Shown piece by piece: positions 1 through 64,000 of a stretch of 64,000 nt of DNA. Position 1 is the first letter of the stretch. Each line of letters opens with the position of its first letter. The notes under the pieces were generated by a model. That model was not told the DNA's origin and ran no database searches. It saw only the letters and a program-made list of their open reading frames with translations. Source of the DNA: Oikopleura dioica (Eukaryota > Animalia > Chordata); contig OU015567.1 of the NCBI GenBank assembly GCA_907165135.1, forward strand, positions 1,488,001 to 1,552,000, given 5' to 3'. The position numbers were made by a program, and so were the translations under genes.

Positions 1-1678
1 CGATAAAGGAACGCGTTTGTTTTCTCGATTTCGGCCGCGGAAAGTCAAGTATTGCCTGAACTTTTGACCGAATCGGCGCGACACCCTTCGATGTGACTGT
101 AAAGCCCAGATAATCAAAGGAACTAGAACATATGAAGGTCTTTTCAACCTTTAAAGTCACACCACATTCCTTCAGCTTTTTGAGAACCCGCTCAAGTGCT
201 TTCAGATGATCTTCGAACGATTGCGAGAGAATAAGCAAATCGTCCATTAAGATCATGACTTCAGGGTCGTCCTGGAAAATGCGGGACACAGCCCTGGCAA
301 AGCAACTTGGACTGTTCCTTAGTCCAAATAGCATGCGCTGTGCTTGATATTGCTTGTCCCCGTAGCTGAATGCGCACTTGTGAGTATCCTCGGAGAACAA
401 CCTAATCTGGTTAAAGGCTGAGCAAATATCTGAAGAGGACACCCACAGATTTCCTTTTGCCTTCGCAAATGTCTCTGAGACTCGAGTCATCAGCGATTTT
501 AGGCACGGAATGGGCCAGCGGTCAGGGATAGTCTCCAAGTTAAGGGCCCTCGCATCCAAAATTGGACGCGCAGACCCATCACGCTTTGCGATAAAAAAAA
601 GCGGCAAATTATACCGGCTCGCGCATTCTTTAATGATCTTGTTGTCGAGCCATCTCTTGATAACTTGGTCTCCTTTTTCCCTGATCGCCTGTCTCGGAGC
701 TCGCGGCTTCTCGTAGATCTCGGCATTTTCGTCTTTCAAATGAATACGAAAAGCCGTGTTACGCAAAAGCCCTATGTCGTCGGGACAAGTACTGAAAGCG
801 GTCCTCTCTTTACTGAGTACTCCGAGTACTTGTGATTTCTGAGCAGCCGTTAGTTTTTCGCCAAGTTTGACGTTTTTATACGCATCGCTCTTGGATGGTG
901 TATAACGGAGCTCCCGAGAAAGCAGGTGCTCTTTAAACTCCGAGTCCTGGTCGTCACTACTGTACAAATGGATGAGCTCATTGCAGCGCAAGTTTCCGCC
1001 TGGATCCTTTTCCATGTGAAATCCCCTGGCGATTGGAATGCCCTTGGGAATCTCGATTTTCGATCCAGTGGTGTTCTGAACTAGCACCATGAGCGTTGGA
1101 TCTGGGTTGTACGTAGCTTCGACGACTGTCAGGTTATTTTCAAAAAGAAATCCCTTATCATCAGGACCGACAACAACACATCCCTCTTCCTCCCTGATTG
1201 GACACTCGACGGGCACGGGAGTGATTCCGAACGCCTCGATTGTTATATTGTTCACTGAATTAAGGCGTATGTCTGTGCCATAATGAACCAGCTCGGTAGT
1301 GTCTTGATCGAGAGTGATCAGGTTGTTCGCCTTATCGATAACGACTCGGTCATAATCGGATAAGCCGATGATCATGTCATACGACATTTGGGGGTAGATG
1401 TAGAATGTTATTTGCCTAACTCGACCTCCGATCGATACTGGGAGCGTTATTTGCGATTTGATTTGGCATTTGGAACTATTTGCGACCCGAATTTGAGCGT
1501 TGGTTTTGACCGGTGGATGAGTTGAAGTAAATTTATCTGCAACTCGGGGATGAATTAACTGACAGTTACAGCCACTATCGGCAAGTGCAGAAAATTCTTG
1601 GCCATTGATGGAAACGCGAAAATGGGGCAGAAAAGTTGGGGAGCTGACAGTGTGAACCTCGGGCACTTCCGGGCCTAG
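1..1678 (-). CDS. pol: Ty3/gypsy (Tor-like) pol: aspartic protease plus reverse transcriptase, running off the window edge
   Basis: Read by hand in frame with gag. Protease ALADSGC has DSG at 1571-1579. RT motifs are SSSDICSAFNQI (Asp at 428-430), RMLFGLRNSPSCF (299-337), LMDD (239-250) and DYLGF. Not every codon between 440 and 1560 was checked. Confidence 0.9.
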
Positions 1679-3085
1679 TCAATGGTTATTTCTGGCCGAG
1701 TACGGACAAGCAGCGGGGAAGTGTCTCGGAGGGTAACCCTCCGAGTTGAGTGGGCAGTGGTGGCATCGAGGCTTCTGACTACCCCGAGGCTTCTGGGGCT
1801 TGTCATCAGAGCGAGAACTGGGTGGTGCACTCGACTCCGCTGCATTGACCGATTTTGTATTGAGAGCCTTGAGCTGCGCTAGAATAGCAGTGAGAGCACT
1901 CGCGTTTTCTTCGTTGCTCTTGTCGAGTTTTTTCTCAAGGCGGTCCATTCTAAGCTCAGCCTCTCTAAATCGATCATTTCCGCCGCGCATCTGTTCCAGT
2001 GCTGGACACGCACTCATATAGTGCCCAGTTCGGCGACAGAAGTGGCACTTAAGGGGACCCCTGGCAGCGGCAGCATTTACATCATAACCTTCGAAGTCAT
2101 CGAAGTCGTCAACGACTTCGTCGATCGAGTTGACCGACGCACCCGGGGAGCCAAACGCGCTTGTGAGCGTTTCAAGCAGGTCCGTGATCTCGTACAAGTC
2201 ACAAGTCTGGTTCGTAGATGACCAAGCTGTTATAAACGACATGTACATTTGTCTGGGTAGGATCTTTTTCAGATTGTTCTTCAAGGTCGCTCGCTTGAAC
2301 TCAGGCGGCAGATAGGTAAAGCCACTCTGTGGATTTTCAAGGAGCACTTGAAGTCTGTAAAAGGCGGCCATGGTAGATTCATTGGGCCCGCGCTCAAGAT
2401 TTGCGAGCTGGGATGCCACTCGATCCTGGTTAAGCCCGAGACGCTTTCGCACACTTCGCTCTGCGTCAGTAAATGAGCAAAGATTCGAGATACCGGCCTG
2501 CTTGCCTAGTTCAGCGGAGAGTTTTAATCGCAGAACAAATAATTTGTCAGCGGAGCTCCAACCATAAACATCGGCTGCTTTCGCAATTTCCGCAAGCAGA
2601 GTTTCGACTTCAGTAACTGATCGCTTTGTCACTGCTCGAATGTCTCTTGATTCTTTAGCAAGTGTGTTAACTCGCGATTTTCCGTGGTCGGCTTGCGCAA
2701 AATTATTGAAAGAGTCCCTTCTAAGGTCGGCTCTGGTGGTGCTACGTGGTAGTTTCCGCGCCTGGTCTTGTGGAAAATCACTAGGATAGGAGTTCGGTGA
2801 CAATCGAGACTTTTTTTGTTTTAATTCGTCATCGATGTACTCGTCGGAAAGAGCGTCACGGTCATCCTGGTCCTCAACGTGATCTCCTGTTTCAGATGGG
2901 ATCGCCCCTTGCATGTTCACAAGATAGGTTGAGTCGTCTACTGTTCTACGACAACCGTTTTCTTGCGCAAAATCATGAAGCCGTTGGAAAATTTCATCAT
3001 CGGTTCCCTCGGGGTCAAGTCCCTTTTTACGTAAAACAGCGCGAATCTCGCTTCGGCTCAAGTTGGTAAGCTTCTTCAAAGTCAT
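1679..3085 (-). CDS. gag: LTR retrotransposon Gag with CCHC zinc knuckle
   Basis: 470-codon ORF with first ATG at 3085. It contains CHFCRRTGHYMSAC (CX2CX4HX4C) and a second degenerate Cys/His cluster, and lies directly upstream of protease-RT. Confidence 0.9.
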   Translation of the reverse strand: MTLKKLTNLSRSEIRAVLRKKGLDPEGTDDEIFQRLHDFAQENGCRRTVDDSTYLVNMQGAIPSETGDHVEDQDDRDALSDEYIDDELKQKKSRLSPNSYPSDFPQDQARKLPRSTTRADLRRDSFNNFAQADHGKSRVNTLAKESRDIRAVTKRSVTEVETLLAEIAKAADVYGWSSADKLFVLRLKLSAELGKQAGISNLCSFTDAERSVRKRLGLNQDRVASQLANLERGPNESTMAAFYRLQVLLENPQSGFTYLPPEFKRATLKNNLKKILPRQMYMSFITAWSSTNQTCDLYEITDLLETLTSAFGSPGASVNSIDEVVDDFDDFEGYDVNAAAARGPLKCHFCRRTGHYMSACPALEQMRGGNDRFREAELRMDRLEKKLDKSNEENASALTAILAQLKALNTKSVNAAESSAPPSSRSDDKPQKPRGSQKPRCHHCPLNSEGYPPRHFPAACPYSARNNH

Positions 3086-3656
3086 TTTCAAAATATGAAG
3101 AAGAAAAAATTACCCGTTACTTTACTAGCCGATTCGTGAAATTTGGCGTCGATGAAACTTTGGATTTCGATTTTTCAAAATTCAGAAAATATCAACTTTC
3201 TAAAATCTGATTGAAAAAAAAAACCGCCAAAAATTTTGACCTTCCTCAAAAATTTGACCAAAAATTAATTTTTCCGAGTGATAACTTTTGAAATTTTACT
3301 TTGGAAAAAGTTTGACTGTTTCTCCCAAAATTGAAATTTTTAATATTCAAAAATATCACTCAAAAAAAATAAGACCTTTCAAAAACCTCTCGTACCTTTT
3401 CGCCCGTTGTAGCGCGCAGTCAGCGTCGTCGGAGAAGTTGGCGTGGTTGATGGAGTTGTTGTGGGTGCTGCAGTTGGTGGCGCCGCGGAGAGCAGTTGGC
3501 CGGTTCTGGAGCTGGAGTGAAGTTTGGAAGTTCGCAGTTGGAGTCCAAAGATCGTAATCGGAATTCGTATCGTGACGTCTTCTTCTGTAAATCTCTAGGT
3601 TGACTGGAAACTCTTCGTTTGCGTATTCGAAAAAAAATATCCTTTTCAGTCACCAG

Positions 3657-4019
3657 TGTAATGTTCCACTGGTAACTTTCTGCTGAGTCAGGCAAGATGC
3701 AGCCGCTAGCTCTTGCAAATATAGACTGGTTTATTTGACGGCCTGTAATGCATAAGCGAATGTTTTGCTGGCAAGCTGATTCTACCAGAATTTGCTCATT
3801 TTGAAGCGGGCTTTCTAATGCGCCCAAAACCAGCTTCCTACGTAAGCTAAAAAAAAAAGTAGATAGAGGCCAAAGTTGGCGAAATCGGGGGATCCCACCA
3901 TCAGCTTTTTTTAAAGAACCAAATTACGGAATGTCATATTTTTGCTTCCAGAATCGGATTCTACAGGTCAAAAGACAATCTTGAGGCCTCATTTTTAGGG
4001 GTCTCTCTCGACTCTTACA
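3657..4019 (-). mobile_element. Candidate 5' LTR (TGTAA...TTACA) followed by a candidate primer-binding site TGGTGAC
   Basis: On the minus strand it starts TGTAA (4019) and ends ATTACA (3657), with AATAAA at 3730-3735. One base later comes TGGTGAC (3649-3655), which matches the 3' 7 nt of tRNA-Trp. No second LTR is in the window to confirm it. Confidence 0.45.
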
Positions 4020-6236
4020 CCCTTGAAATATTATTATTTTAATTAATAAAAGAATTAAACTGTTTTTCTAATTCCTCTTGGAGCGATTACTCTGTCAGAT
4101 AGCGGCAGTTATCTGCTTCTTTGTGACGTTTATTTTTTATCTCTGTTAATTATAATTTTCCCAGGTGCTTCAATTACTTACATTGTAAAAGAAAAAAGTG
4201 TTGTCAAAATCGTTATTTTCATCTCTTTCTCGTTTTCTTCTCTTCTCTGCAGAAAACAATTCCCCCTTTCTCGTCTTTTTTGTTCAGCAGAATCGGATTT
4301 CGGACGATTATTTGGCAGATGATAGGCAGTCAGAATCTCTTAATTGATGTGAAAAGACCGCACACTTACTACGGTATAAAAATGCAAGCTCGAAACGACC
4401 GGCTGAGGGCGCAATTGGAACAACTTCAACTTGCATCAATAACTGATCAGGACGCGTTTAGATGAAAAAAAATCCGTTTTGGGAAACTTTGAAAATCATG
4501 GGAAGATGATTTTCGTCACTTGGCATTTTGTACATTTTGTAAATAAAACTTTGAACTCGAAAAAATTTTGATGAAAAATTTAAATCTGAAATTTGTCGAT
4601 GAAATTACGAGTGAAATTTGCCTCTAAAGAGCAATCACCTTTTTATCATATTTCAACAGAAAAGACTTTTTGAATGAATTCACGAAATGAACATGAGAAA
4701 TATAAATACAGTCCGTCAGAGACCGGAGCGAATCCAAGTGTGGAGACAGATTTACCGAAAAAGAATGAAGATTGTTGGTTTCAACGCATTTTTCATCTTT
4801 TCATTCGGAACATCTGTCGAAAATCAACTTGCTGTGAGCGTTAATTATTTATCTCCGGGATAATTTATCCTGGATAAAAATACCCTCCAAGTGTTCTATA
4901 CACTCATTTTTCTTGCAACAAATAAACCTTTAAGGTTTATTATAATATAATAGTGAGTAGCAATTTGCTATCTGAACCCGAATAGCTGTTCCTCAAAAGT
5001 GGGTCTCTTGAAAACACTAGAATTTAGAGTAAATTTGGCAAGAGTCAATTTGGCTCGACATTTACTCACCCAAAGATTGAAGAGTCTCTTGTTTCGAGCA
5101 AAAATGGATTCCAAAGTCAGAATTTATACTCGACAGAAGAAGACTTGTTTATACAATTAATTCCTTGAAAATGATATTTATTCAGATCGTCAAATAAGTG
5201 TGGCAAAGACGTAGATTGATCATCCTTTCGTCATAAATCAGGCATCACAAGTCAAGATCAGCGTTTGGAAGGCTGCGAGGGTCAGATTCTTCTCTCCATG
5301 ATCAGCTGAGATCAGCCAAGTGAGCCGGGAGAGAGAAAAGTAATTGCAAGGGGGCCATCATCGTTTCTTAGAAAGGCTGAGTAATCATAAATATCGAAGA
5401 AATGAGAAAGACATGTGTTCAAAAATGCCCACAATCGCCTGAACCTAACTTTGAGAAACAACTGAATTTTGTACCGTCACTGCTATTAAAATTTATTCTG
5501 GCCACTCTAGAACGAAACATAATTAACCAAAGCCTACTGAGATGTGGAAGTTCGAACGAGAAATAATTGATTACCCGTTGAGTCGGATTAAATACAGTAT
5601 ATTCTGAGTACTGAATATTAAGTTGAGTGAGATTGGAGTGAGTTATGTAAGTTCAAACAGAGTTAATCCTGTTGTAAATCAACCTTTTTCCTGTCAGTGG
5701 AAAAGCGATTCAATCAGCGCGGCGATAGACTTGGAAACGCTTGAAATTTGACGTAGAAACGTGGCTGGAACGTTCAGGGGAAGATTCGACGTACGAATGA
5801 TTTATTTTCTCACGTTCTTGAATCTTACACTTTTGTTCAGTAGTAGATATTCAAATCAGGAGCGAATGAATAGTTGAAAAAGCTGCAAAAAATACGTTTT
5901 ACAAGTTGTTCTTTTGTAAGACTCATTAACAGCATGTTTTGGAATCGTATGACTGCACATGTGTTAATATTCTAAACTTGTACGATGAACCATGTAACCA
6001 GCTCGTCTGCGAAACTAGTGCAGCATTACTTATGCTCTAAAGATCGTCTGGCAGAAATTATCTTTGTTCAACATCAATAAAATCGTGGATCTTTGATTTA
6101 ACCCCACATTGGATCAAACTCCATGTTTAATTCCGATAATGGAACCTCTATTCTCTCTGTACGAGTCCATTCCAAAAATACCACTTGATTCAGAGTAAAA
6201 GATCGAGAGAACACAAAGTTTCGTGTGTTCCTTGTT

Positions 6237-6658
6237 TCAAGCGCTTTCCTGGGCAATGAAAACACTCACATCAGCCCAGAGGAATGTCACGGCACAGGCG
6301 ATCGCGGCGTTTGAGACGAGATTGATTGAAATCAACGAGGATCCAAAAATGATGTGCGATAGGAAAATGCTCATGTATTCTTCTATGTAGTCGGCTATCT
6401 CGATTGATGACATTTTTAACGCGACAATTACTCTAAAAATCATTTTCTTCGTCCTTTTCTTAATTTTTATTACTTACATATGATAAAACAAAGCAGAAAA
6501 AACCGCCATGAGTCATGGCCCATGACCAAAAACACACTCCATTTTCTCCATTTCCCATTTCTGACCGACCCAAGAACAAACATAATCAAGGCAAAAAGCT
6601 CAAGAAACAAATGCGCCCACGAAAAAGCCAACGATTTACTTTCTATCCACGGTGCCAT
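6237..6658 (-). CDS. Possible small membrane-protein gene or gene fragment
   Basis: Two hydrophobic ORFs separated by a short GTAAGT...TTTTAG intron-like segment near 6435-6477. No family recognised and the 3' end is unclear. Confidence 0.25.
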
Positions 6659-6789
6659 TTTTATTCTCTCTATTTTAGATGAGAAAATCTCCGTGGAATT
6701 TTCATTTTGAAATTTTGAGACTGATATTTACTGAGTCGAGTAAATAATTGGAAGTTCAAATGGTTACGTAACGCATAATTCAAATTTGT

Positions 6790-6805
6790 GGCCCTAAAAA
6801 GGGCC
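6790..6805 (-). promoter_or_regulatory. Histone mRNA 3' stem-loop (H4)
   Basis: GGCCCT-TTTT-AGGGCC followed by ACAAAT on the minus strand. Confidence 0.95.
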
Positions 6806-6828
6806 AGTTTTGGGTTGTTTTTTTCTTC

Positions 6829-7254
<426 letters not shown>

Positions 7255-7880
7255 TCAACGCGCGCAGCAACGGATTATCGATTTGACGCCCTGGAAAAGC
7301 CACGCCCGGGAAATTTCGCTTTACTTCTTCAAATAATCAAGGATCGATTTACCTTTCTTACGAAAAACATATCTTTACTTCATTGAAATTTTTAAATAGA
7401 ACTTAAATTTGAAAAAAAATGAATCATATTATTGTTATATCATATAACTTATATATGATATAAGTTATATGATATAACTTAGATGGACATTTATCGGCTT
7501 AAAAAACACTGTTTTTAAAAAAAGAATCGACTTCTCACTTATTTTTTGCATTGTTTCTTTGGTGAAATAAGTAAACACTTAAAAATTTTGCAATCATTAT
7601 ATTCTGTCCGCAATAAAGTAGATATAAAACGTTTTTTTGTTCATATTTTATTCAATAATTCATAGCATAAATATTTGATTGTAAATACGATTTTAAAACT
7701 TTACATCATTGAAATCCATCATAAACAGTCACTCACGGCTTCATTTTAAAAATACGATTTTCGAAGGTATAAATTTCTTTTGATCAAAGATCTTTTCGCC
7801 CTGATAAGATAGTTTCGCCCCTAGGTCAATCCATCCCGCCTAAAATCGACGAACATCCCATTTTCCAGCTGAGAAACAAG

Positions 7881-7910
7881 GCCAGCGCGCGGCGGGGTTG
7901 TCTCCCGCAC
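7881..7910 (+). promoter_or_regulatory. Shared H4/H3 promoter element (H3 copy)
   Basis: GCCAGCGCGCGGC-g-GGGTTGTCTCCCGCAC, upstream of TATAAAA near 7946. Confidence 0.7.
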
Positions 7911-8002
7911 TGTCGGCAACTGATTTTCGCGCCAAGCGCGGCGGGTATAAAACGCGGCGCCGAGCGCTACTCCTTATTCATTTTCAAAAAGCAAAAACTT
8001 GA

Positions 8003-8428
<426 letters not shown>

Positions 8429-8455
8429 ACGCGACTTCAAACTCGATCAAAAAAT

Positions 8456-8471
8456 GGCCCTTTTCAGGGCC
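8456..8471 (+). promoter_or_regulatory. Histone mRNA 3' stem-loop (H3)
   Basis: GGCCCT-TTTC-AGGGCC followed by ACAAAT. Confidence 0.95.
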
Positions 8472-8596
8472 ACAAATCCTTAAAACTAGCTCTGACTTCC
8501 TTTTAGCAGTTTTTGATGTATTCGACTTTCTCTAGAATTTTGTTTTTGGTGGAATTGATTTTCAAAGCGAAAATTAGTTTTAACCCTTCAAGAAAA

Positions 8597-9891
8597 ATGC
8601 TAACCGAAATTATCTTTTCCGACGGCTCGTCTGGTACTTATGAAAATTCCTTCTTAGAGGAGAATTATCCCTTTTTCAAAACTTTATTCGAATTTGACGA
8701 GGCAGAGTCAAGGTTTGATTCGTAAAAAAACAAAAACAAACGTGAGTTTTCAGTGAAACTGAAAGTTTTTTCGACGATTTGGAGCCCTGCACAAAAGTTG
8801 CTTTGCCGATGAAAATGGTCACATTTGAAATTCTGGACTTTTCGGAATGGGAAGTTGAGCCTTTTCTTGATTTTGTCGGCATGGTAAGACAGTCAAACTC
8901 GCTGGAGCTGCTGAGGAATGAGATTTTCTACCTTCAGGCGAGGATTCAAAGGGATTGGAAATCAGCTTTTCTTTGATTTCTTGTTCATTTTTAATCAATA
9001 AGAATCCAAACTTATGGTTGAAGATGTGATCAAAGACGTTTTCAGCGACTCAGACTTGATAAAAGAATGGTTGTTCGAGGAAACAGTCAAAGTAGCCAAC
9101 ACGATCGAAGATGTGCTCCGTCAAATGACCCTTTTACACATGAACAAACATCTGGTCAAAATCGGATATGGATCTGTTCCGGATGATTTGAGGCGCTTCG
9201 TTCCAACCAAACTGCCAGTTGTTGACCCGAAATTTCGATATGTTAAGTTTACTCCAAGAAAGGCTTCCCTAATTTTTCGCAGGAGTAGGTTAGGGTTAGG
9301 AATCCTAACTTAGGATTGGTAGGGGTGAGCCCAACAAAAGTGATGAGTGTCAAGTGTATACTTTCTTCAAGAATAAGAAAATGGTGAACTGCGGTATCGA
9401 AATTCTAATGTAAGAAATCCTCCCTAAAAATGAAATAACTTGAAAAATTCAGGATTTTTGAACGAGAAATTTTCGATTTGCCAATGAACTGCTACAGGTC
9501 GCGATCAAAGGAATTCTCATTCAAATTAATGGATCTTCTACCCGATTATTACAAAAACTACGATATTCTCTTCAATCAACGGCGAACGCTGCGCGAACTT
9601 TACTCTCGCTACCCTGCGAAAATCGAGGAAGTAGATACCAGCAGTTACAGTGGGAACTCTCTTGCTTTTCTTGAAAACACGGAGGCGAAACAGCTTTGGA
9701 AAGTGAAGATCAGGTTTTGGAAGAAACGAGCTTTTGTGAGAAATGGAATCAAGGCAAGTCAAAAAGTTTGGGAAGAAGATAAGCTGGTTTTTCTGCTGTA
9801 CGAAGACGACGAATCGATTAAATACATTCCCTCCGGCGAATTTTTAAAGAAAGATAAATTCGTTCCTGCACCTTTCTATGGAGGTTATTAA
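8597..9891 (+). CDS. Putative multi-exon orphan gene (or two small genes) inside the histone cluster
   Basis: ATG at 8597. Phase-compatible GT-AG introns at about 8713-8753 and 9247-9452 join the ORF-track segments. The junction near 8950-9002 could not be resolved with GT-AG. Confidence 0.5.
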
Positions 9892-9940
9892 TAAATTTTT
9901 GCATTTTCTGAAAATGGGGTTTTTGTTGATATCGATTTGT

Positions 9941-9956
9941 GGCCCTAAAAAGGGCC
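9941..9956 (-). promoter_or_regulatory. Histone mRNA 3' stem-loop (H2A)
   Basis: GGCCCT-TTTT-AGGGCC followed by ACAAAT on the minus strand. Confidence 0.95.
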
Positions 9957-9987
9957 GTTTTTTGAAATTCCACATGGTGAAATTTTT

Positions 9988-10362
<375 letters not shown>

Positions 10363-10617
10363 TCACTTTTTTTTTTGTTTCAACGAAAAATTGAATGTCG
10401 ACTTGGGCTTCGGGGCGGTATTTAAAACCCTCGCTGCGAAACGAGCTGAGAAAGAGGGCGGTAATGAGTAGGAAACACCTAGGCGGGCGCGAAAAATCGT
10501 TGGTGCTCCTTACCGCCATCTTTCTCAGCTTGTTTCTCGGCGCGCCAAATATAAACGGGCACGCGGCGCAGATTTTCACTCAAACTCGTTTTGACTCAAA
10601 AACTCACTTTTTGAAAA

Positions 10618-10980
10618 ATGGCAGCTACCAAAGGTTCCAAGAAGGCGATCGTCAAGAAAGCTCCCCCAGCCGGAGACAAGAAGAAGCGAAAGGCCAAGCG
10701 AAAGGAGTCTTACTCCATCTACATCTACAAGGTCCTCAAGCAGGTCCACCCCGACACCGGTATCTCCTCCAAGGCCATGTCCATCATGAACTCCTTCGTC
10801 TCCGACATCTTCGAGCGAATCGCCAACGAAGCCTCCCGACTTGCCAAATACAACAAAAAATCCACCATCTCCTCCCGAGAAGTCCAGACCGCCGTCCGAC
10901 TCCTCCTCCCCGGTGAATTGGCCAAGCACGCCGTCTCTGAAGGCACCAAGGCCGTCACCAAATACACCAGCTCCAAGTAA
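10618..10980 (+). CDS. H2B: Histone H2B
   Basis: [26 protein letters not shown]...[10 protein letters not shown]. Confidence 0.99.
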
Positions 10981-11007
10981 ACTTTTTTACTTGGCTGGCT
11001 ACAAAAC

Positions 11008-11023
11008 GGCCCTTTTTAGGGCC
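11008..11023 (+). promoter_or_regulatory. Histone mRNA 3' stem-loop (H2B)
   Basis: GGCCCT-TTTT-AGGGCC followed by ACAAAT. Confidence 0.95.
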
Positions 11024-11239
11024 ACAAATCTTGCTTTCTGGTCTCGCCTTCTGGGTAAAATAGAACGGAAAAGATCATTCAAAAAAGTTTATCTTAGTTT
11101 TTCATTTCCCCGGATTTAAATGGCTAATTAGCGCCCTTATGATCTTTCCATCAATTATTCAAGGTTTACCCACTCAAGGACGCTATAAAAAGAAGTGAAA
11201 TGAGTGAATATACCAAGAAAATAAAAAAGTGAAGTCAAA

Positions 11240-11482
11240 ATGCAGCTTTTTCTCACAACATTTTCTCTTTTCACCCTTATTTCTTGCCAGTTATTTCCGG
11301 CACACTTCCGACCAAAAAGACTTGAAGAACGAAATCATCTGAAAGGCAACTTTCATAGGACTGCGAGAGGAGAAGCCCCTGCTGGTAATTGAACTGATCG
11401 TTTGTTATGGTTATTTTTCACAAATTATTTTTCAGCAAATGATGCGATTTTGGATCATCTTTTTGACGAATACTTCGGCTAA
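11240..11482 (+). CDS. Small secreted peptide-precursor-like protein (63 aa, two exons; absent from the ORF track)
   Basis: Exons 11240-11384 and 11436-11482, with a GT-AG intron of 51 bp, give MQLFLTTFSLFTLISC-QLFPAHFRP-KR-LEERNHLKGNFHRTARGEAPAANDAILDHLFDEYFG*. Confidence 0.65.
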
Positions 11483-12161
11483 AGAAAACAAAGTTCAGGA
11501 ACAAAATGATGCTGAAAAAATTTCAGAAACAATAATAACTTGCTTTTGCTGATTAAAAAAAATTATAAATAAAAATTAATTGAAAATGCCTTTCGGTAAA
11601 TTCGGAAATTCAAAATTTCTCATTCTGAAATCAACGAGGAGTCATTCTTATACATTGAGTCCATTGGCTTGTGTGGAAAATTTCCACCAATAAGAAGTTT
11701 GGATTCGGCTAGCCGGCAAATGAGCAGCCGAGAAGCCACCCACGTAAAATTTGTCAATTTTTTTTTAATTCATGACATCAACTTTTCAGTTGAACTCATT
11801 TTTTAACGATTATTGCCAAGTTTCAGCGCATCTGTAAATGAACTGATAATCAAAATAAACCTTGAACTTAATCCGCGCGCTTTTTTGGCTGCATTTTCAA
11901 CTATATTTCGTTTCTTCAAATGACGTTTTGCTAAACCAACATAGTGATAGCGTTTCAACTTTGAGGCAGAAAAGTGGAGCAAGCAAACGACCGGAGAGGG
12001 GGAGATGAAAGTTGAGAAAATTCAAAAAAACTCTTGAGATTCGCCGTGGCAGGGCGAGTTGGACATCAAGTAGGCCACGTTCATGGATACTCTCTTTTCT
12101 TTGCAGGGAAAAAGGAACAGTTCTTATTTTTGATATTTTTGATATTTTTGAATAGTTTGAA

Positions 12162-12445
12162 TCAAGCTTGATTAACAGGATATCCTCCTGGACCTTGCAT
12201 ATACTTTGCTCGTTGTTGAAGATCTAAAATATTTGATAAATATTTTATCAATAAAACAAAATATAAAACACACTCGTTTGGGCAACATCAGGAGTAACTG
12301 CGGACTTATTTCCCAGTTTACGGGCTTGTCGAATCGCAAAACAAGACCCAAAGCAACCACAAAAGCAAAATCCAAGAATGCATAATAGTACTAAACCACC
12401 AAAGACACTTCCGATGATGAGGGGTACATTTACTTCTTCCTCCAT
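12162..12445 (-). CDS. Small single-pass membrane protein with Cys-rich juxtamembrane segment (paralogue 1)
   Basis: MEEEVNVPLIIGSVFGGLVLLCILGFCFCGCFGSCF..., joined by a short GT-AG intron to LQQRAKYMQGPGGYPVNQA*. Confidence 0.55.
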
Positions 12446-12651
12446 CTCTCTTCTTTTATTCTCAAAATATTCGAAGGAAAGAGTCATTTTTCTCGATTAT
12501 TTTATGATTTTGCCAGGAAGAGCATTGAGCTGAAAACTTAAAACAACATGTTTTCTTTAGAAAGATTTCCATTGAATGTTTTCGGTCAGAAATACGTCAG
12601 TAGTACAGAGGAACAAATTCTAGATTCTTTTCAGTGATTTTATTTCTTTCT

Positions 12652-12894
12652 TCATAACAGCTCAGCTCTTGTATGAAAAACTTCTTGCGAAAATTTCCAA
12701 ATATCTTTTTGTTGCCGAGCCCGACGAGATTCAAAGCAGCATCCCGAAATACCATAAAACAAGGCTCCAAGAATGCACAATATTATCGAGATTCTTATGA
12801 CACCAATTGCTATCAAAGTTACTTTCTCAGTGTCACGGATTTCACTTTGCGTGTTTTCGAAACCAGACTTGATTTCTTCGGAGGAAAAGCCCAT
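12652..12894 (-). CDS. Small single-pass membrane protein (paralogue 2)
   Basis: MGFSSEE...IAIGVIRISIILCILGALFYGISGCCFESRRARQ, similar to paralogue 1 (LCILG...GC..S..ARQ/RQAR). Confidence 0.5.
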   Translation of the reverse strand: MGFSSEEIKSGFENTQSEIRDTEKVTLIAIGVIRISIILCILGALFYGISGCCFESRRARQQKDIWKFSQEVFHTRAELL

Positions 12895-14673
12895 TATTCT
12901 CGTTTTCAAAAATTTATAATAAAAAATCTTTTATAAGGAATATTTCATTTGTAATAAGAAATGCGTCATTTCTATAAAGAATCGACAGACAAGCATTAAT
13001 TTTTAAATATAAATAAAAATCTTATTGGTTTCAATTTATCAATCTTAATCAATAATGAGCATTAATCTCTGAGCTTCTAGTCTAGAATAGACTGATCCCT
13101 TGAAAAAAATGCTCCTTAACCTTTTTCGTGAATATTCAACGAAATAAATAGTGGCAGATTTTTTTGTTCATTCAGAACTTAAAATCGTAACTGCCAAAAG
13201 AAGAATCAGTAACATATTGCAAACCTTATCAGCTTCAAAAAAAAGCATGGCAGCGGATTTCATCATTTAATAAAAATTTTGGTAGACGCTCGTTTTCGTA
13301 TTATAAACTCGCGCTTATCTTTTTCCGAGCACGTGTGATTCAATTCAGTTATCGAAAACAAGACCGCGTGAGACACGAATTTTCATCTCAACTTTTAACC
13401 TTGAAAAATAAGCTTTTTATAAACCCTGTTTGTTCCTGTCTCCCCAAGTTCATCTCTTCCTGAAAGCCCCTAAAGCTTATTTTATTGAAAAAAAGCTATC
13501 ACATTTCTGATTCCCTCTGATTCTGTTTTGACCTACTGTTCTGTATCTTGTTTATCAAGTCCTCGCAAAATGAACTCTTTCGGGTGGATTTGGGGAGGTA
13601 ACTCCATCCCCACCTGGATCTTGCGAATCCTTGTCGATGGGACCTTAGTCATCCGACCTTTTCAGGATTAGTAGCGCCAAGGCGTAGCTGAGTACTCGCG
13701 CGTGTTCAGGCGGCGCGCGCGAGCCAAAAGAAGGTACCGCGCGCGGTTTACCGTTCCCGATCCCGGTTATCGTCACGCTCTATTGCCCAAGTAAATACGA
13801 ACAACCCGTTTCTGAAGGGATTTGTTTTGTTGTCTTTTTTATATTGTCGAAGGGGCAGAAGAAGGATCGAGGAAACTAGAGATTTGAATCGTCAATCTTC
13901 AGTTTTTTTTTTGTAAAAAAAGGTATTTTTTCGTCATTTACCGATTTTTTTTGCTCCTCAAACGGATCAATTTCAGAATTTTAAAATAATCAAAAGAAAA
14001 TTTTTGTCAAAAAATTTTTAGAAAAAGGTTGCTTTGTTTTTTCTTCATGAAAAAACCTCTATTTTTGTGCAGTTGGTCTCAGATTTGACCCTTACTTCGG
14101 TCAAAGATTGAGGATATCCGATCGGCCGAGTACCAGATATCGCATAAGTCAAATTTAGCCGCTAAGCCGCCGATCTAAGGCTGTGTAATGTGAAAGGATT
14201 GGCCTTGTAAGAATTTGAATTAAGAAGGTATCATGCTAATTTTCACGATTTTTCTCCCCCTCGGAAACAAAAAGACGGAAAAAAAGCGAAGGGTTAATAT
14301 AATAATTTCCTTTTTGATGAGTTGAAAATGATCTGCTACGAAGAAAGCCGCAGTCTCATCCATAAGCCAAACACTGATCCGGATAGAAACGGCTTCCATC
14401 TCATAACTAAATTTTGATTTGTAAAAACTCCTCGCCGGATTTTCGCTAGATTCCCTACCAGATCATCTCGGTCTGATAACGGCTCAATTAATCAATACCG
14501 TTAATTTATCAGAACTTATTGATATCGAAGAAAGCTCTAAGCTAAAGGGTGTTCATTCGAAAAGAGACGGTTATTTTTTTGTAGTCAGATTAAGGGACTT
14601 TGTTTTCACTGTCTTTATTTCAAGCGATTTTTCTTTTCGAATTCGACATCCTTCTAGACCAGGTCATCGCTGG

Positions 14674-14912
14674 GCTCGACAACCTGTGTTGAAAGCCTGA
14701 GTCAGGGTCTGAAAGAACTGAAATGAAAAGCCGCGCAGCGGCTTTTTCAAAGTCGAAGCCGCAAAGCAGCTTCGCCACAATTTATCATAAATTAAAATGG
14801 AAATATTAGCGAAGCCGCTTAGCGCGGCTTCGTTTTTGAAAAAGCCGCTGCGCAGCTTTTCTTTTCAGTGATTGAAGACCCTGACTCAGGTTTTCTTCAC
14901 AGGCTGCTGAGT
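14674..14912. mobile_element. MITE family A (CCTGAGTCAGG-type terminal inverted repeats)
   Basis: Imperfect TIR of about 37 bp (gctcgacaacctgtgttgaaagcctgagtcagggtct and its inverse) with internal AAGCCGC/GCGGCTT palindromes. Confidence 0.8.
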
Positions 14913-16204
14913 GTAGGGTCAGTGGTCTCCCGGAAGAATGAAGAAAAATTTCTCATTTTTAAATCTTTTGTAGTGACACCCTTATTTGACAAATTAAAAT
15001 AAGGGCGTCGCAGCACTTCGAAAAGATGAAAGCATTTTTGGCCGGAAAATAGATTTGAGTCATAGTTGTTACTTGATTTGTTATTTGTCTTGCTTTGGAA
15101 CTTAGTTCGCGCAACCGAGTTTTGGGGTCACGTGCTTATCGCTCAGCCTGGCAGAGTTTAGAAGGCAGCTTTTGGGTACGGATTCTCCCAGAGAGATTGA
15201 TTTTTCCAAGTTCTTTCTCTGTAAAGAAGTATTCTGTATTCGTAAGCTTCTTTTTCGATGTCAAGAAAGTTCAGAACCTTCTTCTTCTTCAGTTTTTTTC
15301 GGAGTTGAGGTTGAAAGGTAATATAAGCGACTCTTGGCAAGAAACTCAAAAGCCGCTTGTTATCCTGCGTGGACAGTACAATCCCGAAAAAGTCCGAAAA
15401 CGAACAATTTCAGACAGAATAAGATTTTTGCTTTGAAAAAAAGAAATTGAACGAAAAATTCTAAATGCGCATAAATTCACGAAAAAAGCGCGCCTATCCG
15501 GCCCGCAGAAGTTTGATTTTCTTTTTTTTTCTCACGGAATTAATTTTTGAAAATTTTCGAATTTTTAATTAACCGGAAGTGTCGCGCGCCAACGTGCGCT
15601 ACTTTGTATGTTTCGGTAGTAATAAGCTCGGGAAGAGGCAAATCATACGTGCATTGCGACTATGCTGACGAATCCGCTCTAGAATCATAAAAATGAAATT
15701 TTTAATGCTTCTTTTTTAAGAAAAAAAAAAGCATCTTGTACATTTGTCAGATAGAAAAAAATAAGGTCTAGTCGGCATTTACCGAGGTACAGGCCCTTAA
15801 GAACCGCTCGAGTAATTCTTGAGATAATCGAGAATAACCACACACGTGGGCAACCCTTAACACGTCTAACTACAGATAAAACAACGTCCTTCAAAATTTA
15901 AATTCGTGTTTTTTTTTGTTAATTCAAATGGCTCTACCCTTAATTCTACTTTGAGCTATTTTGCTGAGTGGATTTTACGGTATAAAAAAAGAACCTTCTT
16001 TTCGGGAAATTTAAAAGACTTCCTAAATTTACACGGAGTTCGGATTTTATCATTTAGAGGCGCATGCATTCGAGACTTTCCGTTTTGAAGCTTATGCAAG
16101 TGGCCACCTGATGCACGAGTGACTCCTAATCGCCTCGGCGAACTATGGTTCCGTGGGGATACACGTTTTTCTTCATGAATGAAAAATGTCTTAAAAATAA
16201 AAAA

Positions 16205-16302
16205 GAGTCGCTTTGTGGCTTCATTTTTGAAAAAGCCGCTTCGCGGCTTTTCATATTAATACTACAAAACCTGACTCAGGGTTTCTCCACAGGTTGTCGA
16301 GC
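16205..16302. mobile_element. MITE family A, partial copy (right half)
   Basis: aaagccgcttcgcggctttt...cctgactcagggtttctccacaggttgtcgagc. Confidence 0.65.
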
Positions 16303-17905
16303 AAAATATTTGAAAATAAGATGCATTTTTGGATGAAATAAATTGTCGATGATCTATCAATTTTAACATTCTAAAAAATTGTACTTACTCTAAAATTTGC
16401 GCCCTCGAGAGCGTCGGAAAAAGCACTGAAGAGAGTTTGAGTATGAAAAAGGGAGGTAGAATAGAAAGTGGCCGCCTCTTGAGGGGCAACAATTTTCGTT
16501 CTTATTTTGCGGCTTTGATGGACACTTGGCCAGCCGGAGCTGGAACGGTGTGTTCAAGAGCTTGATTTGCCAAAATCGGAAGTTTTTGGTCTTCAAGGAT
16601 TGTTGACTCATCTTTACTGTACTTTTTCTCGCTGTAAAAATGTCGAAGTATTGCTCTCATTTTCGATTGCGCAAATTTTCGACTTCCGCAAATTTTAGAA
16701 CCTTACTAATAGATATTCAAATCGAAATCCCCGGGTCATCCCTTTTTCTGACCCGAGTCTGTCCAGCTCTACGTTGCGGTATTCGACCTACTAGCCCTGT
16801 ACCAGGATCGGGCAATTAGAACACCCATTTTTTAAACTTCGATAAAACAATATTCTTCCTGATTTTGGCTCAAAACCTGTAAATAAAACCTGAGTCAAGT
16901 TTTCAAGGTTTTCTACAAAGGTTACCGAGCCTTGCCCAAAAAAGGTGGAAAATATGAGTAATAAATATTCCTCCCTTTGTGAAACTCGTGGAGAAAAGTG
17001 ACCTCATGCATAACTTTGCCACATCGTTTCTAGTTGTTGTTGACGCCCACAAAAAAACTTCCGTGTCTCCAACTGAAAAGGTTAATTACTTTGGAATGTG
17101 GGCAGCTAATGTCTTTAATCTTCAGAGAATGCGCACCTACAAGTTCAAGTTCGGATTTCTTGCGAAATTTTCGTGAAGCAAAACACCAATTGACTTTTTT
17201 CGCGAAAACGAAAGGGTGTTTCTTTCCGAGTAAAACCGGTAATCGCGTCAAGTTCGAGTTGGTCTTACCGCCTCTACCGGTTAGTCTTTTATTCTCTTTT
17301 CACACTACAATTATGAGAAGACGGAAAGGAAAGACATTTTTCTTTTTGATAAAAAAATTTTCCGTTGAACTAAAAGTTAATTTAAGAAGATGAGTAATCA
17401 AAAATATAAATTCAAAATATGCGGTTTTGGTTCCTTAGCTCGCTCTGATATTCAAAAGAGCAGCATAATTGTTGGGTTAGAATGCACCCGTTATCTGACC
17501 CAACGAAATTGCATTTTTCGGCCCTTCTCTGAAGGATCATAAGGCTGCCGCGAAATTCATGAGCTCAAGTATTTTTGACGTTTGTAATCTGTGAGAAGCA
17601 TTTTTTAATGAAAGGCAATTGAACCGCTTTCTGAGCCTGATTAGTGAGCCAAAAAGGGCTAGAATGCAACATTTTTCACGATGCAAAAAGTTGGAGCGAA
17701 ATTGAGGAGGTGGCCTTTTTTGAGCAGAGCGAGAAAATTGGCTCTTTTCGGCGAAGGTTTAATTTTTTATGCTTTCTTTTTTTTAACAAAAATATAATAA
17801 ATAGTAAAATAATAAAATAATAAATAATAAAGAAATAAAAATAATAACTTATAAAATAATAAAAATAATAGAATAAAAGAATAATTTAAAAATAAAATAA
17901 AAAGT

Positions 17906-18552
17906 TCCGAGCTGGTTTCAGAAACCTGCGTAGAAACCTGAGTCAGGGTCCTTAATTACCCTTAAAATTCGGTAACCGGTGAAAATAATTCGTCGGAACG
18001 AATAATTCGTTTTCCTAACGAATAATTCGTTTTCCTAACGAATAATTCGTTACATACCGAATAATTCGTTGTTTCCAACGAATAATTCGTTTTTAAAACG
18101 AATAATTCGCTTGTTTTTGTTTTCAAGCCTAACCCTAACCCTAACCCATAAACTTAACCCTAACCCTAACTTAGCATAACTAATACCCAACTACTTAAAT
18201 CAGGGTATATATGCGCTCCGCGCCTGATTTCAGAGATAAATAAAGAGCTGTCTTTCTTTCAGCCGCACCTTTAGTCAGTTTTTTTATGAAAAATTGAGTT
18301 GTGAACCAAGGGGAGGACAGCCTTTCAAAACGAATAATTCTGTAACCCTAACGAATTATTCGGTAACCCTAACGAATTATTCGTTTTAAACGAATTATTT
18401 TTACGGAAAATAGCTGTTTTCCCTTGAAAATAATTCGTTAGGGCAACGAATAATTCGTTGCAACGAATTATTTTCACCGGCGACGTAAAATTCTGCGGCT
18501 TTTAGGGCCTCTTTCAGGACCCTGACTCAGGTTTCGACACAGTTTATCCAGC
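17906..18552. mobile_element. MITE family A copy carrying a nested insertion
   Basis: aaacctgagtcagggtcc at about 17935-17951 and ggaccctgactcaggtttc at about 18518-18536 flank the nested element. Confidence 0.7.
17971..18485. mobile_element. Non-autonomous DNA transposon with 8-bp TSD, internal ~20-bp repeats and (CCCTAA)n tracts
   Basis: Perfect 18-bp inverted repeat ccggtgaaaataattcgt (17976-17993 and 18463-18480). TSD taaaattc at 17963-17970 and 18486-18493. Confidence 0.8.
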
Positions 18553-19003
18553 CCAAGTTTTCATATTCCAAGTTTCCGCTAGCAGGGGGTGCATCGTTAA
18601 TCCAAATCCTCGGTCTTCGGAAATAAATGCGGAACTAGAAGTCTGGGAGGGTTCAGAAGTGGCTTATCTCCAAGATCTGTTCGCTATGTTTGATCTATTC
18701 CTGATTTCTTATGCCTAAGCGCCTCGGCTTAGAAATCCGAGCGCAACCCTACATGAGTATTTTTCGGGGGTTACGTGAGCAGAATAAACCGACTTCTAGC
18801 AGGCTCAAGAATCGAGAAAGCTTAAACGATCGTCGATGATCGGGAAGGGCGAACTTCATAATCGAATTAAAACCACGTGAGCAGGAACACAAGCAATGAG
18901 GTTAACTCGTTCACGTTTAGGTGGGGTCAGAATTTGATAATATTTTTTTACAAATTACCTCAAAAATTTGAATCTTGAACTTTAATAATGAAGATTCTGA
19001 GAC

Positions 19004-19102
19004 GGAAATTCTGGAAAATTCTGGAAAAATTTCTGGAAAATTCTTAAAAATTTTGAAAAATTCTGGAAAATTCTTAGAAATTTTGAAAAATTCTGGAAAA
19101 TT
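19004..19102 (+). repeat. 10-bp-period tandem repeat (TTCTGGAAAA-like)
   Basis: About ten degenerate units. Confidence 0.8.
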
Positions 19103-19779
19103 CTGGAAAATTCTGAAAAATTAAGAATTTTGGATCATCAGATGGAGATACAGGGCTGGTACAGGACCAGCAACACATCCACTAAACGACCCTTATAAAC
19201 GAAAAAAGTTCATTCTCTAAATTTTAAATTTGTCAAAACTGTCCGAATCCTGGCAAGCAGCTACTTCCGAATTGAATATTTTCTACCCTTCCGATCAAAA
19301 AATGAATTTCCAAACAAACAAGCCTTCTTTTCGACCTCTTTCCTGAACATGAATTTTTCGTTGGACAATTTTGATTTGAAATAGCCTCTTTACGGGGGTT
19401 ATCAAAAAGACAGTTTTTTTTTGTAACTTGAAACGAGGGGAGTAAGCTTTTCTCTGATTGTGTCTGATTTCTGCCTTAAGAAAACAACAAAAAAGACGTC
19501 ATGATTCTTTGTAGCAAGCTTTAAGAAAGAAGGGAGGCCGCGGAGAAACAAATCTGGTTTCGGCTAATCTCACTGTAACCTTACACTGAAGCCCGACCCG
19601 TGAACTCGCCTTCGCACTAAACAAGTATCGAGATCAACGTGAAATAGCCTTTGAGAGCGGTTGCCTAACCGAGATTTATTAAACCGAAGCTCCTCAAGGG
19701 GGTTAAAATAAGGGGATCGACTTAGAAACAAGATCGTTGCTCCGAGATCCGGTTCTTATGCAACAAAAAGTAATTATGA

Positions 19780-19940
19780 GAAAACCGGAGTCAGGATTTG
19801 AACTGCCCAAATGAAAAGCCGCGCAGCGGCTTTTTTTAAAAACGAAGCCGCGAAGCGGCTTCGCAAATATTTCAAGATTGAAATGATTAATAAAGAAGCC
19901 CTTTCGCGGCTTCGTATTTAGGCTCTTCAGAACTTGACTA
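19780..19940. mobile_element. MITE family A, degenerate copy
   Basis: aaccggagtcagg...aaagccgcgcagcggctttt...gaagccgcgaagcggcttcg. Confidence 0.6.
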
Positions 19941-19944
19941 GAGT

Positions 19945-20160
19945 CATCGAATGAGTCGATCCCGTCATCGATGGAGTCGATTCCGTCATCAAAGAAGTCG
20001 ATCTAGTCATCAAAGAAGTTGATTCCGTCGTCGAAGGAGTCGATCCCGTCATCAAATTTGTCGATCACAGAATTAAACTCGACTTCATTGATCACTAGAT
20101 CGACTCTTTTAATGACGGAATCGACTCCATCGATGACGGGATTGACTCCTTCAATAACGG
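19945..20160. repeat. 21-bp minisatellite that reverses orientation midway
   Basis: Units like gtcgattccgtcatcgaagga run to about 20060, then inverted units (tcgactccatcgatgacggga) run from about 20100 to 20160. Confidence 0.75.
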
Positions 20161-21631
20161 CACCTGGAGGTTTTCTAGGCCGGTTTTCTGCCGAGACCAG
20201 ATTTTGATACTGAAACTTCCGGCTTCGATCGCCAAAATCAACTTGTGGGCGAAAATTAGAAATTTCGGTAAACTACGACTCTTGTGAATTTTTGATGAGA
20301 AAAACGCGTGATGCATTTTGGGCACATGTTATCCGAGCACTTTGTTTGCTTGCACGTAGTTTCATGATATTCCTGATAACGTCATGTTTATCCTCCTCTT
20401 GCTTTCGCTCTAGATTCTAGAGTTCTTGCAGAAAAAACTAGCAAAGAAAAAAAGCTTCTTTCTAAGAAGAAAAAAGTCTGGTTTTTGTTGAAAAACAGAC
20501 AAAAATGGGAAAATAAAGAGCTGGCGGGTTCCGTCGCCCGCGTGAAAAATAGGATCAATGCTTGGCTGAGGGGTTCATCGCATTCGCAGCGAGGTTTTGA
20601 GAATAATCTCTTTGTCCTCTCTTTCTCTTTCGCTGGAACGAATCGCTCTGTGTCAAAACGAGAGTCATTCTAGCGGTCTAAACGGGTTAAACCGTGCCAG
20701 ACGATGGGATAATTAACGCAATTGGCAATTGCCAAATCGCGATCCAAAACGAATGAAAACATCCTGACAACAAATCTTTCTTTTGACTCAAAACTTTTCT
20801 TTTGAAACTATTTTTAGCTCGATTTTAATCAAGATCTCCTTAAAAATACGCTTAATTGGGACTAAACCAATTTTTGGAAGTGGATTTTTTAATAACCAAT
20901 AAGATTGCTGTATTTGGCCAACCGGCCAATCAAATCGCTGATCAATAAAATCACCTCCATAAATTGGTTTTACCCCTTTATTGTTTCTCTCTTCCCTTAG
21001 TCTAGGACTAAGGTGCTTCCAAAGCGAAATAAGGGTGTCACAGCATTAATTTGAAGGTCAGTCTTCACCTTAATCCGACTTCAACAATCAAGGCCTTCTT
21101 CTTTCGGCAGAAAGTGTTTATCATATACGGTATCCTTTCTTGTTCAAATAATGAGCGCTTTCGAGCTGCTTTCTCTGGTCCGGGTTAAATTATCACGTGG
21201 AGTGTACCGTATCGCGTAAAGCTAAAAATGAACGTGCGCTTCGGATTAACCTTACTCTGACCGGTTGAGCTTGATCCAATTTGACCAAAGCTCGACGGCG
21301 CTATTTTCAAAAGATGGGATCGAAGGAGCAAAAAAACATCTGGTTGTTTTGAGGCAGATGTAAATCGAGGAATTCAGGGATAAGGAATGATCTTATCCAA
21401 CCTGATTTGATGAAAAATATAATCCAAAAATCAGTTTTTTTTTACTCAAATCAAAAAAATGCGACGAAAATTCTGATTTTCGGAACAATTTTTTTCTGAA
21501 ATCTGATTGGCTGACCGGCTGATAGGTTAAATCTGATTGGTCTAAAATTGAACCACAATTTTTAAGAAAACCCTTACCCTAACCCTAGGCCTAACCCTAA
21601 TCCTTGTTTCAGAAAACAGCAGAAACCAAAG

Positions 21632-24600
21632 ATGATAGCGCTCATATACTTACTGATGATAACAGTACCTCCTGGCGGCGCCTCCTGTCCTCCGCCTTCA
21701 GAATCAATCAGCTTGGAAAACTTCATCCTCGAAGCGACATCTAGGGCGATCTTTCAGTACTGCATCGCCACGACGCCCAGTTCAGAAGAGCTGGTCCAAA
21801 GTGAAAATGAAATTGGAACTTCTCCAAAACAAGTTGCCGCAAAATATTGCCACTCGAGCGGGCCCATGACTCGATTAGAGGTAACAACAGTCTTTTAGAC
21901 GCGTTTTTCCGCAATTTTTTCATGATGAAAATTTATTAGAAAATTTTCTGCACAGATTTCCTAGCCGAAAATGCAGGTTATTCCAGGAAAAAAAAGCCTC
22001 GAAACCAGACCTTCGAAGCTTTATAAACAATAACTCGGGTAGGCTGCCCGAACATTTGGAAAGCCAAGAAACCGAACTCTCAGCGCAGATTAGTAAAGCT
22101 GTCTTTTTCAGTCGTCGGTGATTGATATTCTGGACGCTGCTGATGACTTTCGACCGACGAAAAAAGGAACGCGGTTTTCAAAAAAAATATTTTAGACCTG
22201 ATTTTCTCGAATAAAATAAGCCCATTTCTCTGGGTAGCAATTTGTAACCGTTGCCGAAGCGGAGCTTGAAGGCTATCACTTCATTATGAGCTTGAGTGAG
22301 CTCGTCAAAACTGGTCATTTTCGATCGGCGAGAAAGAACATCGGACAAGCCCTGGCCAAAGCTCACCGGAAGTTTGTTGAATGCGAAGGAATGGAGTTTG
22401 AACTTTTTATTTCCAAGGAAAAATTAAGAAAGAAACAGGTTCAAACTCTTTCGAAAGACTCGACTTCTCTATTCCGAATTTCCGAAACTCTCTTCGACCA
22501 AGTGCGAGCTACAACTGGCAATTTGAACTTCGCGCATCTAATCGGCATTCGCTCCGTATGTTCCCTCCTTCCATTTCCCTCCCTTATCAATTTCCCCTTT
22601 TTCCAGGTCCAAACACCGACCATCGTCCTCAATCGAAAATTGATCGGCAACAGTGGAATCGAATCCGTGAGCAGAGATGTGGTTGAAATCACGACGGCGA
22701 AACCAGTGGCGATTTTCAACTCAGCGCTAGAACATAGGGTGAAAGCGATGGACTTGGCAGTTTCGAATCACGTGGACATTTCGCACTCGATTTTGTTCAG
22801 AGAAGTCATGAGAGATGCACAGCCTGGATCAACCGTTTTCATTGGTTAGTAAATAGAGGCTTTTGATTGGCTCAAAAATCTTTTACCGAATTTCTATTGG
22901 ATAAAACTTAACTGGATAAAGAAAGATTTCAAATGACAATGAAAATGAAGAAAAAAGCCGCAAGCGGCATTTTGAAAAAAAGTAATTGAAGAAAATATTT
23001 TCGTCTCTATTGAACATATCTTTATGTTTCCACGACATAAAGTTCCGAAGCAATCGGTTTTTGCGAGGAATCCATTTCCTGGCTTGGAATTTCCGCATGT
23101 CCGCAAAAATCACCAAGGGCAGAAACTCAATCGCCACTTGCGTAATGGACAGGATCCGATTGTTCTTGACTTTCGGATACTCAAATCTTTTACAATGGAA
23201 GTTGTTTCTAGTGCCAACTGGGGGGTTATTGAACGGAAAGCTTCCTGGACAGCTCAGGGAATAAGAAATAACGATTCGTTTCAGTGACGTCTTCAAGAGT
23301 TCCCTCGATCAATGAAGATTTCATGTCCGCGATCGGCGCTGCCCAGGCTAGTAAAATTAAAATTTCGATAATTGCTTTAGATGACGAGCAGAGCATCGGC
23401 GGCCGCTCCCTCGAGCTCTACCGCGTCCTGGCTAAATTTACGAACGGGCGGCTCTACCGCATCGCCTCAGCCGATTTATCGCATGTCGTGCCCTTAATCG
23501 AGCTCAGCTTGACAGAGGGACAAGCATCTGTCCTCTCCCGAGCCTCGAACAAAGATTCTGCCTCGTACCACGTGTCACTTGATTCAACCCTAAAGAGTTT
23601 AACCATTGAAGCTTTTTGTATCGGCGGCGGGTCGCCTAAAGTCGTTCTCGAGTCGCACGACCTTTTACCACTAGTGAACTCTGATTCCCTCGATTTTTCT
23701 TTCTTTCTTGTTCGGGAAATCAATATCGGACGGTACGCCCTTAATATTACTTGTCCATCGAAAGGGGTAAGCGTAGAAGTAAGGGGAGAAACATCAGTTC
23801 AATTTCGAGTCATGAACACTGATGATTCCGGTCTCGTAGTAAAATCTCTCTCGCTCGAGAAAAACGCGAAAATCGAGAAGACAACGATCAAGCAGGGCCA
23901 TACTCGCCAGCATTTTGCTGTTCTCGAAGATTTGAATCAATCCGTCCGTCTGAAGAAATCCGGCTCTTTGATAACCCTACCAGAGGAAGACGACGATGAG
24001 CTACCCTTTTTCCCTGATTTCATTATTCCCAAAGCGCTCGACTTGTCGATCATTCCTCAACTCGCGCAGGTTGATGCAACGGGAGATAATGGCGAAGAAA
24101 TTCATCGAGAAGAGAAGCAGTTTCTCTCGCATATAAAAGTAGAAGGAGATGTTACCAATATGGACTTTCAGCCTGGCGAAACTGCGACGATAAGACTTCG
24201 GTATGAAAATTTCATCTTTTTACTTGTCAAGTCTTAGTTCTAGAATCTAGATTGTCAAAACCATAAGGGTCCCTTTTTGGTGTCAATATATACAATATAA
24301 TATTCGGGTTTAAGTGAAATAAAATTAATAAGATTAACACCGCAATTATTACGCTCCTGACTAAACCGACAAATATTATAAATTTTAAGATTTCTTATTT
24401 TAATAATAAATTATTGAATATTCAGAGTTCACAATCGGAAAACCCTCCTCCATCTGACCGCCACCGACTTCGAAGGCTGGGTATCTTCCATCACGCCGAC
24501 CTCAACTAGTCCTGAAGATGAATACACCTCCGTTGAAATCCTTGTCACCGCCCCCAACGACGTCAAAATCGGCTCCGAAACTTCCATCACCGTTACCGCT

Positions 24601-27600
24601 CGCGACGACTTCCTCATTTCCGTCGACTCTTCTAGCTTCTCCTTGTCCGTCGGTCAGACAGAAAATCCTACTGTAAAGAAAATGGTGGTCGATACAAACA
24701 TCGACAACCGCTTCGGCCGGACCATTGTTCAATCCAAAGTGCAAAACTCTCATCCGACACCGAGAGATGCTGTTTTCTCCGTCTTTCTTCCAGATAGCGC
24801 GTTTATCACGAGTTACAAGCTGTACATCAGAAATCACACGTATCAAGGAGAAATTATCGATCCAGTCCATGCGGATAAGAAGACTGACTGGCTATCGCCC
24901 AGTACAGTTGTACCGGACAAAAATGATGATCACGAGTGGAAAGTCAAGGTTAGTTGGAACATTTTATTGAATATACAAAAAATCATAAAGGAAATCATTA
25001 TTCAATATTCGAATCATAGGGAACTACAAGACATCGAAAGTAATGTTGTCATTTTATAAAAATAATATTACTTAAATTGACATTTCTGCTTTATCTTTTT
25101 GATTTTTCGACGAAGCAAAAATCATAATAGAAAAGGTTGAAACAACAATTATATTTCATTTTTTGGGTACGGAATCCGTACTACGGATAGAAAATGGTTC
25201 GCCTTTTATGCCCTTTTTGGCACCTTGATTTCAATCTTTCCACTCTAGAACTTTTTTGATTGAACAGCTGACCGCTCTTTATTGTTCTTCTGATCGTTTG
25301 ATACCGGTAAATTGGACGAGAAACACTTAAAATTTTAATCCCATAGATTAAAGAAAAACGTGTTCAACCCCGTCAGAAGTCAGGCATAAAATAAACGAAA
25401 ATAAACGGATTTTTCTATTTATAGGTTCGAATGGACTCCTGGGACGAGGCGCTGTTCGAGCTTGTCTACGACGAACCCATGTCCAAAACTGACGGCAAAC
25501 ATCCCTACCACGTCAACTTACAGGTCAGTACTCATCGAAATCGTCGACTTTGATGGACAAAAATCCTTTTTTAATCTCTCAAAAAGATCATTGTTCTAGC
25601 AAGCGCTAAGGGTTTAAAATCGAGAACCTGACTTAATCAAAAAAAATTAACAGAGTGATACCCTTATTTTCGTATTAAGCGATATAATAAGAAAAAATAC
25701 TTGAAAAAATCTTCTTGAAGGTTCTCATTTCTCTTTTTTTTTATCCATTCAAACTGATTTTTTTAGGGAAAACAACCAATCGAAGAGCTCGATTTCAAAG
25801 TCTCCTTGTATGATTCTGACGGTATCGCCGACGTCCACGTGATCAACACAGAAGAGGAAGAAGACTCCGACCAAATAATGAGCCGCACTCAAGTAAACCG
25901 CCCATTCGGAGGCGGACTGAGTGGATTTGGACTCGCGTCAGGTGCCGATATCAAAATAGACGAGACGAAGAAATCCGCCAAAATCAGTTTTTCACCTTCT
26001 GCTTCGATCGCTGGCTTCTCTCGTGGACTCGCAATGGGCGAAGGAACGTGTTGGAAACATCTTTTTACACGAAACTTAATCGCGGGGGTAAAACATAACA
26101 GCTTGTTTTTCAAAATTTCGCATGACGATTTTGAACAAAAAATTGAAAAAAAAATCGCGGCCCAATTTTCGGGGAGGTGTCAGAAACCGACAAAAATATT
26201 TCGACAAATTTTGCGTGGAAATTTTCAACCAATCAGAAGCCTGGATTCGGCAAATCGGCCAATCAGCAACCGAGTAGCCGTCCACGCAAAATTTGTCGAA
26301 ATTTTTTTGTCGGTTCCAGGCACCACCCCCAATTTTCGAGCCAGTATTCTAAAACCAAGATTTTTTTCTTCAGACATTTGTTATACATAATCTCAATGTC
26401 TAGTGCGTTGAGCAAGATGAAATTCTAGATCGCTCACTTGTCAGATAAGTCCCCGTGTCGCCGCAATTTTCAAGGATTGATTGGGTTCTAAAAACATTCA
26501 TTTTTTTCTGCAAGTTTTCAAAAAATTGGAATTCATAAAAAAAAAGACTTTTTTCGAAACCGCATTTAGGGGCTTTTTGAACATTACCAAACACGTGTCA
26601 GGTTCTTCAGGTGGTGCTGGAGGGGCAGAGTCCTTAGAAGGAATGGGGCTAGCTGACACTGTAATTAATCCCAAACACAGGCTGATCCGACCGCCGGGTC
26701 GGCTTCTTGTGGTTCTTTACCGCGTGATCAGGCAACTCTAGAAACAACGTGATTAACCTTAGTACCAAGTCGAAAAAAGTGACTTTCGATCATCATTTTC
26801 GAGCTCAAAACTAGCCTCAAAAAGGAGCCAAATTTGAAATGGAATATTCGACCGAAACAAATTCTGCTGAAGATTTTTGCACTATCACCGCCGATGGAGA
26901 ATATTTCGTGCAATTTTGTGATCCACCAGTGCCAAGCTTTGTCAATGATTCTTCGTCGATCGGTTTGTTTTCAAGATTTTAGCTTAAAAAAATAAGCACA
27001 TTTTGATTTTTCTGAAAATTTTTTTATCGTGAAAACTCATGAAAATATCATCTTCGACGACGGCACTGAAAATGTCACGAATATCACGAATGTCTCGAAT
27101 GTCACGAAATTGACCACTTTTTAATTCAGGAAAATACGACTACCACGTGACCTTTGTAATCGACACTTCTGGTTCCATGTTCGGCGAGAAGCTCAAGGCC
27201 TCGGTCGATGGTATTCTAGCGGCGCTGAGAGGATTGACCCCAGCTGATAGGTTCAACATTGTCAGGTAATTGTTCTTGAGAAGACTGTTTTTGGGGATAA
27301 AATGGACTATCTTTAACTCAACACTTTTGACTTTCAAAACGTCAAAATTGACCTGTTCGTTATAACGAGGCTCAATTATCTTATCTCCTTAATCCGCTCT
27401 TAGTCGGTATGGATTTTAACGTTGTGTAAACGTTCCAGCACGATGCGGAAATTATTTAAGGGGATCGCTGTTTGTGGCAATTTCGCGCAGACATGGCAAC
27501 GTGTGTCACGAAAAAAAGCTTGTTCCCACATTCATAACGGGAGGAGCAATATTTTTTATCAAAACTCGCATTTCTAATACGATTATGAAAAACTTGATTT

Positions 27601-30552
27601 ATTACGAAACCCGCTCTTTGCGTCAATCAAGGTTATTAACATCTTAAAATCATTTTTTTTCTTCACTTAAGGGTACTACCTTCGATTTCCAAAATGGGCT
27701 TTATCTTTTAAGTTCATAAAAATTGGTATAAAAAAATTTATCGAAGGTAGTATCCTTAAGATTAAGTAGGCATTGCCTTAATTCGAAAGTTAACGTAGTG
27801 ACACCCTTAAAATTTTTACTCGAAAACATTTTAAAAATTAGAAACATTATTAAAATCACGTTTTCATTCGAGATGCGAATATTTCAATCTAAACAGACAC
27901 TTTCACATCCTCCCGCAAATATGATTTCCCATGTTTTTGGTAAAAATACTCAAACTAGGAATGGATGTTTCGAAACTTGTTGAGGTGTCATTTTTGATGG
28001 GGGTAAATACTCAATTTTTCATAATCATTTTTGGCTACTTTAGACGCTGAATATTCCATATTCTCTTTTCAGTTTCTCACGATCAGAAGATCTTTTCTCC
28101 GAGTCGAGTGTTACTGCAGATGAAGATTCAATTTCTAGAGCCGCGGCTTGGCTCATGTCACTTCGTCGTGGTGGGGTTTCGTCTATTATGGTCAGTCGCA
28201 AATCCAATATTTCCATTCTTGATCCTCTTTTTTGTTAACTTGTATTTTGGGCTTGCTGGAACGGAAATCCTTTTTTTAAACAAAAAAAATTCTTCTCAAA
28301 AATTTTTAAGTCTGGTGTCCAAAGCGCCATTGCCCACACCTCAATGGAATTGTCCCCTTCACACATCCCCTTGATTGTAATTGTGACGGATTCTGTGTCC
28401 GACGCGACGGAAGAAAACTTCCAAATCGCTCTCAATTCCATTTCCAATTCCGCCGCCGAGCAGATTTCGATTTCATCGCTGGCAGTTGGCTACACTGACA
28501 CTTCTTCTTGGCAGTTTCTTCAGCGGCTTTCGACGAGAAACAGGGGTGTTGCGTACAGACTGTTTGATCTGACCCAATTTGAAACGATGATCCCGGAGAA
28601 GGTTGAAGGAATCAAGAAATTTGCAAGGAGCGTTCTCGGAAAACAAAATTAGCAGTGTGATACCCTTAGTCCGAAACGCTCAGTTTTGCTTGAAATATCG
28701 TTTCGACGCGCCAAAAATGATGATAAATTTTCAATTTCGACCTCTTCGACCCGCTAAAATTGCCAAAAAAGCGTCAAAAACGTAACTGTGAAATTTCTCA
28801 GATAAATTTTGATCCCTTTTGATTCCTCTCATTTTATCAATTTTCTCAGAGATCATGGTTAGATTTCCATCCGCACTTGACTCGGCTTACTGAAGTCGTT
28901 TTCGAAATTTAAGAAGAAAAAAGAACAATTGAATTTTCAAAATATTCAAAAAAGACAGTAGCTCGAGAACGCTTGCAAGATCGTTGCGTGGCCTGACTGA
29001 CGTGCACTTTTCATTCAACAGCGAGAGTGTGAGCGACTTGACGGATACTTCCTTCTCGCATTTCACAGCTGGGGAGGATTTGGTTGTTCTGGGCAAGTTT
29101 GTTGGCGATGCTCCTGAATTCTTAGGTAAAAAAAATTTTTAAAAAGAAAATATAGAAATCATAACTGCTGGTAGTCTTCAATTTATAAAGATTTTTTTGA
29201 TATGAAATCTATAGCCAAAGAATCCGTAGTAATAGACTAGAACTCGACAAGGAGGAAGTGATCATTTGTATTTTCCTTTAGATTTCACGATCGAATACCG
29301 AGATGTCGAAGACAATCTGATCTCCTTCACCAAGTCCGTCGGCGTCTCTCAGCTGGACAAAACCGGCGATCGTGCCGAAACCATCGCCAAATTCTCCGCC
29401 GATCAATCCGACTACAACCCGATCCGGCAGCAATGGGCGGTAACCGCCGTTCACCAGCTTTTGAAACGTCGCGCTCAGGCCAACAATCAAGTCGACTTCG
29501 ACGAATTGACAAAACAGGCGGCAAAGTTGAGCAGAAAGTTCAAAATCGTCTCTCCAGTCGTTTCATTCTTGGTCCGAAGACCGAAATCAAGAGCGAATCT
29601 GATCGATCCGGCCAACGAAAATGGCCTCAGAGAGAAACGAAGCGCGGAAATTGCGGAATCGCACGAGATCCACTACCAATACAGAAAACTGTGGTGGAGA
29701 AGCGATGAAAAAGATGAGCTAGAGAAGAGCGCAGAGGAAAGTCTTCAAAATCAACATCTTCAGTTCGCGGCGTTGACTGGTTTCCCTCTTTCTTTCTCGA
29801 GGAAACTGGAGAACTCGGAGGAAAAAGTCTGCTTAGCATTGCCTGGAGGAGTCGTTAATGGAAGAGTAAAGCTGGCAGAGAACGAGGAGTACTCGATTGT
29901 TGGCGATATTCGGAAATATAAGCTGATGAGTCTCAACATTAGGTTCGTACTCTTCCTTGATTTCAATTCGAAAAAAAAAGAAACATGAAAAAATGACGTT
30001 AAAAACTTCCTCTTCAAACAAATTTAACACGTCTTGGAAAAAATCACTACTAAGGGGATTTCCGGAGGGTGCTCCACAATCATCTTACCAGTAGAAAGTC
30101 GTTTTCCGAACCGCTTGATTTGCACGCCTTCCCGGATTTCACGCTCCAAACTTTCAAATTCTTCTTTCAGTAATTAAATCATCTTCTTTAGAATCAACGA
30201 GGAGACGATTAAAGTGACGAATACATCGATAACCATCAATGGCAAGGCTTCAACTGGGCACCCAACCTTGAGAATCGAAGATAATCTGGTTCACTTTTCC
30301 CCGAAAGAAGCAAAATCTAGCTTCACGATTCATCGGCTTGGACGAAGACTAGATCTATCAGCGGAAATTGATCTTGAAGAAACGAATGGATTCCTCCCGA
30401 GTCTTTTGGAAGTCGAAAGTCTGCTGCTCGAGGAAATCACGGAAAAACACAAAACAGCGATGCTCTGGGTTCATGGCAAACACTTGCTTGCTCACAGAGA
30501 GGAAAACTGCTGGAAACTTGATGCTGAGCAAGTCGACTCGCTTTTCGCTTAA
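21632..30552 (+). CDS. Large secreted VWA7/hemicentin-like vWA region fused to an inter-alpha-trypsin inhibitor heavy chain (VIT-vWA-ITIH C) region; multi-exon
   Basis: Signal peptide at 21632. VWA7-like motifs include ARKNIGQAL and LYRVLAKFTNGRLY...VSLDSTLKSLTI. The VIT domain reads MVVDTNIDNRFGRTIVQS...FLPDSAFITS. Also GEYFVQFCDP, the MIDAS FVIDTSGSM (about 27153-27179) and an ITIH-type C-terminus. Exons at 21900-23280 were not fully resolved. Confidence 0.75.
26170..26330. repeat. Intronic imperfect inverted repeat (MITE-like) enclosing two CCAATCAG boxes
   Basis: tttcgacaaattttgcgtgga and tccacgcaaaatttgtcgaaa form perfect inner arms that extend imperfectly to about 50 bp. Confidence 0.6.
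27671..27755. mobile_element. 85-bp TTAA-flanked mini-element in an intron
   Basis: TTAA|gggtactaccttcgat...atcgaaggtagtatcc|TTAA, a 16-bp TIR with one mismatch. Confidence 0.7.
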
Positions 30553-31009
30553 AAATCCAAAAATTCCAAAAATTCCACAAAAAAATGCCGCTGAAAAAAA
30601 CGCTTCACAACTGTACAAAACCTTTATTTCCCTGTTTACTAATCCCAACTCCTCCTTCAATTCTTGCGAGATCCCGAACGAGAGCTTTTTTTTACAACTT
30701 TAATTTTGAAAAATTTTGATCCTTAAATTTCGCGATTCAAAAGATAACAGCTAAGTTTTTTTTGCGATTATCAAAACCGGTAGAATGTAAATATTTTTTT
30801 GTAAATTATGAATAGAAACTTTGCTTCGAGATTTTTGAAAGGTCCAATGGATGGAACTTTTGCAGATAAAGATAACTTTTATTTGGGAGCTTTTGTTCGG
30901 AGACCATATCGAAGATCTTTTTTTATAATAAACATCAAAATCAATATATTTTCCTTGTTGATTTCAATTTATTCAGATCACCCAATTTTTGATCAGAAAG
31001 AACAAAAGC

Positions 31010-32823
31010 TTAAACATAGCAGTAGTCAGAAGAGCAAAAGCGCTTGCATTCATCCGGAGAGGACAGGAAGAGAGTTGGTCTGTAGCAGTCTCCTGTATGT
31101 TCAGTCAGATTTTGGGTAGACGTGACATGATTCCCATCCCACTCAACTCTCTCCACCATGTTGCTAGAAAAATCTCGTGTATTGACTAGTCGATGCATTT
31201 TTGTACCTTTCGCCGCCATCGACAACCAAAAAGCCGCCAGCGACAATGATCATCGATCCGTATTTGTACGTCTTTAAAAATTTGAAATTGATGAAATGTA
31301 AGAGTATTAACATACGTTTGATAACTCGCCAACTTGACTCCATGCACCATTTTGCAAAAAGAAAACATCTTTGATATACTCATAATTCTTGTACCCACCA
31401 GTTGTTATGACTCCATCGTCGATTGTAAGACAGGCGTGAAACTGTAACCTCAGGGGGTGACTTTCTTTGTAAGCCCAACCGCTTATTTTGATTAATAATT
31501 TTTTCATTTTATAATCTTTACTTTGTTCCTAGAATTTCGACGTAAGAATTTCCGCCGGCAACAATCAGCGGTTTTCCATCAAACAATCCCATGCAGCCAC
31601 TTGTATGAAGGTTTTGCGTCCGATCTATTTCTGAAATCGACAAAGTCCCTCTGTGTTCGAAGATTTCTTGACAATAGCCATAATTATTATTGCCGGAATA
31701 CAGAACGATCTCATCGGATGTCGATCTAGTCAGGCCGCTTTCAGATGGAATAACAACCAGACTCCCCATATAAGTGTACTCTCTGGCAAGCCGCATTGAC
31801 ATTTGTTTAAATTCGCAATCTTGGAGTTTTGCGATCTATAACAAGTAAGCACTTTATTTGTTATAAATATGATACAACCTGTCTGTTGTCATATTGTCCA
31901 CCAAAGAAAAACATCTCTCCATTAACAAGGGCTGATCCCGACCCGTAAAGAAACGGAAAATACCCATAACCATAATAGTAATCATCCAAAATCGCACGAG
32001 GCGTAACAAAATGACGATCCTCCTTCAAGAGCGTTAAAACATAAGATTGTTACTATAAATCAATTTTCAGAAATACAAACGTCAAGTGAGTCCATGAAAC
32101 GCTTCCTGGAAAGAACCATCGACTGAAATAATGTAGGAAAAATTCGCCGGATTTTCATAATATTGATTGTCCATGTTGTAATCGCCCATTTGACAAACCA
32201 CCATCACATTCTCCTGACAGAAAGCATCATTGTCGCATGGACATCCCCACTCACAGCCGCTCATACAAGGGCAGCTTTGCGAGGTTTCTTTGAAGTCGTT
32301 GTAACAATTATCGAAGCATTCTTCATCGGGTCTACAATTCTTAATGCATTCGTCAAATGATTTGGATGATCGGTCGATGCACTGCTTGTAGCCATCGTTG
32401 TCGATTTGGGCTTGATCGCAGACGCAGTATTGGCTCGCACAGCCATCACAACCTGATGGGCATTCATCGAAGCATGGGCAACTCACATAACAGGCTAAGT
32501 ACAAACAATGAGGAAGAAAAAGACAATGTTTAATCTTACAAGTATAATCATGAAGACATGTCCTTTCACAAGAAGATGATTCGCAGGACTCAAGACAAGT
32601 CATTAAACTCGAATAGCATTGTGAATCGCAAATCAATCCGAGCTCTTCGTCTCTAGAAAAGTGAATTTCTGCTGAAAATCACTGAATAAACTTACGGACA
32701 TTCTTGATTGAATATATTGGGCCTCTCGATTAAACCAGTTAATTGACCATTAATAGACAGCTGATCCCCTTTTAATCCGTCGGCGAAGTTATCAAAAATT
32801 AAGAAAACAAGGAGAAAAATCAT
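31010..32823 (-). CDS. Secreted Cys-rich plus Kelch-like beta-propeller protein, copy A (apparent 1-nt frameshift near 31175)
   Basis: MIFLLVFLIF signal, then CxxxCxxxC repeats, then Kelch-like GCMGLFDGKPLIVAGG and CLTIDDGVITTGG. Collinear with copy B. Confidence 0.65.
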
Positions 32824-33100
32824 ACTCTCTCCGTATTACGGACTCTGAGAGAAATGAAGGTGGTTCTTCCTAAAGAATTGCTCAATCGCAAATATCATGT
32901 TGGAAACCTGCTATTTGCCAAGTCATAATTCTTTCGATAGAGATCAAATGGATTAAACTTTTACAGATAAAGATAATTTTTATTGAGAAGCTTTTATTCA
33001 GAGACCATGTTGAAGATCTTTTTTTAAAATAAATATCAAAGACAAAATTTATTGTCGTTAATGTCTAGGAAAGCCAAAATGAAAAAAAAGGTAAAGAGAG

Positions 33101-34916
33101 TCAGAAATAACAAAAATCATCAGAGCAAAAGCTTTTGCATGTTCCAGGCGAAGTCAAAAAAAGAGCCGGTCGATAGCAGTTGCCTGGTTGCTGTGCAAGA
33201 TTTCGAGTTAAAACCACTCGTTGTCCGTCCCATTCAACTCGCTCTATCATATTGCTAAAATCTTTTGAAAGTGGTTGTTGGGAATGGTTATACCTATTTT
33301 CCGTCGAAAAGGGTACTCCGTCAAAAATCAAGAACCCGCCTTGAACGGCAATCATTGATCCATATCTATATGTCTTAATTTATTTTTAAATATAAGCGCT
33401 AAGCAAAACTTGCATTTATCAATTGACCAACTTCACTCCAATCTTCATCTCGAAACATATAAACGTTTGTGTTTTCCGAGACTCCACCAGTTGTGATGAC
33501 AGCATTCTCGACAGTCAAGCAAGAGAGTTCGGAAACTGATTGGTAGTAGCTATTTTTATAGACCCATTCGCTAAAAATGTGAATAAACTTTTCCTTTTCG
33601 ACCATTTTACCTTGAGTAAAGATGCTCTACTCGAGCTGTGCCTCCAGCGACAATTAAAGGTTTCCCTTGATACAGCCCCATGCATCCACGTTGATGATAT
33701 GATTGTGTATCTGCAATTTGTGTCGCTGTTCTGCGAAACTCGTAAAAATCTTGGCAAGAGTTACTTGTACATAAGATGACTTCGTCTGAAGACAAGCGAG
33801 ATCCACTATTGTTTGGGATAACGACGAGAGTAGATGTGTAATCGTAGTCGTAGATGAGTCTCATTGACGTCGGCTGAATCTCGCATTCGTCTAATTGAGC
33901 AACCTAAAGAATTATTATTTGTATTATAACTTATAATTTATAACTTATAAATTATAAGTATAATGAAAGGCTCTTATTTTCCGTATTCCTACCATTTTCT
34001 TGTCATATTCACCGCCAAAAAAGAGTATCTTTCCATTGACTAGAGCAAATCCCGATCGATGAAGAAACGGAACTTTGTTGTAATAATTAGATCCTCCTGC
34101 AGGAGGCGTCGTAAAATAGCGATTCTCCTTATTTTGAGCTCGCTAGAATATAAATCTCATTTTTATACCTTCCTTATTGCCAATAAGTTATTGGCTTTGA
34201 AACTCTTCCTGAAAGAGACCATCAGCAGAAATAATGTAAGAGTAGTTCGCTGCTTTTCCATCATTGAGACTATCAATTTGACAAAGGCTCATAATATGCT
34301 CTTGACAGGTAGAATCATCATTGCACGGACAGCCCCACTTGCATGCGCTCATACATGGGCACTTTCGAGAAGCATCCTTGAAATCTTCAATGCACACATC
34401 GAAACACATTTCGTCCGGTGGACAGCCCTCGACACATTGATTAAATCTTTGTGAAGATTGACTGATACATTGCTTGTAATCATCATTGTCTGTCTCCGCA
34501 TTTGAGCAAGAGCAAAGCGAATTCGGACATCCATCACAGCCATTCGGACAATTTTCAAAGCAGGGACAATCAACATAGCAAGCTAAGCTTCAATTTTAGA
34601 CCAGACAAAAGTACCAAACACAACTTACAAGTATATTCATAAAGACATGATCGCTCACAAGATGATGTTTCGCAGGACTCAACGCATTCTTCGAAACTCG
34701 AGAAGCATTGAGAGTCGCAAATTAATCCAATCTCTTCGTCTCTTTATAATGATTTTTAAACCAATTTAATTTGAAATCTTTAGCTTACGGACATCGTCGA
34801 TCGACTATCTTCGGTCTTTTAGCAATAGAAGCCAATCGATTGTCAGGAGAAATTCGGCCCTTCTCTAATCCTGCATCACAGTAACCAATAATCAAGAAAA
34901 CAAGGAGGAAAATCAT
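33101..34916 (-). CDS. Secreted Cys-rich plus Kelch-like beta-propeller protein, copy B
   Basis: MIFLLVFLIIGYC signal, Cys repeats, GCMGLYQGKPLIVAGG, CLTVENAVITTGG, ending ...CSDDFCYF*. Confidence 0.7.
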
Positions 34917-35141
34917 GCTCTCTCCGTATTCCCGCCCCATTGTGAAGCTTTGCCGTTGAATTGCTAAATAGCAAATTTCATGTTCGAAATCTGGTATTTG
35001 CGTAGTCATCATTCTTCCGATAAACTTTAGTAAAGGTCCCACGCCCAATAAATTGTCCGAATGAGTTTTTTCATGCGACTTTATTTGTGAATAAAACAGT
35101 CAATGGAATTTAAACACGCATTATTTTTTTTAGATCTGAGC

Positions 35142-36614
35142 TTATGAGCCGTTTGGAAGTTGCTTTATCGGGGGCTCTTTTTCAGGAAGCGCTATTCGAA
35201 TTGCATTTTTGATGTCTCGAATAAGATCTTGAGCGTTTTCAAGCCCTACGGAGAGTCGGATCATGCTTTTTGTGATGCCGATTTTTTCTTTGTGTTCTTC
35301 AGTGACATTCGCATGTGTCATTGAATACGGGTGCTGGAAAAGTGACTCGTAGCCTCCCAAAGACACTGCAAGCGAGATGATTTTGGTCGATTGTAGAAAT
35401 TTTCTGGTTTCGTTTTCGGAAGCTTAATATTTTTGGATATTTTTTCTTTGGTCTTTTGAGCACCTTTCAAAGTGAAAGTTATCATTCCAGCAGCAGTTTT
35501 GGAGAACTTCTTGAGCGTCTGAAAATCTGAATGGGATTGAAGACCTGGATACCAGACAGTGTCTATGCGTTCGCATTGATCCAACCACTGAGCGATTTCG
35601 AGCGCATTTTCGTGGTGTTTTTGCATTCTTAGATGAAGGGTCTTTATTCCGCGATTGACAAGATAGGCATCAAATGAAGAAGGTACGCCTCCTAGGTAAA
35701 CTTGAGCCGTGAACAAGGCTTCCTTGATCGAATCGCTTTTATTGATATAAACGGGCCTGAAAAATATACGAGACTTTTTAGTTTTATCAATTCCTGTTAG
35801 TTGCGACAAGCCCGGAAAGTGAGTCACTATGGCCATTCAGATACTTGGTGGCCGAGTGAACAACAATGTCGGCTCCGTGATCGAGTGGCTGGAAATTCCA
35901 GGGAGTGAGAAAAGTATTGTCGACAATGACAAGGGTTTCTTTGTTGATTTCATGAACGGCTTTCGCGATGGCTGGCACATCATTGACGCGGAGAAGAGGG
36001 TTCGTTATCGTTTCAAGAAAAACAAGCTATGGATTCAATATGGTGAATGAAACAAGAAAAGGCTTTACTTTCGTGTTATTTTTGATTTTCTTATTCAGCT
36101 CTTCAATTTTCCTAGTATCGACCATATCCATCTCGAGGCCATTTTTCTTCGCAAAGTTGTTGAAGAACCAGTTTGTTCCTCCGTAGACGTCATCACCGCA
36201 AATCACATGATCGCCAGCCTGAGCGAGTGACTGGACGCAAGCAGTAATCGCAGCCATTCCAGACGCAAAGGCGAAACCATGCTTGGCGTTTTCAAGCTTG
36301 GCGATATTTTTCTCGAGGCTTTCTCGCGTTGGATTTCCAAGTCTATGAGTTTTAATTCTCTATTTTGGTCAATTTGATATTGAAACCAACCTTGAGTAGA
36401 TGTACGTCCCGTTAGTCAGGTCCGGGATTCCAATATCCGCCATTTTGTATGTCGAAGTCGTCATGATCGGAGGAGAAACAGAGTTGAAATTTGCATCACT
36501 TGGTTCGTATCCGCCATGGATTGCGTTGGTTTCGAAGCTGTATCCTACTGATAACTCAGAAAAAGAAGTTAACCCGTTCATAATTTGAACATCCTCTGAA
36601 GCTGTTTTAGCCAT
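35142..36614 (-). CDS. CTH: Cystathionine gamma-lyase (PLP-dependent), multi-exon
   Basis: ETNAIHGG, YSRL/GNPTRESLE, FASGMAA, DDVYGGT, VDNTF, HSATKYLNGHSD (PLP Lys), GIKTLHLRM, SLGGYESL, IRLSVGLE. Confidence 0.93.
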
Positions 36615-37152
36615 TTTAGCTGATGATGATTATAAGAAAAATATCCATGACCATCATTTTTATATGATATCATTCAAGGTGGCGCTTTTTCGCGTCAAGA
36701 GGCGGGGTAAAAAATGATCGTTTGTTTCTTCAAAAATGACATTTCAAATGTACATTTGTTAACCTCAAAAACAAACCAGAATGAACTAAAACCACAAGCT
36801 AATTAACATATCGTCAGAACTAAATGCTAAGTACTTGACCGGAATATAAAGACCTTGGCAATAACTCTTTGAAGTTTTCATTTTCACACGACCATTAAAA
36901 TAATCACGTCGAACAAAGTTCATACTCCGGAATGTTCCAAACAGCCTCAACGGAAAATAATTTTGGTTCGGCTTGTTTATTAAATTTGCAGGTGATCATG
37001 TGGATTTACAGTCGTGCAAAAATTTCGAATTCTTCTTCTACATCTTTCAAAAATGTTCAGTTTAACCTTCTCATTCAGATGAAGAAATCCGGATATAGTC
37101 GTCGATGTCGCAGTTAGACTTGCGTGCCCAAATTTTATTTGCGGACTTTTTG

Positions 37153-38043
37153 CTAAATAAATAAGTTTTTATAGGAAAAAAAGCTTGATTTAATACCTTT
37201 GCGGAAGGAGAAAAGCTTTTCGCTTCCCTTCCTTAATTTTTCATTGTATTTTCGAAGATGAGAAAAGATTATTTTTGAAAGATCGAGGGAAGCTTTCAAC
37301 AGAAGAAACGCGACCGAGCAAATGCCAATAATCGTGAAGATTATTTGAATCGTATTTGGAGTGCATCTTGCAATTTGAGGCAAAAATTTAAAAGAAAAAA
37401 TTAAAAAGACTTACGAATAAAGTCGGTGTTCAGCTAACGCCTGGCAGTCACAGTAAATCTCTGTAAAATTGGCGGCTTCTGGAGGCGTTGGATCTGGGAT
37501 GGGATTGAGTCTCAACGAGTCCCATTCGAAAGCATTCATTGAAACAAATTCCTCGGGAAGAGATGGAGAGGCACGAGTTCTTGAGTTCTGGACGTCGATG
37601 AATTTTGCATGACTGTGCTTTGAATTCTTGAAGAGGGCACCTTTAGGGCAAAATTAAATCAGCAAAGATGGGAAAAACAAAACTCGAGGAAGATATTGAA
37701 AAACTTGATAATAGGAACTTTCATCTTCTTGTTTTCGAATATATTCGACTTTTCGCCGTCAAAGCATTGTTCTTCCAAAATTGTTTGTCGGCAGAAAAAG
37801 ACACGGTAAAAAGCAAGATAATATAAAAGAAGAAGGATAAAAAAACCGATCCCTCGAAGAAAAAAGAGCATTTTCATGTTTTAAAGATGAATTTTAATTG
37901 CACGGAATCGCAAGAAATTCTGGACGGCTTCGCGAATGAGTGAGTTAAAAAAAAAAAAATTCTTAGAATCTTTAGCGCGATTATTTGTGAAATTGCTCCT
38001 TTGGATTTTATCAGAGATGTACTCAAACCCTTCGTCGATCATT
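37153..38043 (-). CDS. Putative membrane protein, multi-exon, unknown family
   Basis: Coding-like segments with two hydrophobic stretches (GIGFFILLLLYYLAFY and IIFTIIGICSVAFLLL). Splicing only partly resolved. Confidence 0.35.
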
Positions 38044-38105
38044 TCTGTTTTCCTCCTCTGGTTTGTTCGTATTTTTTTATTATTTTGAAATAATTTATTG
38101 AAGAC

Positions 38106-38524
38106 GATGTGTGAGTACACACTCGAATCATTGTTCAACCCAAAACAGCAAATTTACGAAAGCAAAAAAGAAACCTCACACGATCACAACAGCATGATGC
38201 TTATTGCTAGCATTTTTATCTTGAATGCTCTTTGGCTAGTTTTGTTGATTATTTGTTGCGCTAAAAACTCATCACAACAAAACCCCACTCAAAGGTATGT
38301 AACTATCATTATCAATTATTTCTATTTTGCTTGAAAATTTCAGTGTGAGAACGATTTCAAGAACATCTCAACTAACGATCCCAAATCATCACCGAACGTC
38401 TTGTTTTTCAGTGACTGTATCTCCTATCAATATGAACAATCAAAGTTAAATGATTTTGCTTATTTATTTGGCCGATGTTTCTTTAAACGCCAAAAACACA
38501 GGCCACAAAAAGTGACCAAATTTT
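38106..38524 (+). CDS. Putative small single-pass membrane protein
   Basis: MCEYTLE...MMLIASIFILNALWLVLLIICC, then a GT-AG intron at about 38295-38343 and an open second exon. Confidence 0.35.
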
Positions 38525-38539
38525 AGCAGGCGAAAAGGT

Positions 38540-39116
38540 TTATTCTTCTGGGTAAACGCAGATCTGGGCCTTTGATTCACCTCCAGGAAGCTCCAAGAAT
38601 GGCAGCTGGACGGGAACGCATTCGCATTCAGTCTGCACATCGCAAATGCACTTCTCAGCGCAAGTGATCAGTTCGAGCTTAAATTTGATAAAACTATTGA
38701 ATGCTTTTTTGTCTTCTACCGCGAATTTGTTGATGCAGAGAGTGAGCGGGATATCGCCTTCGATGATTCCCTGGTCAAGAAGCTCGTAGCAGAGATCGGT
38801 GCCGGCGAAGAAATCAGGTCCGCAGACTTTGCCACAGCCATCTGGGCAACCGGTTTCTTCGTCCAACCAGCATCTTTCGAATTCTTCCTCGGCACCGGCG
38901 TAGCATCTGAACACTTTGAAACGCCATCCTTTGGATTCCATTTTACCTGTAGAAATCGTCAGTTCCGGATCCCCACTCGATCTGGCATCGGAAATAAGTC
39001 TGGATGAGCTCCTGCTGGCAGCCAACGAAGCACTTGGCTCCCTCACTCGCGTTCATTCGAGAGTCGAACATAAGAGTTGCGCTAGAAGCGGCGATGAGTC
39101 CTCCAAAAACTTTCAT
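38540..39116 (-). CDS. Secreted Cys-rich protein, tandem copy 1
   Basis: MKVFGGLIAASSA signal...CWLDEETGCPDGCGKVCGPDF...CVYPEE*. A 42-bp in-frame intron reads as VEDKKAFNSFIKFK in the ORF track. Confidence 0.8.
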
Positions 39117-39698
39117 TTTCTCAAAAATATCGTGTTCTGCGCAAGTGCCCTGCTGATTTATGTAAGCGAAGCAGGTGGATTTCTCCCATGCGTGATACTC
39201 TTTCGATGTCTTAAGAATTTGGAAATTCCAGAAGGGGCAACAGACAAAACAGGAAGTTGGCGGTTTCGTAATTTTATAGACGGAAGTTTATGTTGCCCTC
39301 GCCATCTGCGTTTGGAATTTAGTATTCTAACTGAAAACAGACAATTTTGTCTTGGAAGCCTCTGTTTAACGGATCTTTCGAACCTCAAGAAGGTTCCCTT
39401 TTTAATGGATTTTTCGTTAAAAATGGACCTCTTCTAGAAAAATTAGGTTTTCAAAGATAATGACCCCTTATTCACCAAGAGTAAGATCTTAGAATGAAAG
39501 ATACGAAACTCAACTTTATCCTTAGAGCACCTTACTGCGGACTACTTGGGTAGCTCAATAAAATAGGCGATGAATGAAAAAGGCTGTTTTTATTTTTAAT
39601 ATATCTGCAATTGATGACGAATTGACATGGCATAAGTTTTATAATTTTTATTCTGAGAGCACAATGATCGCGAGTGTAGTCGCTGATAAGATAAAATT

Positions 39699-40286
39699 TT
39701 ATTCTTCTGGTTCTTCTGGGTAGACACAAATCTGGAGCTTTTGTTCAGGAACTCCAGTGAGCTGCATAAATGACGAACCCACAGGCTGGCAAGTGCACTC
39801 AGTCTGCATATCGCAAACGCAACCCTCGAGACAGGAGACAAATTCGAGCTAGAATCAATCAGAAGCGAATACTCTCTTACTTCTTTACCGCAAATTTGTT
39901 GATGCAAAGAGCAAGAGGAATGTCGCCCTCGATGATTCCCTGATCAATGAGATCATAGCAAAAGTCGGTTCCAGCGAAGAAATCGGGGCCGCAGATTCGT
40001 CCACAACCTTCATCGCAGCCAGTTTCTTCGTTCAAATAGCAATCCATGAAGTCCTCTTCAGCCTTAGCGTAGCACCTAAAAATATGTTATCCTCCTCTCT
40101 CCAAAGGGTTTTTTACCTGTAGAAATCATCGTTTCCCCAGCCCCATTCAGCTCCACATTTGAAATAAGTCTGGATCAATTCCTGCTGGCAGGCGATGAAG
40201 CATTTCGCTCCCTCGCTCGGATGCATTCGAGAGTCGAACAAGAGAGTTGCATTGGAAGCAGCGATGAGTCCTGCGAAAAATTTCAT
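39699..40286 (-). CDS. Secreted Cys-rich protein, tandem copy 2
   Basis: MKFFAGLIAASNA...CYLNEETGCDEGCGRICGPDF...CVYPEEPEE*, with the same two intron positions. Confidence 0.8.
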
Positions 40287-40935
40287 TTTTTTTTTAATTG
40301 TGCTGCTCATAAGCTTCCTGCTAACGATATAGAGAGAAACAGATGGATTTCTCTCATGCGTGATTAACTTTCTTATTGACGCATGATGTCTTCTGCATAG
40401 AGACAGTCGTTTTGACTGACTTCTTGCTTAGAAGTTCCTAGTCATAAACGAGAATCGCGGTATCAAATAGTCAGCTTTTTTCTTTGATAGAATCTTATTT
40501 ACTCTAACTTCTGCTTTCTGAACTCAAAAATTTCTTTCTGTTCTGAAAAAATAGGGATGGAAAACCCCTCAATCCACTACAATGAATTGGCAGTAATGTA
40601 CACACATGAGTTATTAACAGTGTCCTATTATAGGACTCTAAATCCTTTTAGGATACTAAAAGTATGTGGATAATAGGATTCCTATTATCCTATTATTATA
40701 ATAATATCATTATAATTATTATTATAATTATTATTATAATAGGATTCAGGCTCTAAATTTTAGAGTCTTCACTTAAGTTCTCGACATCTGACATGTCTGT
40801 TGCCTGCTTTTATTCACGGAAATGAAAAAGTAAACGAGTGACTGAAACAGTTACGAGTCTTGATTATCTATTAGATATTCTTTATTGAATGGTCTCATGA
40901 GGGGAGTATCAGATAGACTATCTGAGATAGTTCAT

Positions 40936-41532
40936 TTACTCTTCTGGTTCTTCTGGATAGACGCAGATTGCGGCAGGTGAAGTATCTCCAGGGATCTGCA
41001 AAAACGGAATATCCGCACGCATACAAGTGCATTCAGTTTGCACATCGCAAAGACAACTTTCCACGCAAGTGAGCATTTCCAACTAAAAAGATCATTGTCA
41101 AAAAATGCTTTTAAAATTTTCCGTCACCATGAACTTGTTGATGCAAATGGCTAACGGAATATCTCCAACAAGGATTCCTTCGTCAACAAGATGGTTGCAC
41201 AGCTCCATTCCAGCAGAAAAGTCTGGCTCGCAGATTCGACCACAGCCTTCTGGGCAACCAGTTTCTTCGTCAAAGTAGCAAGTGTTGAATTCTTCTTCCG
41301 CCTTCGCAAAGCATCTAATCAACTAAGTACAAGGTGATGTTCTCGGTAGTGATCTGAATTACCTGTAGTAATCGTCAGTTCCAGCTCCCCATTCGATTTC
41401 GCATCGAAACGCACTTCCAATGAGCTCCCGCTCACAGTCGACGAAGCATCTTGCTCCCTCGCTCAAGTGCATGCGAGAATCGAACAAAAGAGTTGCGCTA
41501 GAAGAAGCAATGATCCCTGCAAAAATCCTCAT
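40936..41532 (-). CDS. Secreted Cys-rich protein, tandem copy 3
   Basis: MRIFAGIIASSSA...CYFDEETGCPEGCGRICEPDF...CVYPEEPEE*. Confidence 0.8.
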
Positions 41533-41704
41533 TTTTTTTGAAAATCGTGACCTGTCTAATTCCTTCGCTGATTAAAGTAAGCAGAGCAGTTGCTGCTTTC
41601 TCATGCATTATCTCCTGCTCATGAATGAACTTTACAGCTCTTGAGAATACGAAAACAGGAGACAAAGAAAATTTTCTCTATTTATTTTTTGGTACAGGAA
41701 TAAA

Positions 41705-43241
41705 TTACTTCTTCTTTGGCTCAAGATACTGTCCTTCTTTAGGAAGAGCATGAGTTGGCAGACCGTTTTTGCCGACCCAGTCCTTTCGTGCTTCAGGGAA
41801 TCCGAGTTTGTAGGCTTTGATGATTTTAAAAAATGACTGCATCAAGTTGATGGAATAACGTAACTCCTAAAGAACTCTTTTTAAAATTTTTCCTGTAATG
41901 ACAACGGCAGATCCAAGACCAATATTATGTTGAAGAGCCAAATCGCAGTTCTCAACCTGTCTCTTGTCGGCTTCTCCTCGGAGTTGCCAGCAGAGCTCAG
42001 CGCATTGAGCAAGTCCAGTAGCACCAAGAGGATGGCCCTTGGAAATCAAGCCACCAGATGGGTTCACAACAACTCGGCCGCCGTAGGTATTGTCGCCAGC
42101 GTCGATGAACTCGCCAGCCTTTCCCTCGTCGCAGAGTTGGAGAGCTTCGTAAGTGATGAGCTCGTTGGCGGAGAAGCAATCGTGAAGTTCGACGACTTTG
42201 ATGTCCTTGGGGTTGATGCCGGCCTGAGCGTAGACTTTCTCAGCCGCGGTCTTGGAGCACTTGTAACCAGCAATTGTCATCAAATCGGTCTTTTCCTCGT
42301 CGAGGGAGCCAGGCAAGTCGGTAACCATAGCTTGGCCAACGATCTCGACGGCTTTGTGTTCAAGTCCATGCTTTTTGACAAAGTCCTCGGAGGCGATGAT
42401 GGCAGCCCCACCACCGTCAGAAGTTGGGCAGCAGTGCTGACGGGTGAGCATTTCAAAGACTTTCTTGTCCCCATCGACCTAGGAGAAATTGAAGATCGAA
42501 ATCAGGGAATAGTCCTACCTGTTCCTCGGTCATTTCAATTCGGAACTGAGAATAGGGGTTGTTGACGGAGTGGCGCTTGTTTTTGGCGGCAATCTTGGTG
42601 AAGTGAGACTGCTTCGTTCCATACTTTTCCATGTGCTCCTATAAAATTGATAACTAGCGAAGCGCTGAAATCTTATACTTTTCCAGCGTTGCCGAAGAAC
42701 TGTGCCGCCATCGGAGCAGGAGCGAAACCACCGACATTGATCATACATTCAGCGTGTTTTTCAAGAGGATTGGATCGATCGTCAAAGACGGTTCCGAGAG
42801 ATCCAGGCTGCATCTTTTCGAAACCCATGGCCATCGTGCATTCGGCCTGGCCTCCACGGACCATGTCGGCAGCCTGAAGAAGGGCAGTCGAGCCGGTTGA
42901 GCAGTTGTTGTTGACGTTGTAGATTGGGATACCGGTGAGGCCGAGTTGGTAAACCGCGCGCTGGCCGCAAGTTGAATCACCGTAGACGTATCCGACTGAA
43001 TATTTTGAAATGCAAGCTCACATTCACAACTAGTACCTGAGGCAGCTTCGACCTTTTCAAAGGGAATACCAGCATCCGCAAGGGCCGCTTCTCCAGCTTC
43101 TCGTCCCATATCATGATAGTCAAAGTCAATTCTTCGTCCTGGCTTCTCAAACTTAGTCATACCGACTCCAACGACGTATGCTTTTCGCTGAGCACTGGCG
43201 CATCGCACCACGGCTCGTCTCAACTGAGCGAGGTTCAGCAT
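41705..43241 (-). CDS. SCP2: SCP2/SCPx-type thiolase domain only (no SCP2 carrier domain)
   Basis: [21 protein letters not shown] (catalytic Cys), [42 protein letters not shown]. The last exon ends ...GQYLEPKKK*. Confidence 0.9.
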
Positions 43242-43717
43242 CTCTTTGGCAAGAAAAAAGGACTCTGCGCTTCGAGGTACTTCGCTGAAGTAAATACCAA
43301 GAAAAAAGCACAGCGAAGGAATTGCCAAAGGGGCGTGTTGGCATTTCTGGTAAATATTTGCGTCCATGGGCCAAAGATTGCTTTTTATAACAAATCTTGC
43401 TTGCTTTAGTTTAAATTTGGAGGCGAAAATATGAATGAAAATGGCATGAAATTATTCAAAATTGAATTTCAAATAAAATCATGCTGTTAAAAGTTTTCAG
43501 TGACTTTTGAGCTGTATTTGCTTATGAAAAAAAAAATGAAAAATAATCAGAAATACGAAGCAGTAAAATCATATCCATGAGGTAGGTAAAGATGAGCAAT
43601 TTGAAGAAGTATCAGAAAATGGAAAATAAACATAGTTGTTCAAAAGGCGGTAGGGATGAGTAATGGCAAATCTGTGTACTGTTAGTTTTTGCTGAACAAT
43701 TGATTTTGAACTTTGTT

Positions 43718-46700
43718 TCAATCACTTGGTACTGGTAGAAGCTTCGGCTCAGCCGAGTCCATTTTGGCGAGGTGCTCGGCGAAGGGAAAGGCGATGAAGT
43801 TATGCTACGAAATATTCAATAACGCAATCGAAACAGTAGAAAAGCTTACATTCACAAGAAGCCTCTGGATCTCCAAAACTTCGGGATGCTTTAGCGTGTC
43901 TTCATACATCTCCATCATCGACATATTCATGGGTATTTCTTCATTTGCAGTCCTGCTCTGCGCCCTCTCCCAACGATTGATGAAGTTATCGAGAATAAGA
44001 GCAACAAAGATATTGAGAATGATGACGGAAGACGATAGCCACCAGAGCACAAAATAAACCTAGATAAAGATCATTATTGTGAGAACGTACCCTTATAAAG
44101 TAATCTTTACAAAGTATGGATCAATGTATTTTTCCGTGATATTCTTCAAGGAGAAAATGATCACTGGGTTGGAACTTCTAACAAAAAAAAAGCTTCACTT
44201 GATAAATCACGACAGAAAGCTGTGTAAGCAAAATGAAGACCGTGAAAATTATCAAACCAAAAGTAAGCTTATAAACTATCTTGGAAAGCTTCGAAAAAAT
44301 TCTAGGGGGAAATAATTTCTGACGGGGTAAACAAAGCAGAAAGGATGATTGTAGAGGGAGAAAAGCTCATTTTAGATGGGCCTCTTCCAGGAACGGTTCA
44401 ATTTCAAGCAGACGATTCGAAAAAATAAATGTATAGAACCACAAAAAGGACTTTCTGGTCAATCAGTTGTTGAAACACGAGATGCGGTTTCTTCAAGGAC
44501 AGGGACGCGAAATTGTATATACAGAATCCCGTCCAATAAGTCGAGTCCCTCGTATTGCAGTACGACCAGGACTGAGGAAGACATCAAAAAAGTCGCATCA
44601 CTGCTCTTGAAACAGCCAGAAATGCCGTCACTAGTGGTTCCTGGGCCGATTCCGGAGGGCGAACTCGTTGGTAAGATCAAAAAATACATTTCTGGGTGAT
44701 AAAAACTCGAATTAAGCGATGAAAAAGATCAAAAAAGCGGCGGAAAAGATCATCGAAAACGATAAAGAGTACTTAAAAATGGATGTTATGAAGGTATGAA
44801 ATCAAAAAACAAATATTCTACCGACAAAAAATAAATTCTAGTTCTCTCAAGCCGCAGGACAATTACGAGACTTTGTCCTTGAAAATGAAGAAGATGATCC
44901 TCTCCTCAATTCTAGTGATGTTAATCCATTCACGCCTGATACCCTCTGCGTTCGATTCAAAAACTTGTTCTGTGCGAAAACTGAGTAAAATTTTACCTGA
45001 GTCCAAGTTGAGATTTCGGCAAATTTGTGAAGAAAGACGTGCCAGTTATTGACGACGAGTAGGTCCCATAGAGTCACTACTGATGCCCAGAAATCGTTAA
45101 AGTTATTACTAAAAAGTATTAGCTCGATCTTAAGGGACCCCGCCGACCGAGCTCCGCGCGCGCTTCTCGCTCTTTTTCACTCTCACTCTTCAGCTGGTTT
45201 AATTTTTTCGATTATCGTGATTTTTTGTACATGAACTAATCTTTTTATGCTCTTTCATCTCCATTTTTTAAAATTTTCATAGCTTATTGCAACGCTGAGT
45301 TAGGGCGAAAACATGGGCGCTCGATTTCAAGTGTACATAAGTACTCGAATTATTTGAATTGACACTTCGAGACTGCGTTCATTGAAAAGCCCGTGCCTTC
45401 TTGCATAAGGTTTACTTATTGAGATTTCCCGGAAGAGTTTACTTATCCGATTATCGTGGGATTAATGCGGGTTACCTGGAGCGCTCGGCGTGAAACACGG
45501 GCATTTTACACTGTTGGCGCGGGATTCCCGCTGCGCTGGTCAGAATAACCTTTAATTACCGCCCGATTACGAGAGCTGCATTAATTATAATTTAATCTCA
45601 ATAAGTAGGCCTTATGCAAGAAGGCACGGGCTTTTCAATGAGGGCAGTCTCGAAGTGTCAATCCAAATAATTCGAGTACTTATGTACACTTGAAATCGAG
45701 CGCCAATGTTTTCGCCCTAACTCAGTGTAGCAATAAGCTATGAACATTTTAAGAAATGGAGATGAAAGAGCATAAAAAGATTAGTTCGTGTACAAAAAAT
45801 CACGATAATCGAAAGAATTAAACCAGCTGAAGAGTGAGATTGAAAAAGAGCGAGAAGCGCGCGCGGAGCTTGGTCGGCGGGGTCCCTTAAGATGCTTCTT
45901 ACCTGTAGTAATCTAGTTGTGAGTAAGTTCCACAAGCGGTTTCATTCTTTAACAACTCCTGATGAAAAGGCCCGAAAGACAGGTTGCCGACAATAGCGAA
46001 AAGGTAAAACGCAGCCACTAGAATTCCCGCAACATGTTTTAAATTCTTCAAGGTATCAACGAGGGAGGATGTGACGAGATTTAGGACTTTTATCTTTGGA
46101 AGAATGCGCAGTAAGCGAATCGTGATGAGAATGTTGACGATGCGGGAGAAGACCCACAGCAGTTCGGTTGTTTTGTTTGTCACATTTGACTAAAAAGAAT
46201 ATAAGGAACCATTTTCTTCAAAATTGATGAGAGTAACCTTGTTAATTTCTATTTCAAGAAGTGTCTGAATGATGATTAGGGATGCGGCAACGAAGCTGTC
46301 GAAGAGAAAGTCAAGTCGTTGGCAGAAAATGATGCCATAAGCCCACATTTTCAAGAACTGTTCAAAAAGATAAAAGACCGAAATGGCGAGGTTGAAAATT
46401 CTGAGCTTTTTGAGCGCTTCTGTTCCAGGATCATCTACGTTTTGATGCTTTCTTTGGGGATAAAGGGCGATTTCGACGGACTTGAGAGGGGTTAGGAAAT
46501 GAACGGAACGAACTTATTTACCAGAGAAATAGCATTGATGATCGCAATCGCGTTTCCAATATGATCAAAGTTTGGATGGGTAACTTTTCGCTGAAGCGGT
46601 AGCAATCGTGGGTAGCGCGTCAGGACTGGTACCGGTGCATCTCTTCTCGTCTTGTAGGAAAGCTGCTTGAGAAGTTGCTTGTATTGAGAGAGGGTCAAGC

Positions 46701-48035
46701 GATCTTCGTTGTCCAAATTGCGGAGTATTTTTGGAATGTTTGTAAAGTTTTTACTGACCAAACTCAAGCTAGAATGATGATAACACCTCATTAATTGAAG
46801 AACAGTAGTATACCTGGATTTAATCGTTGAATACTTGATATCAACATGTTCTTTGTCTCGATTAAACTCTTCGTCGACAATGTTCTCCGCTTCTATCAGT
46901 TTGCAAAAGCTTCCAATAAATGCGAGTTGCCTCCTTTTCAACGAATTCTGCAGCGTTCTTTGGAGAAACCCGCGAAACTGATTGTAAATGACAGCGGTGA
47001 GCAAGTTCATAATGAGAAAAGTGCCGACAAAGGAAAAGACGATGAAGAAGATGGAGCAGAAGCGATTTTGCTTGTAAGAAGGCATCATTACATCTGGATT
47101 GTTTGCCGTAGTTAAGAGAACGAGGAGGGAGATAATCGCCGTATCAAGCGCCTCAAAACCAGTTGGATTGGCCAGCCAGTCATTTTCGGAGAGAGGGTCG
47201 TTTGGCGAAGGAGGGAGAATGAGCATTCCAATCATTGTGAAAAAGTAAAGATGGAATCCGAGAAGAAGAAGGACGCCAAGAATTTCTGGGACAGTCAAAA
47301 TGACCGATTTTAGCAACTTTTTCATCATCGAACTTGATTGAATAAAGATAAATGGCCTCAAAAGCCGCCTAAAATGATTTGAAAGCAAGTTTTCTCGGGA
47401 AAAGCTTACCTAAGTCGATATGTGTAGGTAGGAACGTGGAGGGAAATGATGATGTCGACGATAGAAACGAACACAGAGATAAGGACAAAGATCATCCAGG
47501 GCTTCTTTTTCATCGTTTTGATACCGACAAGCCAGGTTTCAAGGATCCCAAAGGCTCCTATCACCAGCAGACAGAAAATTTCTAGCGCTTCTGTCATCCC
47601 TCTAAATGAAAAAGAAAGAGAGAGCTTGAAAAGAGTTCTACGAACCTAGGAACTTCTGGTCGAATATATTTTGGATTTGTTGGATCCGGCGTTATCGTCA
47701 GAGAGTTGGGGTCTTCAAGGAAGGCGAGAAACAGAAGGGTGAACATGATGAAGCCCCGAAAAATCTTCATGCCGGTGGAATGAAAAATGCGGTAGAGCTT
47801 CATCTCGCTTTCAGTCCCCATCTTGTGCCCCATATCGCGACAGCTCATGCCGTCTTCTATCAGAAGAACAGCCTTATCGAGGGTTGAAAAATCGATTTTA
47901 CAAAGAGAGTTGTCCTCATTGAATTCCAACCTTTTCCTGATTCGTCAACAGCTCATATCGTTCTTTCGCGGTCAATAGGCCCGTCGGGCCGCTCCGAACC
48001 GAAGTTGGGTCCGAAATCAGCGACTGCTCGGACAT
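43718..48035 (-). CDS. TPCN2: Two-pore channel 2, multi-exon
   Basis: AVLLIEDG...LYR; filter 1 LLVLLTTANNPDVMMPSY; filter 2 LWDLLVVNNWH; SSVIILNIFVALILDNF; an N-terminal ExxxLL (ERYELL). Confidence 0.92.
45134..45886. mobile_element. 753-bp foldback element with TTAA TSD and GG termini, in a TPCN2 intron
   Basis: TTAA at 45130-45133 and 45887-45890. Near-perfect TIRs of about 295 bp (45134-45426 and 45593-45886). Confidence 0.9.
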
Positions 48036-48342
48036 GGACGTTTGACTTCGTATCCGACTCATAGAAAATTCGCAATCATATTTTTACTCTTCTGAAAAGT
48101 CCATTTTTATCAAGAATTTTAAATAATTAGGCATTTTTAAAAGTTTTGAAAGTCGAATCAAAAGATCAAAAGCTGATTCAGGGGCCAAAATCGCAGAAAA
48201 AATAGTTCACTAGTCACTGAAACTGGGGCTACAATCTTTTCATGGGCTTTCAAAAGGGGCGCCATTTTATCTTAACAAGGGACGGTTAAACACTTTTAAA
48301 AAGGACTCAACTAAAGTAATAAAGAGCTATCATCTCAGTATC

Positions 48343-48504
48343 ATGGACTCGGCAACCGGTGCTGAAAACCCTGAGTCAGGATCTGAAAGAGCCAAAGCGG
48401 CCTCGCCAAAATCATCATCTCTATTCAGGTAAAGCTGCTTCGCGGCTTATTTTCAACTCTTTCAGGCCCTGACTCAGGCTTTGAACACAGGTTGCCGAGC
48501 CCAT
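48343..48504. mobile_element. MITE family A copy
   Basis: atggactcggcaacc...cctgagtcagg and cctgactcagg...gttgccgagcccat. Confidence 0.8.
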
Positions 48505-48572
48505 CGTCTTACTAAAGACTGATCAGGAGCGTCAATTATATTTTTAAAAAGGTCTTTTTTAGGTTTAGTGAT

Positions 48573-49082
48573 TTAGAGCCCCTGCCCATCATCGTCGACA
48601 ACGTAGACAATTTCGCCAGTAATCGAGTCCATAATCGCCCAAACAGCGCAATCGCCGATAAAACCGATGGAAGAAATATTCATTGAAGCCAAATCCAGAG
48701 CTGCGAAAGTCGCGTTCATTTTGTTCTGCTCGCTTGTTCGGATGATTTGATTCTTTCCATTTAAGATACTGAATGTTTCTTACTTGATTGAAAAACAGCT
48801 TTTTGCAAACCTGTTTAAATTTGCATTTGATTGAAATTGATGAGTACTAAATCGCATCGAGCTTTTCGCTTGACAGGAGAAATCTTGAAAAGAAGTCGAT
48901 TTTTGGGCAGTTTCGCTCTTTTTCATCAAGTTTGGGACGAAAGTTGTGGTTGATCTTTTGACATTATCAGCTGCTTGCTAGAAAGAAGGTTGAGGGAGGG
49001 AATGAGGAGAACGATTTCTTACGAGCTGAGAAATTGATCGGATGCTTCGGACGAAAGTTGCAGCGTTGCGAATCAACCCCAT
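48573..49082 (-). CDS. Three-exon orphan gene with a mitochondrial-type N-terminus (absent from the ORF track)
   Basis: MGLIRNAATFVRSIRSISQL|QAADNVKR...NLNS|ILNGK...ITGEIVYVVDDDGQGL*. Both introns are GT-AG and phase-compatible. Confidence 0.6.
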
Positions 49083-49894
49083 TTTTTTTTCTAAAACGCA
49101 AACGATGAAAAAAATTCTAAATGACAAAGAAAGACAAGGTAGTGAAAATCATAATTTCGTTTATTTTAAAATTATTCATTACTGATACAGGAAGACGGTT
49201 CGATTTTGGATCATTTTATTGATAATAATGTTTTCGCAGCCTATTCTTAACAGATATAGGATCTCGGTACGGTTTTGCGTCATTTTATAAGTAAATATTG
49301 CTTTCAAACAGACTGGTATAGAAAACATTAAGAATTGTTCAAAATTTGATTATCAAAATTATTTGTTTTATAAATTTCTAACAGACAATGGAAGCCGCTT
49401 TTTAGTTTTTGCTTTATTTTATAGACTTAACTTTAGTCACTAAAGTTTAATGGTCTGATTGTTTAAATTAAAACAGTTTTTTCATAAATAAGAATGAAAC
49501 TTTTTTAGACAGACATGGGCTCAAGGTTTTTTGTTGCATTTCATAAAAAAACTAAAATAAATGGAAAGATCATACAGTTTTTTTAAAAACGGATATTGGT
49601 AGTCGACATGTTGTAGCTTCTTAGGTAGCATTTTAAAGTTTTTCAAATTTGAGACTTGGCAAAGCGCGATGACTGTACCCTTAGACTGGAATTTGTTTCA
49701 TTTTATTCTCATTATGGTTTCTCAATAATCAAAATTCTCGAAGTTGCCATGGCGAAAGTGGCCAATCAGCGCGCGATCTCCAGGTGCGCCCTTTCTTGAT
49801 TTCCACTTCTCGAATTGTAAATTTCGTTTCTTTATTCTTCAAAAATGAAAGCGAGAGATACCGGTTGTTTTTTGTTTCAGAAGGAGAGAAAAGA

Positions 49895-51110
49895 ATGTCG
49901 CGAGGAGGTTTCAGAGGAAAATCACAATTTGACCGAATGATCGACGATTATGGTTTTGGAGGAAAAGTTGTCAAGGTAAAATTATCGAAGAAAAAGTCTT
50001 GGGGCGAGCTAAAGATAAAAAATTAAATAAATTTATATAAAATCGCGTAAATAGCGGCTAGAATACTTGTCCCTCAGAGCCGCAAGCGGCTTATCGTCTT
50101 CCCAATTCAACCTCAAGCTGACCTTATCATAACTAGAAGACAATTTATCACTTATCATAAACTCACAAAATTACGACGCTAAACTCATTTAAACTCAGCC
50201 TTTTCTGCTTTCAGGATATGAGTTTATATCCACGCCTCGAAGTAGCTCCATTTCCGTTTCCAAAAATCGACGAGTACGTCGACTACCGCGAGAAAACATG
50301 CTGCGAGATATCCGCCCTGATGACGGACAGATTTCGCGATTCGCCAAATTTCCATGCCCGGGAGTCGCTGGAAACACCAGATGTTGAACGATACAATGAA
50401 AATATTCAGCTCAAGTCAGGAAAAGGGAAGATTTATTGATAAAAGATGAACTGATTTATTGCGGCTTGGGATTCGAATTTTTAAATTTTAAATAAGGAAT
50501 TGAGGGTACAAGGGAGTAGAACACAGTTTTGGCTGTAGAATTGAAACAACAACTCAGATCTATTTTTAAATAAAACTAGGCTCCACAGCTTGAGTAGAAC
50601 ATACTCCTGTCCTCATTTTTAAAAACTGTTATGAAAGTGAATCGTCCTTCAAAAGTCTTCAAGCCTGATTACGACCGAATCCCGCTGGAGCTTCATCCCG
50701 ACTACAAAAAGATCCGAGCTGCGGAACGAAAGAGAAAGGCCCTGGAAGAACGAAAGGCGGCAAAACGACTGATGTTGGAGAACATCACGACTGAAGGAAA
50801 CGCTGGAGAACTGACAGAGAAAGAGAAAGAAGAGCTACTGGGATTTGGAAACGCGCAGGTGGAAGATGTGGATGTGAAAATGGGCGAAGCGCACTACACG
50901 GATGATTCGGAAGACGGACATGTTTCGGATGATAACTTAGAGGATGATCAGGGAGATTATGGAGGTAAGAGAAAGAGGGACGAACTGGGCTGGGCAACCT
51001 GTGTAGAAACCTTGAGTCGGATACCACGGGGAGCAATGGTTAGTAATAGTAACTGATTCTTATTTTCAGATTCGCATTTTGACAATGGAGAAGAAGATAC
51101 GGACATCTAA
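49895..51110 (+). CDS. POLR3G: RNA polymerase III subunit RPC7/C31
   Basis: MSRGGFRG, LYPRLEVAPFP, DVERY, KPDYDRIPLEL, an acidic tail and a C-terminal SHFDNGEEDTDI*. Confidence 0.78.
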
Positions 51111-51384
51111 CCGGTTCAATCGAAAGAAGTTCGAAGTTTGGCCTATCTTTTATTTGCTCAATAGACACTCTTTTCACCTGCTTGCCCCTTTTTCTGTTAA
51201 ACCACCTTTCATGACCACTTTTCCAGATAAGCGCTTATCAGTTTGCGCCAGATCCAAGACTCCTTGTTTTCAACCTCCACTTTCAGATCGAAATAATCGA
51301 CAAAACATCAATGTCACCCAGAATAACTTGAAAGCGGCTTGCTTTTTCGCTTTTTTCTTTACTGACATCGTTCAAGAAGGACTC

Positions 51385-52767
51385 ATGAAAGTCAAGCCAG
51401 AGAACAAGCAAGAGAATCCGCCAAGAAAGAATGGATTTCACTGTCCTTTAGGAAACGGCTTAATGGGAAGTTCAAATAACATTGGCTTAATATATCCTCA
51501 ACGCTTGAATCTCTAAAGATACTCAAAATCTAGCCGCCAAAAAGATCCAAAACAAGTCTCATTATGGATCGTTTTCTTTATCTTCGTCACTTACACCTTT
51601 ATTCTTGTCATTCCTGTATTTAATCTCTGGTACATTCCCTTCTCCTTCGAGGCTCTTGCTGTAATATGGTAAGAAAACCTTCCGCTATGGATATTTTTAC
51701 TGATTCTTAGCTTTGTATTCTTCACCCTGCGCACAACATGGATCGACCCAGCCGATTTCAGCGTCCGTTACCAGTCGGGCGACCGGCCACAGTTCAAAAA
51801 GACGAAAGACAATCCCCATGTCATCAGGAATCTGTATTGCCAAATTTGTAAAATTAATGTAGACAAGTAAGTCCCCATCTTTTCTACCATAGCCTACCCC
51901 TTCATTTTAGTCGCACAAAACACTGTAGAAACTGTAATAAATGTATATCTGTCTTTGATCATCATTGCGATTGGCTGAATACCTGCGTTGGGGTTAGAAA
52001 TTATCGGTAAGTACTCGACCTTTTAGGCCATTTTTAACATCTCCTTTTTAGATATTTCATTGCCACACTGATATCAGCTCAAGTGATGCTCTTTCTCACC
52101 TTTCTATTAAATTTATTGGCGGTGGTCGGGCTTTCCGTTGAATCGAGACCGATGCTGGTAGACTCTCATCCGATTTTAACCGGCACAGAGCTTGGTGTCC
52201 TCATCACTTCTTCAATTATCTGCGTATTGATACTCGTCATGCTCTTTTTTGTCGGCCAGCTGTTTGTGTAAGCATTCATCTTCGTTTTCCTAGGATAATT
52301 GTTTTTAGATTCCATTTGAAACTAATCAAAAACGACCAGACAACGTATGACTACATAATCGCAAAAAGAAAGCTCAAAGAACAGCGAGAAAAAGAAGCGA
52401 AAGAAAACGCAGCTCAAAAAGCCCAGGACAATCAAGCATTCGAGGTCTGTTCCGAGCCAGGAGGCCTTCCTGATGAAGATGAGATCATGGACTCCTTTGA
52501 GGAGAAGAAGAAGCGTGTTAAATCTGCAACGGAACGGGCTAATTCTCATTCTTTTGACCCACTTCAGGTTATTTTTTCGTAGTCATCGATGTCAAATATG
52601 TAGAAAAGTTGTTGGATAGCCAAAACTTTTGGTAAAGCATGAAATTTGAGTTCTTTTTTTCTTTAGTTTTCTCGTTTTGTTTTGTTTGAATTTTTAATGA
52701 GCCTTTTGCACAGACAGTAGCAACAATCAGCGACGTTCGTATGGACCACCCCGCTTCCGAAACGTAG
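51385..52767 (+). CDS. DHHC palmitoyltransferase (ZDHHC1/11-like)
   Basis: [14 protein letters not shown]-terminal motif; YCQICK; [31 protein letters not shown]; TTYDYI. Confidence 0.88.
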
Positions 52768-53229
52768 GATCCCGCCTTCAAACTTCAATCCTTCAAAAAT
52801 CAAATCACCAAGCCTTCAAATTAAATTCACTGCTGAAACTCTTCACTCTACTGTTCTATTTTACCAGTTATTTATCTAAAAAATATCCCTACTTTTTACA
52901 CACTACTCTGTAAACGTTTCGACCGTTTTTGTACATAAAAAAGTCGTATTTATTATTTTCTTAAAATAACCTGAGAATAAATGACAATTTATGAAAAAAG
53001 ACCATCTTTCTTAATTTGATGGGGAAAAATACGGTCCTTTTTATCCTTGTTTACGAGGATCAGGAAAGAACCCGGCCCTGGGCGTGTGTGTTTATTTGTG
53101 CAAGTCAAAGTTTCATTTGCATCCTTGAGCATTATCAACAAAAAATACCGGCACCAGTAAACATGGCAATAATTAACTAACGCAGGGGCTCTTGAAAATC
53201 CAACGTTGCAGGCCTCATTTCGAGATACC

Positions 53230-56200
53230 ATGAGACAAGGGTAAGAACTAGACAAGAGTATAGAGCCGAAAGGCTATCATTTTCTTCTTTTAGTTGGTCT
53301 CTGTTAGCCCTAGCGGGTCTAGCAGTCGCCTCGCGATCATGGGGATCATACCCCACATACCGAAACGCCGCTGCCTACAGCACTGGCTACTCCCAGGCCG
53401 TCAGGATCACCGATGCCGGCTCTTTTGTCCGCGAGGTCACCATGACTGACGCCGAGATCTTCTGTACTTGCGCCGGCGCTCCCCCACCACCAGTAGTTGA
53501 GAAGCCCGTCTTCTACCTCTACGTCATCGCTCCTTCCACCGACAACAGCGACCGAGTCTCCGATTGGACCATTCAGTTCATGAAGGACTTCGCCGCCAAC
53601 AACCAGCGAGCCCAGTACGACATCAAAGTCCTCCTCGTCCACAAGAACGATCGAGGTGACAACGATGTCCGATACACCTGCACCGCCTCGTACGACTACC
53701 AGGTCACCGAGATCTCCATGAACATTGCCGCTCAAGGCAGTTACGCCTGGGAAGATGATGTCAAAGAAAAAATCTCGAAATTCGGCGGAAACGATTGCCA
53801 CATCATCGCTCAGAAGGTCATGATCGACCATTTCAACAGCCAACAAGAGGAGTCGAAATTTGCCCTCGTCTACACCACCATGGAGAAGCTAACTGACAAC
53901 TACGACAGATACTACCTTCAGTCTAATGCTCGCAAGGGCATGAAATTCTTGGCTTCTCAGGGTCAACGAGATGCGTTCTACAATGCTGTCAACACCTTCA
54001 ACCTTGCTGACTCCGCTTTTGTTGTTGCTGGCAACAATCCAATCAAGGATAAATATCTCGCGGATCGACTTGATGAGGACTCTCAGCTTTTCCGAGGATT
54101 CCTTGCTAAATGGGCCAACGCTCCAACTCTCAATGTCAACCACAACTGCGACTACAGAGGTGTCACCAGCAACGCTGAATGGAACCCACAGCGATTCCTT
54201 AACGTCGCTAACCGTCAACGATGCCCACTTGTCGATAATCCAAGCATCCAGTCACCCGACGCAGCCAGATATGACAACTACATGACGGTCACTACCTCTT
54301 CCATTGTTTCTGGATTCCTCACAACTATCGACGCCATCAATGGCCGAGCTCAGAGCAACCCACAGCCTGTTCCTTACACCAACTCATGGGACTTCGGCTC
54401 CAGTGGCAAAATTCAGACTCTCGAAGATGGCGTCAACTGTCAGTATGACTTGATCATTGCCATCGATCTCGATTGTGTCAACGAGCAGGAGACCCCAGCC
54501 ATGCAGAGCTTCGCTACCGAGTTAATCGACCAAATCTTCTCCCATCGAGAATACGTCGAAAAAGGCTTCATCCGAGTCGGAATCATTGGTTTCCACAATT
54601 CTCTCCACATTGGAATGCCGCTCTTTGAAATGTCTTTCGTTAAGTTCCAACAGAATAATGAAGGCTACAAAAAGGCTACTCTTGCGATCAAGACTCTCAT
54701 TTCAATTGCCCGAAACAAGGCAAATCAGGAATCCGCTAGCTTCACCCAAATGTTCTCCCTCATCCCAACCCTCTTCGACGCCCGAAACCACAAGAGCCGA
54801 CAGCTCATCATTGTCACCAACGCCGGTCCAGGCCTTCGATACCCAGGCTGGAGCCAGTACGCTCTTGCCGATCTTGAGAGAATGCGAAACGAGCTCTACC
54901 GCGGTATTCAAGTCACTGCTATTGCTGTCAATGCTGAACCTTGCCGAGGCGGCTACGGCACCTGGAACGAAGATTGCTTTTTCACCGAAGCTCTTATGAA
55001 GATCGATAGCTCTTTCAACATTCGAAGAAGCCTGATGGGCGCCCAAAAGTCGCAGTGGGGCACTTTCTACAGCCGAATGATCACCAGCATGCACAGCGAA
55101 ATCGGAACCATCATCGCCGAGATGAAATGCGAACCTGCCAAGCCTGACCCTATTCCATGCGCTTGCGCCGCCCGAGCTGAACTTTGCGCCGACATCGACA
55201 AATCTGAACCCGGACCTGATGGACCTCAAGGCCCTCGAGGAGCACAAGGACCACCTGGGCCAGCTGGTCTCAGTGGACGACCTGGACCCCCCGGAAAGCC
55301 CGCTGGACCCGGACGACCTGGACGACCCGGCCCACATGGTCCACGTGGACCCCCCGGTGCTCGAGGAAAGCCCGCTGAAGCTGGAAGCCCTGGTAAGCCT
55401 GGTGTTCCCGGCAGTCCTGGTCTCCCTGGACGCGCTGGTGAGCCTGGCGCTGACGGACCTCGTGGATCTCCAGGAAGCCCCGGCCTTCCTGGCAAGCCTG
55501 GTGATGCTGGACCCCGCGGACCCCCTGGAAACGCTGGCCCTCGAGGACCTCAAGGACCATGTGGACCTGCTGGTGAGCCTGGCTCCCCTGGTGCGCCTGG
55601 TGCTGACATGACTATTGCTGAACTTGAACAGATGGAGAGACAAATCGAGGCCGACATTGAGCAACGAGCTGATCGCTTCTTTGCCAATCCTGAAAATGTT
55701 AAGAAAGTCAGCGCTATCGCCCGCACTACAACTATTGAACAAGGCTGGTGCAGCTGCAACAGTGACAATTGCTCCTGTGGAACAACAACTACTACCACAA
55801 CCACTACGACAACAACCACCACACGTGGACCAAAGACAGAGGTATGCGTTGACTGCACCAACCGACACGTCATCGTCTATGTCGACAACTCTGAGTCGAT
55901 GACTGATGATGAAGAAAAGGTCGAAACTGTCAATAACATCATTGGAACATGGACTCAATCTTCATTGGAAGAATTCGATTCCAAGACTGGCGATAGCTAT
56001 CAGAGCCCAGAAGTACTTGTCACCAAGTTCAGTGGTCGTCTTCAAGTGAATGCCCGCGTACATGTCGCCGGAAATCATCAAGCTTCATTCAATTCTCATA
56101 ACATGATGACTCCAAAATGGAGATGGGGACTTGACAGGCCTGAATCTCTTCCCATCAGCCGTGTTCGAGATCATACCATCCAATTCTACAAGAATGGTGA

Positions 56201-57167
56201 TAGCATTCCAAATGATCTCCAATGGGATTGGAATAGAAAAGAGTACCAATGGCAGAGTCGCAAAGCTGAGACTGGAGTCGGAACTTCTTACTTCTACCAT
56301 GGTCTTTATGATCTTCACAATTTCCTTGCTGATCCCGCTACAAACTGGAATGGAGACCTCAAGGCAACAATCGTGGTCATTACCGACGGAGAAAAATTCG
56401 ATGATACTCCAAAGGTCTGGGCTGATCAAGATGATGCCGACTGGGAAGAGCTCATGGGTCAAACCGATCGAAGACTTCGACGACAGCGACGAGTTGTTCC
56501 ACCAATGCAGGTTAATGAGGTCTGCACCCTCTTCAGCAAGCTGAACAGATATGTCAACAAAATGATCTTCATCCACGCTTTCGACGAAGACGTTAATCTT
56601 CACAATGGTGAAGCAAAATCGCACTTCGTCATGAAACGATTGTTCGACAAGCACTTGGCAACCTGCAGCGTAGGATCCAACAATATCCAATTCGAAATCA
56701 ACTTCCCGCAAGTCAAAGGAGAAAGTATTAACCAGCTCCAGAAGCATGTCCAGGGACTGGCTGACTGCAACTTTGGAATCGACTCTCTCGTTTGCTGCAC
56801 CAAACTCGATGTCACTTTCGGCAATCAAGTAATTACTCTTTACCGACAGCAGGGTGGTCAATGCCGAACCAATGTCAAATACAGCAGCCGAAGCGGAGAG
56901 TACACCCTTCGATGGTATGGAAATGATCCATATTCCGAGGGCTGGGTTGTCGAAAAATGGATGCCTGGACGAAACTGGGAACCTATTGATTCCTGGCGTC
57001 TTGCTGGCAATCATGGTAACAGTGTCTCGATCAGAGATCAGCAATCCTGCTGCCCGATCAACAACGATGAGGGCAAGGCGTTCTTCGCACGCGGTGTCAC
57101 AGCTGAATGCAACGCTCAACGAAGTGTCGACGAAACTTATTGCCTCAGTCAGTTCGTTGAAAACTAA
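53230..57167 (+). CDS. Secreted vWA-like / collagen / poly-Thr / vWA matrix protein
   Basis: ATG at 53230 and one short intron (53241-53293) give the signal [17 protein letters not shown]. 44 Gly-X-Y triplets at 55212-55607. vWA motifs YDLIIAID and [10 protein letters not shown]. Confidence 0.85.
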
Positions 57168-57332
57168 ACGCTTCCATGAAAATTACACAAAAAATATTCC
57201 CTTGCCAAATTCTTCTGATATATCTTTATCAAATAAACAATTCGGTCTCCAAATTCTCCCGCATTTTCTTTTCGTAATCTTTTTGAAGACAAAGACTTTA
57301 TTTTAGTTTGATTTGTTTATTCACTCAGATAT

Positions 57333-58677
57333 TTAAAGCTCATCGTGCTTCTTTGATGCGTGAGGCTTTCTATACACGCCATGATTTCCAGTGACATAGA
57401 TATATCCATCTGAAGTCAAAATTATTTTTTGCACTAACTGATAAAGAAAACCTGGGCCAAGAAGAACGTTGGAAGTAGCAATTGTCTGGAATTTTTCAGC
57501 GCCGAGAAAAACGCCATTTTTGCTAAAAAAATATCATTTTTGATAGACCATTCATTTCTTACTCGTAGACATAGAGACCTCCAGCACTTGTTACCCAGAC
57601 ATTTCCGGCTTCATCAATAGTAAGTCCATCTTTTTTGGGAATAGAAAATATCATTTCTAAATTCTCCTCTATGATTTCTGTTCTCTCCCTGGATAGCCAG
57701 CTCCACCCATTACATCTTTTCCGTCGATGAAAACGGTCTTCTCCCCTGCAACTGATCCATCCTCATTCAATGGCCATTTCCACCACTGCCAGACAGTTTC
57801 GTTACAATAAGCAACGATCAACTCATTGTCTGGTGTGACACCGATACCATTTGGTTGCTGCATTTCATTGTTGATCAATGTTGTTTCTTGTGTTTTTGGG
57901 TTGTATCTAGTTAAAAAAATTTTTGACTTCATCCTGTTTTTTTCTACCTGTAGACTCCAGAAAAGCCAGGTGTATCAAGTTCTGGCGCTCCTCCCATATT
58001 TCCTCGGATCAAGTTGTGATTGATGGTCTGTTTCCCGAAGACGGGATCAGTGAAGTAAATGTCTCCAGTTTTCGTATTGACAGCAACATCGTTCGGCGAA
58101 TTCAAGGGGCCGTAGGGAGTTTCAGTGACAAGTTTACGAACAGTTCCGTCGGGAGAAAGAGAGGCCAGAGCTCGAGAACCGTGTTGACAAATGATCAAAT
58201 CGCCGGTAAGCGGATTCGCTGCAAGACCGTTGCTTCCTGGTTCCATCCAAAGATGAGTGTCGATAACGGGGTCGATTCTAGCACAGCTTTTGCATCAAGG
58301 AGAAAATCAACATTCGCTTACCCGTAGCCGGCTTTCTCCAACACAACATCGGTCAACTTCGTTTTCGGATCCCAAGAGTAGATCTTCTCCAATCTGGTGT
58401 CGGAAAAGACCAGTTTGTCCTGCCACCAAGTCGGTCCTTCGCTCCAGACCATCACATTCAGGATCATTTCCCAATCCCCTTTCCCGACCAAAGACTCGTA
58501 TCGTTTATCAGCAATCACCTGTTTTGTTGGAGGACTTTCATGGGTTAAAATTTAACCGTTAAAAATTTTTTGCTTTCGAATCCGTTAATGAGTTTCTAAC
58601 ACAATCCTTGGCATGCCACCTGGAGTCATGTTTATCTCTGCAGAAGCGCATATTCCAAGAAGACTAAGAATCCTCAT
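57333..58677 (-). CDS. SMP-30/gluconolactonase-family beta-propeller with signal peptide and C-terminal HDEL
   Basis: WSEGPTW, LVFSD, GSNGL, NSPNDV, IYFTDP, QPNGI, DGLTIDEAGNVWV. The last exon ends ...KKHDEL*. Confidence 0.85.
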
Positions 58678-58997
58678 TTTATCAGATGAAAAAACGGGAT
58701 TAATTGTAGTCTCTATCTGTTGCCGTAAAAACGAGAAAAGCTAACCCGGGGCGGGGTTATGCAAACAGACAAAATGCATGTAGAGCTCGAAATCTTCGAA
58801 CTCTCAAATAAACATCAACTCTGAAAGCCAATATTCTGGCTTTAGTGACTGAAGTTCATTCAATTTAAATTCTGCTACTGAAATATCTTTTTCATTATAA
58901 GAACCATAATCATGCGAATTTAAAATCGTTTTTATATTTAAAAATAGTCAATTGCTTGAAATTCCATGAGGACGCTTTATTGACGTTTCTGTATTAG

Positions 58998-60515
58998 TAG
59001 GGAAACTCGATGAAAAACGAGCTTTTTTTTGGGCTTAGTAGGGAGGGAGTATGATACAGTTTTAGAAAGCCCAGGAGCTGGGGATCATTTTGACTATTGA
59101 TAGTAAGGGGTTTAACATATGCCCTGGGGCATTTTTGGCCTTCCGAAGGGCCAAATATCTGGTACTCTCAGGATAGGGGACCGTAACTTCTAGTACCCCG
59201 GGTCTATTGAAATAAGACTCATACTGGGTTGTAGAGTAGGCTCTGACAATTCAGAATATATGTCAAAAACCATCGTTATGCCCACTCTGGAGGGCGCTAG
59301 AGGCTCTAGAACTTAACCGCGTGGGACGAATCCGCGCGTATGAGCGCGGGACGAATTGTACATTCCATTGTAGTTTAAGCGAAAACTTGAATAACTCGCG
59401 ACTCGCTCATCCGATTCCCGCCAAATTTCCAGACAATACTAAATCGAATACAGGCTTTCATAATTTCAACTTAAATTTTCGTTTTCCTGTCTGCAAACCT
59501 CATTCTCATATTACTTGTAGCTCTTGTTTTGACCGTTTGAGTTGATTTCGCATTGAATTTTTGTAAATATTATTCAAAATTCGAAATCTCCAGTATCGAA
59601 AACCTATATTTTCATTTTGAAAAAAATAAAAAATCCCAATTGAGACCTGAATTACGAGTGAGAAAAGGAGCACAGCGCGAAGTAGGTCAGAGTTAATCCG
59701 CTGCAGAGCGCTGGTGGTGCGCGATAATTCGGTGAAATTTTAAAGAGCGAGAGATTAAGGATGTGCAAAGGCGCATTTCAATTTTCAGATCTATACGATC
59801 AGTAGTTTTTGAACTAGGGCTCTTCAAAGTCTTAAACTACATTGGAATGTACAATTCGTCCCACGCGGTTAAGGAAGTTGGCCGAAAATTGGCACTCTTG
59901 GCCCAAAAAAGTACGAAACTGTTATTTTATTCGACTGAAATACGTTTAAGGACGTTTTAAATCGATAATAATATGTTGGAAAAGTATTTTGGGGTCATTA
60001 AACGTCACTTGGTGTCATATTTTACAAAAAAAAGAAATTTTCGTAGTAAGTCACCCCGGAATATCTCATATGACCCATAAAATACTTTTCTTACATATTT
60101 TTATCGATAAAAAACGTCCTTAAACGTATTCCAGTCGAATAAAATAACAGTTTCGTACTTTTTTGGACCAAGAGTGCCGATTTTCGGCCAACTTCCATAA
60201 GTTCTAGAGCCTCTAGCGCCCTCCAGAGTGGGCCTAACGATGGTTTTTGACACATATTCTGAATCGTCAGAGCCTACTCTACAACCCAGTATGGGTTTTA
60301 TTACCACAGACCCGGGATACTCGAAGTTACGGTCCCCTATCCTGAGAGTACCAGATATTTAGCCCTTCGGAAGGCCAAAAATGCCTCAGGGCATATGTTA
60401 AACCCCTTACTATCAATAGTCAAAATGATCCCCAGCTCCTGGGCTTTCTAAAACTGTATTATACTTCCTCCCTACTAAGCCCAAAAAGAAGCTCATTTTT
60501 CATCGAGTTTCCCTA
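58998..60515. mobile_element. Non-autonomous hAT-type element with very long TIRs
   Basis: TAGGG...CCCTA termini. 8-bp TSD tgtattag at 58990-58997 and 60516-60523. Inverted arms at about 58998-59378 and 59831-60515. Confidence 0.9.
59873..60197. mobile_element. MITE nested in the right TIR of the hAT element
   Basis: TIRs of about 95 bp (ggaagttggccgaaaa...). It interrupts cgcggtTAAgttctag, duplicating TAA (or TA). Confidence 0.8.
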
Positions 60516-61234
60516 TGTATTAGGCAAGAAGTGTGACAGAATAAGACTTTATTCTTATTGAAGCTACCAGGAAGTCGGAATCCCTTGCGAAGGTCAGATG
60601 CCCGTCACAGGGTTTACTTCAAATAAGTTGATGATGCTAAATTTCAATCAAAAGTCGATGCGATTATCAGGAAGAGTCCATATTTTCATTGAAATCTTAG
60701 CCAATCATAAGTCTGTATTCGGCCTACCGACCAATCAAAAGTCGAATTCGCGCCCATTCAAATGTCGTCGCAGTTTTCCACTTTTTATGGCGTCATCCAT
60801 TTTCTAGACTCTAGAACGTCTTGACCTGAGAGTCATTCTAGAAAATTATGTTTATCAACATTTCTGAGCTTTCACGATGCAAATCTGACATCGAAGAATT
60901 GTACCTAATTTTACTCGACTATCTCATCGACGGAGCAATTTCCAAGTTGGCGGAGCCGCCTCGGGCAAATTCGGGATCTGGCGCAAAGTCGCCCAATCGC
61001 CGCGCTTCTTTATTTGCCTTTCACCGCCACGTCACCACTATCAATTTTTTAACAAAAAATCGACTTCTTTCAACCTTTTTTGACTTCCCAAAGAGATTTC
61101 CAAGTCTCAGAAGACCCTCCCTTATTCTTCGAAGAGAAAATCTTTTTAGAAAAATTGTGATTTCAAATTTTTTTTTCCCTTTTTGCCTACTTAGTTCTAG
61201 AATCCGCGGTTTTTAAAGGTCATATCAGTTAAGA

Positions 61235-62566
61235 ATGGTAGATCAGCACCTCCTGATCCAGAATTTGGAGGAAAAAGCAGAAGAGCTTGTCCGGAAGACG
61301 CGAAAATATCTTCCTCACATTGGCCGATTTTGCCTGATTAGTACTTTCGTCGAAGATGGATTCAGAATGGTCAATCAGTGGGGCGAGCAAAGAGATTATA
61401 TTGGTAAAACAACGAAATATTCCTCCCTCTCTAAAATGTCTTTCAGAATCGGTTTGGAACTGCGGCTGGTTCTTGGCGGTCATGTTCGTTTTTCTCAACC
61501 TCGTCGTTCAAATCTCCGCCTCGTTCTGCGTCATGACCCGAATCAGAGTAAAAGAAGCCTGCTACGCGTTATTCTTCATTATATTTATGCAAACTATTGG
61601 GTACTCGATCCTTTGGGATCCAAAATTCTTGGCTAGGTAAGATCTCTATTTGACCTTTTTGCGCAAAAATGCGGGAGAAGGTTAATCTTTTCTTATTCAA
61701 ATTTTTTGTAGAAATCTTGCTCTTGTTGGTGCTGTCTTGTTACTGTATTCTGAATGCTTGACCGAACAGAGGACGCTTTTTGCAGGAGTTCCTTCTTTTG
61801 GAGAAGATTCAAAGCCAAAGGTACAGAAGAGTTGATTTCTAATTAAAAATAAATGAATAAGAGGCTTTTACTGTTTCTATCATAGTAGAAATCATTTTAT
61901 GAAATGATTCTTTTTCAACCTCGAAACCAATTATATAATGGTGAGCAAGGAGGCCAGATTTTTATCTATAATAGATTCTATTCCTTTGAAATTGAAGGTC
62001 GATAAAGATCGTTTTTTACATGTCACGAAATCTTGCCTGCCTTACTTGCCTGAAGATTTTATCGATTTTTATCGCTCCAGTTACAGTCTATCCTCCCGAA
62101 TATATTTCATGTAATTTATCGTTCTCTCTAGCAATATATTCAACTCTCTGGCCGACTTCTGATGGTCTTGATGTTCATGACTCTCATCAAATTCAACTGG
62201 GACACGCAAAACGTAAGCCTTCCCCCTCCCGTCTCTCGCCTACCCTTTTTCTCAGGTTATCGCCATCATTTTCGGTCTTCCACTGGTGCTCATGGTCGCT
62301 GCTGGCTACAAAACGAAACTCGTCTCTGTTGCTCTTATCTTCTTGCTCTTCGTCCACAACATGAGATATAACAACTTCTGGAGACACAGGTACGTTTATA
62401 GACGAAAAAAGCTGTTTTCAAGCCATATTTTAGCGTGAAAACGTACATTTTCGACTTCAAAAAGTTCGATTTCTTCCAAGGACTCTCCGTTATTGGCGGA
62501 ATTATTCAATTGATCGTCTACGGCCCTGGAGGACTCTCAGTCGATGATAGACTAAAGGCCGAATAA
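61235..62566 (+). CDS. SURF4: Surfeit locus protein 4 (ER cargo receptor)
   Basis: RKYLPHIGRFCLISTFVEDGFRM...QWGEQRDYI; RNLALVG; FDFFQGLSVIGG; GPGGLSVD. Confidence 0.95.
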
Positions 62567-63075
62567 ACGAAAACAGATCAACGCTCTTTGAGTAAACCTA
62601 CAAATCTGCCCAATTCCCCCCTTTTTCGCAAGATCCCAGAGAAGCCAAGCTACTGTAGAAATTACCTAATTCTCGACGGTTCAAATTCAATTTCACAAAT
62701 ATCGATCTCGCTTATTTACAAGCACTTTTAGCCGAATTCTGTTACATCCCTTTCAAAGTAGTTAAAATATTCTTTAGTCAACTCAAAGTCTACACTTTTC
62801 TGTTGCAAAAGTTTCTCAAACTGTTCCCAATTTCCACATTCTGTTTGAATTTCTGAATGTTTTCAGACGTTTCTTATCACTTTTAGACCAACTTATCAAA
62901 AAAAAACAATTTGTGCAATTTCAAAAACTCCGTTCATTATTGTAAAAATAATACATTTCGAATATATATTTCAATCATTTCGACGATTCTTTTTGCAGGC
63001 TGAGAATTTCGATAGCCTTATTTGCATGATTTGTTGGAAAAGGTCAATAAGCATCTTTTTCTTTGAAGAAATGAT

Positions 63076-63618
63076 ATGGGTGACGAAGTCAAAATCGTGA
63101 TCCTTGGGGATCGAGGCGTCGGAAAAACAACTCTCATTCTAACTCTCGTTACTGAGGAGTTCTGTAGCAAGCCGCCAAAGACTCTCAATCGAATCGGCAT
63201 CACTAGTGAAGTTTCGAACCATTCTAGCGCTGGATTGACTTATCTCGTTGATTATTCGTAAGAAGATCATCCTAGAAGGGTTCTTGACGGATATTTCTAG
63301 GGAAGCGAATTCCGAAGAAATCTTGGAAGATGCCGATGTTGTCTGCTTGTGCCACAACGTCCTCGACATCGATTCGCTCTTTGAGTCAGCAGAAAAGTGG
63401 CTTTCGATCGTCAGACTTCAGGCGTACAAAAGTCCGCCTGTGATCATTGTAGGAACGAAGTCTGATGAAATTAAACAGTCAAGGAATGGTTTTCTTAAAA
63501 TTTTAATAATGGAAATGATATGGAATTCTCAAGTGAGGAACCAGACAAAGAAATGCTTTTAACAGTTCTTGGAACGAAAAATGCAAGGCGCTCATGTCCA
63601 GATATCCAGAAGTCGCAA
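63076..63618 (+). CDS. RHOT1: Miro (mitochondrial Rho)-like N-terminal GTPase domain, partial
   Basis: VKIVILGDRGVGKTTLILTLVTEEF, LVDYS, ADVVCLC, VIIVGTKSD, ALMSRYPEV. Downstream exons are unresolved at the window edge. Confidence 0.7.
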
Positions 63619-64000
63619 GTAAGAAAAGCAACAAACTTTCGCCAAAGTACTTAGAATTCTAAGTTAGAAAATTGAATATTATTCAAAATGTGATAGAAAG
63701 TTTCTAAAAGAGACCATAAGAGTATACTGAATAGTGATAAGTCATGAATTAAATTGCTCACGAAGTTGATAAAATAAATCACTAGATTTGAATTTAAAAT
63801 ACATAGCATCGTCATAACTTATAAGTTATAACGGCTCTATATAACGTTCTTAATATCTATAGACGTGCTTTTTTTAAGGTTATGCAATTTATTTCACCCA
63901 CTTCCTCATTTTTAGACCCAGAACACCATACATATTTGGAATCAGTGGAGAAAATCTAAAAACTTGACCGTTTTAGTTTTCCGAAATTCACTTCCGGTAA

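Follow-up and report, generated by a model that had tools for sequence, protein, structure and literature searches.

The closest described systems to the gene analysed here are the peroxisomal SCPx proteins of vertebrates and ascidians (zebrafish SCP2-thiolase, 6HSJ/6HRV; Ciona intestinalis sterol carrier protein 2-like), in which the thiolase carries a C-terminal SCP2 domain and, in the ascidian and fish sequences compared here, ends in -AKL, -SKL or -PKL. Another is DAF-22 of C. elegans, which consists of the thiolase only and is peroxisomal via a C-terminal PTS1. It has been termed a human SCPx homologue (PMC4966567). SCP2-thiolases as a class are defined by the Cys of a CxS motif, by HDCF rather than NEAF, by GHP, and by having no CxGGGxG motif (PMC7682436). 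The trypanosomatid SCP2-thiolases of type-2 (T. brucei, 4BI9; Leishmania, 3ZBG) share the HDCF loop and the lack of an SCP2 domain with the protein described below. In work from 2011, Mazet et al. are said to have found this type-2 enzyme to be mitochondrial. Its role is biosynthetic, in sterol synthesis (PMC5993337).

Enzymes such as AGXT and CRAT have switched compartment by gaining or losing an N-terminal presequence and a C-terminal PTS1. CRAT, which carries both signals, is given as an example of dual targeting (PMC4690255). This last paper, the survey by Zarsky and Tachezy (2015), reports the loss of all peroxins in Oikopleura dioica, the only free-living animal without peroxisomes in that survey (PMC4690255), and peroxin loss has since been accepted for the OKI2018_I69 assembly (PMC8008620). 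How O. dioica copes without peroxisomes was a question raised by the survey's reviewers. Scp2 was among the surveyed enzymes, on which TargetP was run; enzymes kept in peroxin-less animals are said to have no PTS; and Scp2 is not among the enzymes named as confined to peroxisome-bearing species, so that the O. dioica protein is probably in Figure 1b of that paper (PMC4690255). Its text makes no mention of retargeting or relocation, and no further paper linking Oikopleura with SCP2 or SCP2-thiolase was found in the literature searched.

Here, we report that the minus strand of a 64,000-nt stretch of O. dioica OU015567.1 (GCA_907165135.1; henceforth the window, in whose positions all coordinates are given) encodes the O. 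dioica orthologue of the thiolase half of animal SCPx, to all appearances in single copy, and we propose that this enzyme is probably targeted to mitochondria. A sequence-only reading of the window had pointed to the SCP2-thiolase fingerprints HDCF, GHP and HN, to a protein that ends EPKKK with neither SCP2 domain nor PTS1, and to an extra, Arg-rich and acid-free N-terminus, and had suggested that a presequence-like leader retargets the enzyme in an animal reported to have no peroxisomes. The peroxisome loss is published, as cited above, and the three observations on the protein are each confirmed below. The proposed retargeting is supported by the restriction of the leader to one clade, by a conserved R-x/A-S site (the slash marking the putative cut) and by the loss of PTS1, which together make import likely.

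The coding region starts with the ATG at 43241 and ends with a TAA at 41707-41705, and the model built from the sequence joins exons 43241-43037, 42995-42679, 42638-42519, 42478-41893 and 41814-41705 (Table 1). Its first 443 residues are identical to those of CAG5109787.1 (Oidioi.mRNA.OKI2018_I69.chr2.g4276.t1), and the gene therefore lies on chr2 of the Okinawa assembly OKI2018_I69; the model is 95% identical to the Bergen-reference protein CBY08228.1, likewise of 445 aa. RNA was drawn from marine metatranscriptome contigs (95-99% alike) and from three bulk oligo-dT runs of an O. dioica lineage 90-95% alike, whose raw reads are 3'-biased and covered the 3' part of the gene, with none on 42067-43521. 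Of the four introns, contigs and reads together confirm three, the last, GA-AG intron among them. Splicing of the latter joins ...GLGSAVVIT to the AYKLGF... of exon 5 in a contig (joint 41814/41893), and the same joint occurs as ...VVVT/AYK... in 26 raw reads. Canonical GT-AG alternatives for this intron, of 36 nt or 66 nt, were rejected because of the RNA joint and because exon 4 aligns with the zebrafish enzyme to its very end (...GLGSAVVIT against ...GLGGAVVVT).

Both thiolase domains are detected by Pfam, Thiolase_N on exons 1-2 and Thiolase_C_1 (E 1.7e-36) on exon 4. Among solved structures, exon 4 is closest to the zebrafish SCP2-thiolase type-1 (6HSJ/6HRV, E 2e-85), a match that identifies the enzyme as type-1, whereas the trypanosomatid type-2 enzymes, distant paralogues that are not derived from the peroxisomal animal SCPx, match this exon at only E 2.5e-31. 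Compared with vertebrate and ascidian SCPx, the thiolase core is orthologous (63-64% identity over the full length) and alike in CxS, HDCF, GHP, HN and the YK(L/M)GFPEA end of the core. Cys100, HDCF, GHP and HN are all invariant in a 23-sequence alignment, and the O. dioica protein has HN instead of a CxGGGxG motif. Judged by these residues, the thiolase active site of the 445-aa protein is intact. The UniProt name of the protein, propanoyl-CoA C-acyltransferase, is an automatic annotation, and activity on 2-methyl-branched 3-oxoacyl-CoA is a prediction only. The departures from the SCPx pattern lie at the two ends: the O. dioica protein is cut in the linker and has neither the SCP2 domain nor PTS1, it carries an N-terminal leader, and it is predicted to go to mitochondria instead of peroxisomes. 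It shares with DAF-22 the form of a stand-alone SCP2-type thiolase with no fused SCP2 domain, but it ends in -KKK, bears the leader and belongs to an animal without peroxins.

Table 1. Features of the O. dioica SCP2-thiolase gene, in positions of the 64,000-nt window.
Feature	Position	Strand	Description and basis
SCP2-thiolase type-1 coding region	41705..43241	minus	5 exons, 445 aa; Pfam and zebrafish match
Inferred 5'UTR	43242..43291	minus	by homology with sister-lineage mRNA contigs; contains no ATG
Putative mitochondrial presequence, codons 1-14	43200..43241	minus	R-x-A-S column, charge, muH, predicted helix
Linker ASAQRK, codons 15-20, would-be mature N-terminus	43182..43199	minus	N-terminal alignment
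Intron 1	42996..43036	minus	41 nt, GT-AG; joint in metatranscriptome contig
Cys100, nucleophilic Cys of the CxS fingerprint	42901..42903	minus	invariant column
Intron 2	42639..42678	minus	40 nt, GT-AG; joint in metatranscriptome contig
Intron 3	42479..42518	minus	40 nt, GT-AG; colinear with annotated and mRNA-derived proteins, not read-spanned
HDCF loop, residues 313-316	42173..42184	minus	replaces NEAF in SCP2-thiolases; zebrafish match and alignment
GHP, residues 362-364	42029..42037	minus	zebrafish match and alignment
His398-Asn399 (QHN 397-399)	41924..41929	minus	in place of the CxGGGxG of other thiolases
Intron 4 (last)	41815..41892	minus	78 nt, non-canonical GA-AG, in-frame TAG; RNA-backed
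Exon 5 tail	41708..41814	minus	remnant of the pre-SCP2 linker of relatives; without PTS1
AATAAA poly(A) signal	41681..41686	minus	19-24 nt past the stop codon; same layout in sister-lineage mRNAs

The leader of the O. dioica protein, 13-20 residues long, basic and acid-free, is absent in ascidians and vertebrates. The region before strand 1 exceeds its ascidian and fish equivalent by 11-16 residues; it has a net charge of +5 over 21 residues with no Asp or Glu, and a muH of 0.61 over 11 residues. AlphaFold2 (mean pLDDT 80.5, pTM 0.87) models residues 4-17 as a helix that lies outside the core, with a pLDDT of about 60, and begins strand 1 at residue 21. A putative cut, by pattern only, falls between an R-2 motif, Arg13-Cys14, and Ala15-Ser16. 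The form R-x/A-S is the R-2 type of site for the mitochondrial processing peptidase (MPP). In the N-terminal alignment, the linker ASAQRK that follows occupies the place of the short native N-termini found in ascidian and fish SCPx. A secretory signal peptide core, taken as at least about 7 uninterrupted hydrophobic residues, was not found in the leader, which is broken by Arg8, Arg9 and Arg13. By itself the R-2 motif is a weak pattern, and the segment before the putative cut is short, at 14 residues.

Whether translation might begin downstream of the leader had been raised along with the retargeting proposal. The mRNAs of sister O. dioica lineages include the leader, and no AUG precedes that of the leader; the contigs match the genome colinearly over 29-58 nt 5' of the ATG TTG AAT.... 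One of them, L005, starts 50-58 nt upstream of the leader AUG with ACATGGGG, which looks like the remnant of a template-switch oligo and which we take to be the end of that oligo. Aligned to the window, L005 places the mRNA start near 43291, with no ATG between 43291 and 43241. Hence, by homology with these Bergen-type mRNAs, we infer that the Okinawa lineage also starts at the AUG of the leader. Two other starts were considered. One, an ATG in frame at 43367 that opens a sequence with a hydrophobic stretch (MDANIYQ...), lies about 76 nt upstream of the inferred mRNA start and would fall outside the message, given that sister-lineage mRNAs begin 50-58 nt before the leader AUG and that the region aligns. 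The other, at Met28 (P0246, 418 aa), is the choice of a gene caller, and the contig of P0246 carries a complete in-frame leader.

How far the leader is conserved was assessed in an alignment of the N-termini of 14 O. dioica-group proteins, 6 ascidian or ascidian-like SCPx and 1 fish sequence. The relatives grouped with O. dioica are environmental sequences of marine metagenomic and metatranscriptomic origin, which we assume to be appendicularian. A maximum-likelihood tree built on the thiolase core, with leaders and tails left out, unites the 14 leader-bearing proteins in one clade (100/100), placed beside the ascidians (99/96) but separate from them, in agreement with orthology to tunicate SCPx. 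Among the sequences aligned, the leader is confined to this clade, which contains O. dioica. Its members have 15-22 residues before strand 1, with a net charge of +3 to +5, 0-1 acidic residues and a muH of 0.48-0.89 (n=14), compared with 5-10 residues in the ascidians and fish (MGRK-VYVIGVG, MAPQERK-VYVIGVG). An R-x-A-(S/A) column is kept in 13 of the 14 leaders (VVRC-AS, LGRT-AS, SIRH-AA, SLRQ-AS, LVRD-AS, IARQ-AS and AVRH-AS are examples), while nearly all other leader positions vary and a linker of variable length separates the column from strand 1. The lineages that share the column extend down to about 61% identity with the O. dioica protein. PTS1 was searched for as a C-terminal tripeptide like [SAC][KRH][LM], and PTS2 as R/K-[LVIQ]-x2-[LVIHQ]-[LSGAK]-x-[HQ]-[LAF]; the PTS2 pattern was absent from the first 50 residues of all 21 sequences, and neither pattern was found in any of the 14 clade proteins.

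In light of these features, what might the leader do? We propose that it would form an amphipathic helix, at about residues 4-17 of the AlphaFold2 model, and act as a matrix-targeting presequence, with import through TOM/TIM23 and a cut by MPP after Arg13-Cys14. Such a cut at R-x/A-S would leave a mature N-terminus equal in length to the ancestral one. Once matured, the dimeric thiolase would cleave 3-oxoacyl-CoAs, 2-methyl-branched ones included, in the matrix of mitochondria in an animal without peroxisomes. Unlike in AGXT and CRAT, the change in O. dioica comes with the loss of the whole organelle, and repeated loss of the former PTS1-bearing domain came after it. The whole pathway may have been salvaged by this route.

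One alternative is that the enzyme is simply cytosolic, PTS1 and the SCP2 domain having been lost with the peroxisome, and that the N-terminal extension is neutral or structural and has no targeting role. The leader is indeed short, AlphaFold2 gives residues 1-20 a confidence of only about 60, and in the peroxisome survey the retained enzymes are said only to lack a PTS (PMC4690255). However, a neutral extension is not expected to keep its charge, its near-acid-free state and an Arg-x-Ala-Ser at about 61% identity, and the extension is found only in the clade that lost PTS1. We therefore regard a cytosolic enzyme as unlikely.

A second option is that the leader does direct targeting but stays on the mature protein, or that localisation is dual, with the pool split between mitochondria and cytosol. 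ACAA2, the mitochondrial 3-ketoacyl-CoA thiolase, has an N-terminal signal that is not cleaved, and dual targeting is common among peroxisomal enzymes. A presequence that is weak and short, with its net charge of +5, would suit such an outcome, but the conserved R-x/A-S column, with a variable-length linker after it, resembles a processing site, and we consider this option quite improbable. A cleaved mitochondrial presequence continues to be our preferred reading of the leader.

At the other end of the protein, the gene model, the raw reads and the sister-lineage mRNAs agree on a C-terminus without SCP2 domain or PTS1. The question of whether transcripts splice onward to an SCP2 or PTS1 exon, also raised with the initial proposal, is answered by 20 raw reads that cross the stop into the AATAAA-containing 3'UTR with an agreement of 1, none of which is spliced onward past the stop. 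The C-terminus read from this lineage is ...EGEYLAPKKK. In the mRNA contigs of sister O. dioica lineages, ...PKKK is followed by TAA, AATAAA and a poly(A) about 45 nt beyond the stop, and because these mRNAs are polyadenylated so soon after the ...PKKK stop, there is no SCP2 or PTS1 exon downstream. Nor was any SCP2-like ORF seen among the six-frame ORFs downstream of the gene, three of which were scanned with Pfam and gave no match. The public 600-aa model of the gene (CAG5109787.1, g4276.t1), which owes its length to the splicing of ...EPKK into the next downstream gene, Cys-rich and of secreted type, does find a GT after the penultimate Lys codon and continues ...EPKK-NATLLFDSRMH... into ORFs at 41532-41098, but it can hardly be right, given that the Bergen annotation and at least 6 independent mRNA-derived proteins are 445 aa long and end in KKK, that mRNA contigs carry the stop, AATAAA and poly(A) and the window itself has TAA and then AATAAA, that the alternative joint occurs in none of the reads that pass the stop, and that the model omits the neighbouring gene's own start and signal-peptide-like N-terminus.

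The tails of the relatives put this truncation in order of time. Most members of the clade are thiolase-only, and the position of the stop within the linker differs between the three groups that make up the clade (O. dioica, P0121/L009 and P0135/P0136), whose mutual order the tree leaves unsettled: P0121 and L002 end ...GEYS, the O. dioica group ...PKKK or ...KKKK, and the third group ...PKPSKK and ...PKKPKSPTV. Two lineages retain a complete SCP2 domain, one represented by the genomic contig L003 and the other by L009, a full-length mRNA-like contig of 562 aa, and P0278, of 566 aa with 40 member sequences. These SCP2-retaining forms carry the leader (MLSRGALQIARQ-AS..., MLAKKALSPVFKIVRN-AS...), and L009 and P0278 end ...GNMGLAMKLQKLK (...KLQKLK, that is -KLK), without the PTS1 tail of the ascidian ...NIMPAKPKL type. 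The terminal ...EPKKK of O. dioica aligns with ...GQAKK/D... of L003 and L009, and because of this alignment we read the O. dioica tail as a stump of the linker. A further candidate, P0279, the second-best match to the SCP2 domain of L009, proved to be an unrelated MFE2-like protein of 889 aa, which lacks a leader and contains two SCP2 domains.

In the tree, the thiolase-only P0121/P0129 are the sister group of L009 (98/95). Unless it was regained, the SCP2 domain was on this evidence lost at least twice, after the leader had been gained and PTS1 lost, and these two earlier steps would be common to the whole O. dioica-containing clade. In terms of the proposed mechanism, an SCP2 domain left without purpose would have been truncated at the linker at least two times. 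Tentatively, and with a confidence slightly short of even, we suggest that this clade, presumably Appendicularia, moved its SCPx thiolase into mitochondria before it discarded the SCP2 domain. As part of the same suggestion, living lineages may preserve the steps, from a leader with an SCP2 domain but no PTS1 (L009, P0278, L003) to a leader with a thiolase truncated at differing positions of the linker (...GEYS, ...PKKK, ...PKPSKK). The leader shared across the clade and its conserved Arg site, as well as the SCP2 forms without PTS1 and the repeated truncation, appear to be undescribed in the literature searchable here.

These findings offer a testable case in which a core enzyme of peroxisomal beta-oxidation has kept its catalytic site, lost its address and gained an import-like leader. 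If the clade-wide reading is true, the loss of peroxisomes, or the departure of branched-chain beta-oxidation from them, is ancestral to the clade and not a peculiarity of O. dioica, and the SCP2 domain is retained in SCPx mainly to carry PTS1. The order of events, with gain of the leader and loss of PTS1 followed by repeated loss of SCP2, hints in this way at the purpose of the domain in SCPx. The branched-chain lipids that derive from phytol in an algal diet may, in this clade, be degraded in mitochondria. The SCP2-retaining relatives are natural intermediates for studies of import. As to gene structure, the introns of the relatives are tiny in L002 and L003, and several hundred bases long, larger than those of O. 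dioica, in L010 and L012.

Thiolases of marine environmental relatives in which a complete SCP2 domain is still fused to the enzyme (the mRNA-like contig L009, the environmental protein P0278 and the genomic contig L003) look like natural intermediates between a peroxisomal SCPx and the form found in Oikopleura dioica. These SCP2-retaining proteins (L009/P0278; L003) carry an N-terminal leader of the O. dioica kind and end in ...KLQKLK, without a PTS1.

The public model of the thiolase gene, OKI2018_I69 g4276.t1 (CAG5109787.1), is 600 aa long and joins the thiolase (...EPKK) to a downstream Cys-rich gene (NATLLFDSRMH...). This looks like an annotation fusion, since mRNA contigs and reads of sister lineages have, instead of that junction, the thiolase stop followed by poly(A). 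The downstream gene is one of three tandem paralogues encoding small Cys-rich proteins, each copy with at least two short exons and a signal-peptide-like start, M(R/K)(I/V/F)FAG(I/L)IA(S/A)S(S/N)ATL(L/M)FDSRM... A Pfam scan of three ORFs, two being exons from copy one and the other an exon from copy three, gave no match.

Coordinates of features in the window and in contigs of relatives
Feature	Location	Strand	Remark
Ion_trans gene (voltage-gated or two-pore-type cation channel), same-strand upstream neighbour of the thiolase	43590-47388+	(-)	
Non-canonical GA-AG last intron of the thiolase, 78 nt, in-frame stop inside	41815-41892	(-)	RNA-confirmed
Thiolase/Cys-rich junction region of g4276.t1	41098-41708	(-)	public model CAG5109787.1
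Cys-rich paralogue, first copy	41532-41098	(-)	
Cys-rich paralogue, second copy	40310-39877	(-)	
Cys-rich paralogue, third copy	39116-38540	(-)	
Thiolase fused to complete SCP2 domain	L009:37-1722		
Thiolase fused to complete SCP2 domain	L003:2335-2775		

A GA...AG intron is present in L003 too, immediately 3' of the leader exon. Whereas the O. dioica gene occupies 1.5 kb with introns of 40-78 nt, its orthologues on the genomic contigs L010 (P0136 protein group) and L012 (P0132 group) extend over 2.3 kb to >3 kb and have introns that run to several hundred bases.

Upstream of the thiolase, the last exons of the ion-channel gene are expressed (RNA runs; joints 43616/43621 to 43743). In a single JGI metatranscriptome contig, L008 (Ga0314681_10090372, encoding protein P0244), an exon of this upstream gene (...MEMYEDNLKNPELLDIQRLLVN) is spliced to a cryptic AG within thiolase codon 6 (CAG|CTG), so that the ion-channel exon junction replaces MLNISQ in the product; the counterparts in the window lie at about 43223 and 43830-43990. 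The junction suggests occasional read-through transcription from the ion-channel gene into the thiolase.
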